DNA of 64,000 bases. Source: Gonapodya sp. JEL0774 (taxonomy: Eukaryota). Positions 1-64,000 of the stretch are shown here, in pieces; the first letter of the stretch is position 1, and every line of letters starts with the position of its first letter. The position numbers and the translations under genes are program-made. The notes beneath the pieces are model-generated. The model worked only from the letters and a program-made list of their open reading frames with translations. It searched no databases and was not told the origin of the DNA. The stretch lies in contig JADIIX010000033.1 of the NCBI GenBank assembly GCA_027604505.1, positions 62,001 through 126,000 of the forward strand. Reading direction: 5' to 3'.

Positions 1-1242
1 TGGGCGAGCACCATTCCAACGTTTCCACCGGGTCCGCCTGGTGCGTCCCGGTCGAACCACTCGCATCTGCAGTATGATCACCAGACGAAGTAGTGGATTC
101 CCTTCCTACTGCGGCCCGCAATTGATCCATCTGTTGTCTCCAGAACTCTTGCCAATTGATGCGATGAGAGTTTGAGGGTGAACTTTCATCTGAACGGCAT
201 GCGTTTAGGAAGAGAGGAGACAAGTTCAAGAGTAGAAACATGGCGGTGGAGTGGGAATCGTTTGAAATGAGAACAGGCACGACGGAGAGAAACGTCCTGG
301 TCGAATCCGAAATTCGGTCTCCGGATACTTCTCGAACCCATCGCAAACCTAAACTACGAGTGTGGATCGAGTGGGACGTGCCACCCGTGCTGTCTCCACG
401 GTAGTGCACACCAACAAATCCGTATTCCATCCATCCCATCGTTCCCCAGCCAGTTTTCTCTGGTGCATTTTCTCGATGTCGGTTCATCTCCCAAAAACAT
501 ACCAACTCACCCACCTCGCTCTGGCCCAGGCTCCAGCACGTTTCTGCATCCCGGACAATAGTACGCCGCCCGCGTGGCCGTGTTGACGAAGCCCTTACCG
601 TCCACGTAGTGAGGGTACCCAGTGGGGACGTTCGGAGGAGGGCGGGAATCTTGAGCGGTAGTTTGAGAAATGAAAGAAATGGAGATGAGACGTTCACATC
701 GCCGCTACGGTTTGAGAAGTACATGTATGTGCGTTGGTATTACGCCAGCATCGCGACAGAAATGTTTGACACAGAAATCGCAACCCTGTGTGTACAGTTA
801 TGTATCATCCGATCGAGTCCGATCCTGGTGCCTGATACTCCCCACCAACGGAGCCCAGACCACAATCGTCCATATCATCATGTTGCCTAATGCGAGGCTG
901 CGATGGCCGTCGATGGAGAACAGTGTGTCGAACCCACCGATACACGAGCAACAGAGTACGATTCCGTTGAGGTGGCAGTGTTGGTGACCACACTCCTTGG
1001 TCGATTGGACCAAGGGAGCAGATGACGTTGATTGCGCCGTCATACTGAGGATGTGAGGCCTATGCTGGTCTGTGACAGGGCAGCGCACAAATGAGGTTTG
1101 TGTGCACGAACTTTACATACCCTATAAACCACACATTGCTTCCTTGTACCTTCTATTGTAATGAATAAAAACGTCTGAACCCACTCGATCTAGCGACAGA
1201 TTATTAATTCGTCATCTCCAGCTGTGACTCCCTTTCCCCCTT

Positions 1243-2922
1243 TCACCCCTTCACCACCGCCTCCCGACTCTCCCACCTCCCACCACCTCGTCGAATGCCC
1301 TCAACCTCCACTTTTCCCCCTCCCTCCCGTCCCTCTTCCACACGTTTCAGGTATGCTGCGATTTGTTCGTCAGGATGCGGACCCGCAGGTTGTTGGGGAA
1401 CTTGTTGTTGGGATGAGTGGGCTCGGGAGTAGGTGAAGATGGTGGAGCTGGACGAGGACGGGGTGGGAAGGCGATGTGGGGTGGGAGAGTGAATGGGCAG
1501 GGAGGAGTCGAGGGAATACTGAGGAACATGGTGGTGGCGTGTGTAAGAGGGGTGCGCGGAAACGAGGAATGGGGAAAGGGGAGAGGAGTAGGGATGGATT
1601 GATGGGCCAGAAACACTGGAATAGCGACAGGCACCAGACGCAAGGTCCCACGATTCCACAACACCAAAACACAAACTCCGAGCTTGCTTCACGACCCCGT
1701 CCCAATCACACCCACTCTATCCTGATAGTAATGCAACACAGAACAAATCAACTCACCATCCTCTCCCTTTCCCTCCACCTCTTAAAATCCCACACTAAGA
1801 AGCCCGCCACACCCACCACACAAGAAACTGAAATAATCACTCTGGTGCGATGGGAGATGAAAGGTGGAGGTGCCCAGGAAGGGTGGTCTTGCGGTTCGTC
1901 GTGATGGTGAGAGGAGTAGTCGTGGTGGGGAAAATCATCCCAGGTAGATGACTGGGAGTAAGAGCCAGAGTTTTCTCCGGCAGGTCGGTACCGCGTGCGG
2001 TGGGAGGTGCGGTACCCGTTGGCTCCCGCACCGGCCGGTCTTCGCGCAACATAGTCCCCGTTCCAGTTCACGCGCCAGTCCTGTACTTGGTCCACTTTCC
2101 TGCGCTTTTCGGGGTTACGTAGCATATCGTAGGCCGCGAGAACCCGCAGGAGGCGGTCCTTGTCCCTGTCTGCAGGGCGCTTGTGACGGTGGGACTGAGA
2201 GCCGGAGGAATGGGAAGTAGAGGCGTTGGAGAGGGAGGCGTGTTGGCGGTCGGGGTGGAGGGTGAAGAGGAGAGCACGATAGGCTGTTTGGGGTTCGGTT
2301 GTGGAAAATGGAGATGAAGTGGTTGAACCGGACACATCAATCCTACCATCTGAAATGCGCCCTCCCCTGGTTTTCAAAGAAAGTACAAGGATAGGCCACA
2401 CTTCCGTTGCATTCTGCAATCCGATCCTCTAAGTCGTCTCGCCCAATGAACATCCTGACACCGACGAGAAAAACCCTTGGCAATTTCCGCTTTCCTGCAA
2501 TATCTCCAAATCAATGCTAATGATGTGATCCTAAATTGTTCCGTCCGTCGAAGGCGAACCAAGCACACAAACAGCCTGGGCGCCAATCCATCCGACCTAG
2601 TCTTATCGGCATGTATTAGGCGCACTCGGTCTCTTGGCAGCGTACCTTTCTGAATATCGTCCATGGAGGCGTCCCTGGCAACTCCGAGTTCCCGATATGG
2701 ATCCAAGTTTCTGAAGGATGACTCAGCCGCTGCGTTGAATCTCTGAGCACGATTCGGGTGCGAGGAAGAAAAGTTTCTGCAACATCTTTTGGAAGCCGAG
2801 TAAGAAGGACGGGGAAGAGGTGAAGTGGGAAGGGAAATGCGAGCAAGCGCCGGAACAAGGAGGGGAAGCAGCAACGATTGCGAGTGCAGCAGCGGCGCGA
2901 GGGCAGAGAAAGATTGCGGCAT
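1243..2922 (-). CDS. DnaJ/J-domain protein with mitochondrial-type presequence and a C-terminal TM segment (spliced; 3' end uncertain)
   Basis: DPYRELGVARDASMDDIQK spliced to TAYRALLFTLHPDR (HPD motif) ... LAAYDMLRNPEKRRKVD; Arg/Ser-rich N-terminus; hydrophobic segment VIISVSCVVGVAGFLVW. Confidence 0.8.
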
Positions 2923-3390
2923 TGTCGCTCTCAGTGCGATGGCTGGTCGATGAGTTGGATCGTGCCGAGTTGTGGGAGTTCACCGATGCAATGTTGCTGA
3001 GGGTTGTGTTGTGGTGTCACTGATCGCACGATGACAATCTCTGGGAATTAGGCTACATACTTAGTAGTCTGTGCTTATAGATTTTGTTAGTTGAACCAAT
3101 TTATGACGGTCTTTTTCCCTGTTTGCCTCACACATTTTTGTGTTTGTAAATGCTGCCCCTGACAGTCCATGGCTTATTAGAGAACGTGAATGCGACTGTC
3201 TGGCTACATTCATTTAGAAAATTAATCTGGAGAGAGGCAACGTGCTCTTGGGTTCGATGTCGGATTCAGAGATTTGCTGGGGCCTTCGATTTCGGGAGTT
3301 CGCGGCCTCAAGGGCAGAGGGTGCAACGCGGCGATTTTCATTCAACTTGTTCAAGTCTAAACAACGCAGCTCCTCCACAAACCCACTGAA

Positions 3391-5852
3391 ATGAGCTCTG
3401 CAACGTTTCCCCAGATAATCATCGAGATCAACCTCCCCCAGATGGGGGCTGCAATCGTTCCAGCCGCTCATGAAGTGCGTGCTTCACCTTCGGCACCGAC
3501 CGAGTCCACATCTCCATCCCAGCCAGAGCAGCAATCGGATGGCGACGACTTCCCCATACCAGTTTGTGTAAAGGACCTTGCCCCCATCGCTAAAAAGAAG
3601 ATATCCAGCTCTGCGTGGGCTTATTATTCCACGGGCGCCAGTACGTTGAACCAAGGGGGATGGATGTCATCGGGAACTTCGTGAGGGGGAGGAAGCTGGG
3701 AAGCAAAAAGATCGCGAAGACCACATAAAGGAGACTGGTGGAGATGAAATAAGCGGATTCAGGGGTTGGTCTGGCTGCCTGGGTCTGGCCTTCTTTGGAG
3801 GTGCGATAACGGTTATCGCAACATCTCGTGACTCGTTATCGAACCTTCGCAGTCTATAAGTCGTATTTTTTGTCGACTATTGCGTCAAATATTGACTAGC
3901 TTTCACCGCTTCTACCGCCGCTTGTCTCATCTCACTTCGTACCCTCTGGTCAATAACAGTGGACGAAGAGACCATGAACAACAATGTCGAGTCATTCAGT
4001 CGCATTAGGATTAGGCCTAGAGTGCTCCGTGATGTGTCGAGCATAGATACTACTGTGAGACTCTCTTTCAGTGCTCTGTTTGATGTGTTTGATGCCCCTT
4101 AATCGATATCTCGATGTGCGCGATATCCAATCCAGGTCAAGCTTTTCGGGCACACCTACGCATCTCCTATCGGTATTTCTCCCACTGCCATGATGAAGGT
4201 ATTATACCCCCGTCTTTCCCTTTCAATCACCGCATTCCTCTATACTCACCTCTTCCTTGTCCCACCACCATAAACTCAAGCTTTGCCACCCCGACGGCGA
4301 ATCCGGCGTCGCTCGTGCCTGCGCATACCTGAACCAATCGCAAACTCTCTCGACATTCACCACCACGTCGCTCGAAGATGTCGCACAAGCAGTGAGAGAT
4401 ATGCCAGGGTACCCGTACGCCAAGGCGGCGAGGCTGCCCAACCTGTGGTTCCAGTTGTATGTGGTGGAAGACAGGGTGAGTAACCGGGAGGACAGGTGCG
4501 GTTGCAAACACCCGTGTCCACCAGCAGTGGTCGGCGCGTTCTGCGAACGTTCCGTCCCCTGGTGGCACGTGTGTCGTGGAAACCGGCTCTGATCCTTCCG
4601 TCCCCATTGAAATATAATCTTGCTCAGTCCAAATCCGCCGAACTTGTCAAACGCGCCGATGCCGCTGGGTACTCGGCCATGGTCGTAACAGTCGACACAC
4701 CGAAGCTAGGAAGGAGATTACATACAATAAGGGAGCCTTTTGAACTACCGGTGGGTTTCTCGGGATGTTGGGACCAGCGTTTGGGTTGCAGTAGAGGTGG
4801 AAGAATAACATTGGTGTATTTGGCATTTGGTGTGGTGCAGAAAAACATGTCGCATGCCAATTTCGATAACTCGGCGAGGTGAGCATGACTCGCATCATTT
4901 GTCGGTATATTCTCGCCTATAATCATCTTCGTTTCACTGTGAACAATCCAATTTTGCTCTGCCGGGCTTTGGTACACCGACGCTAAGTCTCGCCAACATC
5001 AACACGGCAGTAGATGCGTCCGTCAATTGGAAACGGGACATCGGGTGGCTGAGAACGCTTACAAAATTGCCCATCGTGAGTGGTTGGACCCTGTCGGGGT
5101 TCTGGGAATGAGGTCAAGCAAGGATAAGGACCTGACACAACCTGTTTGGAAACAATGAAAGATTGTGAAGGGTGTCCTTACTGCAGAGGACGCAGAATTG
5201 GCCGTGGAGTGAGTAAATCCGGACTGCTCAAAGAATCAAGAGGGACCCTCACATCCTTGTCCTCTTTACAGAGCCGGTGTCGATGCTATCGACGTGTCAA
5301 ACCAGTAAGTTGCATATACTGCAAGTCTGACTTTGTCCACCACACATGTGTTGAATGCGATAAACCTGAAAAAATTTTGTAGTGGCGGCCGGCAATTGGA
5401 TTCGGTCCCCTCATCTTTGGAAGCGCTTCCTGAAATTGCGCGCGCCGTGAAGGGTCGCATCCCCATTATCTTAGGTAAGTCCTGTCCGAATGTGATTACG
5501 ACGCGTCCATGGCGCACTTTCGTTTCTAATATGTATCTTTCGATCAGACGGAGGCGTTCGCAAGGGCACCGACGTTTTCAAGGCGCTCGCATTAGGTGCA
5601 AACTACGTATGTGTGGGGAGACCGTCGTTGTATGCGTTGGCTTATGACGGCGAGGAGGGAGTCAAGACGATGTTGGGGTGAGTGTCTCCTGGTCGCGCAC
5701 AGAAGTTCATAAGTTCAGACACATACTTTGTCTTTTATGGTAGATTCCTCAACGACGAATTGAGACTAGCCATGACACTTGCAGGTACAACTGACATTAA
5801 GTCCATCACAAGAGCGTATGTGAGGGCAGCAGGGGAGTACTCGAAGCTTTAA
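3391..5852 (+). CDS. FMN-dependent alpha-hydroxy acid oxidase (glycolate oxidase-like), peroxisomal, copy A
   Basis: Multi-exon; [62 protein letters not shown]; ends EYSKL* (PTS1). Confidence 0.92.
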
Positions 5853-5974
5853 GGGAGAGAGATTAAGACTTTATTCGCTTGAAAGACATATGTACGTAGA
5901 TTACCTGCTTATAGAGGCGCAGCTAAAAGTAGTGAATGGTTGGTTCTTGAATTCGGAGAATCCCCATTGCTACT

Positions 5975-7124
5975 ATGCCCGACATTTCCAAATCCAGTGA
6001 TGCACTGCATTTCATCTTCGGATATGGATCGTACGTTCTACCATTTACCTATGCGTGCCATCATGTCAATAATGTATGTCACAACGTCTCCTCTGCCAGG
6101 CTGATATCAGCCACCTCTCGCGCCCTCTCTTCGATCCATCCTGAATCCACCATTGGATCACGAGCGTATCCAGTAAGAGTGCACTCGCTGAAACGCATGT
6201 GGACATGCAGGAATGCGGACACAGGTGACCAATCGGTTGGGGTCACAGAGACGAATCGTTGTGATGGGGAAACCTGCTCGTTTAAAGCACCGACACGTGT
6301 CGCTGGTGGTTCTGTATCAAGTCCTTGTGACTCATCCGTGAATGGAGTTTTGTATCCCCTTGTGGGAGGGGAGGAGGATCTCGCTCTGCTGGATGACAGA
6401 GAACGAAACTACAAACGACTGAGCGTTGACATTGCAGATGTGGAGGAGGTGGAAGCAGAAACCGAAGAGGACTCATATTTTATTCAGCTCCTGAGGAAAC
6501 GGAATCACTCAACCACGACGGGTACCCCAGTCAAGGTTTGGACATACGCAATCCAACGAGAAGACTGGACGTTTCCTGTCGACGGGGGTTTCGGGAACCC
6601 CATACCACAGTCATATGTTGGTGAGCAAACAACATGTGTGCAAAACTGAGTACTTGATGCCGACGTGTGTTCTATGTGTAGACATTATTCTTCTGGGCTG
6701 TCTTCAAATGCACGGGTGCAAGTTTGGTCTCGAATTCGTGTCCTCAACATGGCGATCGACTTACGAAGGACTTGCACAACATATTCTGGTGACTTTGAAT
6801 CGGAGGGTGGAGTGGCACATTCCCACACGATACGGCCACCTGGTGGCACCGCTGCCTCCTCCACTTCGTCTCATCAACGATCGACAATTTGTTCGTGATC
6901 CTCACTCTTCTTATAATGATCGACTTTTTCGCTTGCTGGACTCGATTGTGGACACTGCCCTCGCTCCCTATGGTGGACTTTCCAGAATGAGGGTGCCCGG
7001 GTGTACCCACCTTAGCGCCCCTCACTCCTCCTCTTACGAGGAGTATGTGACATGGAATATGGAAGATCCTTCTCCCTCTGATGTTGGCAAGTGGGAAGAC
7101 CAGCTCAGATTGTTGGATCTCTGA
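5975..7124 (+). CDS. Gamma-glutamylcyclotransferase/ChaC-like fold protein
   Basis: FIFGYGS spliced to LISATSR (FGYGSL motif), VNGVLY, LDDRERNYKR, PIPQSYV/DIILLGC. Confidence 0.7.
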
Positions 7125-7389
7125 TTGAAGGGAAGCGTGCGAACTAACGATAAAAGTCTATGTGGCAACGGTTCGTTGGCTCCGTCGGTACGTAGACTGC
7201 TCACAGTCCCCAGCATTGGCTTGCCACTCCGCGTATGTGAAGGCAGATTCTCTGCACAGTAGATGGGATGGCTGATTCGACAGTGATTGTTATTACTCGT
7301 ATGATGTACGACATCCCCAACCAACAACAGTTATAGTTCGTTTTAAAACATCTAGGAATCTCTATTACCCACTAGTGTGACAGATCCAT

Positions 7390-8567
7390 CTATTTCTCTA
7401 CTTCTGTGTCAAGATCCCTGCTCCTCTCCCGGAAGTACATGAACTTCCACCCTATGGGAATGAGCACTGTAGCAATAACAATCTTAACGGCATCACCTGT
7501 TCCATTGTGGAAAGGGAAAAGAAACAGCGGAAGCAATGAACATGCGAGTCTTAGCCTCATATATAGCACTCTCGCGAGTGAGAACGTACCCGGCAGGAAA
7601 GGGAGAACGCCTTTCGTGAAAGCAACGTTGGCGCTGTTTAGCTTGACGCCAAGCCATATCCCTCCAATGAGGTAGATAATAATATTTCCAAGAATCATCG
7701 TTGCAGCTGTGGTAATGAACCGCTTGTCGGCGCCGAATCGGCGGGAAAGCGAGCCCACGACACACCCAGCGATTGGGAAGGAAATCAAGAACCCGCATGT
7801 GGGGCCAGAAAATGTTGTCCAGCCGGATTTCTGTGCTGTAAAATGGGCAAAAGCAGGTTCGAGACAAGGCAGAACAGATGTATGGAAGAGGTGGAGAACA
7901 AGTGACTCACCAGCAAAGAATGGTGCGCCAGCGATACCAACCAGGTCATAAAAGAATGGAATGGCGAATCCCCAGATTGGACCCGCAAGGGAGCCAATGA
8001 ACAAAACGGCGAACGTCTGCATAGTTACGGGCACTGTTTTGTCGGTGTCCCAAGGCAGGTAGAAGGACATTTGTGCACACGCTGCGAGGAATAGAACCGA
8101 AATGATGCCAAGAAGCAATGGAACCGTATATTTGGCGTAAGGAACACGGTCGAGAACTTGACCGAGTACGGAAAAGTATGTAGGTTGGCTGATCCGCAGG
8201 TTTGATTTGAAATTCGAGAAAGAAATATCATTCATTGAACTTCACGAAGCAAGACTCACCGCTTGAGACGCATTCGCACAGCATCTCCTTCGGGGTTGAG
8301 CTCGGCATCGTCCGGAAGAGGTTGTCCATCCGATCCCAAGAGGCTGGCATTGTTAGGGTCTTCCACAAGTTCTGGAAAACACGACCACACGATCGTTATC
8401 AGGACGATTGGGGCGATACTTGAATGATTCTCACCTCGGTAGTTGGAAAAGATTCGATGGCGAAGCGACTGGACTGTGACCTTTCCTGACACAGCGAACG
8501 ACACAGGTTTTGATTTGAATTGGGGGAGGACTCGGATCCGACGGGTTCCAAGAAGTTCCAGCGACAT
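7390..8567 (-). CDS. bioY: BioY-family biotin transporter (ECF S-component type) with an N-terminal ubiquitin-like extension
   Basis: VPVTMQTFAVLFIGSLAGP, GAPFFA, GPTCGFLISFPIAG, GVLPFLPG/DAVKIVIA (DxxK) match BioY motifs; about 4 GT-AG introns. Confidence 0.88.
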
Positions 8568-8906
8568 TGTGATGATTGAATGGATAAGGTTGGTGGTGGG
8601 TCAGACAAGGATTAAATATTGCTGATGTCAAAGAATGGAAGAAGCGGGAAGGACGAATCGTCAGGTCCAGGAGCGTCTGCATTCCGATTCCGATGACGCG
8701 AGAAGGTATGTTCCTCAATAACAGTCCACTGAAATCATTCGCGCGTTACCAAAAAAAAAAAAAAACTGCGCTTCAACTCTCGAATTCATTCATCCATTTG
8801 TTCATTTGCATTGAACTCACCCTTCCCCAGCCTTTGCTCCGTCAACAGCAGCTTTGGATCCACTAAGTCGCTATCGTGCCCCGCCCTCACGTCATCTGCG
8901 TTCACC

Positions 8907-11301
8907 ATGACAAGAGTACAATTCACAGCAACAACCCTTCTAATTCACGTGAATGGCGTAATGTTATAATGACGCCATGTCATCTATTGCTTAATCTCTG
9001 AACGATACCTAAGTTTGGCAACAATTGTCACACGTATTTAATTGTACCCGGAACGTGCTGTGGAATCGTTGCGAGTTCGAGGAATTGCCCAATCCATGAA
9101 TAGTCTTCAACATTCTGTCGATCTTGGATGTGTACCGACCGTGCCGTGGCACTTCCCGTATCGCGCTCCACTCATGTAATACTTTGAAGAAACCACTATT
9201 GATTATGGTGATGTCTCTCCAGCAGCTCATCGAGCGGGAAGATCCCGGAAAGCGAATAATGATGTTCAAGGCGCTCTTTTTGGAACTGGATGTTTCAGGG
9301 TACGCATGCAATCCCGAATGCATCAAAAGTATGGTCGATCCGATCCCTCACCATCCATAACAGTGAAGGATATCTGGACAAGGATGAACTTCACAACTAC
9401 TTGGAGCGATTAAACTCGAAAGCCAGCAACCAACGACTTTCTCCGCATCTGGATAAGGTGTTGCGAAATGAGGTTGGTTGGACTCAAGTTATTTTGCATT
9501 ACCTCTTCCAATCACACTCCAACTTTGAACTTTGCCAGAAGCAAATTGCGTACCTAGCTCTGGAGCTTGCAAAGGCGATGGACACATCAGGAGACGGCAA
9601 GGTCACGTTCGACGAGTTCGAAGCGTTCGCCCTCCGAAAAGAACAGGAGCTGTATCAGATATTTGCGGATGCGGACGCCAATGGTGATGGATCTCTTAGC
9701 AAGGATGAAGTTTTCGTGGCCCTACATAAAGCAGGTGAGTGAACATGCAAATCATATCGCATAAGGAGTTCACTTTCGCTCACAATCTCTTTCAGGGTTG
9801 AATATCACAAAGGATGACGTTGACAAGTTCTATCATGTACTAGATCGGGACAGAAATGAAAAGCTAGATTTCTATGAGCTCAGAGGTAGTGTCCCTACTT
9901 GCGCTTTCTGGATATTGTGTTGTCGCTCGACTTACTGAAATGCCAGATGCATTCTTCTTTGACGCCGATGCGCCTGACTTTGGCTCACTGTACACTTTCT
10001 ACCAAAATGTGTACGATCCGACTGTCGTCATCGACGGCTTGCCCACCAACACTCCACCTACAAAGTCAAAAAGTCTGGCGGACCACGCTGGATTCTTCCT
10101 GGCAGGCGGAGTAGCTGGCGCGATATCACGGACTCTGACCGCGCCCATGGACCGGATTCGAACATTTTTCCAAACGTCTGCTCAACAACAGGGCAAGGGA
10201 TTGGGTGGACTTATTCGGGGCATCGCAGATGCAGGGTCAGTAATTTACGAGCAGGAGGGACTCAGAGGACTCTGGAGAGGTGAACCTTTGAAAGGCAATA
10301 GTGTCTGATGTCGAGATACCGACGTCATGACTCACCGCCCCTCCTTTCCTCGATTCTGCCTTCACTCTGTGACAGGCAACGCCATAAACGTCTTCAAGGT
10401 TGTACCTGAAAGCGCACTGACGTTCTGGGCGTTCGAGACTCTCAAAGATTCAATCGCTGCACTGGAGGACCGGAAAGATCCCTCATCGGTCGGGAAGTTC
10501 GTTGCCGGTGGTCTCAGCGGAATGTTCTCAATGGCCGTGGTTTATCCCATCGACACCATCAGAACTCGTCTCATGTGCCTCTCCGCTAACACACATGTGA
10601 AACCGACCGTAGCAACCGCATCGGATCAAGCGATTCCTCTTGGAGTCCCTGTTCACGCTCGCGGTTATGTCACCACAGCGGCCCCGAGAGAAGCGCCGAT
10701 TATCTCCGTCATCAAAGATTTGTGGAGAAGTGGAATTGGAAGCTTCTATCGTGGGGTGCTTATGTTGTTGGACCATATCCATGGGAGCTCCCGGTTGATG
10801 AATATTTGCTTCTGCAGATCGTTCCTGCCACAATCGGGATATTCCCTTATCAAGCAGTTAATCTTTTCACATTCGACTCCTCCAAGCAATTTTTCGTAGA
10901 CAGATTGGCTGCTTCCCAGGGCAAGAAGCATTCCGAAGTTCGACCTAACCCGGGTATTCTCCTGGGGTGCGGCGCCCTCTCTTCCACCGTCGGCTCCCTG
11001 TGTACGTATCCGTTGAACCTCATTAGAATTCGATTGCAGGCGGCGGGCTCGCCAGCACATCCACAGACTTACGACGGGATTGTTGATTGTGTCCGAAAAA
11101 CAGTGGGGAAAGATGGCTTGAAAGGACTTTATCGGGGACAATCGGTCGCTTTGAGTGAGTGCTGCCGTATCAACAATTCGGGTGGGAACGTTTCACATTG
11201 AATGCCAATTCCATGGTGCAATTATAGTGAAATCGATACCTTCCACAGCGTTATCGTATTATGTGTATGAGAGCACCAAAGCTTTCCTTGGCACCAAATG
11301 A
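8907..11301 (+). CDS. SAL1: Ca2+-binding mitochondrial carrier (SCaMC/Sal1-like ATP-Mg/Pi carrier); start exon uncertain
   Basis: EF-hands DTSGDGKVTFDEF and DANGDGSLSKDE; three carrier repeats PMDRIRT, PIDTIRTRL, PLNLIRIRLQ. Confidence 0.88.
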
Positions 11302-11954
11302 TATCTCCCTCACTTTTCGTATCATCGAGAGCTATTTAATAATGTATTTGAGTGACATATTTCCTCCTTTGTATCTCATTTCACCATCAACTGGAAGACG
11401 TGGAGATCCGAACGACGAATGTATGTTAACCATAGGATCGGATCCGTCTGAGTGACTGTCGAGGAGAGGACACCACCCGATAATTAGATGAACTTGTATC
11501 ACACTTGTGGCACGCCCCATTTGGAATTTTCCGGCATTCCCGAGCTTGGTTTTGTGATCATCCGTCAAATACAATGTTTCCAAAAAAAAAAAAAAAACTG
11601 CAGGGACTTCTCTTGCAGTCTCTCCCGTCTCCCTCTCATTTTTGGAGGTGCGCACCCGTGCGTTCGATGCACTCCCTCATGAGAGAGATGCTCCACCCTC
11701 TTCTTGGACACTCTGGACTGTCCCAAGCACAGACCACACATAAATTATGTTCATTGCCATATCTAGAGTACTGTCCTCCCTTTGGACGACCAGGAAAGGG
11801 ATATCACACAGTTGACGTCAATTATGTGTCAGTGTGGAGCGATGAATCGAAAAATTCATGATATGAGGTACGGGGGCCTGTCACTTGTTGTCATCCACTT
11901 CGTCGCTGTTGTGTTGAGAATGATTTATTATTGACATCTCTACAAGTGTCTCAC

Positions 11955-14010
11955 TTAAGCAAAAGTAACACCCGCGGCTTTGCGAGCTTGATCCACCACA
12001 TCCATGATGGCTAAAGTTTTCTCCTCGTCCCATCTTCTACCTGTAACTTGGATGCCCACCGGGGCATTGAAGAACGCTTCGGGTGAGTAAAATTCTTTGA
12101 TCGCGGCTTCGATCTCATTCCGTGGTTCGTAGGTGGGGTCCACGGTGTCACTTGGGCGAACAAGAGTTGCGGGTATGATGCCAGTCGGCAGATCAAGAAC
12201 GTTGAAGATTATCTGGTCGTGTGTGAATGTGAGTGATTAAACGTCCAATAAAAATGCTTCAGAACACTCTACTTAGTCACCGTGTAATTGTAGTATATGT
12301 TCTTGTTGTGTGGAGGAGCTGGATATGGTGCTTGTGGCGTGATGATGGCATCGACTTTGAAGAGGCAGAGTGAATCCCATGCACCGATGGTCACACCAGT
12401 TATTCGAGAACATCTCACATTCATGTTTGTTCCACTCGTCAAGCCATGTATCCCTCAACGCATCCTTCTTTTTGGCCAGTTGCCAAAACTGGTAGGTGCT
12501 CAGAGACTTTGATCCATCGATCATTCCCTTAATAACCGGCAAGAAAGGCTCTCCCCCTTGTTTCGGTAAATGATTGTGAGCGATGCCACTAAAGATAAAT
12601 ACAACAACCAAATTACTCACCCAGACTGACATCTCTCGAAATATCCTCGCCACCATCGGCAGTCCAGAGCCCAAACGCGACTTCTCCTGCCTCCTGAATC
12701 CTGAGTTTGCTCACATCAATCGCCACGACCTCGTGCCCCGCTTTCTCCAGAGCGTCCAACGTTTCCTTCATAGCACGCTCGACAGGCGCGACAGGCCTCA
12801 CGTGGCCGTTGTCTACGTAGTATCCGAACTTGAGCTTACTTGGCAGTGTCACTGCTCTCCACGGGATTGGGGGGCATGCGTGGTCGAGTAGCCACGGCTG
12901 GCTGTCGACAACGGCCTTCATGAAAATTGTGCAGGATTCGACCGAGTGTGTGAGTGGGCCCAGCACCGAGAGAATGGCTTCTTGCTGTGTCATAGCGTTT
13001 GTGAAGAGAATGGTGAGGATGCAAGGCAACGGTGGTCGGTACTTTCAGACTTACACCAGTCAGGGAATTCTTTGCTCCCTTGTAGGGGACACGGTTGTTT
13101 GATGGCTTGAATCCATAGAGCCCATTGAAAGAGCTCGGTATCCTGTGCAACAAACGTCATCTGAGCATCACGTAAAGCCATCTCTAGGCGTCATCGTGCA
13201 TAGCCACATCATCTCACCTTATCGAACCACCGATATCACTCCCCACGCCAATTGGCGATCCTCTGAGGGCAACTAGTGCACCCTCGCCACCTGAAGAGCC
13301 ACCACAGGTAAGGCTTGTGTTGTAGGGGTTGGTAGTGAGCCCGAAAACGGGATTGGTGGTCTCTCCAACCATCAGCGATTGGGGAATGTTCGTGCGAACG
13401 TAGGGTACTGCGCCTGCATTTTTGAGAATCTTGACAACGACGGAGTCTGCAAGGTGGAGGTGTATCGTGAGGGCAGTTCCACATGGCTCGAACCTGAAAG
13501 TGTAACTCACCTTCCTCGGCAATTTGGCCTGCCCAGCCCGCATATCCCATCGTCGTATCCACTCCTTGCACGCAGAGTTGGTCTTTGAGAGAGACTGGTA
13601 AGCCGTGCAGTGGGCCTACGGGCTTCCCAGTCTTGGCAAGGTGATCGTCCAACTCTTTCGCTCGCGCGTACGCCTTGTCGAGGAAGATCTCCGTCAGACA
13701 ATTAGTGAGCTGATCCGCAATGAGGGCGCGTTTTGCGAACGCTTGGACCACCGCGAGCGATGACCATTCGCCCGACGACAATTTTCGGAGGAGGTCTGGC
13801 ACGTCGGTGGACGTGATGAGCAGTTCTTGAGCAGACAGCAGGCCAGACTTTTCGGGAAAGTCAATGACAGCGAGTGCGCTGGAAGACTTGCTGGAAATGA
13901 TCAACTCGGGCGGGATGGCTGACTTTTTGGCAGCCAGCTTCGCCTGCAACCAAGTGAAAGCTGATGAAACCCAAAGGATTACGTTTGATGGTACGATCGA
14001 CAACTGACAT
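11955..14010 (-). CDS. Amidase-signature enzyme (acetamidase/FAAH-like)
   Basis: GPLHGLPVSLKD, GGSSGGEGA, GSDIGGSIRIP, APVGIQVTGRRWDEEK. Confidence 0.93.
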
Positions 14011-14230
14011 CGCGCACGCTTTCCCAATTCTTGTTTTCGGAAGTCGCCAACATTGAACTGTGCTAAGAGGAATGGCGAGGTGGAGAAACGCATTTCGGCC
14101 CCACTTCCGCCGACCCGATCGTGGCACAAGCCGCCTGCGGACTTCACCTCTGACGTTTACTCGAACTAACTAACGCTTCTGCTAAATGGGGAAATCCACC
14201 AAGAAGTTCAAAAATTGGCAGAGAGTGAAC

Positions 14231-15510
14231 ATGAATTCCTCATCATCCCGCACCCCTGAACGGAGTCCGGAGCGAGGCCGAAGTCGCAGGAGAGGGAGAC
14301 GTAAATTTTCAACTGAGAGGCGGCGGGGCTCGTCATCGTACTCGCGGCGAAGTTTCAGTAGGAGTCCTCCCAGGAAGAGATTCAAAGGCAGAAACCCTCG
14401 GTCTCCGTCTCCTCGCACTCTGTCTCTGTCTCTGTCTCCTCCCCTGCGTACTACTTCTCGACGTTCTCTGTCCCGCTCTCCTGGTTTCTCACGAAAAACC
14501 ACGCGTCGCGGTCGCTCTTCGCTTCAAAGGACGGTAATCTCGAACATCCAGCGTGACAGGGCGGTAGTCTTTTCTCTGGTCGAGTGCATGGAGCAGCTCA
14601 TGTTGCTATCCGCCCGTGTATCTGATCTCCCTCGAATCTACGCCACCCACTACAATCGAGAGCTGTCTTGGAAGCCTGCTAATCGTAACGCTACGTTTGT
14701 GGAATGGTTTCGGGACGTTGTGGATCGGGAATCACGAGCAAGGCGAAAGGACGGAGACGAAACACTCACGAATCGCACATTTATTTTTCTGGATGATGTT
14801 GGAGCCGACGGGTGGTGTCGCTTACGAACGGGGTCCAATTTCGTGCACAAGAAACTGGCAACTCACGCCCGCGCTCTCGCGCGATCGATGATAATTGTCA
14901 AGGAAACGAAAAATATAGAAGCTGGTTTGCTCGCGGACGTCCTCCGACTGACTGTTCCCGACGGGGAATACGTGTTTGATGAGATTTGCAGGTGGGCTGC
15001 CGTCCGTCCCTTCGATTTTTGCTCTGCGGTGGTGTTTGATGGAAATTTACTCTCATCTCAAACGACAGTGTTCTGTTTGCCCTTTTCGAAGTAGATATAA
15101 TTGCTCTATTCAGCTACGACCCTCAAGCAGCCGTCTCCGCTTGTGCCGCTGCCGCTCCGTTTTGGCTGTGGGGCGCCAATGGGACCGTTATGGTTCGCGG
15201 ACGGGCCACCTTGTCTCCGACTGTTGCTGTCTCATCTGTCGCATCTCTTTTCCCTGTGCTTAGCAATACCAAGCCGCTGTTGGTATCTTCGGCGACAACA
15301 CAGGCGAGGCCGTCACTGCCTTTGCAGGCTGCGAGCGACCCTCTCCAACCGTCCCATCAATACGAGCCAGCTGCTTCAGCCCCTGGACCGGTGGTAGCTG
15401 CTGCTTCTGTATCTCCTGAAGCCCTCTCCGGTGGTAGGAGACGGGACCCAACACACAGGGCAATAATCAGAGGATTTTGGCGAGTGTGGAAGGCCCCCCT
15501 GTTGGTGTGA
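14231..15510 (+). CDS. RS-rich uncharacterised protein, family member 1
   Basis: Long ORF with RS/SP-rich N-terminus, then a globular region sharing motifs with 22605-24205 and 24484-26416; a spliced last exon ends HRAIIRGFWRVWKAPLLV. Confidence 0.6.
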
Positions 15511-15757
15511 TTTAGGAGCGGCAAAAGACCAAGACAAGGAATTATTCTCGGACTTGTCAAAATTTTGTTGATTACCACATGATTTTGAAAATAGTATTTT
15601 TTCCAGAATAAGGTTCATCGTTCACAAATGGAGGGTGGCCACAGAGGCATCGCCGCACCTCAGGGTGGCGATTTCATTACGAGACGGTTTCGGTGGAACA
15701 CACTCAATGCGCAGATAGCAACCCAGACTGTAAAATCCACAGCTAAAGTACTTGATA

Positions 15758-17970
15758 ATGGCCACTCTTCCAATGCTCCGTCTTTGCCTCTTTCTTCTCT
15801 TCGCTGCACTCGCGTACGCACAAGACCCGGGGCTGTTGGGCAGAGTCTGCCCTCAAACCCATCCTGCAGTTGGATTCACAGGCTCATTTTCTGGCGCGGG
15901 TGCTTCGGGCCATGTTGTGCTTGGTTCCGTCACGGTTATCGATGAGTAAGGTCGCAATGGTGTGTTTCTCGTAGAAGAGCCTTGATGTACCTAATTTTCA
16001 ACACCTACCTGCCCTTTGCTGCACTTCCCGTCATCGTGGATGTTCCAGCTGGTGGGTATAAGTCGTAATCTTTGCAATCCTCTTTTGGGAATACTTGAGC
16101 TAAGGATGTCGAAACCACGAAAATTTCAGCACCTTTCAGGTGTCCAACTTCCGCCTGACGCCAGCAGGCCCTGCAGTCGTCTTCTGGGCTGCGGCCGGTG
16201 AGTCTCGAGCGCAACTGGTGGCAGGTAGAGAAATCAACCCTACCAAAATCATTGGAGAGTACAATGGGGCCAACTGGATGGTGCAGATGGTCAGTGGTAT
16301 CACTTGGGATACGATCAAAGTCCTCTCTGTATGGTGCGAAGAGTTTCAGGCGGATTTCGTGAGTTTCTTTTGCGCCTGAGCAATCCGAAGCTCCGCGTGT
16401 GCTCTGTGTCCACATCTTTTGCCCTCATTTCCTAGGACCATATCGTCATAGGAATCGGAACAGGATCTCCTTCCCCTTCTACGATCCCTTCTGCAACGGG
16501 TGCTGCATCGCCCACCGCCAGCCCAACCTCACTCTCCATCCCCATGCCTTCTCCACCTCCGCCGCCCGGTGGCACATACCCCCCTGGAGCCCCCCTTCCC
16601 TCCGACATGTACGACGGATGCGCTACTCTCCAGGCAGGGTCTTATAACCTGCACTGGAAGGTTTCTCCCGACACCAACACCATCAACCTCGGACTCGAAA
16701 TCCAACCGTCGTCGAATCTCGTGTCCCCACTCGCGTTCTGGGCGGGGTTCGGTGTACCCGATCCGATCAATAACAACTCGGTGGTTATGATTGGCTCGGA
16801 TGTTTCACTCGTCGGTGTGGACAGGAACGGCAACGACTTTGGGCTGGGATACTACCTCGCAGCCCAATCGCAGTGCGATGTGAGTCACTTTCAAGGTCGC
16901 GATTGTGGAGAAAAGTCTGACGTTTTTAACTGTAAACTTGACCTCTCCGCTAAGTACCAAGGCACGAAAACAGCTGGTGTATGTCCCAATTCGGCAGGGA
17001 ACCTCGTCGGGACGCTCGGAGCTGTGGCACAACCAGGGGGTTACCGATTCTTCCACATTTCACGCCCACTGCAACCACCACCGAATTCAACGTTCCACGA
17101 AATATTGCATGATGAGCTACGGGCCTATGGTGAGCTGTAGTACGAGTCGCACGCAGGGATCACGCAGAGTTGTTCACCTATCGTCTCACCTTGTATCCAA
17201 GTCTGGGCATACGGACCGCTCTCTGAAGACACCACACAACCCATCGTTCTGTATCACGGTCCCAAGAACCATGCCCCGTCCGATCTCAAGATCCAGTTTA
17301 CTCCACCTACAAAAACGTGCACCCCACTCACCGTTGGACAGAATACGACGATGAAGCCAAATTTGGTCCCGCCAAAGACGATAAGCAACGTGCAAACTTT
17401 CAACGTGACGATCGGCCAGAATGCGAATTATCCGAATCCACCGGCGTGGTGAGTAGGCGTTTCAAGAGTTTGGCGGCACTTTGTTGTCGACACAATCATC
17501 ATTGGCACAGGGGCATATCGTACCACATCAACGGTCTGGAATCTCCCGTCTTGAATCTCACGCGTGGCACAACGTACTCGTTTTCCATCATGGCGTCGGA
17601 TCAGCATCCGTTCATAATCACGAATTCGATCTTGGGCGGGTTCGGGTTGTCAGGCGTTGCGAACCTCTCCAAGAACGACATTGTATACGCTGGCGGAGAC
17701 AAGTCTTTTGGAACTGCAGCGTCACCGTACACACTCACGTTCACTCCAAACGCGACGACACCCAGTGCGATTTTCTATCAGTGTTGGACGCATCAGAAGC
17801 TGGGGTGGAGAATTTACGTGAGCGATCCTACTCCTTCCCCTTCAACCAATTCCACGGCCGCTCCTGCAACATCGGCAACGCCCAAGGCAGGTTCTGCCTC
17901 CATGGGTAGAAACATGGGCTTCGATACTGCGAGTGTGGTATTAATATTGATAACTGCCTTCATAATGTAA
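15758..17970 (+). CDS. Secreted, probably GPI-anchored DM13 + DOMON + cupredoxin-like protein (Knickkopf/Skeletor-like)
   Basis: Signal peptide; DM13 (VLSVWCEEFQADF); DOMON (YNLHWKV, WAGFG, MIGSDV); INGLESPVLNLTRGTTY...HPF...FYQCWTHQKLGW; S/T/P linker and hydrophobic C-tail. Confidence 0.8.
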
Positions 17971-18439
17971 AACTAGATGGGCTAATAATGAAACTAATTT
18001 GGAGACTCTAAGGATCGCACTCCATTCAACCTGACTCGAGCGTCTGTAATGATGTGGACACCTTGTGGACAAAAGGTCCGAGTGGCCTCAAGCATCCCCA
18101 CAAAGCTCCCCTTTCCCCATTCACGAGTGCAACTCAGTGTGCTGATCAATTATGGAGAGCTCACGCCGCAAAACACGGCTCTGCAACAAGTATGCATCAT
18201 CCGGATTCTGCCCTCGTGGATCTCACTGCGATTTTGCCTATGGGGAGGGCGAGCTCCTTTGTCGATTCGGCGATACGTGTCGAAAGAAAGACTCCAGAGG
18301 GTGTAGATTCGCTCAATTGTAGAAGGACCGGAACCACCAAATGTATGTTCTGTAGAGAGTACAATGCATCTATATATCTACTGAGATCTAATCTAGCGGA
18401 ATGCCGCATGGCATTGCCGATACAGCCAATCGGAATTCA

Positions 18440-18855
18440 GATAATGGATCTGTTTCGGGGCACATCGGGACCTGGGTCTGTTGTCGCGCCAGGGTTGCTT
18501 GTAGGACTTTCCTGCGCATGTATGTACTTATTCCACAACATCATCTGCGGCCAGCTGCAGCAAATCAATTGGAATCCACAATCAGGTATCGCTGCCCTAA
18601 CGGTCACATCATCTACGCTATCGGCAGTCGCGGTGGTGCAACGGAAGAGTCAAGGTGAGAGGTTCATGCATTTGCTTCTCCCGAATTATTGATGGACGAT
18701 CAACTTTGATGTATCGAAGGTGCCCCGAATGCAAAGCCCGCATCGGAGGAAGTGGACACCAAGTGGCGGCCGGAAACACTCATGCACTGGATATTGATCA
18801 AGCAGATGAAATTGCATGGGGTGCAAGGTTGGGTCAACCACCGCGCGCCCGGTGA
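18440..18855 (+). pseudogene. Degenerate ZNFX1/RNF213-type RZ zinc-finger fragment
   Basis: Spliced reading GTWYRCPNGHIIYAIGSRGGATEESRCPECKARIGGSGHQVAAGNTHA; the conserved CGG Cys reads RGG; no helicase domain upstream. Confidence 0.6.
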
Positions 18856-18978
18856 TGAGTGTCTTCTCCCCGTTTGTAGTGAAACAAACCCTTCGTCAGC
18901 AAGTTTTGCGATAAAATTGATTAGCATTTACGATTAAATACAAAGGAATATTGTCAAGTAGCATGCATTGGCACGACA

Positions 18979-20320
18979 CTACCTAACATAATCTCTCCAT
19001 CCTCCCCTTCGCTCTGACCAACCAACATCGCGTCCGTTTCGATCCCACCCCCTGTGCCGCTCACCTCTCCCGACTCCAAAATCGTAGGGTGAATATCGTC
19101 TGGCATCGAACACACCGTGCCGTTCGCCATCACCCGCACCTCTTTCCGGAGGACCAGTGTGTGGTCGTCGGGGTCGATGGTCGTCATACCACCCGTCCGA
19201 GTGCCCGAAACGCTCGTGGTGATTGAGCTCCCACCCGCGATTCCCCCTGTGATCGTCTCGAAAGTCGCGTTGATCTTCACGCCTGTAGTTCCAGTCGTGG
19301 TTCAAATGTCCATAGGATGGCCCACTCTCCCATTACTCATCACCTACCATACACGACCCCTGCCAAAGTCCTCCCTTCTAGAGTTTTCATTCTCATACCC
19401 TCCCCCCCTTCTCTCATAACCCTCCCCATTTTTGAAGTCATCCCTCCCACGGTCGGTCGAATAACCTCGTCCTCTCCCAAAGTGCCCGGGACTCCTTCCA
19501 GCCCTGTCGCCACCTTCCAAACGGTCTCTCCTAACAAATTGGGGCCTCTCTGCATCCAATATCTCCTCTATGGTCCATGGTCCCTCCTCCCAGCGTTCAA
19601 CCATTCCTCGAATAGCCTGGAAAGGGACTCCGTGAGAGTTTCGCTTCGCCATTTCCTCTACATCCCTAGCTTTCCACCAGGGCGTGTCTGGTTCGCAAAA
19701 CTCCACACGGTAAGTGGCGTCGGATGTCGTTGCTGCCTCCACATAAGGGCGTGCCTCCCAGCGTTGTGTGTTGGTGTTGTCGATCACGATAGGAGTCAAC
19801 CCCCGAGTGATTGCCAGTCGGCACCGCTCCTGATTCCAAGCATGTGCTTGCCCAAGAAGATTAGAATCAAAAGCGTAAGACACATCCGGATTGCTGGTCA
19901 AAGCAATTGGTGGGGTGGGAAGAAGGAGGACCGGAGTCAGAGTTGAGGGGACAAGAAAATAGTCGTCTGTAGACAATGCAATGCCACCGGGAGTGACAAG
20001 AGACTGGGCAAGAGTGGATTTGCCGGATCCCGGGGCACCCCGAACGATCACGAGTCTCTACGCCGGCAAAGAGTGAGGAAGACACAGTGTATCTTGCAGC
20101 TGATCGACGTTGGGCCAAGCACCAAGAGCATGCGCACCTTTTGTGTTCCGTCTGGTGGTGCAGGCACATTCATCACGCTTTCCATTCCCGGAAGAGGACG
20201 TTCCACTGATTTCAGGTCCCCATTCATCTTTGTCGAGGGGCCTGGAGCAACAGTATCTGACTCCAAATCACTCTGATCTTGGCACTTTTGCTTCGTAGTC
20301 AGAGAATCCTGCTCGGACAT
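18979..20320 (-). CDS. N4BP2-like P-loop (AAA_33/polynucleotide-kinase-like) protein with an RG/RD-rich tail
   Basis: RGAPGSGKST, STDDYF, IVIDNTNTQRWEARPY, EPDTPWW, RNSHGVP. Confidence 0.85.
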
Positions 20321-20728
20321 GGAGAAGAATGGTTTTGTGTGGATGATTCTTTTCACTTGCCCCCACTTTGCCCTTCCTGTCTTCCCTGCGCCCGCCGGAA
20401 CCAAACACGAACACGAACGAGCTGAGTTAACTTGATTGTTACTCTCGATAATAGTTGCTGACATAGCGTACAGATGCTCATTTAACTGTGTCGCTGGGAA
20501 TGTTCCCACGACGAAAATGAATGACTTAGTTGTTTTGCTGCCCCACCAATAAGTAATTAAATTATAAGTCGGTCGCTCTGAAGTTCAACCGCATGAAAGT
20601 TTGCCAATCGAAATTCAGGGACAGGTCCCTTCCCAAGGGCCGCCCACTGTAAAACGAGTGCCAGTGCGGGCGTCTCATTCCAACAGGTTCAACACCTTCC
20701 GATCCAATTCACCCCTACGAATTCACTA

Positions 20729-22461
20729 ATGTCTGCCTCCCAAATCATTTTCGCGAAGCAACCGGTTCTTGAAACTGGCTCCAAGGCGAGATGACGCGGC
20801 TTTTCTCTCCTTTCGAACCAAGTCACTGCTCTTGCCCTAACGCTCACACTCTATCGACCACGACAGGTTTATCAATGGGTCGGATTTGGAGTGTTTACTC
20901 TCAGCGCGGCAGCTGTTCTGATTGTCTCCCGCGGGAAAACTGCCTCTGAACGAAAAGTGAGTTCACCATCATGAAGGCAGCGGCACGGACAAGCTTGCAG
21001 ATACGTCGACCATCGCGGCTAGAGTACATTTCCTAGCATTTTCTAAAACGGAATCCTCCGTGTGGACTTACTCACTCGCCTTCCCTCTGCGCGTTTCCCC
21101 CATTTTCCAACCACGCTGTCGCTGGCTCGTTTCTGACGCGGTTTCCCGCGCCGCGACAGTTCCACCACATGCTCGGTATCGTCATGGTCTTTGTCTCTAT
21201 CTCCTACTATGCTCAGGCAATCGACATGGGGGTCACGAACATTGATGGATGGCCGGTGGGTCGGTTTGACACTTTTCCCGTTTTGGGATAATTCTTATAT
21301 AATTTCGCGATTCACCCACGCGGATTCCCACTCAACAATATTTTCCTTTATTCCCTCGTCTTCTATCCTTTCGGTGGATTTCCAATTTGATTTCTCAAAT
21401 TGGAACGCGACCACCGATGCTGCCTGTTGAACCCTGATCGGGAACAACATCATCATGCCTGCAAAGGTTTCTGTGCCTCGCTACATCGACGTAAGTTTTC
21501 TCTCCTAACGTTAATTCCACTAGAAAGCTCTCATTCTCTCTCGTGCGTGTCTCCATCTTCTCTCAGTGGATTCTCTCGACACCGATTATTTTAGGCAGCA
21601 TCTTGTCTCTCGCTGGAGCTGACTTTCAACGAATTCTGTTCTTGGGGGCTATGGTGAGATAACTTTAAATCTTTGCATGACCATCCTCGCGGAATGTCCC
21701 ATGGTGATCTGAATTATTCATTTCCCCGTTCTTGCTTTCAATCTTTTAGGATTCCGCAATGATGGCGTGTACTTTACGTGAGTGTTCTTGATGCCAGCCT
21801 ATTAGCAGCGAGTCGCTCTGACATTTTCACAATGATCAACAGTTGGTGCACTCACCACGGAGAACCACAAATGGGGAGTGAGTAATGACTCACCCTCGCT
21901 CAGAAAGGAAGGCAGAATGGCTAACTTTGTTTCGGCGCCAGTTCTTCGCCATCGGCAGTGTGATCTGTGAGTCGTAGAACTCCCAGTTTTGCAATGCCGT
22001 ACCCCCCTCACTCAACGTTCTTGTTTTCCAAACAGTCATGGGAATCATCTATGATCTCTTTGCCACCCACCGCCCCGCCGCGCTTTCCATTTCGGCACAT
22101 CACGGCAAAGTATTCGACCATCTGAACTTCACACTCGTTGCTCTGTGGGCCTGCTACCCAGTGGTTAGTAGTCACGTTGGGTATCCCATGAACGGCGTCA
22201 CGTTGTGTTCATCCCACATTTCTTACGCTTCACCACTAGGGCTATATCGTCGGCACAACTCTTCGCATGATCTCTATCGATATGGAGATTATTGGCTTCC
22301 TCGTCCTGGACATTCTTACCAAGGCCGCTTGGGGAGGATACCTGCTTTCTCGCACAGGGGAGCTTGAAGGACGCATGGGCAAGGTGCCAGCCAAGCTGGC
22401 AGAGTATCAAAGGATTCGCGGGGACTCTGAGGAGACTCTTGAGGACACAATCGGGGCTTAG
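20729..22461 (+). CDS. Type-1 (microbial) rhodopsin, stand-alone, about 263 aa, 10 exons
   Basis: Exons 20729-20785, 20867-20956, 21160-21255, 21467-21490, 21567-21653, 21750-21777, 21843-21877, 21942-21966, 22036-22163, 22240-22461 join in frame; RYIDWILSTP (helix C), WACYPV (helix F), LDILTK (helix G retinal Lys). Confidence 0.9.
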
Positions 22462-22604
22462 GTGCACGCGGTACATTGAACAGGCCCAGAATCACGTCGC
22501 CATGGCAGCTGGTCTCTACATAGTCGAATGGTCTCTGCATAATCATTCCTAGCGACTCAAATTATCATACTTGTAGGAGCAGAGTGGGGGGATCACTAAT
22601 ACAA

Positions 22605-24205
22605 TCAATACCAATGGAACGGTTCACACGTGATTTGCCAATATAATCGAAGTGTCGCCCTATGATTATCTTTCCTAACAACAATATCTTGTTGCTCATT
22701 TTCAGTGTGACAGTTGATGAAATTCGCTTTCTGGTGCATTGCTGCAATTCTATCTTCAGAGGATTTAAAGACCACAACTGGAGACATGTCAGCTACAGGG
22801 AATTAAAGTGAATAAGTGGATCAGATATCAGCCACCATTGCAAATTTCAAAGTAGTGGCAATTACCATCAATTCGAGGGTCCACAGTTTCCAAATATGCT
22901 TTCCTCAAAATACGAGTACACCTGACTTAAGTCTATATCGATTACAGATGCCAATATGCTAAAGAGAGACGAATGCTTCAAAGCAACAACAGGTTCTTGC
23001 TGCTTAAGTTGCGAACGTACTCATCAATTGATTCCAATGTACCAGGATACAATAGAGCTCGACAGCACCGACTCATCAACTCTTTTATTGGAACGGCGTC
23101 TCTTACAGCTTGCACATCGTCGATCATGCTCCCAATCGCTTGGGCGAAGGACTTTCGAGTTGGATTCATCGTGATCATATTGCAACCTGTCTTTATTCGA
23201 ATTAAAGCACCTTCCCCAATAACAGCAAAAGCGGCATCTGGAGTGCTGGGACTTCGCTCACACGCAACTTTGTCCACTAGAACCAGGAAAAGAAATCACC
23301 ATCTTCCGCATTCCAATTTACTTTTAAGTGAGGTGGGCACATAAGTGGTAAATCTTGAGAGCGAACGCAGATTATTTGCTCCGAGACAAACGTATCCACC
23401 AGCCCTTCCACAACTTGCTGCCTCTCATGGCCAATCGCCCGAATGGACGGTGAGAGAGACGATGCACTTCTTGAGAGGCAGCTGTCATCCTGAACATCAA
23501 TCCTAGTGTCAATCGTAGTGCGCGGTGTGTTTATTGAAGGTTGCACAGCAGACGGCTGTACTCTTCCTACTGGCAGGGAGGCAGAGGGTGCTCTGAAGCT
23601 GGAATATCCAGAAGGATTCCGATTTCCACTCCGATTGCGATGTCTGCTTCGTCGTCCTTTTTCTGTGGCCCGCTCCTGCTGTCGCAGTCCGCTCTCCACG
23701 ACACGACGAGTGCTCCGAAAATCTTCCCACCGTGGAGCACCAACACGAACTGCGTGCTAGGTGAAGGCTCTTCCACCCTGATATTCCAGAAGGTCAGGCC
23801 GCCACTCTGAAATTGCTCCAAGTCCTCGTTTCATATCCCCATCATCAACATTCATGTCCGGGAATACAGCTCGGAATGCCTGCAGTAACTGCGACACGGA
23901 GTACATTCCGGGCGGAAACAGACTGTACAGTATCCATTTGAAGGCTTCCGCGTCTTCTTTGGGACTTCTGCCTCGCCTGAGGTCACGAATTCTATCCTCC
24001 GAAGCAACGAAGAGCGCCCGTGAATGAACCGAGTCGAACGTGGACAAGAGACGCACACCGGAGTGTTGTTGATTGCTCCGTCTATAAAACTGTCGATTGT
24101 AGGAACCTTTCGACGGAAGCTCTTTGCCAGGTGAAAGACCCCAGGTGTCCTTCCCGTAAGTGCAATCGAGAGTTCATCAGAGATTCTTCTTTCATCGATT
24201 TCCAT
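22605..24205 (-). pseudogene. Disrupted paralog of the RS-rich family (member 2)
   Basis: Homologous blocks (LFPPGMYSVSQ, VEGLVDTFVSEQIICVR, RALLYPG, HRATLRLYWQITCEPF) interrupted by an in-frame TAG near 23757 and a frameshift near 23277. Confidence 0.6.
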
Positions 24206-24483
24206 CTTCCAATGATAACTTTCCCGTTGCGTGTCAACTCAGAAACGACACCAACCCTTCAATTTTCATATAGAAAAAAATAATAACGGTAATATGCATA
24301 CAGAGAAGAGAACAGGGCAGATGAAAAACCTGTTGTCAGAGACTTGACATTGAAGAAAGACTCATGCTAACAGTATGATACGGATATGTACACACACATT
24401 TTTTATTAATTTCCAGACCATCTTCCTGTGGTTCTGTCCGTAGCAATGTTAGCCCAGAGACCAGACTTCCAGGTGACATGCAC

Positions 24484-26416
24484 TTACAGATCATAAGGCT
24501 CCCTGATCACATCCCAACAAGTTCTGACATGAGCAGCAGTTATTCGCAACTTCCCACTTTGTACGTTGCTTTGGCTGTCGATGACGGGGTCAGAGAGCTG
24601 CATCACAGCGTCGATCATTTTGGCCGCTTGGGCGACTTTGAGAGCCTCGAACTTCTCTTCGCGGTTCCGATAAATGGTCACCGTATCGTTAACTGCATCG
24701 ACAGATGCTCGAGGATCAGTCCGTTCGAAGTACAGCTTTGCCTCGTCACGATTGCCTTGCCAAATTTCCTCCAAGTCAAATGTAAAAATTGCCCAAAAGA
24801 CACTGACAAAAGAGTATCACCATCCATTTTCTTGACAAAAATAACGGATCACCACCACGCACTCTGAGATTTCCGTTAACGTGTATGATCCGGGAAGTAA
24901 TAGGGTGCGAAATGCTTTGCTGACAGTATCTTCAGGAGGTATCGATTCTGTCGCATTCCGCATAGTTGTGTTCATTTGTACCACTTCATCAACGAAGTCA
25001 CGGCGTTGTTGATTGCTTCGTGCCAAGGGTGAGGTGGACTTAAGTCGCAGCCAACCGGATGCTCCCGTCGATTCCAAGCTCACAAACGGCGGATTCTCCT
25101 CGCTTCCAGCATCAAGTTCTTTGCCAACTAAAGCAACAATGTTCCAGAACCAACTGGTCAAGTTCTCTCCAGGCACGTATGGCGGTATGGTCCTCCAATC
25201 AAAACTGCCACCCAAAGCGAAGAGCTTCAGCAAGTCCGCCTCTCTGGCGCACACAACACGTTCCGCGACAAAAGCATCTAAAAGTCTTTCCAGGCAACGT
25301 CGCCGTAGGTTCTGTGGTGTCATGTCATGGCGGAGCGAGAGGGAATTATTTGCAAGAGGGCTCAAGCCACGTCTCCGATCTGGGGTTGCATCTTGTCGAC
25401 GCAGTGGAGTTATGGTGTTAGTTCTAGTTGTGGCTGGAGAATTCTCCGTGGACGAAGCAATCATGGTGGGGGAGCCACCAGAGCGATAAGTAGAGGTGGC
25501 ACCACGAACTGGAGGTGAAGCGGGTCGCCGATGGCGAGATTGACTTCTTCCCTGAGACTGACTTCTTGCTCGGGATTGATGCCTGCTTCGGGACTCGCTT
25601 CTACCTCGGGAATGATTTCTGCCTCGGGATTGGTGTCTGCTTCGGGATTCGTCTCTGCCTCGGGATTGATTTTGACCTCGAGACTGATCCCTCACGCGGT
25701 GCTGGCTTCTTCCCCGTTCTCGCATATCATCCCAGTCGTCATTCCGCCGCTGAGGACTTGATGGGCTTGAAGAAGGGCTCCGCCTTCTCTTTCTGCTTAA
25801 ACCCTCATCTCGGCCTCGTCCTCGGGTGCTCTCTTCCCTTCGACCGTCTATGTCGCCTCCTCTCCTTTCCTCGAACCGATCCCCGCGTATGTGACGCTCT
25901 CGGTCTTCTTCCACAAGTCTCGTCTCTTCGGGCACACGTAATCCGTGCGGAAATAAGCGGACCTTTTTCATTTTCTGGAATGAACTTCCATGGCGTTGGA
26001 TGAGTTGAGGTTCCCTCACTGCCAAACGGTTGAGCACTAGTTCAAAGTCCGCTTCTACGAGTGAACCTTTAAATATGGATGAGTATGCATTGCGAAACTG
26101 CGACAGGGCATACGTGCTGCTTGACCCGTCACTAACGGTGCATGTGTACAATCCAACAGAACACGGCGGCTCACCCAGGTCGAAAAAGATGATATGTAAA
26201 CCACTCAGATTCCTCCTCACTCGTCGGTCGTCGCTGCTGCATCTCGATGGACTCTTCGTGTAGGTACAAGAAATTGGGAGCATGGTACATTTGCCTACTG
26301 TCTGGTAACTTGCAAGAGCGGATCCCCGACTGAGTGTGAAATTGATATCCAACAGCAAAAACCCGTTGTGCGGCTTCGCGGAACTCGTTGCTTCGGGGTT
26401 CATTGTGATTATTCAT
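24484..26416 (-). CDS. RS-rich uncharacterised protein, family member 3
   Basis: First exon MNNHNEP...FTYHLFRPG spliced into the long ORF (TYALSQF...); central RS repeat; C-terminal domain ends AAHVRTCWDVIREPYDL. Confidence 0.65.
25535..25700 (-). repeat. Imperfect 18-bp coding tandem repeat (hexapeptide xQSRGR-like)
   Basis: Recurring ctcgggat/cttcggga units at 18-nt spacing; encodes DQSRGQNQSRGRDESRSRHQSRGRNHSRGRSESRSRHQSRARSQSQGR. Confidence 0.75.
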
Positions 26417-26888
26417 AACCAACTGAGAAAACCGTAATTAGGGGGTGAGGATAACTGGGTTAGTCGAAATGACGCTCACTGATTTCAAAGCCACTGACGG
26501 ACAAAGCAGGCCCTTGCGCTCGCGAAGTATGGAAACGATGACGCTCAGAACCTCCTGCTCTGCAGAACTCATACTATACGTGCATCAAAAACAGGGGTCG
26601 CACGGTGATGAACGATTGTAAATAGAAAAAGAACCCAGATTGGTTCTACTCGTCGATGAATTGACTTAGTTGTGTGTCAGCAAGTGCTCATGTGATGTCT
26701 GGCAGACATCATGCACACGGCCCACTCGGCCAGTGAGTTTGAGCTGGTCACCTTTATCACATTAGCCCAGCGCCATTCCGGCTTCCATCCAAGGATGTCT
26801 AACCGAGAAGCTCGAATATCGAAAGTACGCTTGAGTGGAAACATCTCTAGCTGTTCACTCCTTGGTGTTCTTTATCCCAACGCTGCGC

Positions 26889-29771
26889 ATGGCCTGTCAA
26901 TCTCCGTCCACATCACGTGCTTCACAGGTCAAAAACAAGAATCCAGCTGCAATCCAGATTACTGCTGAGCAGATCCTTCGTGAAGCCAATCAGTTTCAGG
27001 AGGCACCCCCAAAAATCCCTCAGCAGAAGATTGTGGACAAAGAGGAACTTGACGAGTACAAGCTCAAGAAACGGAAGGAGTTCGAGGACAAGGTTAGACG
27101 CAACAGGACTCACATTGGACATTGGATTAAATATGCTAGCTGGGAGGAGAGTCAGCATGAGTACGAAAGGTGAGTTGCACGATATCCAAACCGAAACGAG
27201 AACTACTATTTTCTGAACCAAAGACCCCCTTTTCGCGGTCTGTTGATATCAGAGCTCGCTCGATCTATGAGCGTACTCTTGATGTTGACCACCGCAATCC
27301 GGCGGTCTGGATCAACTATGCTAATATGGAGATGAAGCACCGCAACGTTAATCATGCGCGGAACATATGGGACCGCGCCGTCCAAATTCTTCCCCGAGTT
27401 GACATGTTCTGGTACAAGTACACTTACATGGAGGAAGTCTTGGGCAACGTTGCGGGGGCGAGGCAAGTCTTTGAAAGATGGATGTCGTGGGAGCCCTCGG
27501 AAGAGGCTTGGAACTCGTATATTAAGTTCGAGAAAAGGTGAGCTTTAATTCCACTCTACAGTGATGAAAAGTGGTGGTTCAAATCTGCTTGTGGCTTTCA
27601 GGTACAAGGAGTTCGGCCGTGCGCGACAGGTGTTTGAGCGGTTCGTCTCTTTGCACCCGGAACCCAAGAATTGGCTCAAATGGGCCAAGTTCGAAGAGGA
27701 GCAAGCAGAACTTGGTATGTGACTGATGATAGGGAAAACAGCGCACTTGGGGCGGCGGCCTTGCGGAGCACCTTAATTGATACACTTGCACCAAACGATA
27801 AATTTTCCAGACCGTGTCCGGGCCATTTTTGAACAATGCATTGACCACATTGACACCGTCTCGCGCCAATCCGGTGATACCTCGGTCTTAGACCCCTCCA
27901 TCTTCGTGGCGTTTGCCAAGTTCGAAGTCCGCCAAAAGGAAATGGACCGAGCACGAGCTATATACAAGTACGCGCTGGAGCGTGTGCCCAAGGCAGGTGG
28001 CAAGCTTGATGCGTTACAAGATGCATACGCTCTGTTTGAGAAGCAGCATGGGGAAAGAGAGGGCATTGAGGATGTCATCACGCAGAAGCGGAGGGTAAAA
28101 TATGAGGAGGTAAAGTAGCTACTGGCGTTGCGCTTTGGTGGGGGATTACACAATGTTAAGCCCATTTCTGTCACTGCTGTAGGAGCTGGTGGAGAACTCT
28201 CACGACTACGACACGTGGTTCGACTTTGCACGGTTGGAGGAATCGGCAGGGGATGCTGCTCGCATTCGCGAAATCTACGAACGGGCAATTGCACAGGTGC
28301 CTCCTCTTCAGGAGAAGCGATATTGGAAGCGGTACATTTACCTTTGGTTGTTTTATGCCGTGTGGGAGGAACGAGATGCCAAGGTACGTAATGACCGACC
28401 ATTTCTCGGATTTCACGAAATCAACTCTTCCTTCTGCTCACAGGATCTGGAACGTGCCCAGGAAGTCTACGAGCAGTGTCTTAAAATTATCCCACACAAG
28501 AAGTTTACTTTTGCCAAGGTCTGGCTGCTGTACGCCGACCACCTAATCCGCCGTGGTGATGTTGCGAAGGCGCGTAAGAACTTGGGTGCCGCTTTGGGTA
28601 TGTGTCCAAAAGAAAAGCTGTTCCGGGGATATATCGAGCTCGAGCTTCGCCTGCGAGAGTTTGATCGCGCCCGAACCCTATACGAGAAGTATTTGGAGTG
28701 GAGTCCTGCCAACTGCTACGCATGGATCAAGTACGCCGAATTGGAGCGGATGCTTGGTGATACTGATCGGTCTCGGGGTATTTTCGAGATTGCAGTGCAG
28801 CAGCCCACTCTGGATATGCCAGAGGTTCTTTGGAAGGGATTTATTGATTTTGAAGTAGGAGAAGAAGAGTGGGAAAATGCTAGGGGACTCTATGAGAGAT
28901 TGTTGAAGAGAACCGAACACGTGAAGGTGATCATGAAGTCAATTGATCGGACTGCTTTCTTGCTTTCTTGAACGGTTTTCTGATGGTGTTTGCAGGTTTG
29001 GATTTCATTTGCTAACTTTGAGGCATCTGCAACCGATGTGGAGCCATACCAACGACTGGTGAATGCACGGGCAGTATTTGAACGGGCTCAAAACATCCTA
29101 AAACGTCGTGGCGCTGACTTGAAAGAGGAACGAGTGGTTCTGATGGAGTCGTGGAAGGACTTTGAAAGAACGTATGGCGATGCGGAGTCGTTGAGTAAAA
29201 TCGAAAGTAGGATGCCCAAAGTTGTCAAAAAGAGGCGGAGAGTTGAGGAGACTGGGGCGTGGGAGGAGTACATGGACTATGTATTCCCTGAAGATGAGGC
29301 GGAGCAAAAGCCCGCTCTGAAGCTGTTGCAGATGGTGAGTTTAGTGCTCATGGCTGAATTTGTTCATCTTCTATGTAGGCTAAACCAGTGTTTCTCCCTA
29401 CTCAGGCTCATCTCTGGAAGCGACAACAACAACAAAAATCCTTTGTGCGTGCATCCTCGGCTGAGAATGACGGCGAAAATGCAGATGGTGAGGCAAGAAG
29501 TGCTGGACGGTCAATGCTCGGAGTTGGAGGTATTTTTGGCGCTGCCCTGGAAGAGGCAAGAGTTGAGGAAGCGAGAAACGAAGAGGAAATGGATATACCA
29601 GACGCGGAAGAGGATGGAGATGGCGGGGATGAGGGGGACGAGGAGGATGACGAGAATAATGCGCAGAATGGGGAGAATGGCAGCATTGGAAAGCCCGCCG
29701 GCTCTGCGATAGATAGAGCGAATGGGTCCTCGGAAATGGACACTAACGAAGCAAGTGAAAATGTCCGATAG
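26889..29771 (+). CDS. CLF1: Pre-mRNA splicing factor Clf1/Syf3 (crooked neck), HAT repeats
   Basis: [72 protein letters not shown]. Confidence 0.97.
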
Positions 29772-29865
29772 TGTGAATAGTACCTCTGCAATACAATTTT
29801 TCTGGTGCATGTGGTGTTCACACACACAGAAGCAGTCCAGGAGAACTAACCTCTTCTCCCCATGG

Positions 29866-31146
29866 ATGTCATCTATTCCTTCTGCAGAGCTTCGCACGCT
29901 TAATGGACACACAGGAGGCTCCGTCCACGTGTGCCGCTTCAACAAGGACGGGAATTATGTCCTCACTGGAGCTCACGACAGGACAGCGAAACTCTGGAAT
30001 CCCAACACGGGTCTCTGCATAAAAACTTACACCGGACACGGCAAGGAGGTCCTTGGGATTGATGTGTAAGATGGATTTGATCGCTTCCCCTCCTTCATCT
30101 CGCAAGTTGCTCATGGAAGCTGGGTGTTTACTCCTGAATCCGATATTGTTTCCATCTCCATCAAACGGATTCAATTCGCCTCTCGCAGTGCGGACGATAA
30201 TTCGCGTTTCTGCACCGGTGGAGCTGATAAATCCGTGATGCTATGGGATATTGGAACGGGCCGGATCATTCGTCGGTTCAATGGACATTTTCAGAAAGTC
30301 AATACCGTCGAATTCAACTCCGACGCTACAGTTATTGCATCTGGGTCGTACGACGCTACAGTGAGGCTCTGGGATGCCCGAGCTCAGACTAAGTTGCCAA
30401 TTCAAATTTTGGAGGGGCAGTATGGACCAAAAGATGATGTTACGAGCCTTCGGATGATGGGTGCGGAGCTGTTAATTGGGTGAGTACCGAGATGTTTTTA
30501 TGTGTATCCGTCCGAGATGATAATGCTTGATTTGTCCCCATGGAAAGGTCCGTTGACGGGTTCGTCCGAAATTATGATATTCGTGCGGGGAACATTTACG
30601 CTGACAACATTGGAAGTAGGTTCGAATAGAAAGATTTTACCCCCACAAAAGTCTGACTGCATCGCCATGGGTCTGGTTGTCGCTTTCAGGTCCGGTCACA
30701 TCTGTACAGTTCTCTAATGATACCAACTGTATCCTCGCTTCCAGTCTGGATGGTGTCATTCGACTCTTCGACAAGTCAAACGGAGAGCTGCTTGCAGAGT
30801 GCGTTTAAACAATCGTTTGCGCTAACGCGGTTGTCGGGGGTGATCGTTATCGTGCTCTGTTAACGCTCCGTCACTGATAAGCTTCAAGGGTCACAAAAAT
30901 ACTTCTTATCGAGTCCCCTCATGCCTAACCCCCACTGATGCACACGTGGTTTCTGGCTCCGAGGATGGTCGAGTTGTCTTTTGGGAACTGGTGGACGGAA
31001 AGCTTGTGCGAGAGCTCCGACACTCTGAGGGTAGGAGCATCACCGCGCTTGATGTTCAGCCTGTCAAGGACGCAGCGGTACCTCTGATAGTTTCCGGTTC
31101 AGCGGATGGGACTCTGAAAGTGTGGGGTGCTGCAAAACCTGAATAG
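29866..31146 (+). CDS. WDR83: WD40 protein WDR83/MORG1
   Basis: VCRFNKDGNYVLTGAHDRTAKLWNP, SGSYDATVRLWDAR...LPIQIL, VSGSEDG. Confidence 0.9.
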
Positions 31147-31200
31147 CATCTAGCCATTATTCATATATATACAGTTCGAAGCATTGGCTTGAACAGGCAT

Positions 31201-34200
31201 CTAGATTTGCACTTCTTCGCCGCTCTGCTCGCTTTCTATTGTGTCTTCGGGTCTGACATAACGAGTTCCGTGCCACTGAAACAACAAACTTTCCTGGTGT
31301 TTCAGAAGGTCACCCATTGCGGTGAGAGTGTATGCCCATGTCGACATACTGAACAAAGTGTAGTACACCCAAAAGTCCCTGGATCACAAGTTTTTGTCAA
31401 TGCGTGGACAAAAGCAGAAGCGGCTGCTCCAATTCAGACCACTAACCAGCTAGCAGGATTTGTGGGGTGTAAATCACCAAAGCCGATTGTCGTAATGGTG
31501 GAGAAACCGAAATACACAGCATCGAGGTAACTCCTGGGAGTGTTTGTTCATTGTCAATTGCAAGGATGTGTCACAAGGCGTCCTTTGCATCTCACCAGTC
31601 TGGCTCTAAGTACGAAAAGCACACTGCGCCAATGAGCCAATTCGCGATGAAAGCCAAAATGACAGCACCGCCGACAAATCTGATTCGATTGCATCACACT
31701 CAACCGGCACAAAATTCGCCCGAATCGACTAAACGGACGTACCTGTCTGTCATTGCTTGTATAGACTCTTCTTCTTTGAGAGCCTGCTTCGGGTTTCGTT
31801 TCAGTGTTGATGCTTGTGGCTGTGCTCCTCTAGCTGACTCGAGGTGACCTTCCTGTTGTTCTTCATCATGCTGGAGTCTAATCGTACAGCTGCAGTCTAG
31901 CAGGGAATATATTGCAGCTGACTCAACTTGAGTGGACTCACGCAGAGACATAAGCAAGAGCCAGCGCAGGATCCTGGAATATTGTGTCCCGCCGCCACCG
32001 AATCTCAAGACCACTCTCTGGTCCCAACGATGCGGTTCTGTCCAAAGCAATGACTGGAAGCGACAATCGCTTTGTTCCATCTCCACGATGGCCGGATGTG
32101 GGTGGAGATCTGGTGATCCGAAACGACACTGTGGGTTGCTGTGTCAAATGGGACATGGACACTGCCGACCGACGATGAGGAGCTCCAGATGTCATCAGTG
32201 GAGCAGACCTAGCAGAAGTGGAAACTTTGGATGGTGATTGTGAGTCGCCGTGTGAACGCGACACTGATTGTCGATCCCCGTCCCTCATATCGGAATCCGA
32301 AATGACCGGCGTGGCATCTTCAATGAAGGATTCGAGGTATGAGGGTACATCCGGAGGAATGTCCATTGGCGATGGAGACGATGACACATTCCGAGTGATC
32401 ATGTTCAGAGAGGGTTCTGACGGTGACAATACAGGCAAGCCTTTAGGTGACGTGCCCATCAACGACTTGTCAGGCTGCGCAGAAAGCAGGCTCGAAGTGA
32501 TCTGCGCTTCACTTCTCTCAGTCTGATACACTGAGCCGATCATTTTTGAGTGCGTGAGTAGCTCGAGCTTAAAAGGCTCCTTGGTCATGAAACGATTGAC
32601 GCTCGCATGATGGGCTTGAGATGTTGAAAATGCGCTGTTGCGTCTTCGGCGGTGATGATTGCGGCGTACATAGGCTTCTACGTGAGGTCTGCGCAGGGCG
32701 ACGGAGATACAATTAGCAACCGCGGTGCTCACCATAACCCTAATAACAATAACCTGATTCTGCGCTCAAGCCAATCAACAAAGACACGTCTCATTGCCAA
32801 TAGGTAGTTGAGGTTGATGCTGATGCCCACAATACCTACGCGATGCGTGTGAACAAGTGCATGGACATTCTTCGGTGTTCTGAATAATCGCTTACAGAAT
32901 ATAACAACCATCACCTTGCCCGCAGAAGACTGTACACTCTCGTTCCCATATCCAACTGAGAAAAGATTGTCTGATCAAATGCAATCGCGAAGAAGAGTCA
33001 TTGCAAGGGACGTACTCGTCGTGACTGTCACCATGGTGAAGATAAAAGAGTCATTGAAACTCCATCCCTGCATCTCAGCCTCGGTCCACATGAAAAGAAG
33101 TGCTCCGATAATGTAGCAGACCATGACAAGAGCTGTGCTGATCACCAGCCGTTGTCGTGGAACATCGAGGAAGCGATTTACTGTAATCTCAACAACGAGA
33201 TGTGATCCTGCTTGTTCCTCGAACCTTGTTCATTTTTAGCTCACCTTTAGGATTGAGCCACAGAATTAGTAGATCGATTACGTGAAGTAGAACGGATATG
33301 GAGCAAGTGATATTTGTGATCCACGCTGTCAGGAGAGATGGAAATTGAACATTTAAGAACACTGAACAATGGACATCCAAGACTCAACTGGAGTAATCTT
33401 TAGTCGTAATTGGAAGAGGTTGCAATCGAATGAAGAAAGTATGGTGAAAGAGAATCGATAAAATCATTGGACCGACTTGAACTTACATCCGGACTGAGGG
33501 ATCCCGCCTTCGAAGGAATGGGCGGAACGGAACTCCGAAAGTAACAAGCTGCAGAAGAGAACCTGACTTGCAACAAAGACCACGCTAAGTTCGCTATTGA
33601 AATGCGGCGATGGAATCCTCAGGTGCTGTACAATCATCAATGAAACGGAGATCACATACGTGGTTCTGAAGACATATTGGTTTGTCGCCCTTTTGAGAAA
33701 GGTCGCCAGGGAGAATCTGTCTCATCTTGAGCACGTATCTAGAGTTATACTATGACCTACCGCATGAGAATCAACACCCATTTCGCACACCCTGCAGCGA
33801 CCACGAGCCCTAGAACGACGAAAGCATTCACGTTGGACATCAAGAAACCGGCCACCAGTGATGGAAAAGGGTAAAGCCCGGGTAGTCACATGCAAAAACA
33901 TTCTCCATCCGCGAAAGGGAAATCTCTGATCCATCGGCTTCAATGAGCCAAACAAAATCTGTTCGCGCGGGGAGGGGGGGAATTTGTCACTGCCCGGAAA
34001 TCACAAGCAGTTCGCACACCCACATACCGGATGCAGCTCTGGACATCGACACGAGGGTAATCTTTTTGATGTGGCGACGGGAGACGGATGATGGGGACGG
34101 ATTTGCGGTGTGAGGTTATTTCACAAGTAAAGGTTTACAGAAAGAAAGACGTTGAAACAAAAGATAAGACTGTCCGGTGGAGAGTTAACAGTACGCTCAC

Positions 34201-34378
34201 CGCATCGAGCATGGTCGCCCAAAACCACCTGTGCATTTGCAGGAGATGAGGACGCGGTCTTGCGTCGTTGAAGCTTCCCTGCTCTCACACACCAAGTCAG
34301 AGCTCTTCCGGGGTTGGTCGGGTCTCCCAATGCCAGCTCAACGATGTTTTCTTTGTATCTTGTCAGCCAGGTGTCCAT
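31201..34378 (-). CDS. Two-pore-domain (TOK-like) K+ channel, copy A
   Basis: Spliced pore 1 TTIGYGN and pore 2 FSTITTIGFGDLHP; extra N-terminal TM segments; start MDTWLTRYKENIVELALGD matches copy B. Confidence 0.82.
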
Positions 34379-35348
34379 CGATTGTGTTCGAGTATTTGGT
34401 GCAAAATCGAAAATTCCGCCAGTGGGGTGATCGCCCGGTCGGACTGTTTTGCGGCCTGAGGCCCTGAGTTCCTCCAGGGAGATTTCATTTCCCATCCATT
34501 CGGATTCCAACCGGAGTTTCAAGAAGATAACAGTAGAGGTGATGCCTTCAAGCTCACCAGGGGCGGGGGGGACATATGCTAGCAATCTTCACAATTGGGT
34601 AAAAGCATGGTAAGGATTGATGCAACAACCAACTATAACATGAACTCATTCCAGTTCGTGCCAGAGAGAAGAATACCCGCAGCCATGCGATTTTATCATG
34701 ATCAACAAGACAGAACAACAATGCAAAGAATAATCTCAACAGAAAGTTCCCAATTTGAGCAGAGTAGGATCACAGGATCACACAGACTTTGTTACGAGAG
34801 TCCCACCGAAATCAAAAACTCGGAGAATGTACTCACGGCAAGATGATATTACAGAATGGGAAGAATTCATCAGAGTACTGATCCACTCGCATTCAAAAAC
34901 CTGGGACGTCACCAAACACGCATGGTCGGTCGAAAGTGTGTGGTTGGGAAGGTAGGTCAGAATATAGATGGAAATACAGTTAGTTATAGATGGAATCAAT
35001 TGGGAAACACGGTGCAGAATACGGACCGGAGATGCGGCAGGGGATTGGTGAAACCGCCAAACAATCAAACGTATCGTTTGGCCTTCTCCGCACACTGCGA
35101 TCTGGAAGCTTCCCCTTCCCTCCTCTCGCTCGCGCAAAATCGCAGTTAGTATGAAACCGTGATTGATGGCAGTATGCACCATTGTCAGGGAGAAGCCCAA
35201 AAATCGCTATCTTGCATTTTTTGTGTAACGTTTTGTGCGTCATCAGGAATTTGTTATTATTCTGTTGCTTGGACTGTTTGAATTACAGTTAGGCACTAAA
35301 CATTTCCGGTACACCATAATTCTGGATGAACTGCCAAACTTAGAACTT

Positions 35349-38300
35349 TCACGGAGTCCTTAGTTCTTCTTCACGGTCCTCAATTGATTCTGGCCGAACG
35401 TAGCGTGTACCGTGCCGTTGAAAACTTATACTCTCTTGGTGTTTGAGGACGTCACCCAATGCCTAGTCACACGCATCTCATCACCTTTTGTACTGTGTGA
35501 CCACAAAAATGGAGCTGGAACGGTACCGTTAGGGTGTATGCCCAGGTTGACATACTGAACAAAGTGTAATAAACCCAGAAGTCCCTGGATTGTAGAATAG
35601 TTCCGTGAATGCATCGTTAGAGGAAGGTATTTCTTTTCCACAGAGGAACGAACCAGCTAGCAGGAGTCGTAGGATGTAAGTCACCAAACCCAATTGTCTT
35701 TGAGATGGACGTGGAGCGATGGCGGCCAACAGAGATGTATAGGTGTGGTATTGCACTCGTTGGTTCTATACTTTCAACTGAAGTAATATTTCATCAACGG
35801 TTTCCAAACTCACGGTAATGGTGGAGAACCCGAAGTAAACAGCATCGAGATAAGTCCTGTATATTCGGTGTTGATCGAGAGCGGGGGTACAGTACAAGAT
35901 CAAGGGAGAGCCGGTGCTCTGGATAGTAGAAAATGTCACAATCTTACCATCGGCCTTCCAAATACGTGAAGCAGGCCGCTCCGAGAAGCCAGTTTGCGAG
36001 AAACACCAGAATGACTGCAGCCCCGACAAATCTGAACAAAGGACACATGACGATCATCCCGAGGACTAGAGAGTAGGACGCATACCTGTCCGTAATCGCT
36101 TGAATCGACTCTTCTTCCCTAAGTGCCCGTTTCGGACTTTGCGTCAAGGAAAGGTTGTGATTGAATCTCTGGTGTTCGTCCATATTGGGTTCTCGGAGCG
36201 TATCGTCGACCTCAGAATCACGCTGCAGAGCGGAGACATACGCGAGTGCAAGTGCCGGATCTTGGAATATAGAGTCTCGGCGACGTCGAATTTCCAGTCC
36301 ACTCTCGTGGGCCGTGGACCTAGTTCGGGACAAAGAAAGCGAAGGAATTGAGGGACGTCGATCACCGAAAGTCTCGACGTAACTCATTCCTCTGTCGAAT
36401 CTAGCGCGAGAAGGAAGGGATGTAGAAATGGAAGTTTGAAACGCCACTGCGGGCTGGCGAGATCGATGCTCAGGTGAGTCAGGAGGGGTAGCAATCTCAT
36501 TTCCTGTAGTGGCGAATATTTGGACGGCTGGACGATGGAGAGGTGTACACCAGGAAGCCAGCAACGATTGCTGATCAGAGAGAATCGTGGATACGAGAGA
36601 CGTTTGCAAAAAGGGATCGTTGCTCTCATAAACGTCCATTGGTCGCGGCGAGGTCGACAAATCGCACGTGAAATAGTTCGAACTAGGTGCAGATTTGGAC
36701 AAGGGTGGAGATCCATTTATTGCACCACGATACGAAGGTTCTTGCTGAGGAGATGGTGAGGTCATTGAAGCTGGAGGATCAGGAAGGTTCTCGGTGGTAC
36801 CATGCGGGGAAAGGAACCCCCGCTGGTGCTCGAAGGTGAGTCACCGAAGAACTCCATCAGAGCTTGAAATGGCATTTGCAAAGACGCTCGAAAATTATTG
36901 CCAGAAGGGAGAGGAATAGCGCTAAGCGCACCCCTCCGTCTTCTGCGACGACTCCGCCGAACATAGTCTTCAACATGCGGTCTGTCAAACCTCGGTAACG
37001 TTCAATGGAGGATAGGAGCGGACACGTTCAATCAGTTACCTGATTCTCCTCTCGAGCCAGTCTACAAAGACACGCCGGATCGCGAGGAGATAGTTAACGT
37101 TTATGCTGATTCCGACGATGCCTATCGAGCGCAGACAAACCTCAACCGATGATTCCCGATATCAGGTAGTATTTGAATAACTCACAAAACAGCACAACAA
37201 TTATTTTGCCTGACACAGATTGCACGCTCTGATTTCCGTATCCGACTGCGGAAAGTTCGAAAGTTGCGATGAAACAGACGCCGAAATCTATCACGGGGTA
37301 AACTTCGTCGCCACACTCACTCGTTGTCACTGTGACCATGGTGAAAATGAACGCATCGTTAAAACTCCACTGCTGAGTAGCAGCCTCCGTCCACATGAAC
37401 AAGAGCGCGCCGACAATATAGCAAGTCATAGCGAGAGCTGTGCTGATCACCAATCTTTGTTGTGGAACATCTTAAAATCGGTTCACTGTTCCGGGAGACG
37501 GCAGCGTTGTCCATCTGGATCTGGATAATAAGTTGTGAGCATCTACTCAAAACCTTCGTCCTCACCGTTTGGGTATATCAGAAGAATAGCCATATCTGTC
37601 AAGTGGAGGACCACCGAGATCGAGCACGTCACGTTGGTGATCCAAGCTTGTCGCCAGAGGAAAACGCGACATCAACAGAGCGAAAAGCGTAGTTCCAAAA
37701 TCACGAGGGGCCACCCAACTAGAGTAGTATCCGGTCTGGGGAATCGAGCCTTCAAAGTTATGCATCCCACGGAACTGGGCGAGCAACAAGCTGCAAAAGA
37801 TCACTTGACTCGCCACGAACACAACACTGAGCTCCCTGCTCGGAGCTGGGTTTCATGTATAATTTCGAAGCATAAAGTTCGAAATGGGTGACACGTACGT
37901 CCCACGGAATACATACTGGTTGGTTGAACTGATTCGGACTCATTCAGTTGCTATGCTCAGTCTCGAACTCCTTAGATAATTACAAACTCACCGAATAAGA
38001 ATCAAGACCCACTTTGCACATCCTGCTCCGACAATGAGCCAAGCAAAGGTATTTTGTGTCTTTGTAAGCGGTATCTCTGTCCCGTCTGCTTCAATAAGCC
38101 AGACACTGTCTGACGCGGCTCGGCTCATGCTGAGAAGAGTCACCTTCAAGGAACGATGAATCCAACAGGGGCCATGACGAATTTAACTTGAGTTAGTGCC
38201 TTACCGCGTCGAGTATGGTTGCCCAAAACCACCTGATGATAGTCAAAAAGAGATTCGTCAGGTGATGGGTGCCTGAGTGGTTCAATCAACCATCCAGCGT

Positions 38301-38496
38301 GTTCCAGGAATCGCATCAGGCATCAGCTCACATGATGTAAGCAACGAGATACGCTCGTGCCATGACCGATACGGACAAGTAATTCGCGGTGACGTCATCT
38401 TCAAACTCACCAGGTCAGAGCGCGCTCTGGGTTATCCTCATCTCCCAGTGCCAGTTCAGAGAGCTTGTGCTTCAATCTTCCCGTTTGACTCGACAT
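35349..38496 (-). CDS. Two-pore-domain (TOK-like) K+ channel, copy B (tandem paralog)
   Basis: WSFNDAFIFTMVTVTT/IGYGN and DAVYFGFSTIT/TIGFGDLHP; shares ESGLEIRxRRDxIFQDPALALAYVS with copy A. Confidence 0.82.
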
Positions 38497-38592
38497 GCTG
38501 ATAAACAAAAAAAAATTTGCACATTTTGGCACTCACAGATCGAAACTGTCGACCTCATCTTACTATGATTTCGACCAGAAAATAAAATAAAT

Positions 38593-41307
38593 TCATCGTT
38601 TCTGTACAATCAGTCCTTTCATCATATCAAACCCATTTCCATCAGGACCAAGTAACACCTCTTCATCCTCCCCAACCACAGATCTTCCAAGAACAACTGC
38701 CGCACCCGACCCATCCCCCACAATTTGCCCGACTCCATGTCTGTCCAAAATCTTGCGACATCTGAGATATCCATTCGAGTCTACCCCGACAATCTTCCAC
38801 TTCCCTTGCAGACCCTCCACACCCACGATCTGGTCCTGGTGGATCCAATACTTTTTGTATCGCTCAACAAGTGGCTCAAAACCCCGCTCGAGATAGAGGG
38901 TATACAAAACAGCGAAGTGGTGGAGGAAACGGGCGAGAACTTTTTCTTGCGTGAAGGGAGCACGCGGTTCTGAAGTCGGGGGCAGTTGTTCAAGCAGGGT
39001 GTTGAGACAAGTGGACGGTTGGCGATTAGCGACATTGAGGCCATGACCTAGAAAGCAAAATTGTGATAACATTGGAGAGTGTTTTGTTGTTGGTCGGAGG
39101 TGATAAGGCGTATCGCAACTCCGACCTTAATTTCAAAACTCAAGACTCACCAACCACCAGCACAAATGTATCATTTACGTAACTTGAGTTCACCAAAATT
39201 CCACCGAGCTTCTTTAAAACCTTTTGTTTGACCTTTTCGCCGTTGTCGTCAACCACTTCGACTGCCTCGTATCCGTACACATCGTTGGGCCACTTCACAA
39301 CCACGGGCATCTCTTCACACCCATCAAAGCTTCTCACAGCCTCTGCCGTGGCAATAGCCACGATGTATTGAACGAACACCACGGAAGGTGCCGACCGGGG
39401 GTGTCGGAGGAGGAAAGAGAATTGCAGGCACCCGGCGGGGGAGATCCACGAGTTGCGCCCGCGGGCTCGGCTGGCGGATTGGTTGGAAGAGACCGCGGTA
39501 AAGCCATCAGGGAGAAAATTGGCGAGGTTTGGGTTTCTGTCGTAGCGGAGAAAAAATCGTGGAGGGGTCTCATCAGTTGATATCCGAAGCGGTCCATCAC
39601 ACTCGTGGACACACGAACTTATCAAGTAGGGTCTGTGTGCTCGGCATCACCTCTCCATACCAAAGTATCCTTCCCAACTTCAGCTTGGGTGCCTCACTTC
39701 CGTATTTCTTCTCAACATCCTTCACCGCCTTCCAATACTCCCCCAAACTAAAGAGTGGCGTAGTCGAGGCAGGTGGATATCCAGTCCTGTACACCACCGT
39801 TGACAGTGTCTGCTTTTTCCCGGGGGGTGGCTGAATCGGGCCAGCAACGGAGGGGGGAACAGTGAGTTTGGGAAGAGAGGAACTGGCACGGGCATCGGCG
39901 TACTGCTGTTTAATGTCTGCGAGTCGAAGTGTCCGGATGAGGTTCTCAGCCTTTTCCACGTCTTTTGATGGAGCAGCGGCTGTCGAATTGCTGATAGCGG
40001 GACGGCCGCCTGATTCGAGGAACTCAAACTCATACGTGAGGTCCTGGAACACTCGCACAGGACTATCATCCACGAGCTTGATCTTCGAATTATCGTATAC
40101 TCCTCTCATCATTGCTCCCGATGCTTCCGGGTCGTAAAAGCTTAGGTGTTGGTTTGAGGCAGGGGGGAAGCCAAACTGCGAGACCACCCCAGCAGCTGAT
40201 ACACGCGGGTTCTCTGAGTCCATGTTCGCGGCAAGTGCTAACGCGTCAAAAATACCCGCTGGACCACCGGCAATGGCGCGGGACAGGAGTGAGAGATGTG
40301 GGTCTGTTGGAGGGAGGGGTTCCGGGGAGAGGACGTCGACGGGTCCTGATATGGAGAGACCCATAGAACGGAAGACGCTTCGAAGCCATGCTTTGCGCTT
40401 GCGTTCCGTCTTCAGAAGCTCTGGAATGACGGCGCTGTCGAGGCGAGAGTCGTGTACTCCCCGTGCGAGCAGATCCCCGTCGTACTCGATGTGCACCCCC
40501 GTGACAAGGGCGACGCCGCGACCAACACGGCAAAGGGCAATAGCGGGTGCGTTCGCGGTACCGTCAAAGACGGGATCAGCGTAGGTAGCCAGAATAGACT
40601 GGGTATGAGACGGTGGGAGGTCGGGGGTGGGCAGGAGGAAGCAACCGCCGTTGTGGTAGATATTGAGTGTGACAGGGGGCGATTGCCGGTCGGCAGCTAC
40701 AGCGGCGTCGTCGGCCAAGTTTGTTGCGATGTGGATTGGTACAGCCCTGGCACCCTCCTCCGAGTCGTAGACGAAACCTGGGAACGCGCTTCCCTTTGCG
40801 ACTCCTCTAAAAAATTGTAGCTTTCGATCTCCGACAACCTCGTAGTTTTTACGCCCGACCTCAAACTCGAGTCGCGTGCACGCAAAGTAGGCGCCTGCAC
40901 AGATACCGAGGTAACGACCGCCTCCGTGGACGTAAGCCGAGATGAGGCTGATTTGCGTTGGGAAAGGTTTCGAAATGAGAGATGGCGAGACAAATTTGGT
41001 TGATGGAGAGAATCAACGACGTTGAATTGCATGCTGAATGAATATCCATTCCGTTCCCTTCCTCCATTGAAAGTGAGTTCTCAACTCACCCCATCCCCTT
41101 CTCCCCGAGTTCCTTGACATAAGGCAGATCCCTTCCACCAGGTACGACAATCATTGCAGCTGAATCGGTCCAGGGCTCTTCAAGAATCGTCTTTGCGTCT
41201 ACCTGCATGACATCGTATGTCGACCCGAGGATCGATTTCAGCGTGGACATGGTGTGCATGACAGAGGATTTGGCCGTACCCGGCCCCGAGTAGACAAGGA
41301 CATTCAT
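38593..41307 (-). CDS. BPL1: Biotin-protein ligase (holocarboxylase synthetase) with N-terminal BPL_N domain
   Basis: MNVLVYSGPG, VPGGRDLPY, YLGICAGAYFAC, RARGRNSWISPAGCLQFS, KWPNDVY, KLGGILVNS, PDGNGFDMMKGLI. Confidence 0.95.
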
Positions 41308-42061
41308 TTTCGGTGTGAGGGATTGAGGAGGTCGAGGGATGCGAGAAAGGTTCAGGAGGGGTGCGGAAGGTGAAGAAGGCGCGAGGTGAGCGAGCGTGGC
41401 AGCGAGTCGAGAAGCCGTTGCTGCGGATTCCTTGCAATTCAAATAAATTCTGCGCGATTCGCTCGTCCGTGACGGAACAAAAGAAGGACGATTTTGATTC
41501 GGTTTAGCTCCGTCGGTTCCGACTTGTTGAAAAGGGGACCCAACTCTGTGGCCTATGCGCGCATGTCATCAACATCGTCATTCTGCACATCAGTGTCATT
41601 TATATCATTCTCTGCACATAAAAAGGCAACACACGCACCATTTACTGGAAGCGGCAGTGCCCGTCTTCATAAAACATGCACGTTTTTCATCCTTTTGTTT
41701 CTGGAGAAGGGGACAACTATCCTGCATGCGATTGTATTCTCGACAACAGGAGGTACATCACATACAACAATTCGGCAATCTCCGCATAGACGCCTCGCAC
41801 TAATGGAAATCGAAATGTCTATGGGAAGCAGCGTGCACACATCTCCAACTAAAATCAATCCCAGCCCGCTATCGCCGGATGACAGAGTCACATAGCACAC
41901 GAGCCACACCATATAGTCCACAACTCATACATGCAAATTGGTCCGCAATATCCATGCACTGACAGCCTTCCAAGCCTCTGAGGTCCCTTCCAAGCGAGCA
42001 GACAACACCCGCAATATGCAGCTGTACCGAATGCACCACCCGCCAATCACACCAGAGCCTA

Positions 42062-42684
42062 TCAACAATCCAAGAAATCGGCAGCCATTAGAACCTCGAG
42101 CGCAAGTTCCTTGTCAATCGGGAACTGCGGTATTTCGCCGGAATACTGGCTGTACTTGGCCAGGTAGTAGAGGTACTTGCACACCAGTTCGAGGATGACG
42201 GCTCTGTGGAGGGAGTGGTTCGTAGCAATTGAGAGGTCGCGGTTAGTTCTGCATTTAGCGCCGTCGAAGAGATTGCGATTCGGTCGAACAAAGCAAGCTC
42301 CGTAACCCCTGCAATCATGATGGGCAAGTCACTACACACGAAAAATTTCTCTCTTCCTCTTCGTGATTCCCATTAGGTGGAGTAGGTATTCGAAACGCAC
42401 TTGATATCTCGAAAGTGAATTTCATTCTGAACGGATTCGGTGAACTGACCTGAGCACAAGAGACAAGAGAAAAGCGACCAGAATTAAGCCAACGCCAGAG
42501 AATAGTGTCGAGAACTTGCAGTCCTCTCGGGAATTCTGAATTGCCAGTGTGGCCTTTGGATCTCACCAGGCGAGGAGAGCATGTTCTTTATCGTTCCAGA
42601 TGCGAGCGCACATCTCCTGTCTATAACGAATTCGAATCCGTCGGCGGAGATGAGTTTTACAGTTTCTGCGATTGCGCCTTCCAT
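42062..42684 (-). CDS. ELC1: Elongin C
   Basis: [32 protein letters not shown] / [15 protein letters not shown] / ...[15 protein letters not shown]. Confidence 0.95.
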
Positions 42685-42847
42685 TTCCTTCAGCTTGAAA
42701 GTAGGAAAGTCGGTTGAACTGGTGCAGGTTTATCCGGCAATCCCATTCGCAATATTTTAATTCCCTTGTTTTTCTGGGCAGACTGACCTGGAAGAAAACG
42801 CGACATACTCAGTTTGGAAAGAGCATTAGCACATCGAGAACAGAGTG

Positions 42848-45582
42848 ATGCCGTCCAAAAAGCAGCGAAACAAGGAGCGGGCTGCGTCGGCCGCTGCTTC
42901 GGCAGCTGCATCTGGACACGACCATTCCCATGGGGACCACGGGGGCCACGGAGACCACGACGGACACGGGGCACACGGGGGACATGGGGGGCACGGTGGA
43001 CACGACCATTCTCACTCGCATTCGGCCCAACCGACGGGGAGCCACGACCCTTCTCACTCCCACCATGATCATTCCCACGGAGACCATGATCACTCCCACG
43101 GAGACCATTCTCACGGCGCTCACGCCGACCATGACGACACTATTTCCTCTTTCTCTACTCCGAGAATGCGTGCCGGGAGCCGCTCAAAACTCCCGCCAAC
43201 TGCTATCGCTTCTCGCGCTCACGAAGATGTCGCTGGCTCCCCTGCCGACCAAGAAGCCGCGCTCACTGACGCGATGATGGCTAAGCAGTCCCTCCAGGAT
43301 CTTCTCAGACTTACCGACCAGTCTGCACTGAGGTCAGGATCTGCATCCCAGCCTGGGACTGCATCAACTACTTCCCAGCAGGAAATAGCGTTCCGCGCCA
43401 TCGCTGCAGCGCTGCAAGCCCAGGGTGCATCCGCAATCACCCCATCCACGCAATCGCCTTCCTCTTCTTCTGCTGGAGTTCCCTCCATGGCTACCCTGCA
43501 GGCTCAGTTACGCGCGGCGTCCGCAATTGCCGCAAAGCACGGAGCTGCAGCAGGAAAAGCTGAATCTAAAGATATTCAGGACCACAAGTTCTGGAGTACC
43601 CAGCCTGTCCCAAAATCGAGTGCGTTATTATCAATGTGTTGCGCTGGGGTTGTCGGAGTACCACGTAATGCCAAAGTGATGCAGTGAAAGAAACGGGATG
43701 GACACAATATCTGGACATTCATCTAAGGGAGTGTCTTGAGTACATCAGATGGAGAGAGCAGGGTTGACACATCAAGTGGTTGAACAGTTGATTCCTATAA
43801 CCCCAAAAAAGCCTCGTCTACGCATAATCTAACATCAAGCTGACCAAAAATCAATCTCTACCCAAACATCCGCAGAATCTGACCTCTCATCATCCGATTC
43901 CGGAGAAGGCCCCATCGAAGCCGATAAGGCCCACGACGAAATCCGGGCTGAACCGTACCCACTCCCGAAGGAATTCGAATGGTGTGTGGTAGATATTGGA
44001 AATGAGGCGGAGGTGAGCAAAAGGGCGTTTCTGATTGGCGATGTGAGGGAGAATGCGTGGAAATTGTCATTTTGCCACTCCTACAGCTTAAAGAACTCTA
44101 CACCCTGCTAACTGAAAACTATGTGGAAGACGACGACGCAATGTTTAGGTTTGACTATTCGGCGGACTTTTTGGCTTGGTACGTTACGTCGCAGATTTTG
44201 AAGATCTATGTCAGATTGACAATTCTAAACTTCATTTAGGGCCCTCAAACCCCCAGGCTGGCTTCCTCAGTGGCACGTTGGTGTGCGCGTGGCAGCGAAT
44301 AAGAAGCTTGTGGCCTTTATAAGTGCCATTCCGGCGAGAGTGAGAGCCAGGGCGAAGTAAGTTGGCTTGCGGCGTATTCCAGACTGCGTCCCCGACGGAC
44401 AGAAAAAGTAATTGTGACGGTTTCAAATGGAGGCATAATGTGCTAGAGGGTGCCAGGAATGAGGATTTCATGTGGCAACCATGCCGGAAGTATGTATCGG
44501 TCTTGGGCGCTAATCCACCGTGTTCTCGTTTTCCAACCGAACCCAGCACAAAAGCCATGGTTGAAATCAACTTCCTCTGCTCTCACAAAAAGCTCCGCTC
44601 TAAGCGCCTCGCCCCTGTCCTCATTCGTGAAATCACTCGCCGCGTTCACCTCACCGGTGTCTTTCAGGCCGTTTACACGGGGGGTGCCCGTCTTCCTACA
44701 CCTGTGTCCACCTGTCGCTACTTTCATCGCTCACTCAACCCCCGCAAGTTGATCGAGTGCGGGTTCTCGCAGTTGGGAAGGAATATGACCATGCAGAGGA
44801 CGTTGAAGCTGTACAAGTTGCCTGATACGGTGGCGACTCCTGGGTGGCGGAAAATGGAGAAGAAGGATATAAAGCGGGTGAGGGAGATGGTGGAAGGGTA
44901 TTTGAGCAGATTTGAGTTGGCGCAAGAGTGGAGCGATGACGAAGTCGAGCACTGGTTTTTGCCCAGAGATGGGGTGGTTGGAAGTTTTGTTGTTGAGGTG
45001 AGTGGGTTGCGTTTGAACGGTCATCAACTCCTGTTCTTGCCCTGACAGAATATATTCAGGACCCAGCCGCGTCTGAGGTGACTGACTTCCTCTCGTTCTA
45101 CTCCCTGCCATCCTCCGTCATCGGCAACGAGCGCCACAAGTCCATCCAAGCAGCGTACATGTTTTACTACGTGCCCAAGGGTTGGGACAAGCAGGGCGAA
45201 CACGCTGATGCGGACAGGAGCGCGAGGTTGCATGAGATTGTAGTGTCAGGGCTGATTACCGCGAGAAATGTGAGTGGTGGTTGGAACGAGAATGAAACGT
45301 TGCCACACTGAGCTGATTGGTACGCGTCCACGCTCATGGTTTCTGTTCCTGCTTATCACTAGCTCGGGTACGACGTGTTTAACTGCCTCAACCTGATGGA
45401 GAATAGCCATTTCCTTGAAGAGCTCAAATTTGGTCGTGGAGACGGCGAACTGAACTACTACCTGTACAATTGGAGGTGAGTGGAAAGAATAGTAAGCTCG
45501 TGAAGTCCAACTCTCACACGTATTTTGCGCTTCAAGGACGTATGAGGTGAAGCCGGAGATGATGGGATTGGTGATGCTGTAG
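42848..45582 (+). CDS. NMT1: Glycylpeptide N-myristoyltransferase with long His-rich N-terminal extension
   Basis: [76 protein letters not shown]. Confidence 0.96.
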
Positions 45583-45706
45583 CATACCTGACTCGCATGT
45601 ATACCTCGGGAAAGAGCACGCTCCACAAAAAATGTACTTTCGCATGGATTACATCAAAAGCTAACATGTGGATTTCCTCTCCAAGAGCCTGCGAACAGTG
45701 ATTCAA

Positions 45707-47099
45707 TTACAATTTGCTTGATTTACTCGCGGCCTTCTCTGATGCCGCTTTCATCTCCAGTGCGCGCCTCTGCAACAATTTTTGTGGAATACCAACTCCA
45801 AAGTGCTCGCTAAGCCTGTCTTGAGACTTCACAATAGCTCGCATACGGTTCTCCCGGAGAGGTGTGACGATGAGGCGTTTGCTGTGATGTGAAGAAGAGT
45901 GCGTGCACAGCAATGAAGTCACCAAGCTGTGACTTGAAGTGCCATGAAGCAACAAAAAATACCATTCAAGGATTGAAGTCGGGTCACATTCTTCCAGCTG
46001 TTGTTTGAGGTAGTCTAAAACCGCCTTGTGGAAGCCCTCATCAGGGAATACACGGCTAGAGCGGAAAAGACAGACTGGAGATCGGAATCAAATTGGCAAG
46101 CACTAGAAGCCGCCCGTACTTGGCCATTCCTATCCGGTGCATGTCTTCTGCTTGAACGCGTTGAGGGAAGAGGAGGAACTCGGCGGTGCGGTGTGCGCCC
46201 TGTTGTAGTGGGAGCGACAATTGGGGAGAGCTTCTCTAACTGGAGGAACTTCAGCTTTCACTCACTATGTGGTCCACAAAAAGAGATGCAGCGCCTGCTT
46301 CTGCAGGCAGTCCCAATCCGGAGAAAGGAACCATCATGTAGGAGCTCTTAGCAACGTACATCAAGTCGGCGCTGCCCAAGAACCAGGCACACGAGCCACC
46401 GACAGCTGGGCCGTTTAGCGCGGCGACTGAAGTTGGTCCCAATGGCTTTAGAGGGCAGAAAATTGTTTAAAGCATGGCGAGTGAGAAGTCTCACCGATAA
46501 CTTTTGTGTGATCGTTCTGGTAATGCATCGCAAATCCGTAAGATGGCAAGGAATGCACCGTTGTAAATTGTCGTACACACCAGCAGTCGCATAAGCTCCA
46601 CAGATGAGGCATTGCCGAGCATATATGCCATCTTGTCTCTGGTGACATCGGGCTCACCGGCAGGTTGACCTGCACCAGCTGCTCGGAGAAATGCTCCCGT
46701 TATTCCAATGCCGCTCAGCATTGCACTATTAACGAGGCTCTCACGTCCAAGCGCTTTGAGGTCAGCTCCAGCGCCAAAGAATCTCCCCTTGCCTGTTATC
46801 TGCCATTGAGGATTATCATCGGAATCGATTTTTCAGTCCCCGAACAATCGATTCATCGCGTACCACGGTGAAAACAATTTTCGGATCCGCTTCAAAATCT
46901 CTCAATGCCTGAGACGTCTCTAAAATAAGATCATTGCTGATGGCATTTGCGGGGGGTCGGTTGAAACTGAACAACATCATGCACGCAGCGTGCTCAATTT
47001 CAACTCAAGTTTGTGAACGAATCATTGGAGACGAACGTACGTGATTACTCCAATCTTTCCATTGGCCTCCTTTGAGACGATGACAGCCTTGTACGTCAT
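45707..47099 (-). CDS. Crotonase-family enoyl-CoA isomerase/hydratase, peroxisomal
   Basis: MTYKAVIVSKEANGKIGVIT/FNRPPANAI, ITGKGRFFGAGADL, ALNGPAVGG, PFSGLGLPAEAG; ends SSKL* (PTS1). Confidence 0.85.
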
Positions 47100-47485
47100 T
47101 ATCCGAAGCAGTGAGAAGTTCAAATTTGTCGGCTCCTAGGCAGGACGTTCCGAAGACTTATTCAACTCGTCCACCCCACCACAATCAAAAATTTCGCACT
47201 CCAGAAAGCAGTGGCTCTAGTCTCGGTTCTCAAATGCATCATGATTTCTTCAATTTCAGCACAATTACCGAGCACCACAAAATTCGACCAATTATTGTGA
47301 AGACTGGAAATTATTCATCCTAAAATGCCAGTGTAACCAAGACACGTTGCATATGTAGACAAAGTCTGTGGTTGGTTTGTTGCCATGCTGACGCCACAAT
47401 GTGCGGTTGACAAAAGGGCGGGTGCAGCCGCTGAGGCAATCAGTCCAGTTCCAAAGTTGGACACTCTTGCTCAACAAACTCGAAG

Positions 47486-49415
47486 ATGGTCAAAATCTCT
47501 GTCGCAACCATCGCCACGGCCTTCGTTGGTGCCCTGGCAAGCATTTCTCAGGCCGCGCCTTTGCTTCAGGCTCTGGGTGAGAGTGATCCTTGCAGTTCCT
47601 CCGCCTGGGCTCCGCCTCATTCTTTACCTTTGTCCGACTCCAGGCGGGATCACTGGCAAGGCCTACAACATCTCGACTCTACAGACCCTCTTCTCAGCTG
47701 CCGTTCTGGGACAAGCCACCTACACCGAATTGAGCACGGCATTGAGTTCCGGAAACTTCACTCTTTTTGTGTAAGTTCCTCTGCTGAATCTGAATGCCTT
47801 TTCAAACTTCCATCCTCTAGCATGCGTAACATTTCTTTCGCTTTTCCTGTTAGCCCAACGGACACTGCTTTCACGAGCCTCTTGACTCAGTAGGTGTTAT
47901 ATGTTAAACTCCCGCTGCCATGCCAACACATACACTCCTTTCTCTCAAACATAGGCTTGGTGTTACGGATGCAGCTGCTTTGGCCAACATTGCTGGCCAA
48001 GTCCTCCAGTACCACGTTTCCACCACGGTTGTGGACACCGCCTACCTTGCCAAGAACAAGAACAGTTTCATCCCGACTGCTCTTGGTAACGATACTCTTT
48101 CAATCATCGACCCTCAAGTCCTCCAGGTACGTGAACCACAAGTCGTTCATTAGCATGTAAATGAATTTTGTTTCGGCCTTTCCTAGGTTGTCAACAACGG
48201 CAATGGTTTGTGAAGAGGTAACCGCAATCCATGATTGGCCCGATTAACTCAGGGATTTGTTTTTAGTTTCGATCCGCTCTGCGTACGGTGTCCCTTCCAA
48301 GGTCATTGACTCCATCCCTGCCGACAACGGCATCATCCATGTCCGTGGGTATTCGGACTGTCAGATCATTCTTGCCGCACTTTGCATTCAACAATACCTC
48401 TTCGCCTACGACAGTCGACACCGTTTTGCTCCCGCCTGGCAACTTGACCACAACTCTTGCCGTGAGTCTGAGTTAGCTGGCGTATGATCATTGCAAGAAA
48501 TTCAGTCGATAACGCGGTCTCCTTTGATTGCAGCTGCTGAGCGCCACCCCGGGCTCCAAGACCAACTTCACTCAGATTCTCGGTTTGTTCACCTCCTTTG
48601 GCGCCGCTTTGCCAGCTGCTTCCGCACTCTCCAAGGACGCACCTGTCACCATGTAAGTTGCACCCTAAGGAAGTGCTCCCATGTCCGTCGATTCTCATAA
48701 CTTCCCAAATCTCTTCGCCCATAGCTTCGTTCCCACTGATGCTGCCGTGACTGCCGCTTCTGCTTCGCTCTCGGCTATCCCCGCTTCCAACCTCACTGCT
48801 GCTGTCGGCGCCATCCTCTCCTACCACAGTAAGCTCACATTATACCGAATAATGTTTCTCAGATTGCTGAAGCATTGTCACTCTGGATCTTTAGTTGTCA
48901 CCGGTGCTGCTGCCTACCTTCCTTCCAGTGGTGCCATCAAGACTTCAGAAGGCGAGAGCGTCAACAGTAAGTGCTCCCCAGATCCAATGTGTCCCAGGAT
49001 GTACGATTCACCGTGGATGAACTTTTCCAGTCGTCAACGATGCTACCGGCGTTTCCGTCAACGGCATTCCCGTTGTGGACACTATCATTTTGACCAACGG
49101 TGTGGCCCACATCATCAACAGCCTACTTGTCCCTCCCACCCTTGCCGCGGCCCTTGGTGGCGGTGCTTCCACTGCTTCAAAGACATCTGCTGCTCAAACA
49201 GTCACTTCAGCTGCCGCTGCCGCCACTTCGGCAGCCTCCTCTACTCCGTCCGCCTCCGCCAGTAAGTTTTAGATTCGCTGGTTTCTTGTGTGCTGCTCTC
49301 ATTTATTCCTGATCATTTTCGTGATGCAGCCCCCAAGGCTGGAAGTGCCAGTGCTGTTACTAGTGGTGTTTTTGGAATGGTTGCCGCTGCAGTCGCCGGT
49401 GTCGCCCTCCTTTAA
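47486..49415 (+). CDS. Fasciclin (FAS1)-domain secreted, probably GPI-anchored protein
   Basis: Signal peptide; TLF/PTDTAF, QVLQYHV, ADNGIIH/VDTVL, FVPTDAA, NGVAHIINSLL; S/A-rich linker and hydrophobic tail. Confidence 0.85.
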
Positions 49416-49539
49416 ATAAGATGATTGTTGCTATTTCGATGGTACTGAGGGGAGTCGCGCGTAGTTTTACAATACGAAAAAGGGAAGGAACTAAATGTCT
49501 TGATCCCGAAGCTCATTTTAAATTCGTGATAACATTACA

Positions 49540-51790
49540 CTACAACTTTCCATACTCAGATTCGTGTTTGACATAAGCACGAGTAATTGCTTTCACGGTG
49601 GTAGTGCCGGCCAACACACATGCCAATCGCAACTCTTCGTTGAGCATTTCCAACATCTTCCTTACGCCTTCTTCACCCTCCCAGGTCAGGGCATACAGAG
49701 AGGGTCGCCCAACGCACACAAAGCTGTATACAAATTCAGTGATTCAAGAAGAACGTTGGCAGGGACGAAAGAATTGCCATACCAACACCCCCACAGAAAA
49801 CACACCTTGCACCCAGAGCAAGTGCTTTGAATACATCTGTACCTTTTCTTACACCACCATCTGTTTTGATTGAGGGAGTTGTGAACTTAGAGCGCAGTCA
49901 GACGATCAACCAGCAAGCACCATGGTCTCACCAAAAATGATCGGAACCCTCCCTTTCACCACACGTGCGATTTCTGGAAGTGCTTCGAGGGTGGCGGGAA
50001 CTGTGTCGAGCTGCCTTCCACCACTGTTACAATGGAGAGAAGAAATTATGATTTGACTCTGGAGCCACGCCACAGGTCGACACAGTCACGTACTGGTTCG
50101 ATACTCCAATTGCATCAACGCCAGCTCTTAAAGTTTGCGTGGTATGTGAACGTCAGTTTCCCAAAACACCCAGGAATATATATAAGGTGTGCTTCCTTAC
50201 TTTATGGCGAGTTCTGCATCTTCTGCAGTGAGAATGCCCTTGACCACCTGGAGCAAGGGTGTATGAGTATTCCAGCCATTCACGATGTACCAAAATGCCC
50301 TTCGTTGATCTCGTTCTCGTACTTCATACCACTCACAATCGGAAGTTTTGTGATAGACCTGAGCCATCCGATGTCGCGGTCCCAGTTCAAGGATGCGTCG
50401 TTGGAGTTGTTCAAACCCACACCACCGGGTTTTCCCATCGTGGACGTGCTGTTAGCGGTGTTTGTGAAATTGGCGTGTGAGAGGTCCGACTTTGTTCGAA
50501 AAATGAATTCCATTTGTCCCGTGGGGATCTTGTCAGTTCCCGCCTCGATAATGAGAGCACAATCAGTAGCCTTACCGGCATGAAAAACGGCGTGCGAATG
50601 TTGTGAAGTCGTCTACCCAGTCTTGGTGTGTCGACGGTCACCACAAGAGCGGAGAATCCCGCCTTCTCCGCGCGCCGCACGAGTTCCTCCGCTTTGGGTC
50701 TGTCCTCGACCTGAACAATGAATGCAGAGAGAGCGACAGAGGGCCGACCGCGAGGTGTCAGGACACGGATCGCATTCCCAACCGGGAGACGGGTTACACA
50801 CCACGTAAAGCTGAAACCAAAGGTTGGGAATTCGCTCCGCCTTGGCAAAAGGGTAATCGGGAAGGCTTCATCGGAGAATTTGTGGACAGGGTGAAGATCC
50901 TGGGGACGACCTGTTGCTGTTGCAATCGAGCATGACTCACCTCCTGACCGCACTCGCAACGTCCTCCAAAGATATCGTAGTAAATGTGGATAGCGTTTGA
51001 AGCCTGCATGAAGACACAAATGATGCCAACAGATGTCAATGATGACCAATACGAATGGCATGTCAGCGTTCTTCTTCATCTCTGGGGACTACACGCAAAA
51101 GCCCCCACAACACCGTTGCAAGCTCTCACTGATTAAGACTCGCCGCTGCCCTTCCCACCGCGGCTTCACCCTGCGGGTCGCACAACTTCATCATTGCTGT
51201 GGGGGAGATGCCGATTGGGGTGGCGAAAGTGTGGCCGAACAGTTTGACCTAACGGACGCCGAATCCAATATTCCATCGGTGAGGGACGTGGAAAACAATT
51301 AAGTGTTCCAAAGTCGTGGGGGATGTCCAATTTTTTAGGTGGACCAGAAACTCACGCTTGTGTCAATCTGGGAGACATCGCGGAGCACGCGGGGGCGAAT
51401 ACGGACGCGGGTGAACACCTCGGAGTTCAGCTTGAGTGTTTCTTCTTCCACTATCGAAGAGAAACCGGGTGGCGTGAGCGCCAATCAGTTGTGAGGACAA
51501 ACTGTATCTCCCAAAGAACGGTGTTGGAAGTCCCTTCCACACCCACTCGCGCCGGAGGAAAAATAGTCCCATGCCGATGTCTTGTTAAGTCTACTCTTCG
51601 CAACGGCTTCGATATCCTTAAGGCATACCGGCGTTGGAAGTTCTGGGACAGCAGGAGTTTCCTTCGGGTTTGGTTCCGATGTCGAGGAGGAAGACGGTGG
51701 TGCGATCGTGGTGGTCCCGGGCGACGGAGATGTCGATGATGATACTGATCCCGATGGGAAGTTGATTTCAATAATGATGGAGGCAACCAT
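49540..51790 (-). CDS. FMN-dependent alpha-hydroxy acid oxidase, copy B
   Basis: [56 protein letters not shown]; ends EYGKL*. Confidence 0.9.
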
Positions 51791-52222
51791 GAGTGAATGA
51801 TGAAGTAGGGGTGGGTGTCCAAATCCCGACATAAAACCGCCGTCTGTTCCAACATTTGCTCCTCATCAGTTATCGTGATATCAACAACTACGTAGATACT
51901 TGATGTGATGACAGATGCACTGAACTACATAACATAAGCCCAGAGGTAACAGGTTTTCTCTTGCTTATTTCCCACCCCGCTGACATGTTCGACATTCATT
52001 TCTCCTTGTTTTCACCAACCACGGTAGTACTTTGCGTGGACTGGGTTACACTTAGGCTGTTGACTGCTACTTTTCAAACACCAATGATATTTGTCTTCTT
52101 CAATCGGTGAGGCAAAACTTTATGTATATACATAGAGATATCACATAAAACACCGCATTGAACGCTCCGTTGAGACACAGAGACGTCTTGACACACATCC
52201 AGAAAAGCACACTGACCACCAT

Positions 52223-53274
52223 TCATCTCACGACAAGAACGGGGCACGTGGAGTGATGCACGCAGTAATCCGAAACACTCCCCAGGAAGGTCCTTGTGTG
52301 TGGGGGAATTAAGGCATGAATAAGCTTATAGAAGAAAGTGAGAGTGCATCAAATTCGATTTCTAACCTTTTCATGGCTCCCAGTCCACGTGAACCCATAA
52401 CGAGTAAGTTGGCATTGTGGTCTTTGCAAATGTCGAGAATAGCATCCCGTGGATCTCCGCCGTCGAGAACAATCATTTCACGTGAGATCTGGGTTTGGTA
52501 GAGTAGAGGAATACGAGATCGGAAACGGAAGCGGCAACGAAATGAACTTTAACGGACACTGGTTAAGGAGTCGACACTTTGCAAAACATACCGTGACTTT
52601 TTCGTCGCCTTCACCTTTGAGTGTTTCGGCGTGAGAGTCAATGATTTTGTTCGCCTCTGTATGTGATGGCGAGTTGATGGCGAGGTTGCAATTGTGGTTT
52701 AGTGTCAGCCAAGATCAGTCGAGGTGTTCTCCAGCAAATGTCGACTCACGGGCAATAATTTTCTTCCCGACGTCCTCTGCACTCTTGTGCATAACATCCA
52801 ATTGCTCGGTTGCGAGTTCCGGGTTCACCACTAATCAGAATACGTTCCCGAGAGCACAAAAGATACATTGGTCAAGTTTCGAGGGGGAAGTCTTAAGATC
52901 TGGGGATGTATGACGCGTACATGGAACAAGGCTCGACGCACTTATGGCTTCCCCCATCATGGCAAGCTGCGACTCTTGAATTTTGGTTACGGTGACCTTT
53001 AAAAACAGTGGTGAAAGAGAAACAGCGTCAGCAACGATGGGCGTCTGCTCTTTATTTTGCGAATGTCGGCACTCACGAGGAAAAGCTTGTCACCTCTGCG
53101 CGGCTGGACGATGTTTTCAAGTGTCCATCTGCAGAGCGAGATGGCAAGAGACCGTCAGCATCAGTTTGAATTTGGGACCGGACAAGACTCCTACGTCAGG
53201 GCAGTTTGAGAATGAACGCTGGCGTCGATTGCTACCACGATGTTGCGAGCTGCAGGCTGCGTTGAGTTGGTCAT
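52223..53274 (-). CDS. Universal stress protein (USP domain)
   Basis: Spliced: RNIVVAIDASVHSQTAL ... GGDPRDAILD...LLVMGSRGLGAMKR / TFLGSVSDYCVHHSTCPVLVVR*. Confidence 0.88.
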
Positions 53275-54009
53275 GATTGAAGTTCTGTTTGTCGGTATGT
53301 GGTGAAGTTCGGCTGGTTCAGCCCTTTTTGATTCCGTCAGTCAGTTGGGTGAGTCATAATGACAAGCAGTTTACCCGTTTTACCCACTTTACCAACAACT
53401 CAGCCGACGTAGCCAACGTCCGTGATAAAGGGCACCAAGTGGAACGCTTCAATAAACATGTACAAATAGGAGATAGCGCGCTTTCAAGAGAATTCGTTAG
53501 ATCCGGAGCTTCCAATGGGGTATCCCCCGACACTCATCAGTCGCTGAGTTCCGCACCAACCAACTGCTCCCGAGTTACGGCAGGAAGCAGTTATTAGCCT
53601 AATTGCAGGTGACGCCGCGCCTAGTAAGCCAACGTATATTTCAATCGATTGGGAGTTCCAATGGCCGAAAAAGGAACAGATAAAACACACGGTCCTCTTC
53701 GTCAGGAACAGGCCCAACGAAAAGCGACTGGAAGAAACCTTGACAGGGTTTCATGGGTCCATGTTCTATAATACCGTAATAGGTTCTGAGGTGGTTTGTG
53801 CACCTAAATTACTGGTAACGTCTCCTTGCCTGGCGCCCGCCTGATTAATTTCACGTATGCACTGGAAAGCGCTTTTACTTGAATGATTTCTACTTTTGAA
53901 TGTAAGTTTGTTTTCAGGTGAGGGGTCAGTGATTGCATAGTTGTATTACCCCTCGCCCACTCAAAGTCCTTTGAATCCTCGTCTTCACCTTCCCAAAAAC
54001 ATCACGAAA

Positions 54010-56862
54010 ATGTCGACCTCCGCAACGCTAAGGAGGCGGTCCGAATTCCAGGCAGTCATAATTGCCGACAATGGCCCCATCCCAGAGTCTCCCGACTCCC
54101 AATCAATCTATCCTTTATGTTCGCTCATTCCACCCCCGTTCCAACACCAATCAACAACACCATCTACTGAGGTTCTCACCCCCACATCGAACTCTGTATC
54201 GGCACCTTTGCCCGTGCAGTCCCGTCAGGGCACTGGAGCCAGTGCCGGACAAGACGTGCATGTACTCTCGGCGAGCCCGTCCACCGCATCATCCGGGACT
54301 GCTGCTCCAGGGACACACGCTGGCTCAGCGCCGCACGGATCGTTTATGAGTCTTGCTGGGACGGCAGGTGCTGCGTCGAGGACGACACCGCCGAAGGCGT
54401 TACTGCCCCTCGCCAATAAACCGATGCTCGCATATGTCCTGGAATGGTTGGAAAACGCAGGAGTTAATGGTACGTTCTCTCTATCCAGAGGGAATGAATC
54501 GTGATTAAGCAAGAAATGGAGGAACTGGGTCGCGGGGTGGCAGGTCGACTCTCTTGGGTATTTCCTCCTGTTTTGGATGACTGACGGAACTGTGTTAAGG
54601 AGAACACGACGGAGTAAATGCAAATGAAATGAAGCAGAGGGTCCAGACACCTCCACCATATCTCGCTTTCAACACATCACCACACCGCGTGCTCCCACAG
54701 AAATATTTCTGGTTAGCCCTCCTTCTGCCGCATCCCACCTTCGGTCCTTCCTCGCCAAACATTATGACAGTACTGCCGCCGCTTCTACGTTACCGGCCAC
54801 AGAAGTCGTGGTGGTTCCGGAAGATGCCAGAAGTGGGGATGCTCTCAGGGCTGTGGCATCAAGAATTACAGTGGGTTTCTGTATTTGCCCGGATGACAAA
54901 CATCAATTGGATTTCTCTAATGACCGTAATATCGGCTTGCTTTGAATCTTTGACAACTTGCTAGACGGACTTCCTTCTCCTCTCGTGCGACTTGTACACA
55001 GAGTGCAATCCTCGACTTCTCCTCGACCTTCACCGCTTGCACCAGCCATCCGTGACATGTCTGTTTTTTGATGGCGCAAAGTCTGAGCAAGGGGGTGCCG
55101 CGACGGAACGAGGTCTGAACAAGGAGAATGGTGTGTGGAGAGTTCTCAGCCGAGTTTAATCTAAGGAAACAACGAGTCCGGCTGACATCTGTCTGTGCCC
55201 ACTTTTAGAATTGACCGAGTATGTCGGTGTGGACGCTGCGTCATCAAGGGTTATGTTCCTCGCCAACGGTCGAGACTTGGACCCTGAAGAAGGCGTCAAA
55301 ATCCGACTAAGTGCGATGCGAAAGTAGGTTTGCTTTATTTTCTTTGATTTACACACGGACCGTTTCCTCCATAATTGGACCTCTCTTGCACATAGATCGA
55401 CTAACCTCCTTATATCGACCCATCTCCGCTCTTCGCATCTGTACATATTCCGCCCATGGGTTCTGGACATGCTCACTGCGCACAAGGAGCTTGAAAGTGT
55501 TGAAGAGGATTTGATCCCGTTGCTGGTAAAATTCCAATACAGAAGTGAAAGATTTTTGAAGAAATGGGATGTCGGAAAATGTAAGCAAGCACTGCAACCA
55601 ACATTGTTGCAATGCTGAGTTTCACATCCCTAACCGCACACTACAGATATCAAGCCCCCCGCCTCTCACCTCCTTGAACCCCGACGCCTCGCCGCCACTG
55701 ATCTCCACTTTTCAATCGACTCTGACAATGCTCCTTGCCACGCGTCGGACGTGGACTTCCGGGACTTTCTTGGAGGTGCCGAGGCGTTGACAGATGCTCT
55801 AGGGGCCACAGGAGGAGACCCAACCTCCGCAGCACCCACGTCCTCGACCCAAAATCAAAACGACGTGGTGAGCGGGTTACCGCGAGATATGTTCCGGAGA
55901 CCGTCGGTTGCGGCCAGCATGGCGCTTGTGAATTTAGAACCATCTTCAAATGTGCTCGCGTCACCTGGAGCGTCAGCACTTGTGCCTACCTCTCCAAACT
56001 TTCCATTAGGCTCGGCTAGTGCTGTGCATGGGCGAAGGCGCACGAGCGAAACTGTTGGAGGGCCCGGAGCTATAAGTGTACTGAGCTCCTCACCTAGCAC
56101 GAATTCTGAGCATCACTCACACCACCACCACCACATTGGCAGAAGGCACCGAAGCAGGAGCGGCGTACAGAGTGGTCACGTGGGGTTTGTAAGCGTAATG
56201 GCGGTCGTGGCAGAGAACCTGGGATCACCTTCGCCACCGCCACCGCAAGTACCAGTTCCCGGCACAGTTGTTCCTCACGTTCCCTACACTCTCCGCGCTT
56301 CGGAACCGTGGTCATACATTGAACTGAACAGGTATCTTGCGAGGCCCGCTCTCGCTTCGGCAGTCCGCGTTCCTGCTTCGGCGGAGGTGCATCCTCGATC
56401 GACAGTGGGACAAGATTCCTTGGTTGGCGAGGGAACTCGTATGGGGGAGAGATGTAGTGTCAAAAAGAGTGTGATTGGGGCACATTGCGTAATTGGCAAG
56501 GGAGTAAAAATCAGTGGAAGTGTCGTAATGGACTACATTGTGATCGATGACAAGTGGGTTTGAATGGCTGGACGGTCCTCATTCTGTTCTCTCCGGTGAC
56601 TCACTCATTGACGGATTTGTTTTCCGTGATACCTCTCACATTTGTTCTCGATATTCAGCGTCAAACTGGACAACTGTGTTGTCGGTTTCCATGCTAAAAT
56701 AGGAAAAGCGTCCATTCTCACCAATTGTGACATTCTGCCTCGAGCCGTAATCAAGGACAGTAGTAAGTTTTTCAAGTTGCATTGTGCATCGGATCAAAAT
56801 ATTGATTTGCTCTTTGTTGTTCAGCTCAATTGAAGGGGGAGAGAGTGGAGTACGAAGAATAG
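54010..56862 (+). CDS. GCD1: Translation initiation factor eIF2B gamma subunit
   Basis: EFQAVIIA, PKALLPLANKPMLAYVLEWLE, DFLLLSCDL, C-terminal left-handed beta-helix (VKKSVIGAHCVIGKGVKISGSVVMD). Confidence 0.88.
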
Positions 56863-57927
56863 AGTTAGATTTACATCGACTCTATTCATTCATGGTCATC
56901 AAAAAATGTGTTGCTTTCATGCCGTTTCGGGACAAATTTTATCCTGTGTCAAACTGACATTCACAATCACTTACTCGAATACCGCAAGAGCTGATCCAAG
57001 CGCCCAGCTGCGATCAGCCAGTACTTTGAAAATCCTTCCAGTAAGCATCCGATTCTTCTCACGATCGCTGTTTTTGGCCTTGACATCGCTTGCTATTGTC
57101 TCACCATGACAGGGTAAACTCCCGCACGGACACGACAAGCCTCCGATTCTCGAACGCCAGGACTCATCTCAACACGTATTCTCTTCTTTAGCGTCTCATT
57201 CAGACCGAGCGCCACCGTCTGAGTACTGTACGTCACCTCGTACGCGGGGCCCGAGCCAAGTTGTCCATTGTTGTCGATTTCGACCCGATTGGGCACCTGT
57301 CAAGTTCAGAAGCGTCGCATGAAAAGGTGAGTCTTGCAGTGGGGTAATTACATTGCGGAGAGCTCGCATTTTTCGCAGTCTGTGTGAATGCCGCAATCTC
57401 AATTGGTATGGCTCGGACAACAGTGTCTGAGCTCTGGCGTCCGTCCGCGAGCGTTCACGTTGACACAGACGCGACTATGTACATCATCGGGCCGGATTTG
57501 TTCTTGAAGCTTGCATCACCATTGCATACCGACTTCCCCACCACGTCACATGTTGCGCCGGCCATCGCCAACAATGCGATTCGGCGTCAACTTCAATGTC
57601 AAGGCCTTGTTGCTCAATTGGCAGCAATCAATTGCGTTTCCAAAAATTCAACAGCGCCATCCATGATGGTGGCAGATGGTTCTGGGGACCATACCGACGG
57701 AGTTCGCGGGGTCACAAGCTGCCACCCTTTACTTCCGCCAACAGCGCGCATACACCATTAGAGAGGAGAATATTACTGGAATACTTTGTCTTTATTGGTC
57801 AATAACTTGCCTCTCTGATTCTCCACGTATCCAACGTTCTTATCCTTCATCCTCCCAACTATAACCAATATCTCTCCCCAGTTCTGCCTTGGGTCTCTTT
57901 CAAATCCCTCAAATCAACTCAGCAACG

Positions 57928-59496
<1,569 letters not shown>

Positions 59497-59932
59497 GAAG
59501 CGGGGAGCAAAGTTTCGAAAGTAATGGGAGCGGAGAGATCCTTGATGAGTGCTGCTATGGCTGTGGGGTTCACGCTCCACTGCCTCACAATGCAAATTTC
59601 AAACCTTTTGCAGGAATGTATCAATGAGACTATAGCTTTATAGTGTCGCACGCCTTCTTTAGTAATCCTGCATAATATATATATATTTTTTTGGCAGTTG
59701 TATTTGGAGCCACAGCGGGTAGATAAAGTAGATCGACTTTTCTCCCATTGCAGCGACGTGATATCCGATTCCTTGGTAATGAGCCTAGCTTCTAGGACGC
59801 GCTCAAGTTCAGTTGTAGCAGTGTCACAAGATTGTGAGTTGGAGGAGGGGGGAGCATGAAACGAGCACGCACGGTGATTCCGAGGAGCGTGCCTAAAAGT
59901 ACCTGGCATGATCATTTGTGCCACTTCGCCAC

Positions 59933-60589
59933 TCAGACCCTGCTCGCCTCGTTCCTCATTGACACCTCCGTGTTCGAGTTCTTCTCGGACGCAACAGCCT
60001 TGCGCGCTTTCTTCGCGGTAGCCCTTCCAATCTTCTTCAACATCTCTTCTGCTTTCCCCTTGATCACATCTCCAGTCGTCCTCGGGGGCCACGCGACCTT
60101 TTTTGCCCTACCCTCTTCCCCTGCCCGTCGCGCTAGTTCCGCATTCGCAGCATCCCACAACCTCTTTCCATAACCGAGTTCCTCTCGAGTCCACTCTTCA
60201 AGCGTCACCTTCACCCCTGCGGGCGCGGACTTCACCACGTAGTCCGCCCACACCCGTTGGGTCTCCCACCGCCCAGAGATCACATCTACAGTCAGTTGGT
60301 GCGTTCTCCGCTCAAAAATCTCCTTGGATTTTCCGTGCACGAACGGGGACTTGAGGATGCGGAAGCGGCGGAGTGTTGGTTGGAGCCATGTCGGGGAGCC
60401 TGTTCTGAGGTTGAGGTGAGCGGCAGCGTGGCGGGCAAAGTGAGCAACCATGAGCAGATGGTCGTGCATCGCGGCAGTGAGGGTGAGGCGGGCGGTGAGG
60501 GTGGGCTCGGGGGGCACGGGGGGATGGCGGGCGCGAGGTATTTCCAGTGGTTCAGGACCTGTTTGTGAGCGAGAGCGAATGGATGGCAT
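59933..60589 (-). CDS. RSM10: Mitochondrial ribosomal protein uS10m
   Basis: RRFRILKSPFVHGKSKEIFERRTHQ, APAGVKV. Confidence 0.85.
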   Translation of the reverse strand: MPSIRSRSQTGPEPLEIPRARHPPVPPEPTLTARLTLTAAMHDHLLMVAHFARHAAAHLNLRTGSPTWLQPTLRRFRILKSPFVHGKSKEIFERRTHQLTVDVISGRWETQRVWADYVVKSAPAGVKVTLEEWTREELGYGKRLWDAANAELARRAGEEGRAKKVAWPPRTTGDVIKGKAEEMLKKIGRATAKKARKAVASEKNSNTEVSMRNEASRV

Positions 60590-60687
60590 GATGTCAGAGC
60601 AACAAACCGTAGGAGCGTAACATCCCGTGTGCGGTAGTCGGTTCTTAGTCTGTGGGCAATGTTTGAGTTGGATGTTCGCCACGATTC

Positions 60688-61391
60688 TTACTGAACCACC
60701 TGGTGCGGAGGCATGAGTCCATTCTCCTCCAATTTCTGTCAACTAAGCTCATTTACGGCTCCACGGGTCGCTTCTCTGAGCGCGCAATCAATTATTCGCA
60801 TATGCAGTGCGTGGACTAACCACTGTCGAACCATGGGGTTCCACCACCTTTCATCCCGTTCCAACATAAGATTCGCGCTGCCCATATAGGGCCAATACCC
60901 ACCCATGTCGAGTGTTTGATGCCCATAATGCCCGGGTACTGGCTCATTTCCAGGAAATGATTTGGTTTTAGCTGGGAGCAATGTCGTGGTTGACAGTAAG
61001 TGGGTGAGAAACACGGGGCAACAACCAGCACATGAGCCAACACATAATCCTTGGGAGTAACTATGCGCGAATACTTACCTGGCCAGTAATATCCACCGTG
61101 CGTTCGGGGGAATGCTGGTGTTGATGAGCTTATCAGAGCAACAGATAGTCATTGTAAACGTTTAGTCAAGCATCCTGTCCCAATCAAGCACCCAAAAAAC
61201 CGCCCGGTGTTTTCGACGCACTGGAAAAGCCTCGCGTGCGGTCGTGTCGCAGAAGGTGCAGAACATTTTGCAGATGCGATGGTGGACTTGATCGCAGACT
61301 TTCCCCCGTTAGAAGATGGCAACGATGGGAGTGGTTGAATAGCGCTGGCGGTACGGGCGATAGACGCAGACGAAGCAATCGCTCGACGCAT
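60688..61391 (-). CDS. Small uncharacterised protein with mitochondrial-type presequence (tentative 4-exon model)
   Basis: MRRAIASSASIARTAS...RLFHSSTPAF after splicing, then GGYYWPVPGHYGHQTLDMGGYWPYMGSANL...WWNPM. Confidence 0.45.
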
Positions 61392-62824
61392 TGAAACTGT
61401 CGGTTGCTCACAGCCTGGGTGAATTGGTGATGTCCCACTGCGGCCCAAGCACCGTGCACATCCGGCCTCAAAAAGGTGCATTTTCTTCCTTCTTCAATTA
61501 TTCGCAATCCAGCTTTTCTGCAATCCTGTCCTCTCCAGTGGGCCGCGATTTCCTCACATTGCTGGAAAGAACAGTGCGGCCGCTAAAGAAGGCGTCTACG
61601 TCTCTTTCCCCGTGGGACTGATGCCGGTTAAAGTTGCCAACAATTTCGATTCACGGACACTACAGGAAGGTGAGTCGACAAGATGATGGCACAATCACCG
61701 GGCTGGTCTCGTCAAGGATTACATTAGTCAACATTGACCGCCGAGCCTTGAGCTGAGAGGCATCGTCAAACGAGCTTTTTAAAACTGAGCATTTGACCAT
61801 CGCCCATGGATTCAATCCACCTGCGAATCGGACGGAGCCATATATGCTAAGAGAAAGCTGACCTTTTTGTGGGGGTTTTCTAGTACACTCCAGTCAGGCT
61901 TCTCCACCGGAATGTGTGGATACATTTGAGGTTCTCGTTGAAATAGAACACAACGAATTCGTTGTCCTTGACCACAAAATCAACTAGACGAAGCGATAGA
62001 ACTCCGAAATGTTTGTGAATCGTTATTTGAATTTGTTGCGAATTACTTACATCTCATGAACGTCCCCGCAGAAAAAGAACTTTCTCTATGCTGCTGTTGG
62101 AGCACTCGATCGCGCTCCAGTCACAATCTCTCCGTATAATGAAAATTGAGACAGTCACGCCTATTCTCACCAAGGTGTGTATCTCGAAGCTTTCCTGGCC
62201 ATTCGCCTGTGTTCCATTGCGACTGCGGCTATGATTAGACTGTATCATGCACCACTCTCAGACTCACCGCTTTGACGGAGTCGATGATGATCATGATCAC
62301 CTTATTAGCTCTATATGATGCCACATGTCGGAATGGCCCGTCGGATGGGATTTGCGACTTCACTTGTTTGTCATTGGTATTGACCAGTTTCTCTCTATCC
62401 TCGCTGCACAGGCCCATTTTCGTTCAGGTTTGGTATATTTATGATAGTTTTGCGTTGTTTATTCGCAGCCGATGAATAGATGAGAGTTGCTGTTTCTTCA
62501 AATGGCATCAAGTCACGTTCTGCAAATCCATAAACGCAAAATTCTATTCTTCACGTCCAGAATAGCGGAAAACAAGGAACGAGAAGGTGGGAAGCTAGCA
62601 TTTGTAACAGTCAAGGGCAGGTTTCGAAATGTGGGCGAAAAGAGAAGAGTGCACTTGCCCACTGAATGACAAGAATCCCTCCTGGATTCTTCCCCACATC
62701 TGCTGTCGCGCAATCTCTCTTCTGCACCGCGAATTCTCCTCGAGTTTCCATCCCCTCTGTACCCCTCTCGGGCTTCTTTCTCTTCCGAAACCTCTCCACA
62801 CCCCGCGAACGCTCCAAAAGCAAA

Positions 62825-64000
62825 ATGCCCCCCAAAACCGCCGTTGCCGACAAACTGCTCCTCGGGCGACCCTCAAATAACCTCAAGATGGGTATTGTGG
62901 GTCTCCCCAACGTGGGCAAGAGCTCCACCTTCAACGTTCTCACGAGCTCTCAAGCATCCGCGGAGAACTTCCCATTCTGTGAGCACCAATGCAAATCTTT
63001 TGACGGCGGTCGATGATCCCACGGGACGATTCATTGCGATGAGACCTTGGGTTTCGTCTGGATTGGAGTTGGTCTCACCTTCATGGTTTCTCTTGGGTTG
63101 TGACACCCCAATCCAGGCACCATCGATCCTCAGGAAGCACGGTGCCCTGTTCCTGACGCTCGTTTCGACTGGCTGTGTGATCACTACAAGCCATCGAGCA
63201 AGGTTCCGGCTTTTTTGACGGTCTTGTAAGTTGAGTGACAGATGGTGGCACATGGAGCAGAGGTGGTGGAACAAGATTGAGGTCGGATATGATGTGGAGT
63301 GTTTTCACGCAATGCGCTCAGTACTAAGCTGCGATCATTGATGGGAATGGCTAATGGGAGTCCGCGCATCACCAGTTGTGTAACTTCTGTGCACCACCGT
63401 TTCCACACATTGTACCACACACACTTCCCTGCAGTGACATTGCCGGTCTCGTGAAGGGCGCCTCGAAAGGTGAAGGTCTCGGGAACGCCTTCTTGTCTCA
63501 CGTCCGCGCTGTCGATGGCATCTTCCACGTCGTGCGGTGTTTCGACGACGAGGAGATCGTGCATGTGGACGGGGAGGTGAACCCGGTTCGTGACTTGGAG
63601 ACCATCTCGGAGGAGTTGAGGATCAAGGACGAGGAGGGGTTGGCGAAGAAGGTAGAAGAGCTTGCGGCGATCGTCAAGCGGCTTGGGAACGGTGGTTCTG
63701 CGGCGGACAAGGCCAAAAAGGAGGAATTTGAGATTTTGAAGAAGGTCCACGCTTGGGTTGCAGAGGAGAAGAAGGAAGTCCGAAAGGGAACGTGGTCCAA
63801 CAAGGAAGTGGAAGTCATCAACACTCTGTTCCTCTTGACCGCCAAACCTGTCGTGTACCTTGCCAACCTCTCTGAAAAGGACTTTTGCCGAAAAAAGAAC
63901 AAGTGGCTCGCAAAAATTAAACAGTGGATCGACACCACCAACCCTGGAGATCTTTTGATCCCTTACTCCGTGAAAGTGGAAACACGTTTGTCCGAGCTCA
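62825..64000 (+). CDS. OLA1: Obg-like ATPase OLA1/YchF (runs off the window end)
   Basis: [71 protein letters not shown]. Confidence 0.97.

What the first reader, a model, noticed from the sequence alone, without database searches (positions are those of the whole stretch)
7390..8567. Eukaryotic, intron-containing BioY biotin transporter fused to a ubiquitin-like domain
Seen: the spliced product has all BioY hallmarks (VPVTMQTFAV, GPTCGFL, PFLPGDAVK) and several GT-AG introns, so it is a resident nuclear gene rather than bacterial contamination. The first two exons encode about 80 aa: RRIRVLPQFKSKPVSFAVSGKVTVQSLRHRIFSNYR-ELVEDPNNASLLGSDGQPLPDDAELNPEGDAVRMRLKR. By eye this follows the ubiquitin beta-grasp pattern (TVQSLRHRI~TIENVKAKI, LLGSDGQPLPDDAEL~LIFAGKQLEDGRTL, DAVRMRLKR~STLHLVLRLR) with no di-Gly. 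Known: BioY is the prokaryotic ECF S-component, some solitary BioY proteins work without the ATPase module, and characterised yeast biotin uptake uses MFS Vht1. Inference: a horizontally acquired solitary BioY domesticated with a cytosolic Ubl domain for trafficking, turnover or partner docking, which would be an undescribed eukaryotic biotin uptake or sensing system.
Basis: partly seen in the sequence, partly recalled or inferred. Interest (0 to 1): 0.85.

Follow-up and report, generated by a model that had tools for sequence, protein, structure and literature searches.

The report
Ubiquitin-fused bacterial biotin transporter in eukaryotes
An aquatic fungus (Gonapodya) has an intron-containing gene for a bacterial-type BioY membrane protein joined to a domain predicted to fold like ubiquitin; slime moulds carry the same fusion, and it likely imports vitamin B7 (biotin) without the ATP-driven partner that most bacterial versions use.

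Summary
Five exons (8567-7390, minus strand, four GT-AG introns) give a 291-aa protein identical to NCBI's Gonapodya sp. JEL0774 model KAJ3341075.1. Residues 133-271 are Pfam BioY (E 1.4e-32). The AlphaFold model matches L. lactis BioY 4DVE (target TM 0.78), and residues ~9-82 match ubiquitin-fold proteins (TM about 0.65-0.79, rmsd about 2 A). There is no di-Gly.

The fusion is not peculiar to Gonapodya. I found 11 N-extended BioY proteins: two Gonapodya, Tieghemostelium lacteum, a Ceratiomyxa fruticulosa transcript and seven environmental records. They form one clade (99/93) among unfused, bacterial-type BioYs. All 11 keep helix-6 Asp/Lys, and only 1 of 11 has the EcfT-docking AxxxA motif. 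The N-domains are only 14-26% identical between groups.

Best reading (0.55): a solitary biotin facilitator with an uncleaved cytosolic Ubl that serves folding, topology or sorting. Function, location, donor and the absence of an ECF module are untested.

Prior art: Dictyostelium BioY was listed in 2011 as a transfer candidate of unknown function, and UniRef names the T. lacteum protein Ubl-containing. Ten literature searches showed no description of the fusion or of a fungal member. New variant of a known kind; interest 0.62.

The parts
8435..8567 (-). Exon 1 (ATG at 8567); strands 1-2 and the main helix of the ubiquitin-like domain (aa 1-44)
8372..8434 (-). Intron 1, GT-AG, 63 nt, in frame and stop-free
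8260..8371 (-). Exon 2; second half of the ubiquitin-like domain (aa 45-82), no di-Gly
8189..8259 (-). Intron 2, GT-AG, 71 nt, phase 2, at the Ubl/BioY boundary; retention would stop the protein after 82 aa; holds an in-frame ATG at 8235
7911..8188 (-). Exon 3; shared junction motif (Y/Q)PTY, short helix, TM1 without AxxxA, loop L1 with the invariant VP..QT, TM2-TM3
7836..7910 (-). Intron 3, GT-AG, 75 nt, in frame and stop-free
7590..7835 (-). Exon 4; loop L3, TM4, basic loop L4, TM5 and start of TM6
7497..7589 (-). Intron 4, GT-AG, 93 nt, in frame and stop-free
7390..7496 (-). Exon 5; Asp258 (7494-7492) and Lys261 (7485-7483) in TM6, charged C-tail, stop TAG
8260..8543 (-). Ubiquitin-like beta-grasp domain, aa ~9-82 (spans intron 1)
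7453..8037 (-). Pfam BioY domain PF02632, aa 133-271 (spans introns 3 and 4)

Best explanation
The gene encodes a BioY-family six-helix membrane protein behind a domain predicted to have the ubiquitin fold, and it likely works alone as a biotin facilitator, with the Ubl likely staying attached in the cytosol as a folding, topology and sorting handle. Shown: gene structure, two domains, no di-Gly, helix-6 Asp/Lys, no AxxxA in helix 1, and one eukaryotic clade among unfused BioYs. Inferred steps: (1) N- and C-termini face the cytosol and the pocket faces outside the cell or the endosome/phagosome lumen. (2) Biotin binds in the pocket closed by loops L1 and L3. (3) The loaded protein topples spontaneously, as proposed for solitary S-components (PMC4820897). 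(4) Biotin is released slowly and trapped by biotin-protein ligase, which supplies the driving force in place of EcfA/EcfT. (5) The fast-folding N-terminal Ubl keeps the N-terminus cytosolic during ER insertion and gives the protein a eukaryotic quality-control or sorting handle. It was likely fused once, in front of the old bacterial N-terminus, after a bacterium-to-eukaryote transfer.
For: Pfam BioY E 1.4e-32; top Foldseek hit 4DVE, E 9.6e-8, TMt 0.78. V134, P135, Q139, T140, D258 and K261 are present in 11 of 11 fused proteins; D258/K261 align with the helix-6 Asp/Lys of 4DVE, whose biotin-binding role I recall and could not read. AxxxA occurs in helix 1 in 1 of 11 fused, 17 of 63 near and 39 of 63 distant unfused sequences; PMC11109136 section 10 ties this motif to EcfT binding. 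No CbiQ/EcfT hit among 61 window ORFs or among 47 same-strand ORFs next to 12 bacterial-type relatives. Solitary BioY transport is reported (PMC4049904; PMC11109136). Basic residues cluster in L4 (4 K/R) and the C-tail, which fits the N-in/C-in topology described for FolT. Between groups the N-domain is 14-26% identical against 37-54% for BioY, and the Ile44-equivalent varies (L, S, E, Q, Y). This suggests the fold, not one binding surface, is what is kept. Fused clade support: 99/98, 82, 93 and 99/93 in four trees.
Against: No binding, uptake or localisation data exist. PMC4049904 notes that lone-BioY transport was challenged by work on the purified protein, and PMC11109136 calls the solitary mechanism unclear. 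The host genome could not be searched for an ECF module, biotin synthesis or other biotin transporters. The helix-1 alignment is poor for distant sequences, so the AxxxA counts are rough. 3 of 5 bacterial genomes carrying related BioYs do have EcfT elsewhere. The Arg after the TM4 Gly-Tyr in 4DVE is Leu/Ile here, though also in 60 of 63 near unfused relatives. The Ubl is kept in every eukaryotic member found, which could mean a more active role than a handle. N-domain homology by leave-group-out HMM was clear for only 7 of 11.
Confidence: 0.55

Rival explanations
1. Biotin sensor (transceptor): biotin binding changes the tilt of the S-component, exposing or hiding the Ubl and so changing turnover or signalling, with little net transport.
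For: The S-component fold is used by receptors fused to cytosolic domains, which lack AxxxA, and solitary BioY/BtuM are called candidate intermediates (PMC11109136). The fused proteins have a cytosolic domain and mostly lack AxxxA.
Against: The Ubl has no catalytic output, and its surface is poorly conserved. The membrane part stays 43-51% identical to ordinary unfused BioYs, many of which also lack AxxxA.
Confidence: 0.13
2. The Ubl recruits a eukaryotic unloading factor that replaces EcfT/EcfA, for example an AAA ATPase cofactor or biotin-protein ligase itself, so that release is coupled to a partner.
For: High-affinity S-components need something to break the binding site (PMC4820897). An N-terminal extension is kept in 11 of 11 eukaryotic members. 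A biotin-protein ligase gene lies 30 kb away in the window.
Against: Low N-domain conservation across groups. Several unrelated genes separate BioY and the ligase, and the link was noticed after the fact.
Confidence: 0.1
3. Capture-and-internalise receptor: BioY only binds biotin at the surface, the Ubl acts as a built-in ubiquitin-type sorting signal, and biotin is freed in the vacuole or lysosome.
For: The fold is closest to ubiquitin itself, and the Ile44-equivalent is Leu in Gonapodya and T. lacteum. Ubiquitin as an endocytic signal is established knowledge (recalled).
Against: That position is polar (S, E, Q) in one group of three. A second transporter would still be needed to export biotin from the lumen.
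Confidence: 0.1
4. Gene-model artefact: the Ubl exons and the BioY exons are expressed separately (intron-2 retention stops after 82 aa, and an in-frame ATG at 8235 could start BioY alone).
For: Both sequence features exist. No reads from this organism were seen.
Against: The same fusion and junction motif occur in 11 proteins, including a Trinity ORF and an intronless ORF. G. prolifera is 76% identical in both domains.
Confidence: 0.03

Closest known systems
BioY S-component (PF02632; L. lactis BioY, PDB 4DVE) and solitary bacterial BioY
   Same: Six-helix fold (TMt 0.78), L1 VP..Q and TM6 Asp/Lys motifs, Pfam score far above the cut-off.
   Different: Nuclear, intron-containing gene; extra N-terminal Ubl of 80-100 aa; no AxxxA in helix 1; no ECF partner seen in the window.
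Dictyostelium discoideum BioY gene DDB_G0292424 (and D. purpureum DPU_G0053374)
   Same: Eukaryotic BioY listed as a bacterial transfer candidate of unknown function (PMC3188802 Table 2, passage read). The dictyostelid T. lacteum protein is in my fused clade.
   Different: That passage names only the BioY domain and says these candidates were not recognised in fungal genomes. The D. discoideum protein was not returned by my searches, so whether it has the Ubl is untested.
UniRef A0A151ZB06, Tieghemostelium lacteum DLAC_08040, 'Ubiquitin-like domain-containing protein'
   Same: Same two-domain layout, same clade.
   Different: A database name only; no paper on it was found.
Integral (non-conjugated) Ubl domains: ubiquilin, RAD23; Ubl plus membrane-domain proteins such as the TECR/Tsc13 enoyl reductases
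   Same: N-terminal beta-grasp without di-Gly. Best single-domain profile hit is ubiquilin-1 (E 9e-4); the art-1 reductase gives a weak hit (E 0.59). The TECR layout is recalled.
   Different: Fused to a nutrient-binding S-component; ~20% identity; Ile44 position not conserved across the family.
Characterised eukaryotic biotin transporters (yeast proton symporters, mammalian SMVT)
   Same: Presumed substrate.
   Different: These have 12 helices (PMC4049904); this is a six-helix S-component fold.

Membership tests
BioY (PF02632) | Profile score above the curated cut-off | tested here: met
   113 bits against 25, E 1.4e-32
BioY (PF02632) | Six-helix S-component fold | tested here: met
   AF2 model; 4DVE top hit, TMt 0.78, rmsd 3.6 A over 187 columns
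BioY (PF02632) | Conserved helix-6 Asp and Lys and loop-1 VP..QT | tested here: met
   11 of 11 fused proteins; aligned with 4DVE. Their role in biotin binding is recalled; the source papers were not held.
BioY (PF02632) | Binds or transports biotin | not testable with these tools
   needs an assay
Complete ECF transporter (S + EcfT + EcfA/A') | AxxxA motif in helix 1 for EcfT docking | tested here: not met
   Absent from the window protein; 1 of 11 fused, 17 of 63 near, 39 of 63 distant; motif per PMC11109136 section 10
Complete ECF transporter (S + EcfT + EcfA/A') | EcfT and EcfA genes in the same genome | tested here: inconclusive
   None among 61 window ORFs scanned (in one search only unspliced ORFs of 150 aa or more, plus one shorter); whole genome not held
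Ubiquitin-like (beta-grasp) domain | Beta-grasp fold superposable on ubiquitin | tested here: met
   Window protein TMt about 0.65-0.79, rmsd 1.7-3.3 A, ~75 columns; P0010 model TMt 0.62-0.71; 37 of 38 profile hits at E<=0.05. Based on predicted models.
Ubiquitin-like (beta-grasp) domain | Pfam ubiquitin-family score above the cut-off | tested here: not met
   No hit for P0001 at E<=10; below cut-off for P0117 (E 0.012) and P0126 (E 0.11)
Conjugatable or cleavable ubiquitin-type modifier | Di-Gly at the end of the Ubl | tested here: not met
   No GG near the junction in 11 of 11
Proteasome/UBA-binding Ubl (RAD23/ubiquilin type) | Conserved hydrophobic Ile44-type patch | tested here: inconclusive
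   Leu56 in Gonapodya and Leu in T. lacteum; Tyr in four; Ser, Glu, Gln in three (read from alignment)
Bacterium-to-eukaryote transferred gene | Eukaryotic sequences form a clade nested among bacterial ones with an identifiable donor | tested here: inconclusive
   One clade in four trees, but no supported sister group, a midpoint root, and many unfused rows are unnamed

The most novel reading that the evidence does not exclude
An old eukaryotic family, spread over Amoebozoa, an early-diverging fungus and further unnamed lineages, in which a ubiquitin-like domain functionally replaces the ECF motor. The Ubl recruits a eukaryotic factor (ligase, AAA ATPase cofactor or sorting machinery) that unloads or reads out the biotin-bound S-component. 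This would be the first S-component-based uptake or sensing system wired into ubiquitin-type machinery.
Probability: 0.25. Interest if true: 0.85.

Novelty: new variant of a known kind. Interest (0 to 1): 0.62.

Why it matters
[quoted passage not shown] A eukaryotic BioY clade, one relative of which is in the model amoeba D. discoideum, would let that question be tested in cells and membranes that probably have no ECF module. It would add a third structural class of eukaryotic biotin uptake beside the yeast symporters and SMVT. It would also show how a bacterial membrane protein was fitted to eukaryotic biogenesis by adding a Ubl, and it gives a fungal member to a transfer candidate once thought absent from fungi.

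Tried and rejected
RNA evidence: no RNA holder was listed for 7300-8700; this is no evidence either way. No genome is held for the window, and L081's record is not held, so EcfA/EcfT, VHT1 and biotin-synthesis searches were not possible.

The HMMER search of 1.84 billion representatives was never accepted (queue full on 10 tries), nor were six VIA-align jobs, so the family census is incomplete. even missed P0115 and P0116, which were in its own query, and no search returned the D. discoideum protein. Only lengths 155-545 were searched, so longer fusions are unseen.

ESM Atlas: no usable hit for aa 1-86, and only a bacterial BioY cluster for P0117. Homodimer prediction: no answer. Viral contigs: 3 unfused-looking hits, so no sign of a viral carrier. 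An N-domain HMM run over ORFs of 163 loci found nothing credible, but it also missed L081, so that screen is insensitive; other loci with long upstream open frames were not examined one by one.

Tests of direction within the clade were not decisive: Gonapodya as sister to the rest p-AU 0.514; T. lacteum plus Ceratiomyxa together p-AU 0.292. Bacterial contamination is rejected (introns, neighbours). A cleavable ubiquitin fusion is rejected (no di-Gly). Three look-ups in the scan's earlier findings returned nothing. Two papers on BioY residues were not held, searches gave no residue data, and passages of PMC4861984 and PMC5037267 gave none.

Full report
1. The gene. On the minus strand, exons 8567-8435, 8371-8260, 8188-7911, 7835-7590 and 7496-7390, with GT-AG introns of 63, 71, 75 and 93 nt, give one 291-aa frame. 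It is identical to stored protein P0001, which NCBI names hypothetical protein HDU93_005707 of Gonapodya sp. JEL0774, KAJ3341075.1; Gonapodya belongs to the Monoblepharidomycetes. The neighbours are eukaryotic: an EF-hand mitochondrial carrier on one side, and a weak GGACT hit and an FMN dehydrogenase on the other. Removing introns 3 and 4 makes the protein colinear with bacterial BioYs. Contamination is therefore excluded. No reads from this organism were available, so the intron-2 junction rests on homologues.

2. Two domains. Residues 133-271 match Pfam BioY at 113 bits (cut-off 25). The AF2 model (7-sequence alignment, mean pLDDT 81, pTM 0.76) has strands at 9-14, 22-26, 53-56 and 75-80, a helix at 32-42, a short helix at 86-93, and then the membrane helices. 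Foldseek ranks L. lactis BioY 4DVE first (E 9.6e-8, TMt 0.78), other S-components next, and then many ubiquitin, SUMO and Ubl chains over ~75 columns at TMt about 0.65-0.79 and rmsd 1.7-3.3 A (E 4e-3 to 9e-3). The sequence evidence is weaker. The window protein alone has no Ubl hit in Pfam or PDB. A 10-sequence profile has 38 PDB hits at E<=0.05, of which 37 are Ubl-family and one is 4DVE. Poly-ubiquitin E-values are inflated by repeats; the best single-domain hit is ubiquilin-1, E 9e-4. In the profile alignment L35/R36 and D65 fall on ubiquitin's helix Val-Lys and on the Asp before its last turn. Lys/Arg is kept in 11 of 11 and Asp in 8 of 11, with Asn in 3 (read); the salt-bridge role of this pair is recalled. 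There is no di-Gly in 11 of 11.

3. It is a family. Three protein searches (114, 14 and 51 hits) gave ten proteins of 289-312 aa with an N-terminal extension: P0001, G. prolifera P0002, Tieghemostelium lacteum P0117, Ceratiomyxa fruticulosa P0128 (Trinity ORF), and unnamed P0010, P0115, P0116, P0119, P0126 and P0127 on contigs of 0.9-1.3 kb. A DNA scan added an eleventh, an intronless ORF on L081 (P0170), flanked by a receptor-type nucleotidyl cyclase, an F-box gene and a BTB gene; it was the one fused case I recognised among 163 loci. A second AF2 model (P0010) also shows a ubiquitin-like N-domain (TMt 0.62-0.71). Leave-group-out HMMs scored the N-domain above shuffles for 7 of 11 (at most 1 of 500 shuffles as high). 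The result was marginal for P0170 (8 of 500) and P0010 (20) and not significant for P0115 and P0116 (107, 225). Between groups the N-domains are 14-26% identical and the BioY parts 37-54% (10 proteins). The census is incomplete (see Tried and rejected).

4. Origin. Of 333 sequences with a BioY hit, 327 covered at least 130 profile columns. After dropping the L081 duplicate 326 remained, and 149 after thinning unfused rows at 70% identity. Sixty-nine were used for IQ-TREE: 11 fused, the 44 best-scoring unfused and every seventh of the rest. The 11 fused proteins form one side of a branch in every tree: 99/98 (LG+G4), SH-aLRT 82 (quick mixture), 99/93 (careful mixture) and 93 (FastTree, all 326). 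No unfused row falls inside. No sister group is supported, the root is at the midpoint, and the unfused set came from searches seeded by these proteins, so the donor is unknown. Inside the clade Gonapodya groups with the Ceratiomyxa group (94/91 and 95/81), and T. lacteum lies on the other side. AU tests reject neither Gonapodya as sister to all the rest (p 0.514) nor the two named amoebozoans together (p 0.292). One gain plus one fusion is the simplest reading; old inheritance with many losses and later eukaryote-to-eukaryote transfer cannot be told apart.

5. Signs of how it works. The loop-1 VP..QT residues and helix-6 D258/K261 are present in 11 of 11 and align with 4DVE; their role in binding biotin is recalled. 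The EcfT-docking AxxxA motif (PMC11109136 section 10) is absent from helix 1 here. It is found in 1 of 11 fused, 17 of 63 near and 39 of 63 distant unfused sequences (12 rows of intermediate score not counted; helix-1 alignment poor for distant rows). No EcfT hit lay among 47 same-strand ORFs beside 12 bacterial-type relatives (47 of 120 listed ORFs), but 3 of 5 such genomes have EcfT elsewhere. Basic residues in L4 and the C-tail fit the N-in/C-in topology given for FolT (PMC4820897 passages), so the Ubl would be cytosolic. The same paper proposes that loaded solitary S-components topple spontaneously. PMC4049904 (first third of the text read) reports both the support for and the challenge to transport by lone BioY. 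The Ile44-equivalent varies across the family. I therefore favour a solitary facilitator driven by downstream trapping, with the Ubl as a non-cleaved folding, topology and sorting handle (0.55), over a sensor (0.13), a Ubl-recruited unloading factor (0.10), a capture-and-internalise receptor (0.10) and a gene-model artefact (0.03). All functional steps are inferred.

6. What is in print. Ten full-text searches were run. BioY + Gonapodya gave 0 papers. BioY + chytrid (4), BioY + ubiquitin-like (13, 12 listed) and the four-term transfer search were seen as listings only, and none concerns this protein by title or abstract start. BioY + Dictyostelium led to PMC3188802, whose Table 2 lists BioY DDB_G0292424 as a transfer candidate of unknown function, not recognised in characterised fungal genomes (passages; supplements unreadable, and they may say more). 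It also led to PMC2643946, which lists a 'bioY domain' gene among unconfirmed deleted or diverged loci (passage). PMC11109136 (passages, sections 6 and 10, searchable supplements; one picture PDF not searched) has no occurrence of 'ubiquitin' in its main text or searched supplements and treats S-components as bacterial. UniRef already names P0117 'Ubiquitin-like domain-containing protein'. Most subscription journals are not covered by the library.

7. Verdict. The protein is a BioY-family member with an integral Ubl, not a full ECF system and not a cleavable ubiquitin fusion. Eukaryotic BioY was noted before. The Ubl fusion, its single clade across Amoebozoa and a fungus, and its likely solitary mode did not appear in my searches. 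New variant of a known kind; interest 0.62.

Noticed in passing
window 41307-38593 (-): A spliced biotin-protein ligase gene (BPL_N E 2e-53 and 4e-26; BPL_LplA_LipB E 2.3e-14) lies 30 kb from the BioY gene, with several unrelated genes between.
   Followed up: partly
window 8434-8372, 7910-7836, 7589-7497 (-): Three of the four introns are multiples of 3 and contain no in-frame stop, so retention gives in-frame insertions (312, 316, 322 aa). Not compared with other genes of the window.
   Followed up: partly
window 8259-8189 (-): Intron 2 sits exactly at the Ubl/BioY boundary; retention would give a free 82-aa Ubl, and an in-frame ATG at 8235 could start BioY alone. It could be the trace of the fusion or chance (about 10% for four introns, rough estimate).
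   Followed up: partly
L081 1-6380: A gene-dense eukaryote-type contig with long uninterrupted ORFs: receptor-type nucleotidyl cyclase with a periplasmic-binding domain, F-box gene, fused BioY, BTB gene. It may represent a lineage outside Amoebozoa and Fungi; not determined.
   Followed up: partly
window 9263-11201 (+): An EF-hand mitochondrial carrier gene (calcium-regulated carrier type) is transcribed divergently, about 0.6 kb upstream of the BioY start.
   Followed up: no
window 5309-5644 (+) and 50414-51088 (-): Two FMN-dependent dehydrogenase genes in the same window.
   Followed up: no
window 5951-7124 (+): The convergent neighbour has a weak gamma-glutamyl cyclotransferase (GGACT) hit, E 0.011, below cut-off.
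   Followed up: no
L086 1594-2757 and L088 502-1860: In two bacterial-type loci BioY follows an ABC ATPase with a TOBE domain (in L086 also a binding-protein-dependent permease), not an ECF module.
   Followed up: no
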